Positions 1 to 64,000 of a DNA stretch of 64,000 bases are shown piece after piece. The notes beneath the pieces were generated by a model that saw nothing but the letters and a program-made list of their open reading frames with translations, had not been told where the DNA came from and searched no databases. The first letter of the stretch is position 1. Each line of letters opens with the position of its first letter. The translations under genes and the position numbers were made by a program. This DNA comes from Massalongia carnosa (taxonomy: Eukaryota), in NCBI GenBank assembly GCA_965645245.1, contig OZ287083.1, positions 1,054,001-1,118,000 of the forward strand, given 5' to 3'.

Positions 1-3000
1 CTGGCCTTCGATGTTTACCACAATTCGTCGTCCTCGTTTGTGCTCAGGAACTCCGTCTCTTGAGGCGCCAAAATCAAGAACCTAGAATCGCAGATTAGTG
101 ACCTATTAGTCCAAGGATAGAAGGCAAGCAAACCCACCTCTATATATGTCAGATTATTCCTTTGAACTGCGGCCACACATCTCCGTTCGTTGAATTTAAC
201 CTGCCAAACGCCGCTCAGGTCGGTTAATAAATCCTTAACAAACTCTCCCGTCGTCACGTTCCACATCTTGAGCGTTCTATCGGACCCGGAAATAACCTTC
301 TGACCGTCATGTTGGAAGCATGTTATGGCGCCTGTGTGGGCACTTAGGATACTCTTGCATTGGCCGTTCTCGGGATCCCATATGCGAAGAGTGGAGTCTG
401 CTGCGGCCGATACCAACCGATTCTGTTGAAGATCCAGCAAGCCCACTAGCGACGAGTGGCCTTCGAGATTAAATAGAACCGAGCCAGTATCGAGAGACCA
501 CACCTTAACCAGAGTGTCCATTGATCCGCTAATACAGCGATTGCGCGTGTGATCCAAAACGACGCTATAGACCTTTTGTGTGTGTCCCTGTAAACGATGT
601 AACGTCTCACCAGTGGATATTTTCCAAACCCGGACGGTGTAATCGTAGCTTCCACTCACGAGCGTGTCAGCGTGCGCAGCGATAGCCCGTACTGAATGAT
701 GATGACCGGTAAGTACACGAACAAAATAAGGGCACTCAGCATCATCTGGTGCAGGTCCGGTCTGAAAAACTTGCTTATCGTCGCTTTTGGGAAGCTTCCA
801 GACCCGGAGATTGGAATCCCGAGAGCCAGTGATGATCAGAGGTTGTTTGGGCATCATGGTAGTCTTACCGTCTCCGCTCTTGATAGCTGTAGGCATCAGA
901 ATCTGCAAACATCTTACAGTAGACGTGTGGCCCTGAAAGACTTGTGTGCAAACACCCTTTTCGATGTCCCATACTCGCACGGATCTGTCTGTGGAGCCAG
1001 AAACCAGCACGTTCCCCTCGTATTGCAAAGCCCACACGCCTCCCTCATGCCCTTCGAGCCGTGCTCGCAGAGCGCCTGTCTGGGTGTCGTACACGTTTAT
1101 CTTCGTATCGTCACTACCTGTAAGTATCTTGTCCGTGTCAAATTGCAAACAAGTCACGACATGACGCTGATGTGCTCTGAAAGCTATGTGACGGGGTTTG
1201 GTTTCGTCCTGCATCCAGCTGTTACGAATGATGTGATGTCGCTGGTAGATTGACTTGAACAGATGAAGATTCTTGAGGCGGGGTAGGCCAACACGAGGAT
1301 AAGGCACAGCCATGGCGGCAGCATTAGCGGCGGCATAAGGGCCGTCGGCTGTAGACGTCCCGAAACCTACATTGATCGCAGTAACCGTATTCGTCGCGGC
1401 TCTTTTCTGTTGCTTTCGAGGTTTGGGTTTGAACTTAGAAGGGGCCTTTCTCTTTGACCGCTTAGTCTGGGGAGTTGAAACACCGCTGGCTGGAGCGGTA
1501 AGAGTGCTGAGTCCCGATTGTCCAGCATGCGCGGAAGACACTGACCATTCTGTGTCGGAGGGTATAAGCCCAGAAGCACCAAGGTCCTTCTCCCAATCAT
1601 CAGGACGAGATGCATGTTGCCAACCCCAGCCTTCACGAATTGCTCTCTGAAGCTCGCCGTCTGGCAACCGATATCCATCGGCATCAAACAAGCGTTTCCA
1701 CGCTTCTTCGTCAGAGTCAACTATTTCTCTCCATTTTCTCGATACTTGAGCTGCGCGACAGAGAGTCTTGACATCCAGATATCCAACAATGTTCAAGCAG
1801 AGTTCTATCGGGAGCAGAGAAAGAAAATCGCACTTGAGCGCTGGGTTAACGGTGTCGGCAACGAAATGTAGCACCGGTTTCGAGCAGCGACGTAAGAATT
1901 GATGCATCATGTAGAGCTTCATCTTCTCTGGCATGGCTTCAAAAGAATCCAGCATCGTGGGTATACTCATCATCGAAGGGTTAGCAAGCTGATTATTGCA
2001 AAAAGTTGTTTCAGCGGATGATTCGGAAGATAATTTGGTTGTTAGCGAATCTTGCGAGTCTAATAAGCCTAGCTTGAAGGACGGAGAGTGTATGCTGTCC
2101 TGGCTTGTATCACACGATAGCTCGAAATCTGGGTTCGCAGGTCCGTCGCTGAAAGTATGGTCATCGAAATAGCCTCTTCTATTCTGTAAGTTGGCTGCAG
2201 CCGTGACTGGCGATAAACTTGGGCTTGGGAGGCTAATGTCTTGCGCAGCCGTGGTATCGAGTATGGCCGGTCGAGGTCTTACTCTGCTGCCTGTTTGCTG
2301 TGGCGTCGAGAACTCATCTCTTGTATTTCCTGTTATATGAGCGTCTGTAACGGTTCTAGTAGATTCATCTTGCCATAGTGACCGAGCTTCGGAAGTTTCT
2401 CGGTGATCGTTTTCCGGCTTAATCAAGTCCACTCCTTGAAATGAAACCGTCCCGGGTACCTCGAATTCAGGACTGAGGATGTGCGGATTTGTCCCGTTTG
2501 GGTCTATTGTTATTGGTGTCACCAGTTGATGAAACTGAGTCTCATAATCGCTCGAACGTCTCGAACTCTGAGCCCGAGTACTTCGATCGCTGATATGTCC
2601 ACTGTTGTCAATGCCGAGAGAAGCCAAATGTGAACCTAGATTCAGCCGTGATCGTGTGCGCGGCAGCTGTTGCGCAGGAGATATGGCTTCCGCTAAAGAT
2701 GAACTTGTTCGTTCGAAAGCACCCAGCCGCCGTTTGCGAGACCCTTGCATAGCTGCCAAGCGGACAGCCTCGGAAATGGATACAGGTGACGTCTGTCGCC
2801 GCCTAGTACGGGGTGTGGGGCCAAAGGTTCTGTTGATCTGTAAATCGTCAAGGTTTTTGGATCGTATGACAGCTGGCTTGGGGGTCTCGAAATCGGATTG
2901 AAATTTTGCAACAGAACGTATTATTCCGCCAGAGTTTTGTAAAGCATCCTGCTGTTGCTTGAGCTATAGCAAGGCCTCTTTATTAGCCAAAATTTGTCTA

Positions 3001-3478
3001 ACGACCATATACCCATTTAGTAGGATGAACGTACCTCTTTCATCGTGTCCCCAGCGTCGTCTGCCTCACCAAAAAAAGTTGGTCTGCCTCCAACGTCGAA
3101 ACAAAACCTTTTTATTGATTTTGGGGTGGGCGAAGACGCTAAGGGATACATTTTTGGATCTAGCTCATGCAAGTGAAGAGGAGCCTTCATCATAAGAGGA
3201 GGAAAGCTTGTGGTTGTTGTGGTGGTAGTAGTAACTATCGTTGTTTGCGTTGCTGGAGCAAAAGAGAACTGCCCCAAGATATCATCCGCAGATGGTTCCA
3301 GCGCTTGCTGAGGGTTAGGCATTGTCGAGCCTAAATCTTCTGAACATCTCAGTCCGGGGGCCGCGGAAGTCGAAATGGTACTTTGCGGGGTGTTCGAAGT
3401 GGATGGCGCGTGTAATGAGTGTTCAACGCGTGAGAGAGGCTCTGGTAGGATTTTAGGGGTTCGGAGAGTGGGTTCCAT
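1..3478 (-). CDS. CDC4: F-box/WD40 SCF substrate receptor Cdc4 (Fbw7-like); 3' end runs off the window
   Basis: F-box (DFLSLLPIELCLNIVGYLDVKTLCRAAQVSRKW) followed by WD40 repeats (GHEGGVWAL, VSGSTDRSVRVWD). Exons 3478-3035, 2963-138 and 81-<1; introns 2964-3034 and 82-137 are GT..AG and restore frame, giving ...TYIE|VLDFGASRDG. Confidence 0.93.
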
Positions 3479-4461
3479 CAACGCACGATGGTCTGGAAAA
3501 CCTTGGACTTATACAGAGCTGACCCAAGAAAGCTAGGTGAGCGCGTGTGTTCAATAAAGGCAATACTAGACTATTCAAGCTCACGAGAATATGAAAACAA
3601 TATTTCGACCCTATTAGGCACTGAAGTAATTCCAAGCGTAGCAGATCACTACTCTCGGAGCAAAGAGTTTGGCCACTGGAGTAGTGGGAGTTTGGGGACA
3701 GGTCTAGCCGGTGAACGAGCATGCAAAAGGCGGATATTGGCCGAAGAAGGTATGCTATCAAATGAGTATCTTCAGATCAGATGCAGGTGAGAAGGGAAAT
3801 TTTGACAAATTCTCGGCGTGTATCAAGTAGTCTGAGGAATGAAGAAGTCGAAAGTTGGTGCTGAGGGGCGGGTTCCTGATGTGCTTAGCGTGGTTGACTT
3901 CCAAAGCTGTCATGTAACATCTAATCACGTGCTACTACTAGTTATTTGGTAGGGATAGGTACTTTGTAAATTACTCTGCAGCTAGTTATAAGCCCTAACG
4001 TGAACACCTGATCGGTTCATTAGGAAGCACGTTGTATCATAACATATTTAGAGAATGGATAATCGACTTCATCGCCAAATTCTCACGCAGATGCATTGAT
4101 TAAAATTGATATATAAAACAGTCTCGATGGCGTCAATTAAGGATCAAGCGGACGGAAGGGCCGCATTTCGACCCAACTTCAGTAACTACGTGCCTATCTA
4201 CATTCATAGAACTGACTCATCTACTCAAGCTTCATGTTCCTCATTGTGCTAACCCATCTTAAGTAAACCAATCTTCCCCCCTAAATTATAGCCAAATGTC
4301 AAAGAAACCAAGAAGCTGTCTGCCTCTGAATCACCCAGCTTTCAAAAATCAAGCCATTGGTTCTAGATTCTATACTGTTGATCATAGAACTGTCCGTCAG
4401 ATACATTAGTGTTAAGGGAACTGCTTTGTCTGAGCCTCCCTTGTGGAGAATCTGTAGTTGT

Positions 4462-6855
4462 CTAACTAAAATCTTTCGGTCTCCGGCGAATTTCGTGTGG
4501 CGTGGGGAGGTAGTCTGATTGACATGTGGAGTATGGCCATAAGGATTCGTATTGCCGAGTGGGGTGGACGTATATATTACTAGGCTGTTGCAGGTCCGCA
4601 TATGAATTTACGCCCCAAAAATCACTGTTTGCTGTTTTTGCATCTCTTGTGCGCCCAGCCAAGCCCAATGATGCTCCAGGAGTAGAACTAGGCTTGGTGC
4701 TAACTCTCGAGAAATATGCCGCTGGCCGAGGTGGCAAAGGTACATTTGATGGAGGCGGTAGAGGAATACTAGGCTGTGAGGGCAGAGCGTCGCTCAATTG
4801 AGGCAGCGAAGTGGTGCTGGCTCCGGCTTGATAGCAGGTGCGGGATCTCCGGTCTAATGATGATTGGCTTGGGTTGTTTCGATCTCTTTTCACTATTTTG
4901 GGACTTGTTGCTGGAGCTTCAAAGAATACCTCGATCATAGCTCGGGCGGCATCCTCGGATACTCTGTATACCGCTTACATTAATATTAATATCTTACTTA
5001 GGAGTATACCAGTTACCTAGCTGCGTTTCGCAATTCATTGACAGACTTTTCCGTCTTCGACGAGAAAGGGATGTGTAAGAAATGAATGAACGCAACATTT
5101 TTAACCATAATCCATCGAATGGGAATACAACTAAGGGATACTGTTAGATAGAAGCAAAAGGAAATCACAATAGGCATCGTGGGCTTACCCTTGGCAGTCC
5201 TTTCCCAAAAATAAATTTGGCCGAACCTTATCATCGTAAGGACCCGTCATTTCTGCAATCCCACAATACTGAGAGCTGCAAAACATGTCAGCAGGCGTTT
5301 CTCGACTTTGGATATTGACTTATTTGTTCTCTCTACCTTCCAACAACGGAGAAGAAGAGGACTATCATTTCCCCTAATTTGCGTCGACGCCAAAAGCTGT
5401 TTAGAGAGTTATTCCCATTTTTTGAAGAGGACCAGATACTCTTATTGATAGCCACCTGGATGTCGGCAATAGTTTTTGGCTTCATCATTAGCACAATCGA
5501 CTGAGCATAAAAGTCAGCATTAAGGAAAGTTGGAAATAAATTATCAGATTTTGCCTTACTCCAGGCGGGAGAGTAAACTTCGAAGAAAGCTCGCCATGAT
5601 CTGTTTCAGTCCAGTCTACTCGTGGACCTGATAAACCCAAAGAAGCTTCTTGCTTTAAAACATAGGGGGTCATAAGAAATGGGCTAATGGTTTGTACCGA
5701 TGAATGATTCTGGTCAATAGGCCGAGGGATGTAGCCGGTGATATTCTTGCCAGGAGATGAAACTATGATTGGGATTGCTGGTCGAGAGATACGCCGAGAA
5801 ACAGACGGAGTTATGTCCTTCACGGGCGGAGGGTGTGCATCACCGAATGAAAGCCGCCGCATACCTGGTCGAACTCTATCGGAGACTAAAAACAGTGAAG
5901 AACCAGAAGCTCCATACTGACGTGCAAATGAGGAAGTGGTGTTGTCGATCCCAAGACTCATTGATGATAACCCTGTCCTGAAGCTATTACCAGCAGGCAG
6001 ATCTGAGAATTGTGGCCTGCTACTCATTAAATTTTCATTCCACTGATCATTTGCTTGTCTCTCTACATATTCTGTTGTTATCATCAGGCTGTTACTGCAA
6101 GGAAAGACTGGAAATGAGGCTGGAAATCTACCATGTCCAATAACACCATAACTGGTCATAGTCTTTCTGCTTGGCGATGAAGAGCTGTCATCATCTCTTG
6201 TGGTATCCAGCATCCCTTCGCTCTGAAAGACTCTTTCTCTTGAGAACCCCATTTTCGGAGAGGTGAGAACCGATCTTCTTTGGGCCTTTTTAGATTTGTC
6301 CCAGGTAGGTTTTGAGGGATGTAAATCGCTCGCAGTCTCACGGAGCGTCCGGATTGACAGTTGGCCAGGGGGCATAACAGCGGAGGGCAGCGAGTATATG
6401 GCGGTATTATCAATGGGTGAGTGACTACGTCTGAAGATTGGATTCACGGTTTGCAGCGTGACAGGCACCCGACCAGTTAATTCGTAGCCAACGAGGGGGC
6501 GAGTGAAGGAACGCAGCTTCTGATCATCCATCATAGGATCTCCATCTTCACGGTGAGCGGGCCTGTAGAACCCAGGTAATATGGCTTCCTCTGGATCGAA
6601 TTGGTTAGTTTCTGTTAACTGGTAGGCTTAGAGTATGTTCCTTGTCAATACGTACCGCATGTTTCACTTGTAGCGCGCCGTAACCTTGCAGTAAAGGTAT
6701 CTCTGTTAGACTCGATATGCAGATGATCCACATCCCTCGATTTAGGGTTGTCTTCTCTGCGCTCCTTAAGAAATGATGATCAGATAAAAAGCAAATCAGC
6801 AGGTTTAGAGATCTCCTACCTCGGTCGTCATGCGGGAATCTTCTGACTGTGACAT
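4462..6855 (-). CDS. YTH-domain RNA-binding protein (divergent), multi-exon
   Basis: Manual splicing gives ATG 6855 (MSQSEDSRMTTE), a long low-complexity exon, then SIVLMMKPKTIADIQVAINKSIWSSSKNGNNSLNSFW...IVLFFSVVG|SSQYCGIAEMTGP...|CIPIRWIMVKNV...HI...KSVNELRNAAR|VSEDAARAMIEVF. This follows the YTH pattern (IKS..SIW.ST..GN..L, FFSVN.S..F.G.AEM, V.W...KDV, KPVTNSRD.QEV). The 5' exon boundaries are less certain. Confidence 0.8.
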
Positions 6856-8051
6856 CGTCTATCTCTTTCAAAAGGGGAGTTAACACCTTAGTATTTCCTT
6901 TATCATAAGCCTTAAATCGAATAGAATTACCTTTGTTGAGAGTCAGTGAGCTGACGCGGACGAGTATACGCTCTTGAGTATCAACGCTTGGAGAAATAAC
7001 AAGATTATTGAAGCCTTGGCTTAACAAAGATTCTTCTGAGATTATTTTGGGATGCTTTATTGTGAATTAAAATTAGCAACAAATCCCGAGAGTGGGTACT
7101 CACTAGTGGAGGTTGGATTTGACAAGATAAACCCATAGCTCTGAAGTGATATAATTTAAAAAGAGACACAAAAAGCTCGGTTTGAGTATATTTACGTATA
7201 TAACACGTAGAAGAAACATATGCCCAGAAGGCGGGCAACACAACCTTTAGACTCGTGAGAATAAGGTTGCAGAAGAATAGTGTTTAAAGAGATTCAAGGA
7301 CATATGGACAATGAAAAGGGACACACGGGTTATGCTGATTAAGGTTGGAGTAATTCATCAAGTTGCCGTTCATGTTCCTGCTATAGAGTATGTCCCTTCA
7401 CATAGCCACCATAACTGAAGATATCTGAGCTCCAAGCACCAAAACAATGCAAGTACGTACCTCTATAATGTTATCACTTGGTTGGGAGGAGGCGAAGGGG
7501 ACCGTCACAATACATTTGCGAATTAGGTCTCTGCTTTGCATTTAGGGCTTCCTTGAACAAGTCGAATGCAGCATACATGAAACATGATTCCTCATACTCC
7601 AGCGACATAAGGCTACCCTTCCCATGAATGAGCTGGACTGGAAGCCTCCCTTCTCTCTAATCTGTCCCCTCTCTCATTTTTTCAGCAAATTTATCTTGGC
7701 AGTTCGATTTCGTCTGATTTTCTAGACTTTCAGTCCCCAGGTAGTGTTAGCCATGTGGCTCGGACAGTTTGTGATAACCTTGGGTTTTCTAACGAGCACA
7801 CAGCTTGACGCAACAGCATCGTAACGTAGAGGGGGCAGGCGGAGGAGACTTGTCCATAACTCGTTTAACAATAGCAGAAAAAAAACAAGCCCATTCAAGA
7901 TATCTGCATGCGCTAGACTAGTTTCTGTCATTGGATTTTTGTCTTGATATTTGACAATTCATCTCATCTCATTGAGCCGCTCCGCTGCAAAAGGTCTTCA
8001 CAAAGCTCCTCCCTCACATACCTCTCGTTGTTGCTCCTTGATATTCTTGTC

Positions 8052-10346
8052 ATGACTGTGCTGCGAGGCAAGCGGATTCAAAAGCGAAAATTGAATGATG
8101 GTGCTGCGAAGCCATTGGTAACCACCTCAACAGCTTTTTCCCCTCATGATCAGATCATTGAAGAGGAGCAAAGTTTCATGATGGTGCAGACGCTATTGCT
8201 CGTTTCGGTATGTCTTCCTCCTTGGTCTGAAGCATGCTCGCTGACAGTTCTCTGAACCGATAGGTCGCAGGTTTCGCTTGGTTACGGTCCGATTGATCTT
8301 ACAGCATCACCGACAGCGTGCCGCTAACTGAGCATAGAAATCTCTTTCCCGAAGGTTGTTACGATCTACGCAAAAATGCCGATATTTGTGCAGATGCTCG
8401 CTTCTTGTACCGCAAGACTCACTGCATAACCTCAGACTCTCATAGAAATAACAATATTGAACCAGAACAGCTGAACAAGCAATGGGCTCCAAGGGTATTG
8501 ATTCGAGGTAGAACCCAAGAAGCCGATAAATTGTTGGAATGGTTGGTTAGTGCTCAAGGGTTGCGAGAATCGATGGGGCCATAGCTGACCATCTACCATA
8601 GGACATTATTCTAGAAGGAATTCTGAATAAGAGCCTATCCAGGGTTTGCTTTAGTATATACACAGAGAAAGAAAACCCTTCACAAGCCCTTGAAACCTAT
8701 GATTTCTCAGTCCAATACCTCCAGGACGCTAGCGGCGGTAATCAGCAGATTGTAGGACTCGGTTTTTCTGGATGTTCTGGTGAACCATTAACTATGATGG
8801 ACACAAGATCGAAAATGAAGAAGATTATTAGGCAGTTAATGCAAATGGACAATCTTTTACCTGATCTACCAGGTTAGTTTCGCTGATGTCAGATTCTATC
8901 TCTAGTGGCTGACCAAGTGCATCTTCAAGAACGGCATTACCTGATATGCCATCTTTTCCAGCACAAAGATGCCCCACAAGGACATGTTTATAGAGGCTTT
9001 CATTCATGTGTACAGCAGCCTTCTGTATGTATGCAAGCCAGTGAATCATGGGATGTCGCGGACCTCGGTTCAATGAATTCACATTTCCACAAGTATGGCA
9101 CCTTTGCGAGCTTTGTGAGCCTCACTGATCGGTTTAGCGTTGCATTGCAAGTAGGATACTTGCCTCCGACAGCTGGTCCAAAGCCAAATCCAAAGCAAGC
9201 AATTCCCACTTTCCAAAACTCATTGCGCCACAGGTCTCCATTACAACATGAAGGCCTTGACTGGAGTCTTGGATCGCCCACCTCGGAACTAAATCCTGCG
9301 GGTGCTGGAGTGGAATATCTGAACGAATTTGATCGACAAGGGAGTGTATCTGTGGGAGAGCACGAAGACACTGAAAATAAAGGCCGACTGATGCCGAATG
9401 CTGCTATTCAGAAGGTGGGCTTATTGTTTTTTCCCCATGAACAACGGCTGATGAAGGTAGCTGAGCGAGGACCAAAGCCACCGCCGCAACAACTCTTTGA
9501 TACCAACTCAAGAGCTACCATCTAACGATCTGCAACAATCAAAGTCCTGCACGCTAGATCCTTTGATATTTAAGCTGCTAACCGTAAAAAGAGACGGCAT
9601 CTTGCAAAGCCTGGGTAGGATTTCATACAACATGGATAAAGTTGGCATCTGCTGTGAGTGCGAATTTAAGGAGAAGGAAGGAAGCATGGTAGGAGTTGAT
9701 ATTGTGGTATACTTTATACTTCTCCGGCGCATTACTAATCAGAACAATGCATAGGCGAAATGTGAGTGCTGCGATGGTTGGCAGCACAATCACTGCTATG
9801 GCTACAGCCTTAAGATTCCTTCAGAACAACACTTTTGTTATTCATGTCTCCTTATAGGATTCGACGAAAGACGTCTGGAGGAATTGAGGAGACTAGCCCG
9901 ATTCAGACGAGCGCTATGGGTCGCGTATGAACAGGGCTACCCAAGGTCGATGGATGCCTTTGCAAAGATGTTGGGTTCGTTTCACTGCTGCTTTGTGTAA
10001 GATATATAATGACTCACAGTTTAGGTTATGACGGAAAGGCGACAGCTGGCATTGTACACAGAATGAAAGAAGAGGGCTACCTGTCCATGGCCACAAAGAC
10101 CAGACTTCAGCTGGTGGACTCGCCAGAACAGACTATAACTAAAAACAGAGACTATTTTAATCCAATGACGCTGATTAAACAGTTTGTAAGTCTGAGAATA
10201 TGAGCGGAGATCAAGATGGTTTGTAGTAACAAATCCCCTAATTAAACCTGCAGTATACATCCTCGAACGGACGCAACATCTTGAGGACGGATTCTCCGAA
10301 GCCATCGCGAAAACGCACGAGACGCGACATGGGTGTTAATTCTTAA
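8052..10346 (+). CDS. HOP1: Meiotic axis protein Hop1-like (HORMA + PHD finger + C-terminal region)
   Basis: Spliced N-terminus EQSFMMVQTLLLVS|VAGFAWLR|NLFPEGCY...EADKLLEWL...SIYTEKENPSQALETYDF is HORMA-like. PHD finger ICCECEFKEKEGSM|AKCECCDGWQHNHCYGY...HFCYSCLL. Many short GT..AG introns; stop TAA at 10344-10346. Confidence 0.85.
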
Positions 10347-11866
10347 CCTGGACCCTACAGTTCCAAAGGTGGAGGTGCAATGACCGGGCGTTTTCTGGTT
10401 TTCAAGCCCCTCGGAAAGCGCTTATATCGATTTTCGCTTGATTGTACAAGAGTAGAGATTTTGCAGGATCGTCATCGGAGCCTATGTACCTCTGTATCGG
10501 GGCAGCGCTAGCTAGCTCGGTGGTTTTTTTTTTTTTTTGGAACAGTTTAAAGTAAAGATTAGTTTATCAACAATATACTCTGTACCTTGATGGAGTAGTA
10601 CTCTGTATAATCTCATGACTCATGACTCATGAGTAGAAAAAGAAGTGCGGGTTTGAAATTTGCAAGAAGCAATTACCTGATACGTAGTGAAGTTTTTTCT
10701 CGGAAGAGAGTCCTAAGGGATGGACATGATTGGGGGTTTTTGCAGGGCCAATGGTGCGCCCGCTTTGTTTGAAACGGAAAACCCCTATCCGCATGCCCGC
10801 TTCCCATTTCTCTTGCTCCACAGTGCCATTGGCGCTACGCTTTCCTATCCCTTGAGTTGGGATATACGCCACCGTCAGGGATCTGGAAATGGCGTCCACT
10901 CGACCGGCCACCCATGAGTTTCTAAAAGGATGTTGCGCGTGTCAGTTAAGACAGCTTAGTAGCTCTGTACCTTACAGAGTCTATCGTGCTAGTAACTCCT
11001 ACCCTACTCGATAACAGGGAATCGATCGGTAGTCGAAGAAAGCGATAGCACAGACATCTCACGCCAGATCAGGACTAAGATCGAAATCATGCTCCAAACA
11101 GGCCGCGAGCGGACTTTATTCCACGTGTCATGCTCACCGATATCTCTCTGCCGCGATGGCGAATATAGAGTCTCCAAGGAGGAACGGAGTATCATTGTGT
11201 GGATGTCTCTGTACACGGTACTCGATACTCGGTACAAACGACGGAATGCCCCGTCCTTTCGTGGTGACAATGCTCCCGTCTCCGAACGAACAAAAACAAA
11301 ATATGGTCGAATTGTGTGTGACCACTAATACGGAGTGGTTACCCACAAGGTGCAACCACTCACAAGTTACTTTGTCCATGTTTCAACCCTGAACCTACTC
11401 GCAGTTGCTTTTGCATGTCAATCAATCTTGCGAACCTCGGACCGTCCAGGATCATCAAGTCTGATCCAGGCTCTAAAGTGCCCCCTGTCTGGGAGAAGGA
11501 AACTAACTAGTAGATAGAGGGGAGAGCGGAGTGCCCCAGTGCCCACATACATACAACGATTGCCTACCGGTCAATTACTTCCACCGTAAGGATAATCGAC
11601 TTGGTTCCGAAACCCCTTCTCACTTCTTTTCTTCCTTTCCTCCAGCATGGACGTTCCAACGTCAATCCAATGCCTCGACTCAAGTGTCGCATAGATGTTC
11701 ATCAACTAAAACTCGACTCGAATGAGCAAGCCTTGATACGAATCTCTCCAGTGTCAGAGTACCCTCGGATCTACCTACGTTGCTGCTTTCCACTTGACTC
11801 CGACCCTCCCCCAAGCAATTTTGCCATTCGACTTGCTCGTCCTACATTTTCTCTCCAAACCCAATT

Positions 11867-14182
11867 ATGACTCGAAGCTTCAAGTTCTCCTTTCCATTAC
11901 CCAGTCGAAAGAACAGCGACGAGTCGCAACGTACGTACATTCATGATATCTGCGACTTGCCCTTGGTCAAGCCCGGAACAAAGGCAGAAAAAGTACTGGG
12001 AACTTCGGAGCCAAATGTTGGCGAATCAAAGAAGAAGCCGTCGAGGAAGGAGAAAAAGCTACAAAAGAATCCGAGCTTCATGAGCGTTACCATTTCTGAC
12101 GTAGACGGCGGTCTTCGGAGAGACGGGGATGTAATATCAAGCTGTCCGCCAGAAACACTCCACAACCAACCCTCGTCACCATTGCTTGGCCACCAGTACA
12201 TAAACGATTTCTCGGAGTGGGACAACAGAACCGATTATTCTGCCCTGCGACCTCATCGTTCCCAGTCATCTTCGACGCTGCGCTCATATTACGACTCGTC
12301 CAAATCACCGCTGTATATTTCTCAACAAACATCCGCGTCTTCTGCACGGGATATGGCATTGCGAAAAGGTTACCCACGGATCATTACTCCATCAAATGAG
12401 GAACCATCGGATCTTACCCTCAGTCTAGGTACAGAGGACGAGTATGATAATGCAGGCTTTTCAAAGAGCAAAACATCACAATTAGACCTATCAACATTGT
12501 TTCCCAAGCCATACAACTCAGACCGTACGATGTTCGCACCACATAAAATTGTACGATCACCGTCCCAGATTTCGATGGTCTCAAATAGCTCGCAATCTGC
12601 TCCCATCCGACCTAGGTGGTTCAGCTGGGAAAGAAAAAGGTCGAAAGAGTCTATCTCCAGTGACATGACAGGTCCGCAGTGTCTTCCAAGTGTAGCCAAG
12701 AGCACTCAAACCCCAATAAAGATAATGGTAAAAAGCCATAAACGAGCGTCTCAAACTTGGTATGAGGGCTTTGAGGATGATCAAAGTTCCTCTGAAGACC
12801 TTCAAGAAGGCCCCCTTTCAAGAAATTATTCCGTAGAGCACAAAAGCTCCAACAACGTTAACCGTGATGAGCCCTCACGGAACCATATTTTAACAGCGAG
12901 CAAGAGCGCCATCAGCGACCAAAGCCAAAATTGGATAGCATCTCCTCATAACCCGAAGGTTCAGCTAGATTCTACCTTCTCACATTGCAATCGTTCTCGG
13001 AGTAGACAGTCATCTTTTAGTCACCGGCCCGGAAGGACTTTGAGCAATGGCAGCCAGAAAAGCGTTCGCTGGGAGGTGAACGACTCATTTATTTCCTCCA
13101 GATACAATCCACAGAGCCATAGCTTCCTCATTCTTTCCTCATCAGAAGATGAACTCGACGAAAGTATCTGGAACGACCTTCGACATCGCCGCCACCGTAT
13201 ACGAGCAAGTATAGAGAAGGCTGATACCGGGGATGAGGTCCTGCTCTGCAGTGCAGAAAGAGTCAAATCTCACAAGCCCAGGCCAGTTGTGAATATGCCA
13301 AAGAGAAGGACCGCAAGCTTTAAGTCGGCGGAGAAGATACCGCCAGTTCCTAGCCTCCCTAAAAGGCCGCAAGTCAGTCCACGAGTGTCATCGATGCGGT
13401 GGCGCGAGGAAATCCAAACCATGCCAACCGGTGCAGAAATGAAGACTAGTCCGGATCACAGTCGACAAAGCTCCACCGCAAGTCGTTCAGCTTCTCAGCT
13501 CCGTTCTACAGGTTCGCAAAAACAAGGGCGAGTTCGTGTAAGTAAAATGATGGCTGTTACGGCAGACGAGGAAAAACTCTTGGAAGCAATGCGAAAGAAG
13601 AGGGCAAGTCTTCGAAGAAGTCTTTTCGTTGCAAATGGGGATAACTTAAGTCCATCGGAAAGCAATTTGACCGCCTCTGCCCGACCGAAAACCGCTGGTG
13701 AGGATGGTCAAGAGAAATCATCCTACTTCGAACCTCGCGGAGTAATGTCTCCTCCACCGCTAGGACATGGGCATGCTAAATTTCCGAACGGGCCATCCTA
13801 TGCAGCTTCAGCCGATGATCTATCAAGAGAAGAGACTTTTCCGTTCGAGTCTCCCATATTTCCCCAAAAGGGTGGGGTTGTGCGCTTCACCCCGAAGCCT
13901 GCCCTTCCAAGCTTGAGCTTCACTCCTTCCGACCTCCTACCATCCTCACCTATCAGCCGCACCTCTCCCCTGACGCCCCCTCCTGATCATGGATCCTTGG
14001 ATCTTTACGAGACTGGAATAGCGGTCGCTCATTCGGCGCCTGTGTTGTACCTGCACAAGAGCAAACACGATAGGAAGAGAACCATCAGCAGCGGAATCAT
14101 TGTTCTTGACGGCGCCGAACAAAACGCTCGAGAATTGGATGAGGAAAACGAGATCACGGGCTGGGCGATGGACAGATGGTGA
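11867..14182 (+). CDS. Hypothetical Ser-rich fungal protein (771 aa, single exon)
   Basis: Long uninterrupted ORF with conserved-looking blocks (STLRSYYD..KSPL.ISQQTSASSARDMALRKG; MMAVT.DEEKLLEAMRKKR); no domain recognised. Confidence 0.8.
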   Translation: MTRSFKFSFPLPSRKNSDESQRTYIHDICDLPLVKPGTKAEKVLGTSEPNVGESKKKPSRKEKKLQKNPSFMSVTISDVDGGLRRDGDVISSCPPETLHNQPSSPLLGHQYINDFSEWDNRTDYSALRPHRSQSSSTLRSYYDSSKSPLYISQQTSASSARDMALRKGYPRIITPSNEEPSDLTLSLGTEDEYDNAGFSKSKTSQLDLSTLFPKPYNSDRTMFAPHKIVRSPSQISMVSNSSQSAPIRPRWFSWERKRSKESISSDMTGPQCLPSVAKSTQTPIKIMVKSHKRASQTWYEGFEDDQSSSEDLQEGPLSRNYSVEHKSSNNVNRDEPSRNHILTASKSAISDQSQNWIASPHNPKVQLDSTFSHCNRSRSRQSSFSHRPGRTLSNGSQKSVRWEVNDSFISSRYNPQSHSFLILSSSEDELDESIWNDLRHRRHRIRASIEKADTGDEVLLCSAERVKSHKPRPVVNMPKRRTASFKSAEKIPPVPSLPKRPQVSPRVSSMRWREEIQTMPTGAEMKTSPDHSRQSSTASRSASQLRSTGSQKQGRVRVSKMMAVTADEEKLLEAMRKKRASLRRSLFVANGDNLSPSESNLTASARPKTAGEDGQEKSSYFEPRGVMSPPPLGHGHAKFPNGPSYAASADDLSREETFPFESPIFPQKGGVVRFTPKPALPSLSFTPSDLLPSSPISRTSPLTPPPDHGSLDLYETGIAVAHSAPVLYLHKSKHDRKRTISSGIIVLDGAEQNARELDEENEITGWAMDRW

Positions 14183-14911
14183 CCGCCATGACTTTCCTTC
14201 TTATGTACGTACGATGGGCATCCTCTTTGTAAAACTATTACGGCTTCATGCGGGCGAGGATAGCCTTTGATGGACTTTTATGAGAGGCTATGACATGAAT
14301 GGGATATGACATAAAGGGAGAGGTTCGGCGGCACGCATGTAACCATAAAAGCTTTACAGAGTAGACATTATTGTTCCTTATAGTCCCGAGGTCCAAATCC
14401 CGAAATCTAGATATGGTCACCACACACAAGAGCACCTAGGGGACAGGCTATCTATACCTCTTCTATACAGAGGTACAGAGCAGCTTAAGCTAGGTTCAAG
14501 ATGAACCAACATGGTCGCGTGCTCAAGGGATGTAGGCTGACACGTGGGTGTGTGCATAGTACGGGAGTGAGGAATGTCGGTATTCGGCAGAAATAAAATC
14601 CGCTCAAGGGGTCCAATTTCGACTTTGTCAACTAGCGCTGAATGAACCTTGCGCCGATTCCATCACTCTTAAAAAGGGAAAGTGAGTTTGATGGACTTCC
14701 AAGTCTCTCCAGCTGGCAACCCTTGGCACTAACTCTCCTCTTCCCCATGTTCACACACTCATTCTAGATGATCATTCATTCACTCTTTTAGAAAATGTTA
14801 CTTGATTTTGGCTCTGGCACTGCACAGTATCTTTGGAAGACGTAAGTTAACTAGATAACTGCTTACTACGCACTTTTCCGAAGAAGAGCAAAGACAGAGG
14901 TGTCTTCTGGC

Positions 14912-16466
14912 ATGGGTCTTGGTGAAGCCCGACGGGGCGCTTCTATGCCCACCATGTTGGGTTTCCCAATGAAGCATATTTCCTTGGCCACGGTGCGCAC
15001 TCGGGATCCTTCGGAAATTTGAATGGGAGCAATGCTGATCGCATAAAAGCTCACGCTGCAGAATTCCGTGTTCATCTTGGTACGCTCTCCATCCTTTCGG
15101 GCAGGCGGGCAGGCTCAACTGCGCCTATCGCGTTTGAACGAACTTAGAACCCTTACGGCGATGTTAGATTTTGCATTATTCGCGCACCATGCCGCTGGTT
15201 GGCGGGCGTCGATACTTGGCGTCGACTGCGGTGTTCGTGAATGAAGTCCTGAAGCTCACCTTGTGCTACACCGTGGCTCTGTACGAGATCTCGAGGGCAT
15301 CCCCTACCTTGCCTGCAACCTCCCTGTTCACTAACCTTACAAGCGCTGTATTTACTGGAGATAGCTGGAAGCTGGCGATTCCGGCGAGTCTCTTTGTTTT
15401 GCAGAGCTCTTTGCAGTATGTGGCGGTTTCCAACCTAGACTCCGCGACTTTTCAAATCACCAGTCAGTTCAAAATCCTGCCAACCGCCGTCCTCAGCATC
15501 CTTCTTTTGAAGCGGAGTCTATCGGCACGTAAATGGGCAGCACTTGGACTTTTGATGGTCGGTGTCGCCATCGTGCAGATACCTAGCAATGAGCCTGGGA
15601 GTCTTGCAACAGCAAAGGGAACACAATCTCGATTTTTCTTCCCTCGTTCGTTGGAAGAGTGGCAGAGATTTGGCGGGTCAAGACCTGCACCGCTGTACAA
15701 GCGGTCTGCTACGTATGAGGGGATACAAGATGATGAAATGATGGCCCATCCACAGATGAATGCGCCTTTGGGCTTAGCTGCTGCCATTTTAGGCTGTACG
15801 GTGTCTGCTGCAGCGTCTGTATATTTTGAGAAGATTCTCAAAGACTCGACCACTCCGACATCGCTATGGGTTCGGAACGTTCAACTTGCATTCTACTCCT
15901 TGTTTCCAGCTCTTTTCATCGGGGTTATTTTCGTAGATGGAGAGCAGATTGCTCAGCATGGATTCTTTGTTGGCTACAACTGGGTTGTCTGGACCACCAT
16001 AGTTTTCCAAACCACTTTGGGAATAGTTGTTTCACTGTGTGTCACTTATGCCGACAATATTGCAAAGAACTTTGCTATTAGTATCAGCATTCTGATCAGT
16101 CTCTGTGCAAGTGTATGGTTTTTTGACTTTGCGGTAACCTCGAGCGTAAGGCTTGAAGCGACGTTATTGATTTCTTCAGCTAACGAAGAATCCTAGTTTC
16201 TTGCGGGCACTTCCCTCGTTATACTCTCGACCTATCTATACAATAGCCAAAACCAGACCCGGCGGCCATCTCCTATCAAGATATATGATTATGAAAAAAC
16301 CACCATTGACACCCAATCGGCCCGCGAACGGGCGTTGCCCTTAAAGTTACCAACGACGCCCTTGAAGAGCGAAGGCCTCTCAACTTCACGGCCTGGGTCC
16401 CCAGGAATGCATCATATGAGAGCTGGATCTTCTCGTGGGTATTTTGGCTCTAAGCATGATGGCTAG
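14912..16466 (+). CDS. UDP-galactose / nucleotide-sugar transporter (SLC35A, Gms1-like)
   Basis: MKHISLAT|LTLQNSVFIL|ILHYSR, YLASTAVFVNEVLKL, LQYVAVSNLD.ATFQ, VYFEKILK, SLWVRNVQL, YADNIAKNFA; multiple hydrophobic segments; three GT..AG introns; stop TAG at 16464-16466. Confidence 0.92.
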
Positions 16467-17243
16467 GACTTCAGTGTACCGTACTTAACTAGTTGTCCTC
16501 GTGAAGTGTTTCTCTGAGGAAGTTATGAGCCTGAGGCTAGTGCATAATTGATCATCTGTACATTATTCATTTCTCTTGTCGACATGATTTCTTTTGGTTT
16601 TTCTCAAAAACGATACGAGTACCCAAGTCATGGGTTGGAGGAGCTTGTGTTTGTTTCTTACGTTGTATGGCTTGCCATGCCGTTCATAAACCCAGCGGGG
16701 GCAAATGCTTCGGATGCATTCGGATATGTGCCTACAGATAATTCAAAACGTTCAGCGATTGTTTTCCAACGGAGATGATATGAATGGCAGTAGTGCTATG
16801 AAACGGCAAGTAGACAATGTCGAGGCCTTTGCGTTGTGGAATAGAAATACCTAAACTAATTTCGAAATGGTGTTTGGTTCTTTAGGGCTTAAACAAAACT
16901 AACCGCTATAAGATAGGAGCCTTGAAGACGATTATGCTGAATGCCTTATCCTAGATCGAATAGCCTATATGAGTAACATAGAATATACGAGATTCTTGTT
17001 TCTTTTGGCGGTACACGTTTGCTTACAAGGGAGGGCGGTAAGGTACGATTCGCTACCTACCTCACCTACGTATCTAATTCATACTCTAATCTTTCTTCTA
17101 TAAATTTCATACTCTACTGTTACTTGGAGCAGACCCTCACCTCAAAACCATCTTGTTCCCGCTTCCGAAGCGTTCACTTGATAGCGATAGCCTTCAAAAA
17201 AAGAATCAAAACTACTGGGTTTCTTGCATATCTCGCTGTGATC

Positions 17244-20200
17244 ATGGATAACGTACAAGATGAGATACTAGCCCTTTTACGGGAGATGCAAGGTGATGAC
17301 CATAAGCGGGATCTCGCTGAGTTGGAGGGCTATCCTGGCGTCCCTTATCGTCAACCTACTTACAATTCGAATGGGCATGAGCAACAGCTTCGACAGCCTC
17401 AAGCCTCCACATCTCATATCTACAGCCAGCAGTCGCTATATCAAAGTCAGCCGACTCGACAGTTAGATCACTTTCTACGCGCCCAGGAACGAGATCACCC
17501 AGATGCTGAACGTTGGTATCCCATGATACATCTATGTCTTGTAAACTCACCCACTGGTAGGATCAGTGCAGCCAAGAAGACAACTTCCACTATCTACCCC
17601 CGAAGAAGGCTACTACGATCAGAATGCGCCTCAGCTTCCCTTGGAATCTCGCACTCGGAGGGGTATTTCATAATAAAGCTTCCGGCGCTGCAGTTGCTAA
17701 AATCCCGTCAGATGTACATCCCACTCGGCGTTTTCAAGATACTCAAGGTACGTCATAGCATTACACTTCAATGATTATACCACTACAGAGCTTACTCTCT
17801 TAAAGCCGCTTCCTTCCATACACCACCCGTGCGGAACGCCTCTACGCTTTCCTCACCATCGACTCATCTAGCCTCTAGCCCTACCTTTGGGGTGAGCCAA
17901 CGACGGAGTATTCACGATCCTTCTCATGATGGACCTGTCCCTAGTCATGCCCGCCAAATTCCGTCCCGTTCCTTAGCTGGCCCTTCTTTCAAACAAAACT
18001 CTAGAGCGATATCTCGAGAAATCGACCTTGACCATGCCCCTCCCATGGTACAAGGAATACAGCTTATCTCTCTGAATGAGCTACCAGATCGTTTTCGATC
18101 TGTGTTTCCTTTCCCAGTTTTCAATGCCATACAGTCTAAATGCTACAGGTCAGTCTACGAGTCAGATGATAATCTTGTTGTTTCGGCACCCACTGGCGGC
18201 GGAAAGACGGCCATATTGGAGATGGCAATGTGTCGCTTGGTCTCTACATCTGGAACTGGTCAATATAAGATTGTGTACATGGCTCCTACCAAATCCCTGT
18301 GTTCAGAGAGGCAACGAGACTGGCAAAGCAAATTCGCTACACTGGGTTTAACAAGTGCAGAGCTCACCGGTGATACAGACCAAGCACAGCTGAAACACGT
18401 TCAGAATGCGAGCGTCATTATTACGACGCCGGAGAAATGGGATAGCATGACCAGAAAATGGAAGGATCATGCCAGACTTATGCAGTTGGTCAAGCTTTTC
18501 CTAATCGACGAAGTCCATATCCTGAAAGATACACGCGGAGCCACTCTAGAGGCTGTGGTGTCTCGCATGAAGTCTGTGGGATCAAATGTACGGTTTGTTG
18601 CCTTAAGTGCTACGGTCCCAAACTCTTCGGATATTGCAACATGGTTGGGTAGAGATTCGAATAACCGGGATCTACCTGCGTGCCAAGAAAGATTTGGGGA
18701 GGAGTTCAGGCCAGTGAAGTTAAAAAAGTTTGTTTATGGGTTACCTTATAGGGGAAATGACTTTGGCTTCGAGCCTGCTTGCGATCTTAAGTAAGTCATT
18801 GTGCGTACATTAGGAAATTAATAGAGATTGATGAGATAAGATTGCCTGAGATTATTGCGAGATACTCTCAAAAGAAGCCCATGATGATATTCTGCTGCAC
18901 GAGAAAGTCTACCATCGTGACTGCCAAGATGCTTGCAGCGCTATGGGCCACCCGAAATCCTCTAGACCGTCAATGGCCTGAACCCAATCAAAGGATTTCT
19001 GTGAAGGATCTGGAACTGAGGAGTGGGCTCGGTTGCTCGCCTGCCTTGTCAGCTTACTGATTTTTTACAGATACAATCTGTTCTGGTGTTGCCTTCCATC
19101 ATGCTGGTCTTGATAGTTCGGATAGGCATGTCGTGGAAAAATCATTTTTAGAAGGACAAATTTTCGTCATTTGCTGCACCTCGACCCTTGCTGTTGGCGT
19201 CAATCTTCCTTGTCATTTAGTGATTATAAAGAACACTGTATGCTATCAGGATGGTGGTCTCAAGGAATACGCAGATCTTGAAATTATGCAAATGCTAGGC
19301 CGTGCGGGACGGTGATTCCTCTCGAAACTGTTAGATCATCCATTCACTGATGATGTACAGACCCCAGTTTGATGATAATGCAATCGCTGTAATAATCACG
19401 AAGCAAGATAAGGTCCAAAAATATGAAAAAATGGTATCAGGAACAGAGCTTTTGGAGAGCTGGTAAGTGATTGGAGTGCGCGGCAAATCGATGACTGATG
19501 GTCGTGAAGCCTTCATCTTAATCTTGTCGACCATCTTGTTGGTAACAATCAGAAGAAATGACAAGTTGCAGCGCTAACTATTACGTTAGAACGCGGAAAT
19601 CGTCCTTGGTACTATCTACGATCTTCCTTCAGCGAAGCGATGGCTGATGGGAACATTTCTATTTGTCCGCCTTCAACAGAACCCAAACCATTACCAAATT
19701 AATGAAGATCTTCTTGAGCAAAGTCTTGATGATAGGATGGAACGAATCTGTCAAAGAGATATCAATTTGCTCCTAGACACGAAATTAATCACGTTCGATA
19801 GAAAGCTTAAGAGCACCGAATTCGGTGAAGCCATGGCTCGTTACTATGTTAAGTTTAAGACTATGCAAACACTTTTGCGGCTGGAGCCTCGTTGCAAAAT
19901 GTCCGAGATCGTAAGTATTCCGGGAGGTTGAATTGGAACGAGCTAAGTAGTGCAGCTATTTGCCGTGGCTGAAGCTGAAGAATTCTCAGAGATTCGCCTG
20001 CGAGCCGGTGAAAAAACTTTATTTAAAGAGCTCAACAAAGCAAACGGGTTGAAATTCCCTATCAAAGTCGATATAGCGCAATCCGCACACAAACGATGTT
20101 TGATAATTCAGGCCGAGCTTGGCGGAGTTGAATTCCCAGCTGATGAGCACTACCTGAAGCATAAGAAGCAATATCTACAAGACAAAGCGATTATATTTTC

Positions 20201-22479
20201 CCACATTCATCGGTTGATCAAGTGTGTCATAGATTGCCAAATTTATCTCCAGGATGCAGTGGCTGCGAAGCACGCGCTGGAGCTCCTACGGAGCTTTGGT
20301 GCCAAGGTCTGGGATAATTCACCTTACCAAATGAAACAAGTCCCACAAATAGGACTGGTCACTATACGAAAACTTGCTCTTGGCGGAATTAACAGCATCG
20401 AGCTGTTAGAGTCAGCAGAACCTCATCGCATTGAAATGCTTTTGAGCAAGAATCCACCCTTCGGTGCCAAGCTGTTGGCAAGCCTTCAGGACTTTCCAAA
20501 ACTATGGGTTTCCGTAAAGATGATGGGCAAGGTAGGCTGAGTATACCATTTCTTGAAAAGCACAACTTCTGACGGCAATAGGAAGTAACACGAGGACAAC
20601 CTGTGAAAATCAATTTCCGGGTTCAATGCGGGTTCCTCAACCATAAGATCCCGATGTTTTATAATAAAAAGCCATTGTTCGTTTGTCTTCTTGTGGAGAG
20701 ATCAGACGGGCGTCTTGTTGATTTCAGACGTATAAGGTACTTGAATGTGTGATGCTCCTTTCCAAACTAACGCTCTATAGCGCAAGACTATTGAGTAATG
20801 GCCAGGATGTTCTATTGTCCGCGGACCTAGTTCATCATTCTCAGCACATAACATGTAACGTCATGTGCGACGAGATAGGTAACGATTTACCTATCCTATT
20901 CATGATAGGCAGAAGTTGAGGTAGCCTAGCTGGTACTACACGCCATGCAGACTTGGCTCCTGGATTATCTGCTTCATTATTTTCTCTCCCTAGCCCCCTA
21001 GCGCTAGGGCACTCTCAGGATTATCTGGTCAAGCCACAGAATCATAGTGTAGGCAGATTAACTCCCAGCACACAAAATATACATAACCTTATGCCTCGAA
21101 ATTCCCGAGCTGAAGAGTTTTTCGATGATGATATAAACGATCAAGATCTGATTGATGCTGGTAAAGTTTTGACTTGGTCAACCAGCTGCCTATCAATGCT
21201 AATAATACTTTAGCGGACGACATGGATTTCTATCATATAGACAGCTTTGATACAGATATGAATCCAGACTTTTCACAGCTAAGGCCTAAGGCCCATATGC
21301 AACCTAGAGCTCCGGATGATGTAGATTCTATGCTTTGGAATCCGAAACAGCTTAAGAATGGGAAGTGGCCTTGCAAACATAATTGCAAGGATAAGACAGC
21401 GTATGAAGCTTCGACTTCGAGTTCTCGGTAGCGCTAATTCAAAATCTAGATGTAAACACTTATGTTGTCGTGAAGGGGTTGACAAGCCTCCCAAGCCTCC
21501 GAAAAACCGCACCAACTCCACTGCCGCCCAAAATAATGGAGGCTTATATAACACGAAAGCACACAAACTCAACCTCGAAGTTGATTCTAGGCTTCAGATG
21601 AATAAATCGGTCAATTTTGAAAAGAACACAACTGTACAGAAGATGGATCTTTCTAAAGATCGAGATCTAGACCACTACGCTAAGATTGGCCCTCGTGACT
21701 ATCGTAAACTCCATCGACTGCATGATAGCGTGAACAAAGGGCCGGGTGTGCCACTCATCCCTAAGAAAAAAATATCATTTCCCCAGAAGGAAAAAGAGAA
21801 ACCACAACCATTGACTCCTAGTCACACTTTTGACAATATCAAACCTAACAACGCCGCGTCCAGCAGTTGTGGTAGTGGTTGGACGGAAGAGTTTCCGTCA
21901 CCTTCTGCAATGCTGGTTTGGGAGAAGAACAGCACGCAAACTGCATCTAGCCCCATAGTCAACCAAAGCTCGGATTTATTGACATTCGAGGAGGATTTCC
22001 CAGAATTAGAAATCGAAAGGCTTGAGAAGCAAAATCCAGCTGGCTTCGTTGACTCTAAAGGAGAAGACCTAGCGTATCCAATCGACGAACAAGACAGTAT
22101 GGTGGATAGTTCCCAGGAGCTACCTGCACCGCTGAACCTGAACAAAGCATCCCCTCTCAAGAATGTTGATCGGTTATTTTCCTCCACAGAGAGCCCTAGG
22201 AAGATGTTAACGCCGCCAGAGAAGCGAAAGTTTACATATGAACCGGAAAAGGGGAATACTACCGATGAAGGTTTGCATGATGCAAAGAGACGAAGAGTCA
22301 GCACTCAAACCGGCGAGGAAGTTCTTCAAGCTTCCTCAACCGGAGAAAACCAAGCTTCCATACCCCTCCCGAGGCCAAGTCCAATTATTCAGAAATCAGG
22401 TCGCCCGCGACCTGCGTGGGTAGATGATTTTGATCCAGACTTTGTTGCGGATTACGCTGATATTGTGGAATTTATTTGA
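17244..22479 (+). CDS. MER3: Meiotic DExH DNA helicase Mer3/HFM1 (Ski2-like, Sec63 domain, C-terminal Cys/His motif)
   Basis: FNAIQSKC, APTGGGKT, TTPEKWDSMTRKW, DEVH, ALSAT, GVAFHHAGL, TSTLAVGVNLP, QMLGRAGRPQFD, LESCLHLNLVDHLNAEI, a Sec63-like region, and NGKWPCKHNCKDKT|CKHLCCREG. Many introns; start is approximate. Confidence 0.93.
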
Positions 22480-23143
22480 GCCGTTTACAGCAGGGGGTGC
22501 GCTTTCTCAGCAACGTTGGCGAAAATATTCTTAGCGATCTGCTGTAATCTTTGTTGCTTTTTCTGCCATCTTTGCTCTCTATGTCTTGCTGATAAACCTA
22601 AGTTGTAAGTATAAACGCATGGTGTTTGTTTTGTGATAAACCCTCCTAGGTTGATTTTTAGCTCAAATTTGTCGTCCGTACCAACACCATCTCCATATTG
22701 ATGAGAAAGTTAGGAAATACTGCCAAAGTGTAAAAATTATTGAATCCTGAGAGACTGATACGATCGTGAGTGGCTTCTAATGGATATTGACTGAAGGGGG
22801 TTTTACGAACTTTCTGTTCCCCTCTCTCTGTCACAACCCACGTTCTTCCAACCGATCTAATTCCACCCACAGTACTCTTCTATTCATCACTATTCGTCAG
22901 CATGATTATCCGAAATGTAAAGCGATTCCGCTGGTTCGTTCCTGCATTAGTTTTCTGCGTGCTTCCGTAGGCATCTACCTGTTGCCTTCTATTTAGGGAC
23001 GATTGAAACTGTGAATCATCCAGGGCTCATGGACGTGTCATCGACAAATGCGTGAAGGACATTGCTCTTGCAAACAACACACACCCGGCAATGATCTTGC
23101 AGCTACGTGTCTCATTCTCGCCGTACCGTGAGTATTTTCCACC

Positions 23144-25167
23144 ATGGGCAAGTTGAATTACACAAAGGTAAGCTCATTTCTTCGGTGGCAACATTTGCAT
23201 GCAATCTCTAATGGGTCTGCAATAGCGAAAGATCGAAGGTTTGAAGTTAGCGCAGGTGGTTGCCAAAGATTTGGTTAGCACACGCTCTCTGCCATACGGC
23301 ATTTCTTAAGGTTCCTGGTAGATTGTAACCTCCTTGCAGCTCAAGCGCATCCCTCCCAACATAGGGTCCAAAGCTGCATTTCGGGATCCTGTTGTTGAAC
23401 TTGATGTTTCGGGAAGAGCCCTGACCAGCGAAGGTCTATGTGAGGTAGCCTCTGCGTTAATAACATCGATCGATTATGAAGCCGACGAGAACGGGAGAAT
23501 TGTACGACTTGAAGAGCTATGCCTTAGGGAAAGTCAGTTGAACACCCAATCACTCCTTTACCTTGCTCAGATCATTTCGATGGTGGCCGAGGATCTTAGA
23601 GACTTGGACCTTTCAGAGAACTTTATCACCATCACCACGGATGAGCATGTAGCCGCATGGGAGGTGTTTCTGAGTTCATTCTCAAAATGCTGCGTGCTGA
23701 GGAGAATCGACTTGAGCGGAAACGCGCTGGGCCCGAGAGCCTTCGAGGTGTTGGCTAGAGTATACGCAAAAGAGAGTCCGGTCGATCTCGCTCTTACCAC
23801 CGGGATGGACGAATCTCTTCAGACCCATTCAAAGGATTTGAGAAGTGCAAATCACTGTACAGAAGAGCTTGAGAAACGGGCTAGAAAAACTAGTATTGCA
23901 TTGACAAAAGAAAGAGACTCTAGCCATATGGAAGCTGGGCCTCCTACCAGTGTTCATCGAGAAGACGGTGGTCAACTTGGTTTGTCAGACTCGACGTGTT
24001 CATAGCAGGTGGCTGGCTTATCGGGTGTTAGAATATAGGACTCCTGAGAAGTCAAGCTCGGTTGCCAATCATGTAGAAACTCTACCATTTTGCTCTACAA
24101 CAAGGGGTTTACGTTCCGTCCCATACCTCAATTTTTCCGACACAGCAATGACAGAACTTTGCGCTCTCCATCTATCATACCTCGTCATCTGTCACAATTT
24201 GCCGGAAAGGCTCATGGCTTGTGTCCCTCCACCAAAAGCAGGCTTACCGGCTCAGCAACTGGCAGCCTATGACAGTGAAACAAGATGTCGAGGAGTCGTA
24301 TATCTGCCAAATCCCCAGCTGGGAACAGCCGGGTTGAAGGTGCTTGACTTATCCGAAGCGGTGCGGGAAGGACTTCTCGGTGAAGACGATCAAGAAACAA
24401 ACTCCGAAGCAGCAGCCCCGTCTTCCAAGTTGGCCAGCAGCACCAGAAGGGTTTCTGATACTCGGAGCAGTGCAGCAACTGGGCGACGACGTAGCACTGC
24501 CTCTGCAGGAAGCACCGATCATGGACGGTATGGGCATAAAAATGGTATAGCGTGTGAACTGGACAGGGCGAGAAGCAGGATACAAGGAAATGTTTTACAG
24601 GAATCTGGACCGCAGATCTGCGATCTTTGGTGGGTTGCGTTGAAGATGCTCACCCTCGGTCGAAACATACACCCAGCAGTGAACACGGCGCAACCTGGTG
24701 CCGAAATGAGGTTCCCACAAGATTTCAGCCCCTCCTCCCGGTCATCGAAACCGGGAACGTCGACAGCCCTCACGCCTAAGAACCCCAACCAGAATATCAG
24801 CGCAGCTTTGGGACAGTGGCGGCTGGACAAGTCCCAACTTGTCCCGGTCACAATGAGCAAACTTCCTCCAGCAACCAAGCTCAGCCCTCCGGAAAGTCCT
24901 CTGGCAACCACAACCCCCACGCCGTCAGCGTGCTATCACTCGCGGCTCCCCTGCGGCTTTTCCGAGGAAGTCTGGCGACAGATCATCGCTGCCGCCTCCG
25001 GTGCGGAAGGCATCATGAGCGAGGCGCAGCAGCGATCCGTGCTGCGCTGGGCCATGGACAAGGGCACGTTGGGCCGGGAGAGCGGGTCGTTGGGGTTGAA
25101 GGAGAGCGCGCAGATCTGGAAAGTGCTGGAGGGAACCGGGTGCTTGGCGTACGAGATGAACCGGTGA
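23144..25167 (+). CDS. Leucine-rich repeat (RNI-like) protein
   Basis: LRR motifs VVELDVSGRAL, LEELCLRESQL, LRDLDLSENFI, LRRIDLSGNALG; short 5' exons MGKLNYTK|RKIEGL. Confidence 0.8.
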
Positions 25168-25464
25168 TAGGCATTGGGGATTGTTACTGGGGAGGGGGTT
25201 AAGTTTTGCTGAAGAGATTCAAGAGAGTTTTTATTTCAGTGCCATTCTCCATGGAGAAAGAGGCTCAAGGCATTTTGCCCTTGTGTAGTAACTGGGAAAA
25301 CCCATCCAGTATTTTGCGTTCAGAGAAACTCTTTCATCCGATGATGCGAACGCTCTACTTCTCCTGAGTGGAAACTGACGCTAGATTTGAATATCAACAA
25401 TCCTAACTGGTTAGATATTTGTTATTGCCCTCCCACGTTTGAAACCCTCCTCACTTTTCTCTCC

Positions 25465-26205
25465 ATGAAAACCCCAATCCCCCCCCCAACGGCCACAGCC
25501 ACGACCTCCGCCCCGCCTCCCCCCCCCCTCCCCCCCTCAACCTTCACCGACGGTCTCCCCGTCCCACGCATGCTGATCTTCGACCTTGACTACACCCTCT
25601 GGCCTTTCTGGGCCGACACTCACGTCCAGCCGCCTCTGCGCCCACACCATCCGCACAATCCCGGCACCCACACCAGTCACCACGCCGATAATCACCGCCC
25701 CGATAATGCCGCCACCGCGGCTCAAGACCGCACCGGCGAGACCTTCGCCTTCTACCCGGCTGTTCCGGCCCTCTTAGCCTCGCTGGCCGGGCTGCCGGAG
25801 CCTCAGCGGCCGATCCTGGCGCTGGCGTCCAGGACCCAGGCGCCGGATGTGGCGGAGCGGTTATTGGCGATTTTAGGGTTTTGGGGAGAGGAGGGGATGA
25901 AGGTGCGGGGTAAGAAGGATAGGAATAGGAACAAGATGGAGAAGGATGACGACCATACCAACGACGCAACGCCGCCGCTCTTTGCCCACGCCGCCATCTT
26001 CCCTGGCGACAAGCGCGCTCACATGCGTCTCCTGCACCGCCGGTCGGGCGTCGCGTTTGGGGACATGCTTTTCTTCGACGACGAGGCGCGCAACGGCGTC
26101 GTGCGGGAGCTGGGCGTGGTGATGCGCCTGGTGCGGAACGGGTGCGATGCTGGCGAGGTGGATGCTGGGGTGCGGGAGTGGAGGAGGATGAGGAGGGGGA
26201 GTTAA
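25465..26205 (+). CDS. Magnesium-dependent phosphatase 1 (HAD superfamily, MDP-1)
   Basis: FDLDYTLWPF (HAD motif I), LASRT (motif II), K in GDKRAH, MLFFDDEARN (motif IV). Confidence 0.9.
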   Translation: MKTPIPPPTATATTSAPPPPPLPPSTFTDGLPVPRMLIFDLDYTLWPFWADTHVQPPLRPHHPHNPGTHTSHHADNHRPDNAATAAQDRTGETFAFYPAVPALLASLAGLPEPQRPILALASRTQAPDVAERLLAILGFWGEEGMKVRGKKDRNRNKMEKDDDHTNDATPPLFAHAAIFPGDKRAHMRLLHRRSGVAFGDMLFFDDEARNGVVRELGVVMRLVRNGCDAGEVDAGVREWRRMRRGS

Positions 26206-26409
26206 GGGAATGGAAGGGGGGGGGGGTTTTATTGGTTACGTGAGTCTTGCTCTTGCCTCTGCGTTCGTATATAGATAGATGGATTTTCATGAAACAACCC
26301 CCACCCCATTTCATCTACACTTCCCTTTTTCCCTCCTTTTAGCCCCTCTTCTCCCTCTTTCCCCTGCCCCCCTTTCCCCTTACTTTCACTATCCACCCCC
26401 TCAATACCC

Positions 26410-27398
26410 CTACCGCGCACCACCACCACCACCACCACCACCAACCCCCAACCCCCTCAGCAGTTCCACATGCTTCTCCACCAACCTGGCCCGCGACGCC
26501 TGCAGCCCGGACCGGTCCACCCGCCGCTCGTTGTGGCCGTACACGACCGTGAAATCGGCCAGGGTGGTGTACGGTGGGAGGATGGAGTAGGGGGTGATTT
26601 TGCAGTGCTGAATTCAGGGAAACCCAAAGGGGAGGGGGGGGAAGGACAGGGGTTAGCTGGCAGGTTTTTTTGGGTTTCGGGGGGAGATAGATTGTGGGGA
26701 GTGTGAAGACCGGGGAAGGGAGGGATGGGGGAAAAGAGAGAAGAGAAGAGAAGAGCGAAATAACAGACGAATGAAAAAACACATCATCCCCTCACCCGTC
26801 CAGTACATCTAGAGACTTATCCGAAAAAGTCGCGAGAACATCTCTCTTCAGTCCCCAGCCCCAAAGTACCCGAAAAGGAATGAACCTCCCAGACAGACAG
26901 ACAGATAGATAGACAGAAAAGAGGACCCCCAAGCCCACTTGTTCCCCCCCGCCCCTCCCTTTTCCAAAAAGATAACTGTGGTCTCGAGACCCGAAATATA
27001 TAACGGAGAGAAGAAAGTGGAAAAAAAAAACTCACCTTTCCAACAATACACCCCCTCCCCACCTTAGCTCCAACCTCCACCACCGTCCCCTCGCCCACCC
27101 ACCGCGCCTCGACCACCGCTCCCGTTTCCACCACCACCCCCCGCTCCAGCACCACTCCCTTCTCTCTCTCTCCGTCTCCCCCCTTCCTGTCGTGATCCTC
27201 CCCTGCGGCGAGAATCCCCACGCTGGCCCGCTCACATACGATGCAGTTGTCGCCGACCGTGACGGGGATGTGTTTGGCAATTAGCCGGGCGCGGAGGTGG
27301 ATGATGGCGGTGGGGGCGACGGTGATGGGGTGGGGACCGGTCAGGGTGGCGTGGGGGGATATGAGGAGGGGGGGATTGGTGGGTGGTGGTGGTGGCAT
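26410..27398 (-). CDS. DCTN6: Dynactin subunit 6 (p27), left-handed beta-helix
   Basis: Hexapeptide repeats (TVGDNCIVCERASVG, VGEGTVVEVGAKVGRGCIVGK). Intron 26608-27035 joins to HCKITPYSILPPYTTLADFTVVYG..RR; stop TAG at 26410-26412. Confidence 0.82.
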
Positions 27399-27841
27399 TT
27401 TCTGGGCGGGTTGAAGAAGTTAGGTCGTGGGGAAAGGAAGGGGGGATAATGGTGAGGAATATGAGTGCGTTGTCGTTCGCGAAAATGTAAGAGGTTAGGG
27501 GGTTTATGATTGGAAGTGTTCTACACTCAAAGGGAGATCTTGCTTCAGAAACCTAACAAGTTTCCGAACCTTAACGATTAGTTCAAATGTTGGATCTCCA
27601 GCGTATCTTCAACTAGGAGGGCACTGGCATAGCATTTATTTTACATGTGTAAAGTACATTGCGCCATGGTCTTCCCCATCGCCATCCTTTCCCAACCTGT
27701 AAACAAAACAAGTCCTCCCAGTCCCTTCCCCCTTCGACTGTAACACCGGCAAAAATAGCATCAGGATTAATGTACAGTAGAAATGAAAAAACACCACGGA
27801 ATCTGCAATTCACGTTTTAAAAGGCCAAGATCATTTCTCAA

Positions 27842-30800
27842 TCATGAAACGCCGCCCCCGCCGCGGATTCGTTTTCCAATGTTTCCCTCACCACCTTGCT
27901 GACCATCTTGGCCTGCGTCGTCCCTAGGTCGTTTGTTACCTTGAGGCACAAATTGCTTTGCCCCACCATTGAGTTGACCGCTAGTTGGGCTTCCTCTACC
28001 ATGAGGCAGCCCCTGACCCCTGCTGGTATCTACCGTCGGGATTGCGCCTCGGCCGAATCCTTGCCCGCGAGCCCGCCCGCCCCCTCGAGTCGAACTTCCT
28101 CTGGCCACCGGCAATCCGGATTGCTGTAGCCCCCGCGGGGGCCCAGATCCGGCACCTTGATTGGTATACTGACCACTGGTACCTTGCGGCGGCTTGGCGG
28201 GAAGATTGCCCTGTGAAGCCGACAACGGCTGGAAAGGCGGTGGGATTCCCGTAGTGGATGTTACGGCTTGTGCCACAGGTGGTGCCTGGATGGAGGTTTC
28301 TTGTGGTTGCTCCATGTCTCCAGGCGGGACCGAGGAGCTTATTGGTATCTGGTTTTGAGGCTGTTGCTGGGCCAAAGGAGGTGCTTGGCCTCGAGGAGGT
28401 GTCGAGGGGGGTTTCCCCCATGATTGGGAACTATTGGCTTGTTGTCCTGGTGCCGTTCGAGCTGGTTGACTAAAGTTGCCCGTCTGGGACGTGTTCTGAT
28501 TCATAAAGGGGTTGACTTGGTGGCTAGGATTCATAGGAGTAGGGTTTCCAAATGTACCGGTTGATGGACCGTTCTGCGCAGTGAGAGGATTGTTGGGCCG
28601 CTGATTTGACACCAACGGAGTTGGCTGTCCAAAGACGCCGGATTGAGACACGGTTTGCCTATTGCTTGGGGAATTGACTTGCTGACTAGAGGTTGAAGGC
28701 GTCGGCTGTCCAAATGTGCTCGTCCGACGTAAGTTTTCACTGTTGTTTGAAGATGAAGGAGCTGGTTGTCCAAAGGTACCAGCAGGACGAGGATTCAGCT
28801 TTTTCAGAGCATCTTGCTGTGGCGTCTGAGAAGCTGGTGCAACAGGTTTTGCCTCTTTGGCAATTGCCCACACTTCACCGACCGGTTTCTGTGGTGTCTC
28901 TTGGGCTGCCTTCTGAACAATGTCCAACCTTGGCTGCAGTTGTTTGGCTTTGTTTTCTGCCATACTCAATTTCAATGCGCTACGCTTCCCTTCCATAAAT
29001 ACTGCATGACCTTGAGCAGTACTCGCTTTCTCACGGACCTCTGCGAGCTGTTCATTCAGTTGCTTTTCATGCTCCTCTTTAAGCTGCTTGGCCAACTTTT
29101 CCTTCGCTTCCTGGACCTTGGAGGTAATATTCCTTGAGAGAATGCCTCTGACTATAGCATTTTTAGCACAAAGTTCTCTAGCCTCTTCATCTGTCGGATT
29201 CAAAGGACTGCGAGTTGCTTGACTCTCTGGCTTCTCAACCACTCCCCCGCTTTCGACAGGAGCTGGGTGATCTGCAAGCCATTTATCCTTGAATGTCTCA
29301 AATCTCGAATCTTCATCTCTCCTTAGCTTGTCGATCTCGTGTTGATGATGGACCTTTAACTTTTCGAGCTCTTCTAGATGCGCCGACTTGAGGTTCTCCA
29401 AAGCTTGCTCATTCTCTGCTGCTAACGCCTGCTTACCTTCGGCTAGTTTTTTCGTCAACTGAGCCTTCATGGCATCTGATCGTTTCTTGAAATTTTCTTC
29501 AAGTTGGGCAACACGTTCATTGTGTCGAGCATCAAGATTAACACGGATGGTCTCGACATGCTCATTGACCTGCTCTGCTACGGATTTCGAGCCGTCTTCT
29601 CCTGGGGCATTTGCAAAGGATGCGTTGATTGAAGCGTTGGCTCTTAGATTTTCTGCTTCCTGTTGAACTTGGACAAGTTCTTCCCGGAGCCGCTCCATCT
29701 GCTCGACGGATACGCTATTGATGGACGAAGTAGATTGCTGTTGCTGAGTGCCCTGAAGCCGGTCAAGCTCCGTAATCGCTTCATCCATGTTCTGCTGTAT
29801 TTGAATCTAGTAACGAATTAGTGCTGTGCGAAAGTTTAGCAATGAGATCTTGCACTTACTATATGGTGTTCTAAATCTGTAATCTTAGTTTGAGCTGCAG
29901 CAACTTCATTTTGAAGACTGGAAATTCGGGAAGCATCTTCGTTTGCCCTGGCTTCGGCTGCACTTAATTTCTCCTGTAAGGCCTGCACCTCCTGAGAAGT
30001 TGGATGAGCTATGGCTTGTTCGTCGACCTGACCCTCTTCTGACCCGTTCTGCTCCTTACTGTCTGTTGGATTGACTTGTAAGGTAGAAGCTTTGTCAAAA
30101 GCCTGATCCCTCTGCACCTCAGCTTCCTTAAGCTCCGAGTGGAGCATTTCAAACCGCTGTTCAAGGTCTGATTTTTCTCTAGAAGCATTTTGTAGCGCAG
30201 CTTCCTTTTCTTTGATGATCGCGGATAGGTTCTTCGATCTTGTTTTGAACTGCTCCGTAAGCCGCTGCCTTAGCTCTTCGACCTTTTCATTTCCCTGCTC
30301 CTGGGCCAGTGTGATTTTGCTCGGAATGCTATCGACTTGCTCTTGTAGCCCCTGCTTGGACGCCCTAAGGTCGTCACATTCTGTCTCCAGCGATTGGACG
30401 TGCCCTTTCAATGTTTCCAACTCGGCAGGGTCTACGCGGTCATACTTTTGAAGTATGTTTTGCGCCCTTTGCTGCCACCTATCACAGTTCTCCTGTAGCA
30501 GCTTCATCTCACCTGCTTGCGTCTCTCGCTCGTTTCTTAGTTCTCGTATCTCCGCCTGAAGAGGTTCAACCTGAGCCCCCAGCTCTTCAATCTGTTTTAC
30601 CTTGGCTGCTAGCGAAGCTTGCGCCTGTCGGGTCTCATTACGCAAGGTAACACTGCTCTCCCGGAAAGTGTTCAGTTCGTTAATGGTGTCCATCAGCTTT
30701 TTATGATTGAACGCAGCACGTTCATTGTCCTCTTCCAAGTGTCTTTGCTGGTTGAGCTTCAATCGCGTGTCGTCCAGTTGTGATTGCGTATAATCAAGCT

Positions 30801-33800
30801 GTTGTTTTAAGCGTTTGGCTTCTTGGGTGGACAGTTCCAATTGGACGTCGACAATCTCCTTCTCACGTCGTAGGTACTTGATGACTTCCTGAAGATTTTC
30901 ATTAGGGGTTGAGGAAGAATCATGTGAATTATCATTCTCGCCAGCGGAATTACGCTTTTGTAGATTCGAGATCTGGGAGCTAACATTTTCGAGCTGTTGA
31001 TGAAGGCGATTGTTTTGAATGGTGAGATTTTGCTTCCCTTGCCTGACCTGGTCAAGCTCCCTTTCGTAACGGTCTTTCGATTCAGCCCAGCTTTCTTCAT
31101 TTTGTACAAGACTTGCACGAGCTGATTCTGCTTCGGTCTTTAACTCAACAATTTTCACCTTGAGATCATTATATTGCGCTCGAACCGATTGTAGCGCTTT
31201 TGCAGCTTCCGCGTGCTTCACAAGCTCGTTCTCATAATTCTGCTGCGCCTGCTGTGCAATCTCGGCTTGAGCCTTCAAATCCTCTTGCAGATACTGAGCA
31301 GCGACTGAATGACGATCAGCCTGATCCTTGAGCTGGGCTAGTTCCAATTCGTAAACATTCTTCTGTTCTTCTGCTCGTCGTCCATTTTCAGCCTCTTTCG
31401 TCTGCAAGGTAGACAGCTTAGCGGCGGTGGAAGTAAGTTCTGAAGCAAGATCATCGACCCTGCTCTGTAGATCATGGATTTTGGTACCTTTCTCTTCAAG
31501 CGCCTGATCCATCTCCTGGCGAAATAAGTCTTGGGTTTCGTTAAGGCTTTGTAGACGCTCTTCGGAGGATTGACTTATGGCTTTGTATTGCTCAATCTGG
31601 GAGTGGGCGTTTTCAACTTCCCCTTTACTTAGCTCCAGATCACGACGAAGCTCCGAAACTTGCAGACCCAACTCTTGTTCCTTCGTCAGGTTTGACTCTT
31701 CATCCGCAAAACTCTCTACTGATCCCTGTCCATTTGAAGCTGGAGGCTGACGAGCAGACGATGGCTGTAGCAAAAGAATGCGCTCCTCTGCGCTCTTGAG
31801 CTCTATACTTAATTCATCCACTCTCGCCTGGAGGTGGTCGCGGGTGATCTTCACGGCAACAAAATCCTCCCGAAGAGCGCCTAGACTTGTTATGAGGTCA
31901 TCGATTCTCTTCTGGTTCTGCTGCTGCTCAAATTCCCGGCGCAGAGTGGCCCTCTTGTTCTCCTCGATTTCATCTGACAGTTTCCGGTTTGCAGCCTGCA
32001 AATCTTTCTCGAGACTTTCAACTTGTGTTAATAGTCTTCGACGAGTCTCCTCACTCGAGTGTTCGTTCTCATTTAAGAGGCTCTGAAGACTGGCACTCAA
32101 GGAATTGAGGCGATCTCTCTCATAGGATAACGTTGTGTTGTCTTCCGTAATCCGCTTTTCCACGCTCTTCCAGAAATCTTTCTCCGCTTTGAGGATAGCT
32201 AACTCAGTTCGTATACTATCCGCCAGACCTTTGGATTCTACAAGGTCCTCGACAACCTGTTGAGTCTTTAGTTCTTGCTTGGCTGCATTATTCGAGAAGA
32301 ATTGCGATCTCTTTTGTAGTTCTTCGTTCTCCGTCGTGAGCATTGCATAATTGGCTTGAAGCATCTCATATCGTTCGTGAGCTAGCGTAACCTGACTGCT
32401 GTTTCGCGCCACCTCATTCCGGAGCTCACTATTGGTCCTTGAAAGACTGTCCACCTGCTGCTTTAACGTGGATCGATCTGTAGCGGCTTCTTGTCGATAG
32501 GAATCGAAATGAGACTGCATGTCCTTGAGGAGTTTCGCATAGTCGGAGAACTCTCTTGACGTTGGAGATTGTTCTATACTATTTATGAGAGTGTTTCGTG
32601 TAGGAGTTGCTGGCGGTCCTCCCAGCACGGATTCACCAAACATGGATGCAAGGTCGGTATCAGGAGGAAGTTGACCTCGATGAGAAAGCATGCGGCGGAA
32701 CATATCACGCTCTCGGATGTAGCTTTGTGACTGCGTGACTAAGGACTTGACCTCATCCTTGCAAAGCTCATACTTCTGTTGCATATCTTCTTGATCCAGC
32801 ATGGCTCGAGAAGCTTCCTCTCGTTCCATTCTTTCGCCCAGCTCCCGGGTAAGCTTTATTAAATTGGTATTCTGCTCTTGAAGCTGGGCGACGTTCTTGA
32901 AAGTCACAAGGTGTTCGCTTATAAAAATATTTGTATCAGTTACACCATCCCTAGATTCATCATTTAAGTCACCCCGAGCAAGTCGTTCAAGTTGGCGATG
33001 CCTTTCTACACCGAGCTCTTCCACCCCTTGATCCCGAAGATGAACTTCCATCAACAAGATTTTGACCTGAGAGCTCAAATCTCGAAGCTGTTGTCGGAGG
33101 ACTTCTCCTTCCTTGATTTTGGCCTCGACTTGGCCTTCCTGCTTTCTTGCATTCTTGATAGCCAAGTCACGTTCCTTCCCGACAGTATCCAACAGCGAAG
33201 ACATCTCAGCAATATGTGATTCTAGCCTCTCATGATCTACATGAAGTTCCTTCACCTCAGGTTCCCTATTTTCGAGGTCTTGTATCATGTCGTCAATGGT
33301 GGAGCTTAGTTTCTCGTTCCGGCGCCTTTCCGCATCAAGGTCTCTCTTCAGATTAGAATAATCGCTGTACATCTGGGTGAGGCTAATCCCTCCCTTGAAG
33401 GGAGTAGGGCTTGGAGAAAAGGCCCCATGTGCCGAACCACTACGCACCGGAGTGCCAAGAGCATGTCCATTGACACCCTGATGAGAAGCCTCATGCTGCG
33501 GGGTCTGGTCTTGCACTTTCGCGATGTCCGCTTCCAAACGCTCCACCTGAACCTCAAGCTCCACCACTCTCTGCTCGGCAGCCTCCCTTTCGCGATGTTC
33601 GGTGTCAACTTCTGCACTTATCCGACCAATTTCCTCCAATGCCTCTTCTTTGAAAGTCTCCATTTGGTCGTGCAAATCCTTTTGGCGCTCTTTCTCTGTA
33701 TTCGTGGCGTTCTTCATGAGCTCCGCTAACCGATTCGCTGTATCTAACTCAATTTTGAAGGCCTCTTCTCTCCTGGAAGCTTCCTCCTGCATCTTCTGAG

Positions 33801-34671
33801 TCTGAGAAAATGCATCATCAGCCTTTTGACCCACTTCTCCCAGCCGTTTACGCAACGTATCCACCGTACGGTTAAGAGAGCCAATCGTGCTTGTAGCCTC
33901 ATCATTTTGACGTTGAAGCTCGGCTAGTCTGAGGCCCTTCTCCTTGCGATACTTGGTGTAGTCCGCAGACTTGGTCTTGAGTTCATTGTCAAGCCACTCG
34001 TTGTTTCTTTTCAGTTGCTCGATTTCTTGCATTAAAGCTTGCTCATGATACTTTGCGTTTGAAGAAGTAGCATTGGCAGCTTGGATGGACTGTTCAAGAT
34101 TCGACACTTCGCGTCTAAGCTCCACGGTCTTCTGATGCTGCGCGGCGACTTCCTCGGTAAGTTTATCGTACGCGGTTGACTTAGATTCAAGCAGTGAAAG
34201 AGTGTCTCTATGGAAGGTTTCAAGTGAACTAATCCGCGCTTTGGCATCTGAGAGCTCTGAGGCCGAGGAGGCGGTTGAGGCCTTGAGTGCCTCAAGTTCT
34301 GACTCTGTGGCTGATTGTTTTTTTTCTAAAGAGAATAAGTCCTAGACAGATGTTCGGTCCTTGACCCGGCAACACTCACCTTCCACCTCTAGTTTTTGAC
34401 GTAATTCTGCGGCTTCTTTCAAGCCTTTTCCAATTGAGGCTTTGAGAACGCGACTTTTAGTTTCCCCTCCACGAACTGCATTTTCCAGCTCAATATTCAG
34501 CTTCAGACTCTGAGATTTCAATTCATTATGCTCGAGAGCTTTTGCGGAGATATTCGCTAGGAGCGTGTGGACGAGTTCCTTAGTAGGTGCATCCAGTAGA
34601 GTGGTGATGGAAGTTTGAGGGACGGAACAAAATGACGAAAGCTGAACGACATCCAGGTCTATAGCCGCCAT
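27842..34671 (-). CDS. MLP1: Nuclear basket coiled-coil nucleoporin Mlp1/Tpr
   Basis: More than 2100 aa of coiled coil with TPR/MLP motifs (AQQNYENELVKHAEAA, YLRREKEIVD, LNTFRESSVTLR, WQQRAQNILQKYDRVDP), a Pro/Gln/Gly-rich tail and a terminal NLS-like KRPR...KRIR. Introns 34326-34379 and 29807-29859. Confidence 0.92.
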
Positions 34672-34812
34672 TCTAGGAAAATGGAGAATATGGAGTGAGA
34701 GATTTAGTCATTATACCTGTAGAGATTCCCGAAATGGGAGTGTGTCTGGTAACAGGTGTTGGAGGTTTAGATAATCGAGAACGAGAAACGGCGGTTTTTT
34801 GTTTCGGTTCTC

Positions 34813-34820
34813 CACGTGAC
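34813..34820. promoter_or_regulatory. Cbf1-type E-box (GTCACGTG on the minus strand) in the MLP1/TFA2 divergent promoter
   Basis: CACGTGAC lies in the 380-bp divergent intergenic region. ATCACGTG also occurs upstream of CDC4 (3924-3931) and MGE1 (40728-40735). Function is inferred from the motif only. Confidence 0.4.
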
Positions 34821-35051
34821 TTCATAAGCCTGAAGCGGCGACCTTTGCCGAATCTAGCTTAGAACAACATGTGAATAAAACCCAATGCATACAACCACAC
34901 AACCATACAACCATGCATTCAGAGAAGAACTCATCGTCTTCCCACCACTCCATCAGTCTGATGCTTGATTAAAAGGGATGCTTTCATCCTTCTTCAGATC
35001 AACATCTCTGTATAAAATCCTCCAGGCGCAACAGACGCTGCGGCTGAAATT

Positions 35052-35966
35052 ATGTCGTATCTCGAGAATCAGATCAGTGCCTTTAAATCTAACCTCACTT
35101 CCTCTTCCAACAAAATTTCTAGCAAACGCACAGCCCTAGTACCTCCTAAATCTACTCCATCTCCTGCCCCTTTATCACAGAAAGCTACTTCCACCAAGCA
35201 AGCCTCCACATCTGCAAAGCAAACATCCTCATCGACAAAGCAGGATCTCAAACGCAAGCGGCCTGACCAAGGCAATGTGGTCTACTCGCAGCCCGCCGAC
35301 ACAGGTACTGGCAGGAATATAATGACCCAGGTTACGTACGCGATTGAATATTTGAAAACGAAGGGCACCCCGCAAACGCTCACCGACTTGATATCATACT
35401 TGTCGCTGCAACAGGCGGAGAATGAGTACAAGCGGACGATCGGGACGATTCTGAAGAACCATGAAAAAGTTGAGTATCTAGTGAAACGAGATGGAGGGGA
35501 AGGCACGTTTAGCTTTCGGCCTGTGCACAATATCCGCTCTGGAGAACGATTGCTGGGTCATTTGCAAACGCAACCCACCGCTCAAGGCCTCAACGTCCGG
35601 GAGCTCAGAGATGGATGGCCAGGCGCCGAGGAGGCCATCAACCAGCTCGAAGCTGAAGGACGCCTCCTGGTGACGCGGAACAAAAAGGACAACCACGCGA
35701 AAATGGTCTGGCCTAACGATCCATCCCTGGCGGTCTACATCGATGACGAGTTCCAGACGATTTGGTCCAGGATTAAACTCCCCGAAGCTGGCGCCTTGGC
35801 TGATGACCTGGAGAAGGCGGGTCTGACTCCAGCAAACAAGAGCCGAGGAATCAAAGTCAAGCCGAAGATGCCGGAGAAGCCAAAGAAGCAGCCGAGGAGG
35901 AACGGAAAGACAACGAACGTACATATGCAGGGAGTTCTGAGGGATTATTCACACTTGAAAAAATGA
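35052..35966 (+). CDS. TFA2: Transcription initiation factor TFIIE beta subunit
   Basis: TQVTYAIEYLK, FRPVHNIRS, GLNVRELRDGWP, IDDEFQTIW, and C-terminal GKTTNVHM.GVL.DYS. Confidence 0.92.
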   Translation: MSYLENQISAFKSNLTSSSNKISSKRTALVPPKSTPSPAPLSQKATSTKQASTSAKQTSSSTKQDLKRKRPDQGNVVYSQPADTGTGRNIMTQVTYAIEYLKTKGTPQTLTDLISYLSLQQAENEYKRTIGTILKNHEKVEYLVKRDGGEGTFSFRPVHNIRSGERLLGHLQTQPTAQGLNVRELRDGWPGAEEAINQLEAEGRLLVTRNKKDNHAKMVWPNDPSLAVYIDDEFQTIWSRIKLPEAGALADDLEKAGLTPANKSRGIKVKPKMPEKPKKQPRRNGKTTNVHMQGVLRDYSHLKK

Positions 35967-36178
35967 TGGGCGTTGGCGACTGACACGGCAGAGGTATTCA
36001 TGGCGTTATGTTGGGTGGAAGACTTGGAGAATTGAAAGCTCCCCACGCTTCATGAAGGGCGGCATGTTCAACATGATACAACGGCCAGAGCAGATAAAGA
36101 ATAAAATGAAAGAAATGTACAACTTCGATATCTATGAAGCAATATGGGAGCAAGGACCCCCTTCCCACCCCAATCCTC

Positions 36179-37048
36179 TTATATGCCTTGCCCGTCCCTC
36201 CTCACCCCGAAAAAGTAGTTCCCCCATTTCTCGCCCCCCACCGCCATCTTCCAACCCAACCCCGGTACATACATACACCCCATACTCTTCACTCCCCCTT
36301 CCCCACCCCACCCATTTCTTTCCCTAAAAAACCCGCTCAATTCCCCCTCGTTTATATACTTTCCCCAGTCGTGCGTCCCCCGTGGCACCACCCCTAGCAA
36401 ATCCTCTGCCACAATTTTGGTCGTCATCCAACTCGTCCATGTTCTTGCAATCGTGCTGAGCACTAGCCAACCCCCCGGCTTTACAAACGGTAGACATGAT
36501 GCCAAGAACGGCGCTGGGAAATCGATGTGCTCTATCACTTCAAACAGCGTTACGATATCGTACTGCCCCTCCCGTGCTTCTGGCCTCACAGCGAGCTCTT
36601 CGACGGACGTATGGAGATATTCTAGCCTGCCCGTCTCCTGAAATGCCGGATCTTGTAAGGCGTGCGATTTGGCGACGGCGATAACCTCGGCGCTTGGATC
36701 GATGGCGGTCACATTGATAGTTCCGGGGAGGCGCGCAGCGCTCTCAGCAAAAATACCACCGCCGCAGCCAATGTCGAGGTAGCGGCGACCAGTGCCTAGG
36801 GTTCCTGGAGGGGGCAGGCTAGAGGCGGCCAGGCAGGAGGAAATGAAGTCATGGCGGAGGGGGTTCATCGAGTGGAGGAGTCGGGATGGACCATGCGGGT
36901 CCCACCATGTTGAGGCGAGGGCATTGAAGTGGGATATTTCGGAGGGATTGACAGAGGTTGTGGAGTAGCATCGCAGGGGTGAAGTGCGAAGTGGAAGGTT
37001 ACAGGAGAGGCGATGGAGAAAGGGGCTGCGGAGAGGGGCCGCAGACAT
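36179..37048 (-). CDS. COQ3: Ubiquinone biosynthesis O-methyltransferase (mitochondrial)
   Basis: WWDPHGPSRLLHSMNPLR, LDIGCGGGIFAES, FEVIEH, VPRGTHDWGKYIN; presequence-like N-terminus. Confidence 0.95.
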   Translation of the reverse strand: MSAAPLRSPFLHRLSCNLPLRTSPLRCYSTTSVNPSEISHFNALASTWWDPHGPSRLLHSMNPLRHDFISSCLAASSLPPPGTLGTGRRYLDIGCGGGIFAESAARLPGTINVTAIDPSAEVIAVAKSHALQDPAFQETGRLEYLHTSVEELAVRPEAREGQYDIVTLFEVIEHIDFPAPFLASCLPFVKPGGWLVLSTIARTWTSWMTTKIVAEDLLGVVPRGTHDWGKYINEGELSGFFRERNGWGGEGGVKSMGCMYVPGLGWKMAVGGEKWGNYFFGVRRDGQGI

Positions 37049-37400
37049 GAGAGTTTCGCAATTTCAACTCTTGAAGTCCATCGTCATAGTATGTATCCTT
37101 AAGACATGACTTCTCGTAAAACCATAAGACCCGGGATAACTTTGAAGCTTGGGAGGTTTTCCTGCGTCATCAATGTGATGTCCGCGCCGATGTTTCTCCG
37201 GTTGTTCTGAGCTTCAGCTTTCCCTCCAGCAATCTGATATACAGGAAAGTGATGGAGAGAGAGGCTAATGTGGAGGTTGAAGACATGAATGCTTCAATTT
37301 GCAGGAAAGACGAGTATTCCTCACGAAGATGACGAAAACCGAAGTAATAGTCTTTCGTTGAGCTTCACCATCAGCGCCCTCGATAGATTCGGTGCAAAGA

Positions 37401-38913
37401 ATGAAACCAACCACTTCTCCAAGAGCTCTACGCCATATTCAAAACCAATGGCCAGCGCAAAATGGCAGACGCATCACTCAAAAGCAGGCATGTGGCAGCT
37501 TTTATAGCTGCCGAAGATGGCATACCACCGGTATTGTGAAAGCAACCCATCCATTCTACTACGCTGAAGTTTTAATCATTCCTAGGGCCCACCATCCCTT
37601 CTTCTCTCACCATCAACAATAAAACCTACCCAACCGATTCCTGGACCAACGTCTCAGCCTCAATCCTCTCCGCTATTCCACGCCGACTCCATCTCCAGCC
37701 CTCCCATCCCATCTCCATAATCCGCGAACTGATCGAATCCCGTTTCCCCCTCTCAACCTACGCTCACCATAACTCCCTTTCCCCCATTGTAACTGTAGCC
37801 CAAAACTTCGACTCCCTCGACTTTCCCGCCGACCACCCCGGCCGCAGCCGCACCGACACTTACTATATCAACAAAGACACTGTGCTGCGCACCCACACCA
37901 GCGCCCACCAGGCCGATACGTTCCGTCATAATGCGAGCGAGGGGTATACGATCAGCGCGGACGTTTACCGGCGCGACGCCATCGATCGGAGCCACAACCC
38001 AGTTTTCCACCAGATGGAAGGCGCGCGGATGTGGGACCGGCGGAAAGTTGCCGGGGGCGACGTTACAAGAGCTATACGCGATGAAGTGGCACTGATGCCT
38101 CAGCACAAGGTCGAGGTCGAGGATCCCAACCCAACGGTTCACCCCAAGCGAAATCCCTTGCAGGAAACCTTCCACACCCTGGCTGAAGTGGAAGCCATCT
38201 CCACGCACCTTAAACGCACCCTCGAAGCCCTCGTCGTCGACATATTCTCCAAAGCCCAACTCGCCTCTTCCTCCTCCTTTCCAGCAAAGCCCCCGGAACC
38301 GCTCAAAATTCGCTGGGTGGAGGCCTACTTCCCCTTCACAAGCCCGTCTTGGGAACTCGAAGTATACTGGCAAAACTCCTGGCTGGAGCTGCTGGGCTGC
38401 GGCGTCGTACGGCAGTCCCTCCCCATCGCCGCGGGCGTCCCTTCGCAGCTGGGCTGGGCGTTTGGCGTGGGTCTCGACCGCGTCGCGATGCTGCTGTTCG
38501 GGATTCCAGACATTCGTCTCTTCTGGTCTACCGACCCGCGCTTCCTGGCTCAGTTCTCCTCCCTTGACACGCTCGCCCCTTTCGTTCCCTTCTCCAAACA
38601 CCCAGCATGCTACAAGGACGTGGCTTTCTGGCTGCGCGGCATCACGGGCGGCGGTGGCGGTGGCGGGCCGATCCCAGGGGGGGAGTTCCACGAAAACGAC
38701 GTCATGGAGATCGTACGCGAGGCGGCAGGCTCCCTGGTTGAGGACGTGAGCCTGATCGACGAGTTCTGGCACCCGGGCACCGGACGGCGGAGCTTGTGTT
38801 ACCGGATCAACTACCGCAGTTTGGAGCAGACGTTACTGAACAGTGAGGTGAATAGGCTACACGAGAGAGTGCGAACACTGTTGGTGGAGAGGTTGAGAGT
38901 GGAGTTAAGGTGA
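37401..38913 (+). CDS. MSF1: Mitochondrial phenylalanyl-tRNA synthetase
   Basis: NFDSLDFPADHPGRSRTDTYY, LRTHTSAHQ, VYRRDAIDRSHNPVFHQMEG, YFPFTSPSWELE, GWAFGVGLDR, IPDIRLFWS, and an FDX-ACB tail SLCYRINYRSLE; one 5' intron at about 37531-37585. Confidence 0.95.
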
Positions 38914-39467
38914 TGTTATTTCTGAAAGGACGGGTTTTGGATCCAATGGGATGAATGAGACTTTTTTTTTCGGGAAAAGGGAGGGGGGTGTTTTCATTGT
39001 GACTAATAGGAAAGGTAAGTGTGGATGGAGATGGATACTTTCGGACCCAGAGCCTCAGCTTCAACTGAGAAAGTTGGGTAGGTATGTAGGTATAGATCAG
39101 ATAGATATGAACGCGTGGAACTACATTCAGCCTCCTGAAGAGAAACCTTGCATAAATATTCCCTTCTCCTGATTTAGGGTATCCGCGACGAGAGAGGAGA
39201 GAGGGGATGGGAAGAGCCCCAGCGACAACAAAACATCTATATACAAAAAACCGCGTGTGTTCTTCCAAGCATATGGATTTCCCCCCCCAACGTTATTGTT
39301 ATCTTCACACCCCTTCCCAATTCCCGCGCGAAGATGATACATATACAGCTTATGAAGGAAAGCAAAGAAAAGATCGAAATCCTATTCCCGACTTTTTCCG
39401 ATGAGACGCGAGCACGAACAACCTGCCTATTGTAGCTCTTGTCTTTTTTGTTGCCGGCTTGGGCTCC

Positions 39468-40578
39468 TCAGGAGTTCTTCACCACACCGACTTTGGCGGC
39501 CTAAAAAACGGTAAACTTAATAAGATATCCAAGCATCATTTCCAAGGCATATAGAAGTTAAGAGGCCTCCCAAAGGGAAGAGAGCTCCCGAAGGGTTTCT
39601 CGCTAAATGGAGAGCGGAACGCAGGATAGAGGAAACGCGGAAGGGGAGACGAGAAAACATACCCTTAACACTCTACTATTAAGCAAAAACCCCTTCTGCT
39701 GCACCATCATCACCTCTCCATCTTCCTTCCCCTTCACACTAGTCTGAAACGTCGCTTCGTGCAACCTCGGATCGAACTTTGCCCCTTCCTGCTCCAACGG
39801 ATCGAAGCGTTCCAGCCCATGCTTCTTGAGTGTTTGCATAAGAATCGACTCCGTCATTTTAAGGCCTTTGTAAAGGTTGGTTAGCTGACTATATATGTCC
39901 TCACTGTTGTTGCTGGTGCTATCGGCGTTAGGGGAAGGGGAATCCGTTTCGGAGGTAGAGGAAGGAGTGGAGGGGACAGTCGAGAGGGCTCGGTCGAGGT
40001 TGTCGACGCTCTCAATTAAATCAGTGGCGAAGCGGGAGATGGCGAAGTCGCGGGCGGCTTGGATGTCGCGTTTGGTGCGCTCTTGGAGGTTGCGAAAGTC
40101 GGCCACGGAGCGGAGGTATTTGTCCTGCCGAGGTTGAAAGACGAAGCTGTTAATTCAAACCTCTTTCCTCCTCTGCTTCTCCTCTTGTATGGCCGCAATA
40201 ATGCGGTATTCAAGAGAACTCATTGAAGGCGAGATAGAATATGGACGGTGATATAGAATATGGACGGTGATTGGGAAGACGCACTTTCAAGTCAATAATC
40301 TCCCTGCTCTTAGCTTCGAGCTCTTTCTTCAAAGGGCCCTCTTCTTTATTGTCAGACTGTGGTTGCGGAGGTGCTGGGTTTTCGGAGTCGGATGAAGCGT
40401 CGGCTTCGGCGACGGTGGAGTAGCATCGTGGAGCTATTCGATGACGGGGGGAAGAGGTGGCGAAGATCGATCGTAGGGACAATGGAGAGAAGGGAGAAAA
40501 GGAGACGGGTCTGGATGGTTGAGAATGTATTACTGGAGCTATTGCTCGCGATTTTCGAAGTAGGTATCTTTGGATCAT
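39468..40578 (-). CDS. MGE1: Mitochondrial GrpE nucleotide exchange factor
   Basis: DKYLRSVADFRNLQERT, FATDLIESVDNLDRAL, FDPRLHEA, GFLLNSRVLR|AAKVGVVKNS*; two introns. Confidence 0.95.
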
Positions 40579-40852
40579 AGTGAGATTTATTTCAGCTTTT
40601 GTCTGCTGATGAACGTTTGCAATTCAGATATATTTCATAGAAAATTTTATTTCGAGCTCGAGAGAAGCTGAAGCTAAGCTAGAAACGGGCTTAGCACCTT
40701 CGTCAGAGAAATCTTCCAAGTTTCCGCATCACGTGGATAAGACGTTCGTTATCCCTCTCGCTGTTACCCAAGCACCCCCCCCCCAAGCTAACCATTATTA
40801 GCTAGCTTCCGCATTTAGCAAATTTGAATTAGTCATGATGTTTTCTTGACTG

Positions 40853-42180
40853 TCACGCGGGTGACAAAATAAATTGCAACGTGTAAGCGAATTTACCCCT
40901 GAATGCCCCATCAAAACACCCTCCTTTTTTTCAACTTTTTATCTCATCAGCAATGTCTCGACCCAAAAAGCCTCATTATGATACTCCTACAAAGGCCAAA
41001 GTTCAAGGAGCTTATCAATTTCTCATCTCACATGCAATTCCATTCGATCCACGGGCCATTTTTCAGGAATTTGGCGTGGCCGAGCGCGCGGGCTATAACA
41101 TCATCAAAAGCGGAGCTTCTTCTCGCACACGTCACAATTCTTCTCTCGTTGAGACTCGGGGTCGAAAGCGAAAGATTAGTGATGATCAGCTGAAGGAGGC
41201 AGATCACATTCTGCAGGATCAAGATCTACAATTGGAAGGAAAACGCTACACATGGGATGCTTTAGCACAGGAGATTGGGGCCGACGTGATGGGACGTACA
41301 ATGAAGAGAACTCTTACAGCTGCCTTGAATTATCACAAATGTCTAGCCTGTGTCAAAGGGTGGCTGGCAATGGCATCAGAAGAAAGAAGAGAAGAATTTG
41401 CTACAGTTATGTTAAATAAATATCCTCGGTCCGAAGACTGGCATCGCGTACGATTCAGCGATGAGATTCATTTTGGCTACGGGCCTGAAGGACAGTTACG
41501 AATCATTCGTAAGCCCGGAACAAGATATCGTTGGGATTGTATTCAGCATCGTGATGCACCACCTGAGAAAGATCGTAAAAGAAAGCACTGCTGGGCAGCA
41601 GTTGGTTACAATTTCAAGTCGGATATCTACTTCTACGATGTGCCCAGCAATAGCAATGGAAAATGACTCATCAGGTGTATATTGACGCTATTCTTGGTCC
41701 CGTCGTCAAGCCCTGGTTGGAGCGTGGAGATGACTTCGTACTTGAAGAAGATGGAGACTCTGGTCATGGCACGGGCAAGAGACGAAACGCGGTCAAAAAG
41801 TGGAAGTTAGATCACGATTTAGAGCACTATTTCAATTGTTCTTCATCTCCTGATCTAGCTCCCATTGAAAATTGCTGGCAGCCCGCAAAGCAGCATGTTC
41901 GTAAATTTCCTCATTGGGACGATGCAAGTTTGGAGCAGCTGATTAGGGAGGGATGGGCTCGAGTCAGTCAGGAATTTATCAATGAAAGTGGGTTATCCAT
42001 GCCCAAAGGATTGAAAGAGGTGAAAGATGCAAAGGGGGCGATGACTGGTTATTGATCTCATGTAATTTAGATGAATTTTATCAGCTATGCAGATGATGGT
42101 TGATGATGAGATGAAAATTTGAATAAAAAAGGGGGGGTAAATTCGCTTACACGTTGCAATTTATTTTGTCACCCGCGTGA
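40853..42180 (+). mobile_element. Tc1/mariner (IS630-Tc1-mariner) DNA transposon, about 1.33 kb, nested in the piggyBac-like element
   Basis: Perfect 47-bp TIRs TCACGCGGGTGACAAAATAAATTGCAACGTGTAAGCGAATTTACCCC at 40853-40899 and 42134-42180; direct repeat (A)CTG(T) on both flanks. Confidence 0.93.
40953..42055 (+). pseudogene. Tc1-like DDE transposase split by a single -1 frameshift at about 41663
   Basis: WHRVRFSDEIHF, HCWAAVGY, VLEEDGDSGHG, SPDLAPIENCW. ORF1 ends ...NGK* overlapping ORF2 MTHQVY (GGAAAATGA); one extra A would fuse them. Confidence 0.85.
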
Positions 42181-42195
42181 CTGTTTACCTTTCAA

Positions 42196-44109
42196 ATGAA
42201 CTTCATTGAACCTCATTCAATCAATTTAGACCTCGTCAATTGCTGTCTTTCTATATACGGGATTTTTACTGTGATTATGGGGCTCAACGAAGAAGAAATC
42301 CCGAGTGTTTCAGACAAATCGCCAATCTCAGCGAAGCAGCATAAAATAAATCGCAAAAGAGGTGTCCAAAACATCTTGATCGATATTCCTTCTACTTCCT
42401 CTAAATATACCCCTATTCGTGTTATCAACAGGCCTTTTGTTCCATTAATTGAAGACATTGCTCGAAGTCCTCTGGAACTATTTCAGTTGTTTATAACAAG
42501 GCAGCATTGTCGCATCATCGCATATCATACCAATATCAAAGCACACGATTACATGGAGAAGGAGAAGGAGAATAATCATCGAAATTGGACTGATACTACT
42601 GGCTCGGAAATAGAGGTGTTTTTGGGCATAGTACTTCTTATGGGTCTCGATCGTCTACCTGCTACAGAAGATTATTGGAATCAATGCCCGGACAAGCCAG
42701 TCATCATGCCTATTCAGTCCGCCATGTCGCTTTATCGATTTCAACAAATCAAGCGATTTTTGAAAATCAACAATGGACGAACAGAGCCTCCGGGACTGGG
42801 CAAAGGACCTGATTGGTGGAAGAAACTAGAACCGTTGGCCACTGATTTTCGAAAGGCCTCGTTGAAACATTGCATACCAGGAAGCAATATTTCTATAGAT
42901 GAACAACTGGTGCTATTTAAAGGCCGATCTCGACACACCATGCAAATCGCTACTAAAAGTGCTCACAAAGGATTTAAAATCTACAGCGTCTGTCAGGATA
43001 ATTATTTGTTGTCGTTTTTGTTTGCCTCCAAGGCTAGCAAAATAAGTCAATTGAAAACAGCTAAACAATTGGGATTTTTTATGAAGGACGGACTAACTGT
43101 CAGTGCTTTGGTGGTGATTCAGTTATGTAAAGAACTTCCATCCTTTCTAGATTATCATCTTTTCTGTGATAATTTCTTTACTAGCACGAAGTTATTCAAG
43201 GCACTTCGATCAATCGGAATAGCTGCCAGCGGGACTGCTAAAAAGGGCTTAGGCTTTCCAGAAGAATTGTTGGCCATACGGGACGTCACCTCAAAAGGAA
43301 AAGACTGGGGCCTGCAAGCACATATGGTGGTCGATGATGAGGTGCTTTGTATGGGCTGGGTGGATAATAATGGTGTGCAGTACATGACCACCGGCCACAC
43401 TCCCCAGGACCTGAACGAAATACACTATATAAATCCATACAAAAGGCATGGAATTCCTGAGACCTCACTTCAACCGATTGTACCATATTTCCCATCAACT
43501 CTGGCTCACTTCTCTCCTTCGCCCAATCAAGCGGTCCAATGGCCCCTTGGATTACCAATACCAGCCCCAATCAGAGAATATAACCTCTATATGGGAGGGT
43601 CGGATGGAAACGCTCAGCAACGAGCGGTTTATTCATACGATCGTCGTACGGATCGTTACTGGTGGCCTTTATTCATTTTTATATTGGATGCAGTCGGACT
43701 GAACGCGTTTAAACTTTACTCGATGAACTCTTTCCACCTCGAGGAAAAAAAGCTTACTCGTTCCAAGTTTCTTCGTCGGATTGCCCTCGAATTGGTGTCA
43801 AATCAAGCGGGCATCAGGCCCGTTCCACCAAAGGTAAGCATTAACACCGCGATTGATGTTTTAGTAGCACCTCCCGTTCATCATTACGTTCGTCTTGAAA
43901 GAAAACAAAGATGTATACATTGTAAAGTCAACAAAACACGACCTTCAAAGCGAAAGGGACAGCCACTGGCTGAAAGAGATGTTAATGGGCGAATAAAAAG
44001 GCGAAGAGGTGCTCAGACTATATGGGCTTGTGGAGGATGTCATCCAATCAGGCCCTGCTGTAGAAAAGCCAATTGTTGGGAAGCTATTTATATGAATTGG
44101 GACGAGTAA
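42196..44109 (+). CDS. piggyBac-family transposase (DDD) with C-terminal Cys-rich domain
   Basis: SPLELFQLF, DYW, MSLYRFQQIKRFL, SIDEQLVLFKGR, FCDNFFTS, ASGT, YNLYMGGSD, RYWWPLF, and C-terminal RCIHCK...CGGC...CC...CW; 637 aa uninterrupted. Confidence 0.92.
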   Translation: MNFIEPHSINLDLVNCCLSIYGIFTVIMGLNEEEIPSVSDKSPISAKQHKINRKRGVQNILIDIPSTSSKYTPIRVINRPFVPLIEDIARSPLELFQLFITRQHCRIIAYHTNIKAHDYMEKEKENNHRNWTDTTGSEIEVFLGIVLLMGLDRLPATEDYWNQCPDKPVIMPIQSAMSLYRFQQIKRFLKINNGRTEPPGLGKGPDWWKKLEPLATDFRKASLKHCIPGSNISIDEQLVLFKGRSRHTMQIATKSAHKGFKIYSVCQDNYLLSFLFASKASKISQLKTAKQLGFFMKDGLTVSALVVIQLCKELPSFLDYHLFCDNFFTSTKLFKALRSIGIAASGTAKKGLGFPEELLAIRDVTSKGKDWGLQAHMVVDDEVLCMGWVDNNGVQYMTTGHTPQDLNEIHYINPYKRHGIPETSLQPIVPYFPSTLAHFSPSPNQAVQWPLGLPIPAPIREYNLYMGGSDGNAQQRAVYSYDRRTDRYWWPLFIFILDAVGLNAFKLYSMNSFHLEEKKLTRSKFLRRIALELVSNQAGIRPVPPKVSINTAIDVLVAPPVHHYVRLERKQRCIHCKVNKTRPSKRKGQPLAERDVNGRIKRRRGAQTIWACGGCHPIRPCCRKANCWEAIYMNWDE

Positions 44110-45044
44110 ATGATGTAGCTATAAATTTGAACCTTTTGTAAATAGGGGTAATCAGGTTCACATTGATTGGTCAGATAATTAAGATTTAGCGCTTCTTAAC
44201 CACTAATGGTTAGCTTGGGGGGGATACTCTGTACGAGTAGAGAGAATAGCTACAACAAGCCCCAAGGCCGTTCCTCACTTAGGAGGTACCGACAGTATCT
44301 AATATCATTATCTTATTTAAATTCTTGGGTTCTACTTCCCCTAAATAAAGTTAATCGGATGATTAAATAATAAAAAGGTCATCATCGCCGAAACCCCAAC
44401 CCCAGTTAGTCTCAACGTTCTGTATGCATGGAAATGAGAGTCCCGCCAACACTCCAGTCTCCGGAACTCTCAAAGCTAAGAACAGGTCGACCTCGCATTG
44501 TAAACTCTGCGATCTGTGCCACTACCCCAAAAGCATTCTGGTTGTCTGTTCAGCTAATCCAGCGTTGTGGTAGCATTCTGTGCCGAAAGGAAGTCTCTAG
44601 AACGAGCTCGACAAGCCTTGCTATACATATGGACGGATAAAGCCAGAGCGAAAATAACTAGTAGGGAAAACGCTTTACAAAGTGCTAGAAAAAGGTATAG
44701 GCGGATGACAGGGTTGTGTTCTTAAGGAGAGGGAAGATGTGGAACTGTCGATGGAGCCAAGGGGCTTATGAAACAACCGCTCCCTAAGTCGGATGTTCGT
44801 TTTAGAAAATGGTGATCATCCAGTCGTCAGCGAACATCAAACACCTAGGCTCATCCCTCACTTCGTTAAATAAACACCCCCACTGACCAATGCCATATTC
44901 CCACTCGAACCGTTGTTTCTATGCAGGGAGGCGGAGATGACATGTGGAACAAAAAAATTTTGTATCGTACGAGACGTTGGTCGCATTCATGACCTCGGGG
45001 CAAGGAATAACACCTCAGCATAGTATTCCAGCCCAGACAAGAGC

Positions 45045-47152
45045 TCAGGATTTGTTAGAGCAATCATCCAGTAAGCCTATCTCCTTCTCAATGGCAGAAA
45101 GAAGAGCCGCTACTCCGGAGTCAGCATAGACTTTGATGGACTGTACATCACGGCGTTTTGTGTGATAATCGTCGTCCGAATTTTCTGGACTCATTGGTGG
45201 GGTCTGCACTCCATCGCGGCGTGGTGATTGGGTGATTCCCGTAATATTTACAGTCAAGGTTGCAGCAACATGTTCCAGCAGCTTCTGCTGTATTCGTGTT
45301 CTACGGTTCTCCGCATGTTCTAGCTTGGATACCCAGTCCTCAATCGATAAATCGAGTTCTGCAAGTGCCTCCTCTTGCTTCAACATGCTTTCGCAAGAGA
45401 ATTTCGCCATTCGTGGAGACTTGAGGTACGAGATCATTCGTGCATGCAGACCTTTTCGACCTTGCCGTAGGGAGGTATAAGTGCGGCGAAGATACTCGCA
45501 TCGCTCATCCAGAAGTGATAATTCCTAAGCTTCATCAATTTACGACTGTGTTCAACACGGAACAAACATACCTTGGAAAGGCTGGAAACATCTTTTGCCG
45601 CCAGGACTTCAAAGCTTTCCACCTGTTCATATGCCTGTTGTTTCAAGAATTCCAATTCTGCGATGGGAATGACAGTTGAAGCTTCCCTGGGTTTTGAACC
45701 AGTAGGAATCCCAATGTTCTCTTCCGCAAGGGATGGACCCCGTAGTTTCGCTCTGCTCAACCTTTGCATTAATGATGTATCACCCCTTCTCATTGGTCTT
45801 CCGCGCTCTAGTACCGATGCTTCGGAAGCTCCCCTTTGATGCCACTTGGAATTTCCAGCCTCTTTTGCCCCAATTCCATTATCTGCAGGCTCATCGCATT
45901 TTCGGTCTGCAGAGAATTTGATGTGATCTGACCGCGAAAGAACCGGGGTCTCTTGCTGCTCCTCGGTTAAGGTAAAAGTTTGACTTCGGGGACTTTCAAC
46001 AAGATGTGGGTTATATCCACCATTTCGGCCATAGTTGACCGATCTTGCTGGTATTCTCTCTTGGATGTCATCCAGGCTGGCATGCTGTATAAAAGGACTT
46101 GACACACGAGGCGGCGTTGGCCTTCGCTTGGGCGAAGCCCTTCCGCCGAGGCTACTTGTAGAGGTGGCAGCCGATGTTGTGGTATAGATTGTTGAGACTG
46201 AGCTAGTCGCAGAGTGTGGGGGCTTCCTGGGCCGTGGCGAGGCTCTGCTTTTGGTTCTCGGAGACTTTGGAGGGACCTGTGGCGGCTTGTCCTCTTGATC
46301 ATCTGATGGTTTAGGTCTATTTGCGCAAACTGTGTGGTTAGGTTGGTTATTGGGCGTTATAAGGAGAGGAGTAAGCTCTTTTTGTAAAATCGTTGATGAT
46401 ATGCTTCCGAGGACGGTATCTGAGCCTTCTTCTATTAGTACTCTAGCTCCAAGTTTCTCAGCATCTACACAGGGAAATTCAGATCCTCGCGGCGTCTCTT
46501 CACTAGTTTCTTCTGAAAGACGTCGAAGTTTGGTGTCCGGAACACTTAAGGACCTGATGAAGATTGGATGATGGCCCGGCAGTGTTGCTGTCGTGAGTTA
46601 GGGTTTGTCTGGAGCCGGTTTCATCTAAAAAACTTACGAGAGTCAAGACAACCCTCCTGAACCGTTGTCATTGTGCCTAATCCAAGATCGGGCACGCTCG
46701 CCTTACGTTTGTTGGACGATGCAACCTCCTTCTTCGGCGCAAAGTTTGCTCCAGGAAGCATATGCCTATTTGGCGAACTTGGTATCGTTGCTGACCGAGA
46801 ACAACATAGAGGCTCCGCCACTCGGCTAGTGATAGTTCTGAGATCTCCTTGCGAGCCCTTGCTCCTGGGCATTGGCCACCTCTCGCCGCCTACTTTGCCC
46901 CCGATGTGCGTAAGATAGATTTCATCCACTTGTATCTTGCTGGCTCCAGCGTTTGGCTACCAATATGTCAGGCAGATCATGATTGAGAAAATCAGAGTCA
47001 CTCACGAGCGCAGTGTTGGAGAGCGTTGGCCGTAGATTTGCACGCAAATTGCTATATATGCTAACAGGAGGTCGGGTTGTATCTCGCGCTATCCAGCTCT
47101 TCAGAAATCCCCCCTCCTCTGGATGTTTGATGTCCTGTCCCAGATTGGCCAT
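45045..47152 (-). CDS. Uds1 (up-regulated during septation) domain protein
   Basis: FEVL..KDVSSLSK|EL and MLKQEEALAELDLSIEDWVSKLEHAENRRTRIQQKLLEHVAATL. Three GT..AG introns reconcile the ORF-track fragments (e.g. NTAL|PNAGASKIQVDE). Confidence 0.78.
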
Positions 47153-50100
47153 GCTTAATCAAGAAAAACTGATGGAATGGGAGGACTTCAGTATATGATG
47201 TTAGTAGGCATGTAGCTTCTCGTCAAGACTGGAGTTGACAGGCGCTTGATATCTCAGGTATTTAGATGAGCTCAGCATACGAACGGGGAAAGTGGCACGC
47301 AGGCAGCAAATTGAGACATCGGAGGTCCTTATCAAGGGACGCCCTTCTCAACAATAGGATTACCCTAACACGAACGCCACCGTCTGTTGACTCGAGATCC
47401 TTGCCATGCACACTTCCATACTGCATGGCCCATCGGTTGCCAACCCTCGTTGCATAAACCCTGAAACGCCATGTGCGTCTTTTTAACTCTTGCCCCAGAC
47501 TCCTCTATACGTTAACCTATGAGCCGTGCCACGAATTTTACTCCCCGCAGATGCATTAGCCAGGTACAAGTACTGAAAGGATATTGTGTGCATTACTATT
47601 GTCCAGGTTGTGGTGTGAGACTGGTTCTTCAGTCAACTTGACTCTAGAATATGGCGGGGATAGTATCGGCAGAAATTGTGATTGGTAGCGTTGACACCAT
47701 TCTCAAACTAGACCTCATGGCGGCGCAGGCGGGGTTTCCTTGTTCACTCAACGGTATGTGTCGACGGCTTAGAAGGATCAGTCCAGCGTTTGAGCCTGAA
47801 GGCTCGCTGGAAGGTGCCGATTGGGGGCTAGAGGAATGCCGGAGACGGAGATTTTGAGTAGAGTGAGATGAGATAGATCCCTGGACTGGACGAGGACCAA
47901 AGGTTTCAGGTATGATAGACGGATATCATTAATACCATTGGTATCATAAACGGGTAACGTGTAGTTTTACGCTAGCACTTTTATGGGTTGATTTGTTGGA
48001 CTGATGTCTGATGAATTAGTGCTGGGTTGGGGAATTTCGTACACGAGTACGGAGTACTTAGTAATTGTAATCTATACAGAGGAATTCATACCAATCTGCC
48101 AATCATTTGGAACTCGAGGTACAGAGTACACCATGCGGGATTACACATGCATTTTACTGCAATGATCGTCATCGTATCTATACCATAAGCAGCGTATTGA
48201 AATCCCATCGCTTCGCGAGAAAGCACCTTCCATGAGATCTCTACGATGTTCCTCACCTGTCATCCATCCATGATTCAGTCATCCAGCTTAAATCGGTCAT
48301 GTGGATGGAATAAAGAGTACTGAATACCTAATAATGAAAGCAATCTGTTATTCAGCGTTAGGCCTGCGAACTAGTCAAGATCTAGTCATCCTGGCCGTAT
48401 CTTCTTTTGCCTAAGAGATTTGGAAGATTGCTTGCTTCCTAGAACGCTCATCCGCTGATCCGAGACTAGACTTTGCCTTTTAAAATCTTATGAAACTCCA
48501 TACAGAGTAGGGGGCGAACCAAACGATATCCTATCATCGTGATTTACGCTGATCATCCCCACGGGTAACTCGGGGAAAGTTGCTATTTCAAGGTATTTAC
48601 TTTGTACCTGTTAAGATACCTAGAAACAAGTAAGGAGAGAGGCCGTTGATCGAAGAATTTCGTCATCCGCCTAGCAAGAACTGTTGGATATCTTTCAGTC
48701 ACGGAAAAAAGGTAAAAAACCCCCGAAGCAGTGTTTGGAGGACTTTAGTCTTTGAAGTATGTCTATTGTCAAAGCACTTAGGTCTGTCATTTTTAGTTAT
48801 TGAAGATGCACACGCTCGTACTAGAATACGAGTAAAGACCTATTCTTATTCATCAGCCACCTGCTCCCGTTGCAAGGTTTAGTCTTCCTGTCTCTAGCTT
48901 TGTTGAATTTGCTACTCTAGAAATAACTTCATGACGTAAGGAGCAGCCTCTATAAATTCGTCAAGTTTTCGAATTTTCATACCGCTTCTTACTACCACTA
49001 TCCCACTATTGGGATGGAAAGCCCTCAAACCATCAGGTTTCACCCCAGAATTTTCGCGAAGTTTTAGGAGGCGTCTTTTAGTCGTCAAAAGCTGTATGTA
49101 ATTCATTATTGGTTCAACTCGGGTCCCGGCTAATGGAACATCTTGACCTTCCAGTCCTTCAGGTCTTCGGGAAAATACCATCCAGAAGAGCCTATCTTGC
49201 GTGGGCAGAAGACGGCTGATGAAAGCCAAGCTTTAGCTTTACATGTGACGCCTATCTTGAATACTGATGATAGCTAAGACTCCCGCTTGTGGTAAAGCCA
49301 CCCAAGAGTTTATAGCGAGTGGTGGATTACGTGGTATACCTGGGAGATATAGAAGACTATTTATTATCCGGAAATGCTGGCCTTCGATAACAGAACTCAA
49401 GCAAATATGGTGCTCTAAGAAGGAATCTAACATCAGAAAAAGCAGTGCCAAGTGCCAAGCGGAGGCGCCAGGTTTTTGCGCAAACGGACCCAATCCGAAT
49501 TAGCAAGTGAACCACGGACGGGTGGATGGTTTTAAGGCTAGGTATAGACGGCATGTTCGGGTCATGTTAAATCAAGCAGCAGGGCATGAACGAGCCTTTG
49601 GAAGACCCCTTTTCATGTCTCTTTCGGGAAGAGTTTCTTGGAATTCAGACCCAGAAACTAAAACGCGGCAGACGTCAAGAGGGATCGCCCGTTCTGGGTT
49701 TCTCAGTCACCAAACAAAGTTTAGCGGACGAGCTAACGGCAGAGGTTTCCTGCCATCTTTCCAATTACGTTCGATCCCACACTCCGTCGCTTTGCCTTCC
49801 TCTGCAACCTAGACTTCCACATTCCTTCTACATCCTGTACCATTCTTGTTTCCCTGAATGGGTGTTAAAAATAGTCTTGGCCCGCAAATATTTTTGTGAA
49901 TCCTAAGCCTAGAGAACATCCAAGAACTCTAGGGCTATGATTCCCTGAAGTCTAATACCATTTAGGTACCCATGCCCTTTGAGGATGCTGTAGCTAGATA
50001 CGGAATCTGATATGACCAGATGGGTGGGACCAAGCAGCTCCGGCATGAACAGAAGAAGAAGAAGAAAGGTCATCCACTCAATCCAGCCTCCCACCCTCAA

Positions 50101-50509
50101 GAATAATTTACCTTTCTCGACCTCTCGGCGTTGCTCCATGATTAATGCCAGTCAGCTTTGGCACACCCTTTCGATCAAGTATGCGTGGCTTCATGTCTCT
50201 CAAGTACCAATTTTGCGACTCGTCCTCCCCGAGGACTTGTAGCTTCAGCGTTAAAGATGGACATCCTTCGTACTGTCCAAGTTGAGTTGCAAGCAGTTCT
50301 ACCCAAACCTCCCGGGCCTAAGGAAGAAGCATACACGCTTACCAAAGTTCTACTTTGTCCAAGATACATGCATGTCAAGCTGTCACTCCTGCAGCTGCCA
50401 TAACAAAACCTACATACGCATACTCGCTTACGAGCCATTAACGAGTTAAAACGAAAACCACGAAAGCGTTGTCCGTCATGCATAAATAAAAATCTAGCCC
50501 TCCCTTCCA

Positions 50510-51157
50510 TCACCATGAGTCGTTTGAGTCCCCACCTTCAGAATAGGGTGGAGGACTTTCTCCCCAATGTCCACATCGATGTCTCCTCTCTCCCATTTTC
50601 TCTCCCATTATCCCCATTCTATAGCTACCACCGATTGGCCCTACCCGATCCCAACTCCCCGTTCCATGTCTACGCCTCATTCTATCTGCTCTAATCCTGG
50701 ACCTTGAAGGAATCAGGTCTGGTATCCACTCTTCGCTGCCGATGACGTGGTCCTCGCTAAAACATGAGTCGCCATAGCGGTCATTGATTTCGTTATCTGT
50801 TCCATGTTGATGTCCGTGTCGACTGTCCTCTTGCGGCATCCCTAGATCATTTCGTTCGCCATGCCCCATATCCACGCCCGGTCCCGACTATTTGGTCAAG
50901 TATTTGATCGTTGAGAAGTCTGGCGTTCATCCGAGGCGAGGACGATCCTGATGACAATGGGTCGCACCGTGAAAGCTACTTTCGCCATGTTGTCCACCAT
51001 GATATCCACTCCTTCCATGACCACATGTTTGAGCATAAATCTCTTGCCAATATGGCGATCCCCGGAGTAAAGGCCCTCTAGAATGGGGACAATATCTGCT
51101 GTGCGCGGCTTCACGCCAGTGGGTTACGCCTTCCTCATCTCTAGCGCGTTGAGCCAT
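50510..51157 (-). pseudogene. Possible pseudogene or orphan: His/Gly/Arg-rich ORF with two in-frame stops
   Basis: ORFs 50927-51157 and 50510-50875 are in the same frame and have similar composition. They are separated by TGA (50927-50929) and TAG (50888-50890). The frame ends in a PPPY motif. Confidence 0.35.
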
Positions 51158-52359
51158 GAGATAGTTTTCGAGGACGATTTATGCCCTGTTTGTCAAGAGT
51201 TTGGCAGAACTCAAGAGTAACCACTAACCGCTATAGATATTGAGAATCATCCTTCAAGGCTAGATTGGTGATATTTCTAGCAAAGGAAGCTTCGGTTCCA
51301 AGAGGTAAGCACGTTGAGGGCAAGGGAAAGATTGATCTAAAATGTAACGAAGCGTCGATGTATTCTGCAGATAGGCCTACTATCAGAGCAGTAAATCCGC
51401 GATCTTTCACTGAAAAACTAACGTGCACAAGACCCAGAGTGAGAATCTTAACTGCTAAAGAATGATTCTTGAAGCTTGATGCTTAATGCTTTTTGTTCAA
51501 GGTAGGAAAGTTCCAGAGAATAACAAAGAAAGAAGAGAACTCCGAGAACTATTGCGGACTTATGTATATATATACCCCATGACTCCTGCGGGCGCTGAAG
51601 ATATTGCAAAATTTCTCAAATATCCGACTTAGCTATTGCAGTCTTATGTTGCGATAATGCACAAATAAATACCCTTTTTTCCATCTTGACCAGTCATCGA
51701 GCGTGCGTCACCATCTCATAGCCTCTTCGGGAAGGGGCATGTGAGTCCACGGTTTGTTGAAATGCTTGGAAGAGTGGGAGGAGCAACTGAATGTTCTTGG
51801 GGATGTGCATGGAACCGTTTTTCAAGTGTGCATCTGCGTACTCTTGCAGTTATATTCATCCTCCCTTCTCCCTTAAGGAAAAAGGGTTCCTTGATGGCAA
51901 CTGCAAGAGGAGCATCTTCCGATGATGTGTTTTTTATTTAGGTTTTAATTCGTGTTTTCACTCTTCCCCTTGTTCTGGTCGAGTCATACAAGCAACGGAT
52001 GGATTGGAGGAATCGTCTTTTTTCGGCTTTTTTTTTAAATTTAGTTGTTTCTTTTCTCTTCTGCTGTTACTCGAGTCATACATCGAAATAGCAACATAGA
52101 AATATCGGAAGATTGGGTCAGAGGCGAGTGAGAACGCGGTGAATGCTTGACGATGATATAGTGAGTTTATGAAATGGGGTTTTGATTTTATTTTGCTGGT
52201 TTAATTCACAACTTAAAACCACATTTTCCCCATGCTTTATTGAATCACCCCAAAAAGCCAACGCCAGGTTTCTGCTACCGATATCCAGAGCGGAAAAGAG
52301 CTGAAGGAGGGAGGGAAAGCTGTTCGTTTTGATGGACAGGGAACGCATGTAGGCATGCA

Positions 52360-53640
52360 TGCAGGAATGCAGGAATGAATGAATGTAGGTGGGTAGGTAG
52401 GTAGGAAGAACGAATGAAAGAAAAAGATTGGGAGTTCTGAATTGATTCATTGATTAATTGATTGACTGATCTATCTAGTTGAACCAACAATAACATCGTC
52501 CTCCTCCTTCTCCCCTCCCCGTGCTCTATCTTTTCTTTTCTTCTCTTCCTTGCTTTCTGCTTCCTGATCAATATACTATCCACAACCCCTCCCCTCCATC
52601 TCTCCACTTTCTTCAAAAATGAATTTTCACGTTTTCACGTTTTCACGCCTTCTATTTCCACTTTGGGGATTTTATACGCTGTCTTCTCCTTGTCTTTTCC
52701 TCGTCATCATCTCACTCGATGTCCTCCCCTCTCTCTCTCGCTTGCTCGCTCGCTCCTGGTTCCTTATCCCCTTTTCCAAAGTGCCAAGCTGGATAAAATG
52801 TATGTTGTGTGTACTCAACGGCATTTCTCGAAATTTTGGGCTCGACTTGATGGAGGGGAGGGAAGGGGAAGCATAGAAGACTTTATGCTCTTCCTCCCAT
52901 CGAATCCTATATTCACTCCTTTGATTATCCGAAATATCGGGGAAAATATCTATCAGCCAGATCCCGATATGCTGGATTCTCGACAATCTTCGACGAGCAA
53001 GTGGAAGATTTCTAATCGTTAGGAAGAAAGAGAAGAAGAAGAATAAGTAGAAGAGATCTATTCATGCAAGTAGAGAACCAGGTAATCAGTCCGAGATTCC
53101 ACAGATCCACAAACACCCCACTTCCCCTTCCTATTCCCGTTTTTACATGGGTACTCTTCACGTTAACGAAAACCAGGAAATACAAGACCAAGACACATAG
53201 GTATTCGATGAATGGATGGAGGGAGGGAGGGAGAGGAATAGCTAGCTAGCTACGTAGATAAGGGTTGGAGAGATAGGCTGCTCGGGGGAGGGGGGAAGGG
53301 GTTGGAAGGGAACTTGACTTGAATTGACTGGTCGGCGTGCTGGCTGGCTGGCTGGCTGGTCGGCTGGTGAAAGGAAAGGAAAGGACGTAAAGTGAAGAGG
53401 GTGAGCAAGTATGTACCTATGCAGGTCCTGCCAGAGCGAAGAATGTTCCAGGCGAAACCTCACGGAAACGATAAACCGGAAACGACCAGAAACAACCAGA
53501 AACAATGAAACTACGCCACAGAAACGAGGAGAGGAGAGATGAAAGTAACCTGGTGAGAAGGAAAGGGAGCGGAGAAAGCTCCCGAACTTGTTATTCTGCT
53601 ACCTTACCCCCCCCCCCCCCCTTTTTTTTTTGGAAAGAAA
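52360..53640. repeat. Low-complexity / microsatellite-rich intergenic tract
   Basis: Short runs of (GAAT)n, (GTAG)n, (TTGA)n, (CT)n, (GAA)n, (GGAG)n, (GCTG)n, poly-C and poly-T. Confidence 0.7.
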
Positions 53641-54024
53641 AACGCAGAGGTATGTACGTCAAAGGGGAGGTGTACCTTGGGATGATCCGAAGGGCGCGGA
53701 TGATGAAGGTAATTAGCTGAGGGGAGGGGGATTTGTGTATTTCTGTTCGCATCATCGGATGCAGGTCAAGGAACGATGGAGGATGAATAAAATATACATT
53801 TGAATAAGAATATTTACCGATCCCTATCCTTCTGCTGGATGATAGATGCATTCATGAAGCGATAATACAGTCTTCCATCCCATGGCATCCGATGGCCTTA
53901 CATGCAAGAAGCGAACGGAACATAAGCGCCCAATGCCCAGCTCCTTCCCATTCGCCGGGTAAAGCGCCTCTCGCAACGGTCACAAACGGAAGATTTCTAA
54001 ATCGCCTCTCCAGCAATGAAGGAA

Positions 54025-56937
54025 TCAATGCATCACGCTTTGCCTCCATCGATCAATCATGTCCCGCTGCTTAGGATTTAATTCCAGCGGTGCCTGTCCC
54101 AGCTGTAAGCCCGTCACATTATACGGCACAGGGGTGTTGTAGAGCATTGGGTTCGGGTATGGCCCCGCTCCCTCCATGGCATGGGCGTAGGGTAGGCCGA
54201 AGCTTGGGTGAACAGCTGCAGGGAGACTGGCGCGGTTCCTAGCAGGATCGAGCATGCCGAGCCGAGAGGCCATGGTGATGTACTTCGTCGAAGCCCGCTG
54301 CTGCTCCTGCGTCCATTGCGTCTGTTGCCCAACGACTGAAGCGCGGGCGCCAGCCGCGGGATGCACTTGTAGTAAATCAGCCATGCTGCGGCGGTTGGTG
54401 AGAGGAGGGCAGGAAGCGGGGACATCGCTGCTGACCCCGGCGGGTTTAGCATCACCCTCGGCTTGAAGGCGTTGGCGGCGCTGAGCCAGGGTTTCTTCTT
54501 CAAGATCCGGGGTTTCGGGAGGAGGGACAGTTGGTGCCGTGTTGGCAGGGTGGGTTGAATGAAGGCCACCGAAATGGCTCATAACCTCGCTGGCGAAATC
54601 TCCGCTGACAGGCCTCAGTGCTCCGGTGGAGCTTCGGTTACGGAGCCTCTCACGCCGTTGAGCCAAGGTTTCGCCCTCGATTTCGACGACATCTTCTTTT
54701 TCTTTGGCGTCCGTAAAGCCGGGAATGTTTAGGGTGTACATGCTTGCTCTTCGATCTGGACTTGCGTTTCGCCGGACCGGATCTTCGCCTCGAAGTCTGG
54801 CACGCCGATGGCTCAATGGCTCGTTATCCTCCATCTCGCGCCTTGCTATCAACCCAAGCGGTCTGTCCTCGTCGAGGCGGTTAACATTCAACCTACCTCG
54901 GGGAAACAACATCCCCAAAGGCACGTCGTCATGGTCCTGGTTCTCAATGCCAGGAGGTTGCGCGTTATCGTCTTCCCAGGCAAGCTTGACATGCTTCTGC
55001 TTTCTCGACTGCCGCTGTACATGTGCAACGGCGTCGAGCTCGAGCAACGTTGACTGCATGCCATCAGGAAATGCAGTTGCTGCAGTGCGGTTTCGCTGCT
55101 TTTGCTGCTGCTTCCGAAGCTGTAATTCTGCAAGGAGAGTTGTGGGTTGGCCGCTGTACTGATCATGTTCGCCATTCTCTCCGTATTCGTTATCGACTTC
55201 AAACTCTTCTGGTGCGTCATGATATTCAATATCGTCCTCCGGCACAGCACCCCTAGCCTGAGATGAAAGTTCATCATCAAGGTGGTGGAGGGGGGTCTCT
55301 TCGCTGTGTAGGCTTGCTGCACCAGCCTCATCAAGGTTGATTGTGTCACCAACAAGCCGTCCACTACTCTTTCTTTTCCCTAGCTGTGCACCGAAACTTA
55401 GCACAGTACTGTTCCGAGTCTTGAGGCCGTCCAATAGTTCCGAAGCGCTGTTTCTTTTCTTGAGTAGATTGACAGAGTTTCGTTTACGGTCGCCCGCCTG
55501 CTCGACTGAGGCGTTGGCGGGCTTGAACCTGGGGGCTGGTTTGCTATATATTTCGGCGCCCACATGCCCCACGATTGGATGATCGGTGAATGCACTGACT
55601 GGAGCAAATGCCGAAGCATCAAGGATGCTATCCAAGGTTTCAACGGCCGACTCTCCTTTAACTTCGATGTTTTGTCGAGCAGCCGGATAATCGAAAAAAA
55701 CGCTAGCCCGAAGCTGAGGTGGTAGATCGTTCATGGTTCGGCGGTTGTTGTTTCGCAATTTTGATGGTAGACCTTCTTCCGTACGTTGAGGCTGGTCGTG
55801 CTCTTGAAATATGTCGGGTAACCATGCGGCTGATTTGCGCGCATGCACGGGGAGGCCACTAAGAATTTCCGATCGTCTCTTGTCTCTCTGCGGAACCGAT
55901 GGGATTTTTGACAATCGTTGCGGTAGGTTTAGCATCATCGGCACAGGAGCTGGATAGTAGACCAGCTTCTCGTGTGGAGGCTCCACGAATGGTTCTGCCC
56001 TATCCAAGAACCCTTGGCTGTTGGGCGTTGCATCATTATTGCCGCTGTCTTGGGTCTCCAAGGAACGGGTTGCATGAGGCTCGATGTGGACCCCGTCGAA
56101 GTCGTTGAAAAGTCCGTTCGCCTGCTGGCTTGTAGCAGTCGATGCGGCAGTAGCAGGACGGTCCAACGTACCGTCCGCAGATTCTGGCGGTCTGCGTGGC
56201 GATATGTTGAGTGGACGTGGTATCTCCACATCCTCTAGGCCGTCCTCGTTGTTCCTGATCCGTAGAACTTTGGGTGAAGGCTCCGGTGGAGGCACACCGG
56301 GTATAAAGCTTTCTGCACCCTTGGACTCTAGGGGCCTGGCTTCTTGCTCGGACATGGCTAATTGTGCTAGACGGGACCCTTGAGATGCCGACCTTCCCTT
56401 GGTCGAGTGCTGTGACCACCCTGAACGGATGGAGCTTCTGGGAGATGCAAAGTAGGCCGAGGGAGAGAAGCCGCCTGATCTGGCGACATTGTTCGTACTG
56501 ATAATGGAGTCCGAGGCATGGGAACCGTAGCCGTGAGAGGTATGCCGATTGGTAGTGGCCAAATGATCACGGTCCTCAACTTGGCCTAGGGCTGAAGAGG
56601 CTCGACTTTCCGACCTCCGCTGCTCTAGTATTATTTTCCTCAGCTCTTCACCAATGTCCGACGACATGCTCAGTCGCTCTGCACTTTGCTCCAACCTTTC
56701 CACATTCCTTACGTAAGCTCCTTGTAACGACTGCAGGTCTGGTGTTGGGTGGCGCAGCAGCATTGATGCTGATCCTTCCCGAGACCTTATCCCGGATTGT
56801 GAAGGGTGTGGCACGCGACCAGGACTGAACCGCCGGGACGCCAGATTATGATCATATTGCTGAGGAGACAAAGGGGGTGAATCCAACAGATAGGGCGAGG
56901 CATCATGGTCGCACTGAGCGACAGCATTGTAAGCCAT
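54025..56937 (-). CDS. Conserved hypothetical fungal protein (970 aa, single exon)
   Basis: Long ORF with conserved-looking blocks (LRHPTPDLQSLQGAY, YYPAPVPMMLNLPQRLSK, LPPQLRASVFFD, PTTLLAELQLRK, repeated ETLAQRR.RL, MIDRWRQSV); no named domain recognised. Confidence 0.85.
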   Translation of the reverse strand: MAYNAVAQCDHDASPYLLDSPPLSPQQYDHNLASRRFSPGRVPHPSQSGIRSREGSASMLLRHPTPDLQSLQGAYVRNVERLEQSAERLSMSSDIGEELRKIILEQRRSESRASSALGQVEDRDHLATTNRHTSHGYGSHASDSIISTNNVARSGGFSPSAYFASPRSSIRSGWSQHSTKGRSASQGSRLAQLAMSEQEARPLESKGAESFIPGVPPPEPSPKVLRIRNNEDGLEDVEIPRPLNISPRRPPESADGTLDRPATAASTATSQQANGLFNDFDGVHIEPHATRSLETQDSGNNDATPNSQGFLDRAEPFVEPPHEKLVYYPAPVPMMLNLPQRLSKIPSVPQRDKRRSEILSGLPVHARKSAAWLPDIFQEHDQPQRTEEGLPSKLRNNNRRTMNDLPPQLRASVFFDYPAARQNIEVKGESAVETLDSILDASAFAPVSAFTDHPIVGHVGAEIYSKPAPRFKPANASVEQAGDRKRNSVNLLKKRNSASELLDGLKTRNSTVLSFGAQLGKRKSSGRLVGDTINLDEAGAASLHSEETPLHHLDDELSSQARGAVPEDDIEYHDAPEEFEVDNEYGENGEHDQYSGQPTTLLAELQLRKQQQKQRNRTAATAFPDGMQSTLLELDAVAHVQRQSRKQKHVKLAWEDDNAQPPGIENQDHDDVPLGMLFPRGRLNVNRLDEDRPLGLIARREMEDNEPLSHRRARLRGEDPVRRNASPDRRASMYTLNIPGFTDAKEKEDVVEIEGETLAQRRERLRNRSSTGALRPVSGDFASEVMSHFGGLHSTHPANTAPTVPPPETPDLEEETLAQRRQRLQAEGDAKPAGVSSDVPASCPPLTNRRSMADLLQVHPAAGARASVVGQQTQWTQEQQRASTKYITMASRLGMLDPARNRASLPAAVHPSFGLPYAHAMEGAGPYPNPMLYNTPVPYNVTGLQLGQAPLELNPKQRDMIDRWRQSVMH

Positions 56938-57704
56938 TCAACGACGAAAAGGAGTATTCATGTAGCGTATAAAGGAGTCGATGACAAACATCGTGGGGGA
57001 GAGAAGATCTGAGTAGAAGGAGATGAATGAGGGTTGGTCAACTTTAAGCGAAAACGCCAATAACGATCAAGGAACTAACGGGGGCCTCGGGCCTTTTGCA
57101 CCGATACGAACGACGAATTACTCGATATATGGTACTAAATGGTATTTAATGATGGTAATTGGTATTGCGTGGTATTATGTGGTATTGTGTAGTAATGTGG
57201 ACATGGACTGAGAAGGTAGTGTTCCTTCCGCAGTTCAACGTTCCACGCACTAGTCTAAATGGGAAAATCGTTGTTCGTGACTGCATCTGTTCATGACACT
57301 CCGCTATTAACCGCTCCTCCCTAATCATGATGTTGTGCGCAGTGAGCGTGCATTCGTTACAGAGTAACGGCTAGGTACTTCTCCGCACCTGGTAGGTACT
57401 ACTCTGTACTCTGTACTCTGTAAAGTACTTAGTACCTAGGTATCTAAAACCTGGTTGTAAAAACCTGATTGTAAAAACCTGATTCTGGGCGCCACGGCAT
57501 GTGCGTCCCTCCCTATCTTCTAGAGGCGTAGAAGCAACGAAGAAAGCCGGGACTCGGGAGCAAAAGGCTCCGGTGCTAGTAGGATCCTTGCACGCGTGTG
57601 CATGCGCCACCGGTAGAATGTTAATGCTGTTCCGCAATATTAATACCTGAGTAGGAAAGAAAGCCTTTCCGTCTGTCTCCACCTCGCTCTTACCTCCAGC
57701 AACC

Positions 57705-59960
57705 ATGCCGCGTTTCAGTACGGGAGGATCTGACACTGAAGGGGAATCTTCAGACTCTGACCATAGGCGTAAACGCCGGAAGATGGGACAAAATGGTGAA
57801 GCCAATGGCGCTGCTACTCCGCCACCAGCAAACCCGAATTCGTTTGCAGCTAAGATGATGGCGAAAATGGGTTACGTCGAGGGGCAAGGGCTTGGGGCAA
57901 CTGGTCGGGGAAGACTCGCCCCAATTCAGACGCAATTAAGGCCTCAAGGGGTGGGGTTGGGTGCTGTGCGGGAGAAGACCAAGCAGGCGAAGGAGGAGGA
58001 GAAGCGTGAAGCCGCATTTCGAGGAGAGGCGTTGGAGGACTCCGGAGAAGAGGAGAAGAATAGGCGGCGAAAGCTGAAAGAGAAGAGGCTTTCAGGAATC
58101 AAAAGTGGGGCTGGAACTCCGATAGCGAAACCAAAGGTCAAATATAGGACAGCGGTGGAAATTGAAGCAACGGCAGATGGGCTGGAGGTTCCAAACGTTC
58201 TTAAATCCATTATAGATGCAACTGGGCAAGAGACAAAGCTATTAACATCGACGGCGGGCCTCATGGCACTGCAAACCGCCATGGTCCCTAGTGAGACAGA
58301 GGCGACGAAGATCGCTCGCAGAGCCCGTAGAGATTTAGAGGCATTTGCAGATGAGTGGAATGGATTGACCGAGCGGAAAACATATTTTGCGTTGCAAGAG
58401 ACGCAGCTGGTCCAAGAGCTCGATGAGGAGGATCAGGCAGCTCGAGATTTGCAAGACCTAATCCATACTACCCAGGATTTGCAAGACTTGATTCTCGATC
58501 CACCAACTCCAAACGCCTCATCCTCTACCTGGGAAGACATCACCGTGAAATTAGAGTCCATGGAATACGGTCTTCACGATGGCATTAATCCAGCTACTTT
58601 GCATGAAGTTGCCGTGGCCACGATACACCCTCTGTTCAAAATATCCATGCAAGACTGGGAGCCCCTCCAAGATCCAGCGAGCGTCGTCGCCTGGATCGAG
58701 CGACTTCGGGGGGTTTTGCAACTTCAACCAGAGCCCAACAAGAACGAGGTTGCTCTGCGGCAGGATAATCATCATCCCAAGCCTTTCACTAAGTCAACTA
58801 CACCCTATGAGACCATGATATACTCTCTCTGGCTCCCCCCCGTCAGATCAGCTATCACCAACGATTGGGACGTCCACGACCCCACGCCCCTCATCACCCT
58901 TGTTCAGACGTGGCGAGCCGTTCTTCCACCCTTTGTTCTCTCCAACGTCATCGATCAGCTCATCGTTCGACGCCTCTCCGACGCTCTTGCAGCATGGAAA
59001 CCTCGAGCCCATCACAAGCGAAACCGTCACAACCAGTCTCCCCATATCTGGTTATTCCCTTGGCTCCAATATCTTGATGATCGTCACACCGATCCCACAG
59101 GCCCTACTGGTCTTCTCACCGAAGTGAAACTAAAATTTAAAACCGTGCTCTCGTCTTGGGACCTCACGACTGGCATTCCCCCTGGACTCGAATCCTGGCG
59201 CGCAGTCCTTCACTCTGAGTTATCCTCTGTCCTCATCCGTTACCTCCTTCCTCGCCTCGCCTTGCATCTCTCCGAAAATCTCCTCATCGACCCCTCAGAC
59301 CAGGAAATGGAACCTCTTACTCAAGCGCTCCAATGGAATCCCTTTTTCGCCTCCAGCACGATAGCCCACTTGCTAGCTGCCGAGTTCTTCCCCAAATGGC
59401 ATCAAACCCTCCACCTGTGGCTAACGTCCTCCCCCAACTACGACGAGATTCGCGAATGGTTCCTCTGGTGGAAAGAGCAGCTCAATTGTCTCGTGCCCAA
59501 CGTTAACGAAGTTCCCGTTATCGCAACCGAGTGGACCAAAGGCCTAGAGACCATATCATTAGCTCTCGACCTTGGCCCAGAAGCAGCATCGCAACTGCCG
59601 CCTCCACCCGCCGGCCCAGCCCTGCCCATGGCCGCCTCTTCTGCCCCGTCCTCCACCTCCGCCAGACCCACCGCTGTCCCCGCGGTTCTGGAAACCCCAA
59701 CCACCTTCCGGGATGTCGTCGAAGACTGGTGCGCCGAGCAAGGGCTGATCATGATGCCCCTCCGTGAAGCAGACCAACAGACCGGTCTTCCGCTGTTCCG
59801 GATCACGGCGAGCGCAAGCGGTAGAGGTGGGGTGGTGGTTTATCTCAAGGGCGACGTGGTGTGGGCTCGTGCCATTACTGCGATCGTTGGCGCGGACGGG
59901 AAGGGCTTCGTTCCTCTAGGGCTTGATGAGGGATTGGCGGCTAGGGCGGAGGGCCGATGA
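57705..59960 (+). CDS. SPP382: G-patch spliceosome disassembly factor TFIP11/Spp382 (Ntr1)
   Basis: G-patch FAAKMMAKMGYVEGQGLGATGRGRLAPI...GLG, a GCFC-like region (WLFPWL, FFPKWHQTLHLWL..PNYDEIREWFLWWK), and C-terminal TFRDVVEDWC. Confidence 0.92.
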   Translation: MPRFSTGGSDTEGESSDSDHRRKRRKMGQNGEANGAATPPPANPNSFAAKMMAKMGYVEGQGLGATGRGRLAPIQTQLRPQGVGLGAVREKTKQAKEEEKREAAFRGEALEDSGEEEKNRRRKLKEKRLSGIKSGAGTPIAKPKVKYRTAVEIEATADGLEVPNVLKSIIDATGQETKLLTSTAGLMALQTAMVPSETEATKIARRARRDLEAFADEWNGLTERKTYFALQETQLVQELDEEDQAARDLQDLIHTTQDLQDLILDPPTPNASSSTWEDITVKLESMEYGLHDGINPATLHEVAVATIHPLFKISMQDWEPLQDPASVVAWIERLRGVLQLQPEPNKNEVALRQDNHHPKPFTKSTTPYETMIYSLWLPPVRSAITNDWDVHDPTPLITLVQTWRAVLPPFVLSNVIDQLIVRRLSDALAAWKPRAHHKRNRHNQSPHIWLFPWLQYLDDRHTDPTGPTGLLTEVKLKFKTVLSSWDLTTGIPPGLESWRAVLHSELSSVLIRYLLPRLALHLSENLLIDPSDQEMEPLTQALQWNPFFASSTIAHLLAAEFFPKWHQTLHLWLTSSPNYDEIREWFLWWKEQLNCLVPNVNEVPVIATEWTKGLETISLALDLGPEAASQLPPPPAGPALPMAASSAPSSTSARPTAVPAVLETPTTFRDVVEDWCAEQGLIMMPLREADQQTGLPLFRITASASGRGGVVVYLKGDVVWARAITAIVGADGKGFVPLGLDEGLAARAEGR

Positions 59961-61311
59961 TGGATTGCGGGGGTGTTCAAGGACGATTGGATGGAGTTTT
60001 GGGTGTCTGCACGGCTTGGAGATGTGGGATTTACTGCACGGAGTAACTTGTACTACTAAACAGTCCAAGGTCCAGGGATTGGTCCATGCATGCATGAAAA
60101 ATCGTCTGCAGAGTTTTACGCGAATTTGGAAAGACGGCTCGTTGGGGATTTAGATTTCTTTTTGATGAACGATGAGCTGTACTCGTCGTTACGTATCTCG
60201 CGATCTAAATACGAAACGTGGTTGGAAAATCGTTACGATCGTTTAAAAAATTTTTTTTGAGATGATGCCTGAATTAGATATAATTTTTCCCCCCATTTTC
60301 ATGGAATATGAAAAAAATCAAGTCAATCAGTCAATCAACAGGATATTATTCTTTCACAACCGTGCTGAGTAGGTGGATCTCTGGTCCCATGAGCTATCAC
60401 TAGGTGGTAGAGTAGATAGTAGAAAGTAGACGGATTGCATATAGGGACTTCCCCCTTAACGAACCGATAACCAACGAGCTCGTAGGGTACCTGAGCGATC
60501 CTCTTTGTTAATCTCTCACTTCGTTAGGCTTCGTATTTTTCGCAGCTTAGGACCGCCCTAGGAACGGAACACTCCTTTCTCTCTCTCTCTTTCTTTCCTT
60601 CTTTCTTCCATGGCTTTCTTTTGATGTTTTGTGAGGTTGAGATTATGGCTGCGTGGTTGAGTATGCATGCGTAGTAGTAGCAAGCAGCAGCAGTGCGTGT
60701 GCTGATTGATGGTAAAAGGATGAGAGGAGTCTGAGGATAGTATGTGGAGAGTCTAGAATGGGAATGGAGGAAGAAGAAAAAAAGGGGGGGGTTGAGAATG
60801 GAGATGCGGGTGAGGGTGGTGGAAAAATAGAGTTTGGAATCAAAGTGGAAATGATAATTGGTATATAAAAAGGGGGCTTCAAAGGAAAGGGGGGATATTG
60901 CTAAAGAACTGGTACATTAGAGGCTCTTTCCTTTTTGGTGTAAAGCTGTAAATCCTGATGGGTGGCTCCTTCCGTTTTCGTGGTTTTTGCAAGTGGTACG
61001 GGCGGCTGCTTGGTAAACAAGGTGATCAACAGACTTCGTCTTCCTTTTTCATCCCAACCCCAACCACAAGCTTCACAACCACAAGCAAAGCAATTCAAAC
61101 CTTTGAGTTACCTTGCCTTTGCATCAAGATCAGCTTTATTTGGAACTGTGATAGAACCCAAAGACATTGCTTTTAACCATCAAAAACTACCACCATATTG
61201 ATTGTATTGCAAGACTTCATCCTGAACAGACGCAGCTTTTTGGAGCGGCCCTTGCATGCAAGTTATTCGATCAATTCAGTATTAACATAACCACTTTGTA
61301 ATTCGCCCAGT

Positions 61312-62951
61312 ATGATCGGCTATCGCGATCTCCTCTCTCCTCCGACGCTAACAGAGCCAGCAACAGCGACCATAATGGATCGCTCCAACACACTTGGAAC
61401 ACGCGTAGATGATCTCATGAAGCCGCTTTCCTTACCCAAAAATATGGGTTTGCGTGAGACTGAGGAAGTGAGATTCCCTTTCGCTTCCTCCAAGGGTATG
61501 TTTGTTGACAATTGAGATAGCAAATATCAAAGTTGCTCAAGGAAAACTTTGGCTTGAAGCTTGAGATATATCATCGTCGCGCGACGGAACAACCGATTGA
61601 CGGAGTGGTCAAGCTCCTCATCACAAAGCTCATAAAAATAAGAGCTAAGGCTCTTATGGTGGATCAGGATAACCAGGCCTTGAAGGAGACTAATAAAGCT
61701 CTCCTTTTAGAAATAGGAAAGTGCGATGCTGCTGTGCAGGAAGCTACCAGCATAATCTGCGACCTGGAGGAGGTAATCAACCAGAAGTCAAACGAGTTGG
61801 CCGAGATAGTCCACACAGCAGCTATAAAACCAAACTGCCAGGCTTGCCAAGACCGCGCTGATCCTCCAGAGTCAAGTTCACAGTCAGGGACTCTTGTATC
61901 AACATCCAAAACCCAGTCAGGCGAGAGCTCCGAACAGAGATTGCCTCAGCCGATAACGGGTGACCGTTTTCTGTCAAGAGACAAGGTTATGAAGGAAGTC
62001 ACTACCCAAAGACCATTGAAACAAAGTGCTCTCCCGACAAGTCGTAACCCCAAACCAAGTCATTACCGGCCCTCACGCATAGCGCGCCCAAGCTTAGTTA
62101 GAGGAGCCGAGCGGAGATATAGCAGATATCTGATAGCAAGAGACTCGTCAAACTATCCCTACCTAACACGCATACCACGACCATGTGCGTCCAAGGGAAC
62201 AGAAAGGAGATATAACAGATGTTTGATGGCAAGAGACCTATCATACTGTTCTCGCCTAACATACAAACCGCGATCAAATGCGCCCAATGCAACAAAAAGA
62301 TATGGCAGATATTTGACAGCAAGAGATCTGTCAAACTATCCTCGCTTGACACGCATACCGCGACCAAGTGCACTCAAGGGAGTAGAAAGGAGATATAGCA
62401 GATGTTTGATAGCAAGAGGCCCATCAAACTGTTCTCGCCTAACACACAAACCGCGACCAAGTGCGCTCGATGCAACAGAAAGAAGATATAGCAGATGTTT
62501 GATAACAAGAGATCTGTCAAAATGTCGCCGTCTAACATGCAAATCGCAACCAAGTGCGCTCAAGGAAACAGAAAAGAGATATAGCAGATGTTTGATAGCA
62601 AGTGACTTATCAAACTGTTCCCGCCTAACACGCAAACTGCAACCAAATGCGCTCAAGGAAGTAGAAAGGAGATATAACAGATGTTTGATGCCAAGAGATT
62701 CATCAAATTGTCCCCGTCTAACATGCAAATCGCGACCAAGTGCGCTCAAGGAAACAGAAAAGAGATATGAAGGATGTTTGATAGCAAGAGACTCATCAAA
62801 CTGTCCCCGCCTGACACGCAAACCGCGACTAAGTGCGCCCAATGGAGCAGAAAGGAGGTATCGTGGACTCTCAACAAGATCGAGCGGCAGATTGCAAGAG
62901 GATCCTCCTGCTGAGAATCCCTCAGATTCTCCCCATTACAAATGCCTATAG
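61312..62951 (+). CDS. Centrosomin N-terminal motif 1 (CM1/Cnn_1N) coiled-coil protein with a C-terminal 31-aa tandem-repeat array
   Basis: Splicing a short GTGAGA..TAG intron after about 61467 gives MGLRETEE|QISKLLKENFGLKLEIYHRR, matching the CM1 consensus L+E.E..I..L.KENF.LKL+I. Coiled coil follows (KCDAAVQEATSIICDLEE), then the repeats. Confidence 0.75.
62112..62861 (+). repeat. Coding tandem repeat, eight 93-bp units (one is 90 bp) plus partial flanking units
   Basis: AGATAT/AGGTAT anchors at 62115, 62208, 62298, 62391, 62484, 62577, 62670, 62763 and 62856; consensus peptide RRYSRCLIARDLSNCPRLTRKPRPSALKETE. Confidence 0.95.
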
Positions 62952-63753
62952 ATAGAGGCATTGGATTGATAGAGGAGAACAGGGACGAAACCAAGCTCCG
63001 CAACCTGTGCTGGAGGCTCTAGCTCCTTAGCCTGTTGGCATTCTAGCAGTAAAAAGGTTATCCTTGACGAGTTATCGATTACTCCCTGTCCGACCTTGCA
63101 GACCCAATGTTTGGTCTGCCTGTTACTATCTAGTTACGTTTATCCAGGTCCAGGTCCCATTCATATCTTGTGGAAGGAGTGTCTCGGCTTTTTCAGACCT
63201 GGATCAGGGCATGGATGCAACACGCATCCAACCTGCCCGAAATAAGTTCTTCTAAGCAGGGTGTGAGACCGATTTTGTGAAGATCATATAAATTGAGGAC
63301 CAGATATATTGGTAGAAGGGCGGAACGTGGAGTCTAGTGGCGCTGGAGTTTGGGAAGGATTCGAAGTTGGTCAAGACTGGAGTTGGAATTTGGGTATTCG
63401 TGTTTGGTGTGGCTTTAGTTAGAGTAACCTCTTTTGGAAATGCCGAGCAGCCTCGTAAGGCGAGCTTTTCTCACTGATTATGTAATTCTCAACGCTCTGA
63501 AATACTGTGTACGGGTACTCAGGAAACACTCTCGTCGTCCCAAAGCCTTGAAAATTGCCATTCACTTCCTCCATGCTGTTGAATCGGCATACCCCATGTA
63601 TTTCCGTGGGGAGGAGCTTTTTTTCTTTACAACTCACCGTATCTGTTATGTGCGCCGCGCTTCCTTCAATCCCTCAGCGATAATAATCTCTCCCTTTCTA
63701 CCTTGCACCGAGATAAACGTCACCGTCCACTCCCTTCACTTACCTTGGCAATC

Positions 63754-64000
63754 ATGCCTTCAATGTATCTGTCTCAGATCCGGAAATGGTTTCTTCAGTC
63801 CCCCCCAGTGGAATGGGGTATCCAGCAGCTCCGTGAGCTCCTCATTGGTGCGTTACGTCAGGGTCCTATGCCGCAACATGTAGCGTTCGTGATGGACGGC
63901 AACCGGCGGTTTGCGCGGAATCACAGAATAGAGACCGTGGAAGGTCATAACCTTGGTTTCGAAGCTCTTGCCAAAGTGAGCTTTGTCTTCCGCACCTTAC
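63754..64000 (+). CDS. RER2: cis-prenyltransferase / dehydrodolichyl diphosphate synthase, exon 1 (partial; not in the ORF track)
   Basis: 63754-63975 reads MPSMYLSQ...LRQGPMPQHVAFVMDGNRRFAR...VEGHNLGFEALAK, then a GTGAGC donor at 63976. HVAFVMDGNRRFA is the cis-IPPS signature. Confidence 0.9.
   Translation, partial: MPSMYLSQIRKWFLQSPPVEWGIQQLRELLIGALRQGPMPQHVAFVMDGNRRFARNHRIETVEGHNLGFEALAKVSFVFRTL

What the first reader, a model, noticed from the sequence alone, without database searches (positions are those of the whole stretch)
61312..62951. CM1 (gamma-tubulin-recruiting) domain fused to eight basic 31-aa Cys/Tyr repeats, each with a dibasic site
Seen: a CM1 motif and short coiled coil followed by eight tandem 93-bp units. 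The units differ by many substitutions, yet the frame stays open and the only indel is an in-frame 3-nt loss, which suggests selection on the peptide. Each unit is Arg/Lys-rich, carries two Cys (or Tyr) and starts at RR/KR. Established: CM1 in Mto1/ApsB/centrosomin recruits gamma-tubulin complexes, and I know of no such repeat array in those proteins. Inference A: a lineage-specific nucleator with a basic microtubule- or nucleic-acid-binding tail; the 31-aa period equals tau/MAP2 repeats, but there is no sequence similarity. Inference B: a Kex2-type repeat peptide precursor, less likely because there is no signal peptide. Inference C: a truncated paralog with a recent minisatellite expansion.
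Basis: partly seen in the sequence, partly recalled or inferred. Interest (0 to 1): 0.75.

Follow-up and report, generated by a model that had tools for sequence, protein, structure and literature searches.

The report
Truncated CM1 gene carrying a minisatellite tail
A lichen-associated fungus carries a fast-evolving, shortened copy of a conserved microtubule-nucleation (CM1) gene whose last third is a 93-base tandem repeat that stays in frame but shows no sign of selection on the peptide it encodes.

Summary
A two-exon gene (61312-62951, +, 528 aa) encodes a CM1 motif, a coiled coil, then eight 93-bp units plus a degenerate ninth.

- pN/pS among units is 0.94 (CI 0.57-1.94), the highest of all six frames.
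- Basic and Cys residues are kept no better than in neutral simulations.
- Neutral simulations keep the frame open in 8.5-14% of runs.
- All 6 array SNPs against a second strain are non-synonymous.

The gene is not a paralog. It lies beside the same G-patch/GCFC gene as members of a widespread, unnamed Pezizomycotina CM1-only family, and it shares a phase-0 intron inside CM1 with some of them.

It evolves about twice as fast as its orthologs. It keeps 22 of 30 conserved CM1/coil columns but has lost the family's conserved tail motifs. The repeat unit may descend from the family's own C-terminal basic motif (post-hoc test).

Most likely the CM1 module is still coding and the array is a tolerated polybasic, probably disordered appendage. 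No RNA data were available, and no genome is held to look for a second copy.

Interest is low to moderate; this is a new variant of a known kind.

The parts
61312..61467 (+). Exon 1, 52 codons from the ATG. Its last ~12 codons encode the first part of the CM1 motif.
   Evidence: Translation. Adding exon 1 raises the score against the family CM1+coil HMM from 69.1 to 88.4 bits. Codon-usage score is +0.193, typical of coding sequence in this window.
61468..61520 (+). Intron, 53 nt, phase 0, GTGAGA...ATAG, lying inside the CM1 motif.
   Evidence: Sequence. Read-through of exon 1 into the intron gives no Pfam hit and only 3.7 bits against the family HMM. The syntenic ortholog L019 has a 52-nt phase-0 intron with the same GTGAGA donor at the same motif position, 10256-10307. 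By an HMM proxy, 21 of 80 family loci are split at this point.
61521..62951 (+). Exon 2, 476 codons plus TAG stop at 62949-62951.
   Evidence: The frame is intact in a second strain (run X4): 8 SNPs in the CDS, none creating a stop, and no indel.
61432..61580 (+). CM1 core (…MGLRETEE | QISKLLKENFGLKLEIYHRR), interrupted by the intron.
   Evidence: Pfam Cnn_1N on exon 2. The family profile aligns this segment with the CDK5RAP2 CM1 construct 8rx1_G, E 0.025. The window keeps 22 of 30 columns that are >=90% conserved in the family's CM1+coil.
61602..61856 (+). Coiled-coil helix with an 11-14-residue insertion relative to most orthologs (not L075).
   Evidence: AlphaFold2 single-sequence model: helix over residues 28-112 of exon 2, with pLDDT 75-94 over residues ~31-100. 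Alignments.
61857..62111 (+). Ser/Thr/Gln-rich linker with a weak remnant of the family 'R-x-P-S-F-L' motif, followed by a partial pre-array unit.
   Evidence: Alignment to the family: P242, F244 and L255 kept. HMMER alignments of P0009 and P0011 reach residues 216-242 of exon 2.
62112..62852 (+). Eight tandem 93-bp units (unit 2 is 90 bp), each encoding 31 aa, polybasic, with Cys or Tyr at positions 6 and 15.
   Evidence: Contig depth in run X1 is like the flanks (439.8 against 419.9 and 418.2), apart from a higher depth on a short stretch shared between units, so the array looks single-locus.
62853..62951 (+). Degenerate ninth unit, short acidic/Pro-rich C-terminus, and stop.

Best explanation
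The locus is the positional ortholog, in a lichen-associated ascomycete, of a widespread but unnamed Pezizomycotina family. That family has a CM1 motif, one short coiled coil, and a long disordered tail carrying conserved short motifs.

In this lineage the gene has evolved roughly twice as fast as its orthologs. It has lost the family's N-terminal motif and its conserved tail motifs, leaving 528 aa against the usual 700-1000.

Its 3' third is a 93-bp coding minisatellite of eight units plus a degenerate ninth. It looks as if it grew partly by two-unit block duplications and may have been seeded by the family's own C-terminal basic motif.

Shown: anatomy, orthology, acceleration, loss of the tail motifs, and the neutral-looking substitution pattern of the units.

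Inferred:
- The CM1 plus coiled-coil module is still translated and, as a dimer, can still dock on gamma-tubulin complexes.
- The array is carried along in frame as a polybasic (about +41 net charge), probably disordered appendage.
- Its exact sequence, charge and Cys content are not under detectable selection, so it is tolerated rather than a selected domain.
For: Orthology:
- 15 of 80 family loci fetched from metagenome contigs carry a homolog of the window's G-patch/GCFC gene (57705-59960) within the fetched flank. 11 of these also carry the 970-aa neighbour.
- The 15 fall into about 7 distinct arrangements, because several loci are near-identical copies.
- L019 has the same order and orientation as the window.
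- L019 also shares the phase-0 intron and its GTGAGA donor.

Acceleration:
- G-patch/GCFC protein identity between the window and L004/L008/L012/L019 is 55-60%, the same range as among those loci (51-59%).
- CM1+coil identity is 39-44% for the window against 65-72% among those loci.

The N-terminal part is still coding:
- Codon-usage scores are +0.167 and +0.193, against a coding mean of 0.186 (sd 0.078), and the other five frames are negative.
- 22 of 30 conserved CM1/coil columns are kept.
- The spliced protein scores 88.4 bits against the family HMM.

Tail loss:
- The conserved motifs SPRLS-x-LSESSF and LPPTPDTMST are absent from the ORF and from the DNA on either side.

The array looks neutral:
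- pN/pS is 0.94, CI 0.57-1.94, the highest of six frames.
- K+R is 60 against a simulated 63.8±3.6; Cys is 15 against 14.8±2.4.
- The array's codon-usage score is -0.19 and its GC3 is 0.34, against 0.50-0.57 elsewhere.
- 6 of 6 array SNPs against strain X4 are non-synonymous.
- None of the 80 family loci has a tandem array inside its CM1 gene.

Origin of the unit:
- An HMM of the orthologs' C-terminal motif (S-R-P-P-I-A-R … H-A-R-I-P-R-P-S-S-L-Y) hits the units. Only 4 of 2000 block shuffles reach the best-domain score. This test was chosen post hoc.

Growth of the array:
- Units 2/4 and 5/7 are each 89% identical, which suggests growth by two-unit blocks.
Against: - No expression data. No listed run is on record as RNA, so translation of any part is inferred.
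- The units show about 93 substitutions from the consensus but only one indel, and it is in frame. The non-coding flanks show 1 indel against 2 SNPs between strains. The lack of frameshifts may therefore reflect selection to keep the frame. The numbers are small and substitutions are transition-biased (78:15).
- An open frame in only 8.5-14% of neutral simulations is mildly unusual.
- If the unit truly descends from a conserved family motif, its multiplication could be functional multivalency.
- The array's low codon-usage score rests on effectively one 31-codon unit, so it is only about 1.7 sd low on my rough estimate.
- The strain comparison has only 8 coding SNPs.
- No whole genome is held, so a second, canonical copy cannot be ruled in or out.
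Confidence: 0.6

Rival explanations
1. The array is a selected functional module. It would be a multivalent polybasic tail that re-targets a CM1 nucleation activator, for example to the acidic microtubule lattice, to nucleic acid, or to a partner that recognises the family's C-terminal basic motif, now present in 8-9 copies.
For: - The frame is intact over 8 diverged units with a single in-frame indel.
- The ORF is intact in a second strain.
- The unit resembles a conserved C-terminal motif of the orthologs (4 of 2000 shuffles).
- Column 1 of the unit is always R or K despite five different codons.
- AlphaFold2 places a short helix on the E-R-R-Y-x-R-C-L-I-A-R segment of several units, at very low confidence.
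Against: - pN/pS is 0.94, the highest of six frames.
- Basic residues, net charge and Cys are not preserved beyond neutral simulation; net charge is 41 against a simulated 48.6±4.8.
- 6 of 6 array SNPs are non-synonymous, including Y316C, L425P and R485H.
- The best-conserved third of the unit holds only two C's, and C>T/G>A changes dominate, so low mutability could explain its conservation.
- No homologous array was found in 1.84 billion representative proteins or in the 80 family loci.
Confidence: 0.17
2. The whole gene is a dying relic, unexpressed or non-functional, and its ORF is still open by chance. A canonical copy elsewhere, or other CM1 proteins, would cover the function.
For: - All conserved tail motifs and the N-terminal motif are lost.
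- CM1/coil divergence is doubled.
- Coding SNPs are 7 non-synonymous to 1 synonymous. SNP density in the CDS (8 per 1587 nt) is not lower than in the flanks (2 per ~814 nt).
- GC of the N-terminal part is 0.486, nearer the intergenic 0.43-0.47 than the neighbouring genes' 0.55.
Against: - The ORF is 528 codons with intact GT..AG splice sites.
- The roughly 250 non-repeat codons have a normal coding codon-usage score, and all five other frames are negative.
- Conserved CM1 columns are kept (22 of 30) far better than overall identity of about 40%.
- By my rough estimate (inference, not computed), that much neutral change would be expected to introduce several stops.
Confidence: 0.18
3. The units are IQ-like calmodulin or light-chain binding helices, so the protein would be a CM1 protein with a calmodulin-binding array, loosely like ASPM or the calmodulin-binding end of Spc110.
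For: The one database hit to the array is P0020, a 331-aa metagenomic protein (E 5.2e-5). P0020 carries true IQ motifs (Pfam IQ, E 2.1e-12) with the same 31-aa period. Windows of 1.4 units score z 2.7-9 against it.
Against: - Pfam IQ gives no hit on the window protein at E<=1.
- The unit lacks the I-Q and the R-G of the IQ consensus (consensus recalled, not from a call).
- The similarity is an 11-residue stretch counted once per unit because both arrays have period 31. This inflates both the E-value and my shuffle z-scores.
- Sequence evolution looks neutral.
Confidence: 0.03
4. The gene is a Kex2-processed repeat-peptide precursor.
For: Every unit begins with RR or KR.
Against: - There is no hydrophobic N-terminal signal-like stretch in the protein printed. 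No signal-peptide predictor was run.
- The N-terminus is a cytoplasmic-type CM1/coiled-coil module.
- The peptide shows no conservation beyond neutral expectation.
Confidence: 0.01

Closest known systems
Unnamed Pezizomycotina CM1-only family, annotated 'hypothetical' or 'Centrosomin N-terminal motif 1 domain-containing protein'. Examples are P0009 (Geoglossum umbratile KAI9777597.1), P0077 (Letharia columbiana) and P0153 (Botrytis cinerea).
   Same: - The CM1+coil module scores 88.4 bits against the family HMM.
- It lies next to the G-patch/GCFC gene.
- The phase-0 intron inside CM1 is shared with L019, and with 21 of 80 loci by proxy.
- A remnant of the R-x-P-S-F-L linker motif is present.
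   Different: - 528 aa against 700-1060 aa.
- It lacks the N-terminal L-L-Q-x-x-L-R-E-K-K-A motif and the tail motifs SPRLS-x-LSESSF and LPPTPDTMST.
- CM1/coil identity is 39-44%, against 65-72% among orthologs at the same species distance.
- It has an 11-14-residue insertion in the coil relative to most orthologs.
- It carries a 93-bp array seen in none of the 80 loci.
Mto1 / ApsB / Spc72, the fungal CM1-MASC gamma-tubulin complex receptors (classes as described in passages of PMC4034690 read).
   Same: N-terminal CM1 motif followed by coiled coil, and no SPM or PACT. It is expected to work the same way at the CM1 end, by docking on gamma-tubulin complexes.
   Different: No C-terminal targeting domain was detected: Cnn_1N is the only Pfam family for the window protein and for the family members scanned. 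I could not obtain an ApsB sequence, so whether the unnamed family is related to ApsB beyond CM1 is untested.
CDK5RAP2 / centrosomin (CM1-CM2 type).
   Same: The family profile aligns with the CDK5RAP2 CM1 construct in PDB 8rx1_G (E 0.025). The window keeps the K-E-N-F-x-L-K-L-x-I-Y core.
   Different: No CM2. A far shorter coiled coil. A repeat tail.
Intragenic coding minisatellites of fungal genes, such as cell-wall adhesin repeats (recalled, not from a call).
   Same: In-frame tandem units with a length divisible by three, growth by block duplication, and weak constraint on unit sequence.
   Different: Here the host is a cytoskeletal CM1 gene, not a secreted wall protein. Copy number did not differ between the two strains compared.
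tau/MAP2 31-32-aa microtubule-binding repeats.
   Same: The period (31 aa) and the basic character.
   Different: No sequence similarity: Cnn_1N is the only Pfam family reported at E<=1. The shared period is most likely a coincidence.

Membership tests
CM1 (Pfam Cnn_1N, PF07989) gamma-tubulin complex receptors | Cnn_1N HMM match at or above the gathering score (28.5 bits) | tested here: inconclusive
   Exon 2 alone scores 23.1 bits, E 8.6e-5, matching profile positions 8-64 of 74. The missing positions are encoded in exon 1. The spliced protein could not be submitted to the Pfam tool. Against my own family HMM, splicing adds 19 bits.
CM1 (Pfam Cnn_1N, PF07989) gamma-tubulin complex receptors | Conserved CM1 core residues (K-E/Q-N-F-x-L-K-L-x-I/V-Y/F) | tested here: met
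   K, N, F, L, K, L, E, H, R, R are all kept. 22 of 30 columns that are >=90% conserved in CM1+coil are identical. The family profile aligns this segment with the CDK5RAP2 CM1 in 8rx1_G.
CM1 (Pfam Cnn_1N, PF07989) gamma-tubulin complex receptors | Physical binding to gamma-TuSC or gamma-TuRC | not testable with these tools
   Needs pull-down or co-localisation.
CM1-MASC / SPM-CM1-PACT / CM1-CM2 classes (PMC4034690, passages read) | A C-terminal MTOC-targeting domain (MASC, PACT or CM2) | tested here: not met
   Cnn_1N is the only Pfam family at E<=1. The tail is the repeat array. MASC may be poorly modelled in Pfam, so this is a weak negative.
Unnamed Pezizomycotina CM1-only family (alignment A1) | CM1 plus the E-L-E-K-R-D-x-A-V-x-E-A-V-x-x-I-C-D-L-E coil signature | tested here: met
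   88.4 bits, E 5e-29 against three sequences. The representative search gave 52 hits at E<=1e-3, of which 51 align to this module and one (P0020) to the array.
Unnamed Pezizomycotina CM1-only family (alignment A1) | Genomic position next to the G-patch/GCFC gene | tested here: met
   15 of 80 loci, about 7 distinct arrangements. L019 has the same order and orientation.
Unnamed Pezizomycotina CM1-only family (alignment A1) | Conserved tail motifs (R-x-P-S-F-L…L-R-S-L-Y; SPRLS-x-LSESSF; LPPTPDTMST) and the N-terminal L-L-Q…R-E-K-K-A motif | tested here: not met
   Only a weak remnant of the first motif is present; the others are absent or gapped. No remnants were found in the flanking DNA. An apparent upstream remnant scored no better than 587 of 1000 shuffles.
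tau/MAP2 tubulin-binding repeats | Pfam tubulin-binding repeat match | tested here: not met
   No family other than Cnn_1N at E<=1.
IQ calmodulin-binding motif arrays | Pfam IQ (PF00612) match / I-Q-x-x-x-R-G-x-x-x-R | tested here: not met
   No IQ hit at E<=1. The similarity to IQ protein P0020 is confined to about 11 residues per unit.
Kex2-processed repeat peptide precursors | N-terminal signal peptide | tested here: not met
   By inspection of the N-terminus printed: polar and Pro-rich, with no hydrophobic core. No dedicated predictor was available.

The most novel reading that the evidence does not exclude
The array is an amplified copy of the family's own C-terminal basic docking motif. 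In this lineage a CM1 nucleation activator would have been stripped to 'CM1 dimer plus 8-9 docking motifs'. That would make a multivalent scaffold concentrating gamma-tubulin complexes on whatever the ancestral motif binds, or on the microtubule lattice itself. Constraint would act only on frame and bulk properties, so pN/pS would not reveal it.
Probability: 0.12. Interest if true: 0.65.

Novelty: new variant of a known kind. Interest (0 to 1): 0.3.

Why it matters
The repeat tail is probably a lineage-specific curiosity: a coding minisatellite tolerated in the remains of a disordered tail.

Two things give the locus some value:
- It points to a large, conserved and apparently unstudied Pezizomycotina CM1-only family: 619 proteins at E<=1e-5 among the 8000 candidates scored. 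These proteins have conserved short motifs, no recognised targeting domain, and a conserved position beside a splicing-factor gene.
- The window gene is a natural 'minimal' allele of that family, with CM1 and coil kept and the tail motifs gone. It could help separate what the CM1 module does from what the tail does.

My three relevant full-text searches found no paper on this family. That does not show that none exists.

Tried and rejected
- Whole-genome search for other CM1 loci: no genome is held for this window, so a second copy is untested.
- RNA evidence: no RNA holder is listed among the 7 runs. The four runs laid were contigs with no joint across the intron. This says nothing about expression.
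- Word-index homolog searches with exon 2: none found at near lengths, and none for residues 1-110 among longer proteins.
- ESM Atlas search on the tail gave no usable hit.
- phmmer of exon 2 against PDB gave no hit at E<=1.
- RIP as the source of the transition bias is rejected. The array has TpA/ApT 0.65 and (CpA+TpG)/(ApC+GpT) 1.48, and only 7 of 29 C>T changes are at CpA.
- An upstream in-frame remnant of the family N-terminal motif (61204-61287, cut by TAA at 61288) was suggested by tblastn. It is not supported: the family N-terminal HMM scores -4.4 bits, and 587 of 1000 shuffles do as well.
- An HMM built from the eight units and searched against family proteins did no better than shuffled decoys: best real score 0.4 bits, best shuffle 5.1.
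- Smith-Waterman of the pre-array region against family tails gave only z 2-3, though the hits fell repeatedly at 80-90% of protein length.
- The reverse test, a family-motif HMM against the window tail, gave 4 of 2000 shuffles for the best domain but 1049 of 2000 for the whole-sequence score. The origin of the unit therefore remains a lead.
- An antisense ORF (62336-62935, 199 aa) has pN/pS 0.77 and a codon score of 0.054. There is no evidence it is a gene.
- Alternative introns using the GTATGT donor just downstream of the chosen one would, by my count on the sequence, be only about 23-35 nt long. I rejected them as too short.
- Relation of the family to ApsB: the paper I wanted is not held, and one search returned only irrelevant hits.
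- Earlier findings of this scan: none for this genome or for these words.
Full report
**What is there**

Between 61312 and 62951 on the + strand lies a two-exon gene.
- Exon 1 is 61312-61467, 52 codons from an ATG.
- The intron is 61468-61520, 53 nt, phase 0, GTGAGA…ATAG.
- Exon 2 is 61521-62951, 476 codons plus TAG.
- The product is 528 aa.

The intron sits inside the CM1 motif. Removing it joins …MGLRETEE to QISKLLKENFGLKLEIYHRR.
- Pfam Cnn_1N matches exon 2 alone at 23.1 bits (E 8.6e-5, profile positions 8-64 of 74), below the 28.5-bit cut-off. Read-through of exon 1 into the intron gives nothing.
- Against an HMM I built from the CM1+coil region of 24 family members, the spliced protein scores 88.4 bits, exon 2 alone 69.1, and the read-through 3.7. 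I could not hand the spliced protein to the Pfam tool.
- AlphaFold2, run without an alignment, gives one long helix over residues 28-112 of exon 2, with pLDDT 75-94 over about 31-100. Everything after residue 112, array included, has pLDDT 22-44. With a single sequence this is consistent with disorder but does not prove it.

**The array**

Tandem Repeats Finder reports 62113-62861, period 93, 8.1 copies, 77% matches. It is the only array scoring 80 or more in the window.
- In frame there are eight units from 62112 to 62852 and a degenerate ninth from 62853.
- Unit 2 lacks its last codon. This is the only length difference.
- Units are 72-89% identical. Units 2/4 and 5/7 are the closest pairs (89%), and units 1 and 3 share Tyr at positions 6 and 15 and Ile at position 21. 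This suggests growth by two-unit blocks.
- Every unit starts RR or KR and has Cys or Tyr at positions 6 and 15. The eight units hold 60 K+R and 19 D+E.
- Contig depth in run X1 over the array (439.8) matches the flanks (419.9 and 418.2), so it looks single-locus. A short stretch shared between units has about twice that depth.

**Is the peptide under selection?**

I found no sign of it.
- Pooled pN/pS among units is 0.94, with a bootstrap 95% CI of 0.57-1.94 over codon columns.
- The annotated frame has the highest ratio of the six frames; the others are 0.52-0.77.
- Variable columns by codon position are 17/18/13.
- Substitutions from the consensus are 78 transitions to 15 transversions, and 54 of the 93 are C>T or G>A.
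- The best-conserved third of the unit (7 of 8 copies within 3 mismatches of a 29-mer) holds only two C's. Low mutability under that spectrum could explain its conservation, third codon positions included.
- RIP indices are not met.
- Neutral simulations from the consensus, with the observed number of changes, keep the frame open in 13.6% of runs (simple transition/transversion model) or 8.5% (observed spectrum).
- In the stop-free simulations, K+R (63.8±3.6 against 60 observed), net charge (48.6±4.8 against 41), Cys (14.8±2.4 against 15) and Pro (19.6±2.8 against 19) are all as high as or higher than observed.
- The array's codon-usage score in frame is -0.19 and its GC3 is 0.34. The rest of the gene scores +0.17 and +0.19, and 29 coding chunks of the window have mean 0.186, sd 0.078, minimum 0.073. 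Because one 31-codon unit is sampled eight times, this is weaker than it looks.

**A second strain**

Of the 7 runs listed, 5 hold the stretch or a part of it, and none is on record as RNA. I laid four of them.
- X1 and X3 are identical to the window.
- X4, labelled a lichen metagenome, differs at 10 SNPs and one 1-nt deletion over 2401 bases. Its contig breaks inside the array fall at the same places as in X1, so array structure is the same.
- Eight SNPs lie in the CDS: 1 synonymous and 7 non-synonymous. All 6 in the array are non-synonymous: S304A, Y316C, N324K, I380T, L425P and R485H.
- None creates a stop, and the deletion (63020) is outside the CDS.
- SNP density in the CDS is not lower than in the flanks. 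The numbers are small.
- X5 is near-identical but fragmentary.

**What the gene is related to**

- A word-index search with exon 2 found nothing.
- A full HMMER scan of 1.84 billion representative proteins found 52 hits at E<=1e-3, the best at 4.4e-9. Of these, 51 align to the CM1/coil part. One (P0020) aligns to the array.
- The 51 belong to one family of ascomycete proteins in which Cnn_1N is the only Pfam domain; full-length members are about 700-1060 aa.
- A profile of 24 members (A1) retrieves 619 proteins at E<=1e-5 among 8000 candidates scored.
- Sources name lichen-forming fungi (Letharia, Usnea, Lecanora, Gyalolechia, Stereocaulon and others), Leotiomycetes (Botrytis, Sclerotinia), Dothideomycetes and Geoglossum.
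- Every named entry among the 120 listed is 'hypothetical' or 'Centrosomin N-terminal motif 1 domain-containing protein'.
- Conserved family features are an N-terminal L-L-Q…R-E-K-K-A motif, CM1, a coil ending E-L-E-K-R-D-x-A-V-x-E-A-V-x-x-I-C-D-L-E, and tail motifs R-x-P-S-F-L…L-R-S-L-Y, SPRLS-x-LSESSF and LPPTPDTMST.
- The family profile aligns with the CDK5RAP2 CM1 construct in PDB 8rx1_G at E 0.025.

**Ortholog, not paralog**

I fetched 80 family loci from metagenome contigs.
- 15 of the 80 carry a homolog of the window's upstream G-patch/GCFC gene (57705-59960; Pfam) within the fetched flank. 11 also carry the 970-aa gene at 54028-56937.
- Several loci are near-identical copies, so these are about 7 distinct arrangements.
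- L019 has the window's exact order and orientation.
- In L012-L015 the CM1 gene is inverted relative to the pair.
- Most of the other 65 loci are short contigs or have other neighbours.
- The downstream cis-prenyltransferase gene (63754 onward) is found only in L010, on the other strand and about 8 kb away.
- L019 has a 52-nt phase-0 intron with the same GTGAGA donor at the same place in the motif.
- By an HMM proxy, 21 of 80 loci are split there, 57 are contiguous, and 2 are unclear. I inspected only L019 by eye.

**Accelerated and stripped**

- The G-patch/GCFC protein of the window is 55-60% identical to those of L004, L008, L012 and L019, the same range as among those four (51-59%). The CM1/coil segment is 39-44% identical for the window, against 65-72% among the four.
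- Even so, 22 of 30 columns that are >=90% conserved in CM1/coil are kept.
- The coil has an 11-14-residue insertion relative to most orthologs; L075 has one of similar size.
- Of the tail motifs only a weak trace of R-x-P-S-F-L remains. The others are absent from the ORF and from DNA on either side.
- An apparent upstream relic of the N-terminal motif did not survive a shuffle test.

**Where the unit may come from**

The syntenic orthologs share a C-terminal motif, S-R-P-P-I-A-R-x-x-S…H-A-R-I-P-R-P-S-S-L-Y-G, followed later by L-E-R-Y-S-S. The window's unit reads like these two pieces brought together.
- An HMM of that motif from six orthologs hits units 1, 3 and 4. Only 4 of 2000 block shuffles reach the best-domain score, but the whole-sequence score is unremarkable at 1049 of 2000.
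- The reverse test failed, and pairwise z-scores were 2-3.
- I chose the motif after seeing the resemblance, so this is a lead, not a result.
- None of the 80 loci has a tandem array inside its CM1 gene.

**Reading**

The non-repeat half looks like a gene still in use. It has a normal codon-usage signature with all five other frames negative, intact splice signals, and conserved CM1 columns kept far better than average.

By analogy with CM1 proteins it should dimerise through the coil and dock on gamma-tubulin complexes. The classes of CM1 proteins are described in passages of PMC4034690 that I read. This step is inferred, not shown.

The array is best read as a coding minisatellite carried in frame and evolving without detectable constraint on its peptide. 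One observation pulls the other way: there are no frameshifting indels among about 93 substitutions. This may mean the frame itself is kept.

I put 0.6 on this reading, about 0.17 on a selected repeat function, about 0.18 on a dying gene, and little on the IQ-like and Kex2 ideas.

**Limits**

- There are no expression data.
- No genome is held to check for a second copy.
- There are no close relatives for an ortholog-based omega.
- I could not establish how the unnamed family relates to ApsB.

Noticed in passing
Alignment A1; loci L001-L080; proteins P0003-P0169: A large Pezizomycotina family has CM1, one short coil and a long disordered tail with several near-invariant short motifs. Cnn_1N is its only Pfam domain. 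In at least 7 distinct arrangements it lies next to a G-patch/GCFC (TFIP11/Spp382-type) gene. All named members are 'hypothetical'. Three relevant literature searches found no study of it.
   Followed up: partly
P0020 (331 aa, metagenomic) against window 62112-62852: An unrelated protein with true IQ motifs has the same 31-aa period and an 11-residue similarity per unit to the array. This produced the only database hit to the repeats. It is probably a periodicity artefact.
   Followed up: partly
window 62097, 61026, 61131, 62900 (run X5): Low-depth contigs of run X5 run off into unrelated sequence at four places. At 62097 the loose end is the reverse complement of window 60838-60867. This could be chimeric library junctions or a rearranged allele.
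   Followed up: partly
window 62112-62852: Divergence among units is strongly transition-biased (78:15, mostly C>T and G>A) without the dinucleotide signature of RIP. The cause is unexplained.
   Followed up: partly
window 54028-56937 (-): A 970-aa ORF with no Pfam family at E<=0.001 is conserved (33-52% identity) and syntenic with the G-patch/GCFC gene in 11 of the 80 loci.
   Followed up: no
window 63754-64000 (+): Start of a cis-prenyltransferase gene (Pfam Prenyltransf, E 2.2e-6), cut by the window end. It is 80% identical to a stretch of L010.
   Followed up: no
L012-L014, 3393-4021: A 180-bp tandem repeat (3.5 copies) lies upstream of the CM1 ortholog in these loci. It is unrelated in sequence to the window's array.
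   Followed up: no
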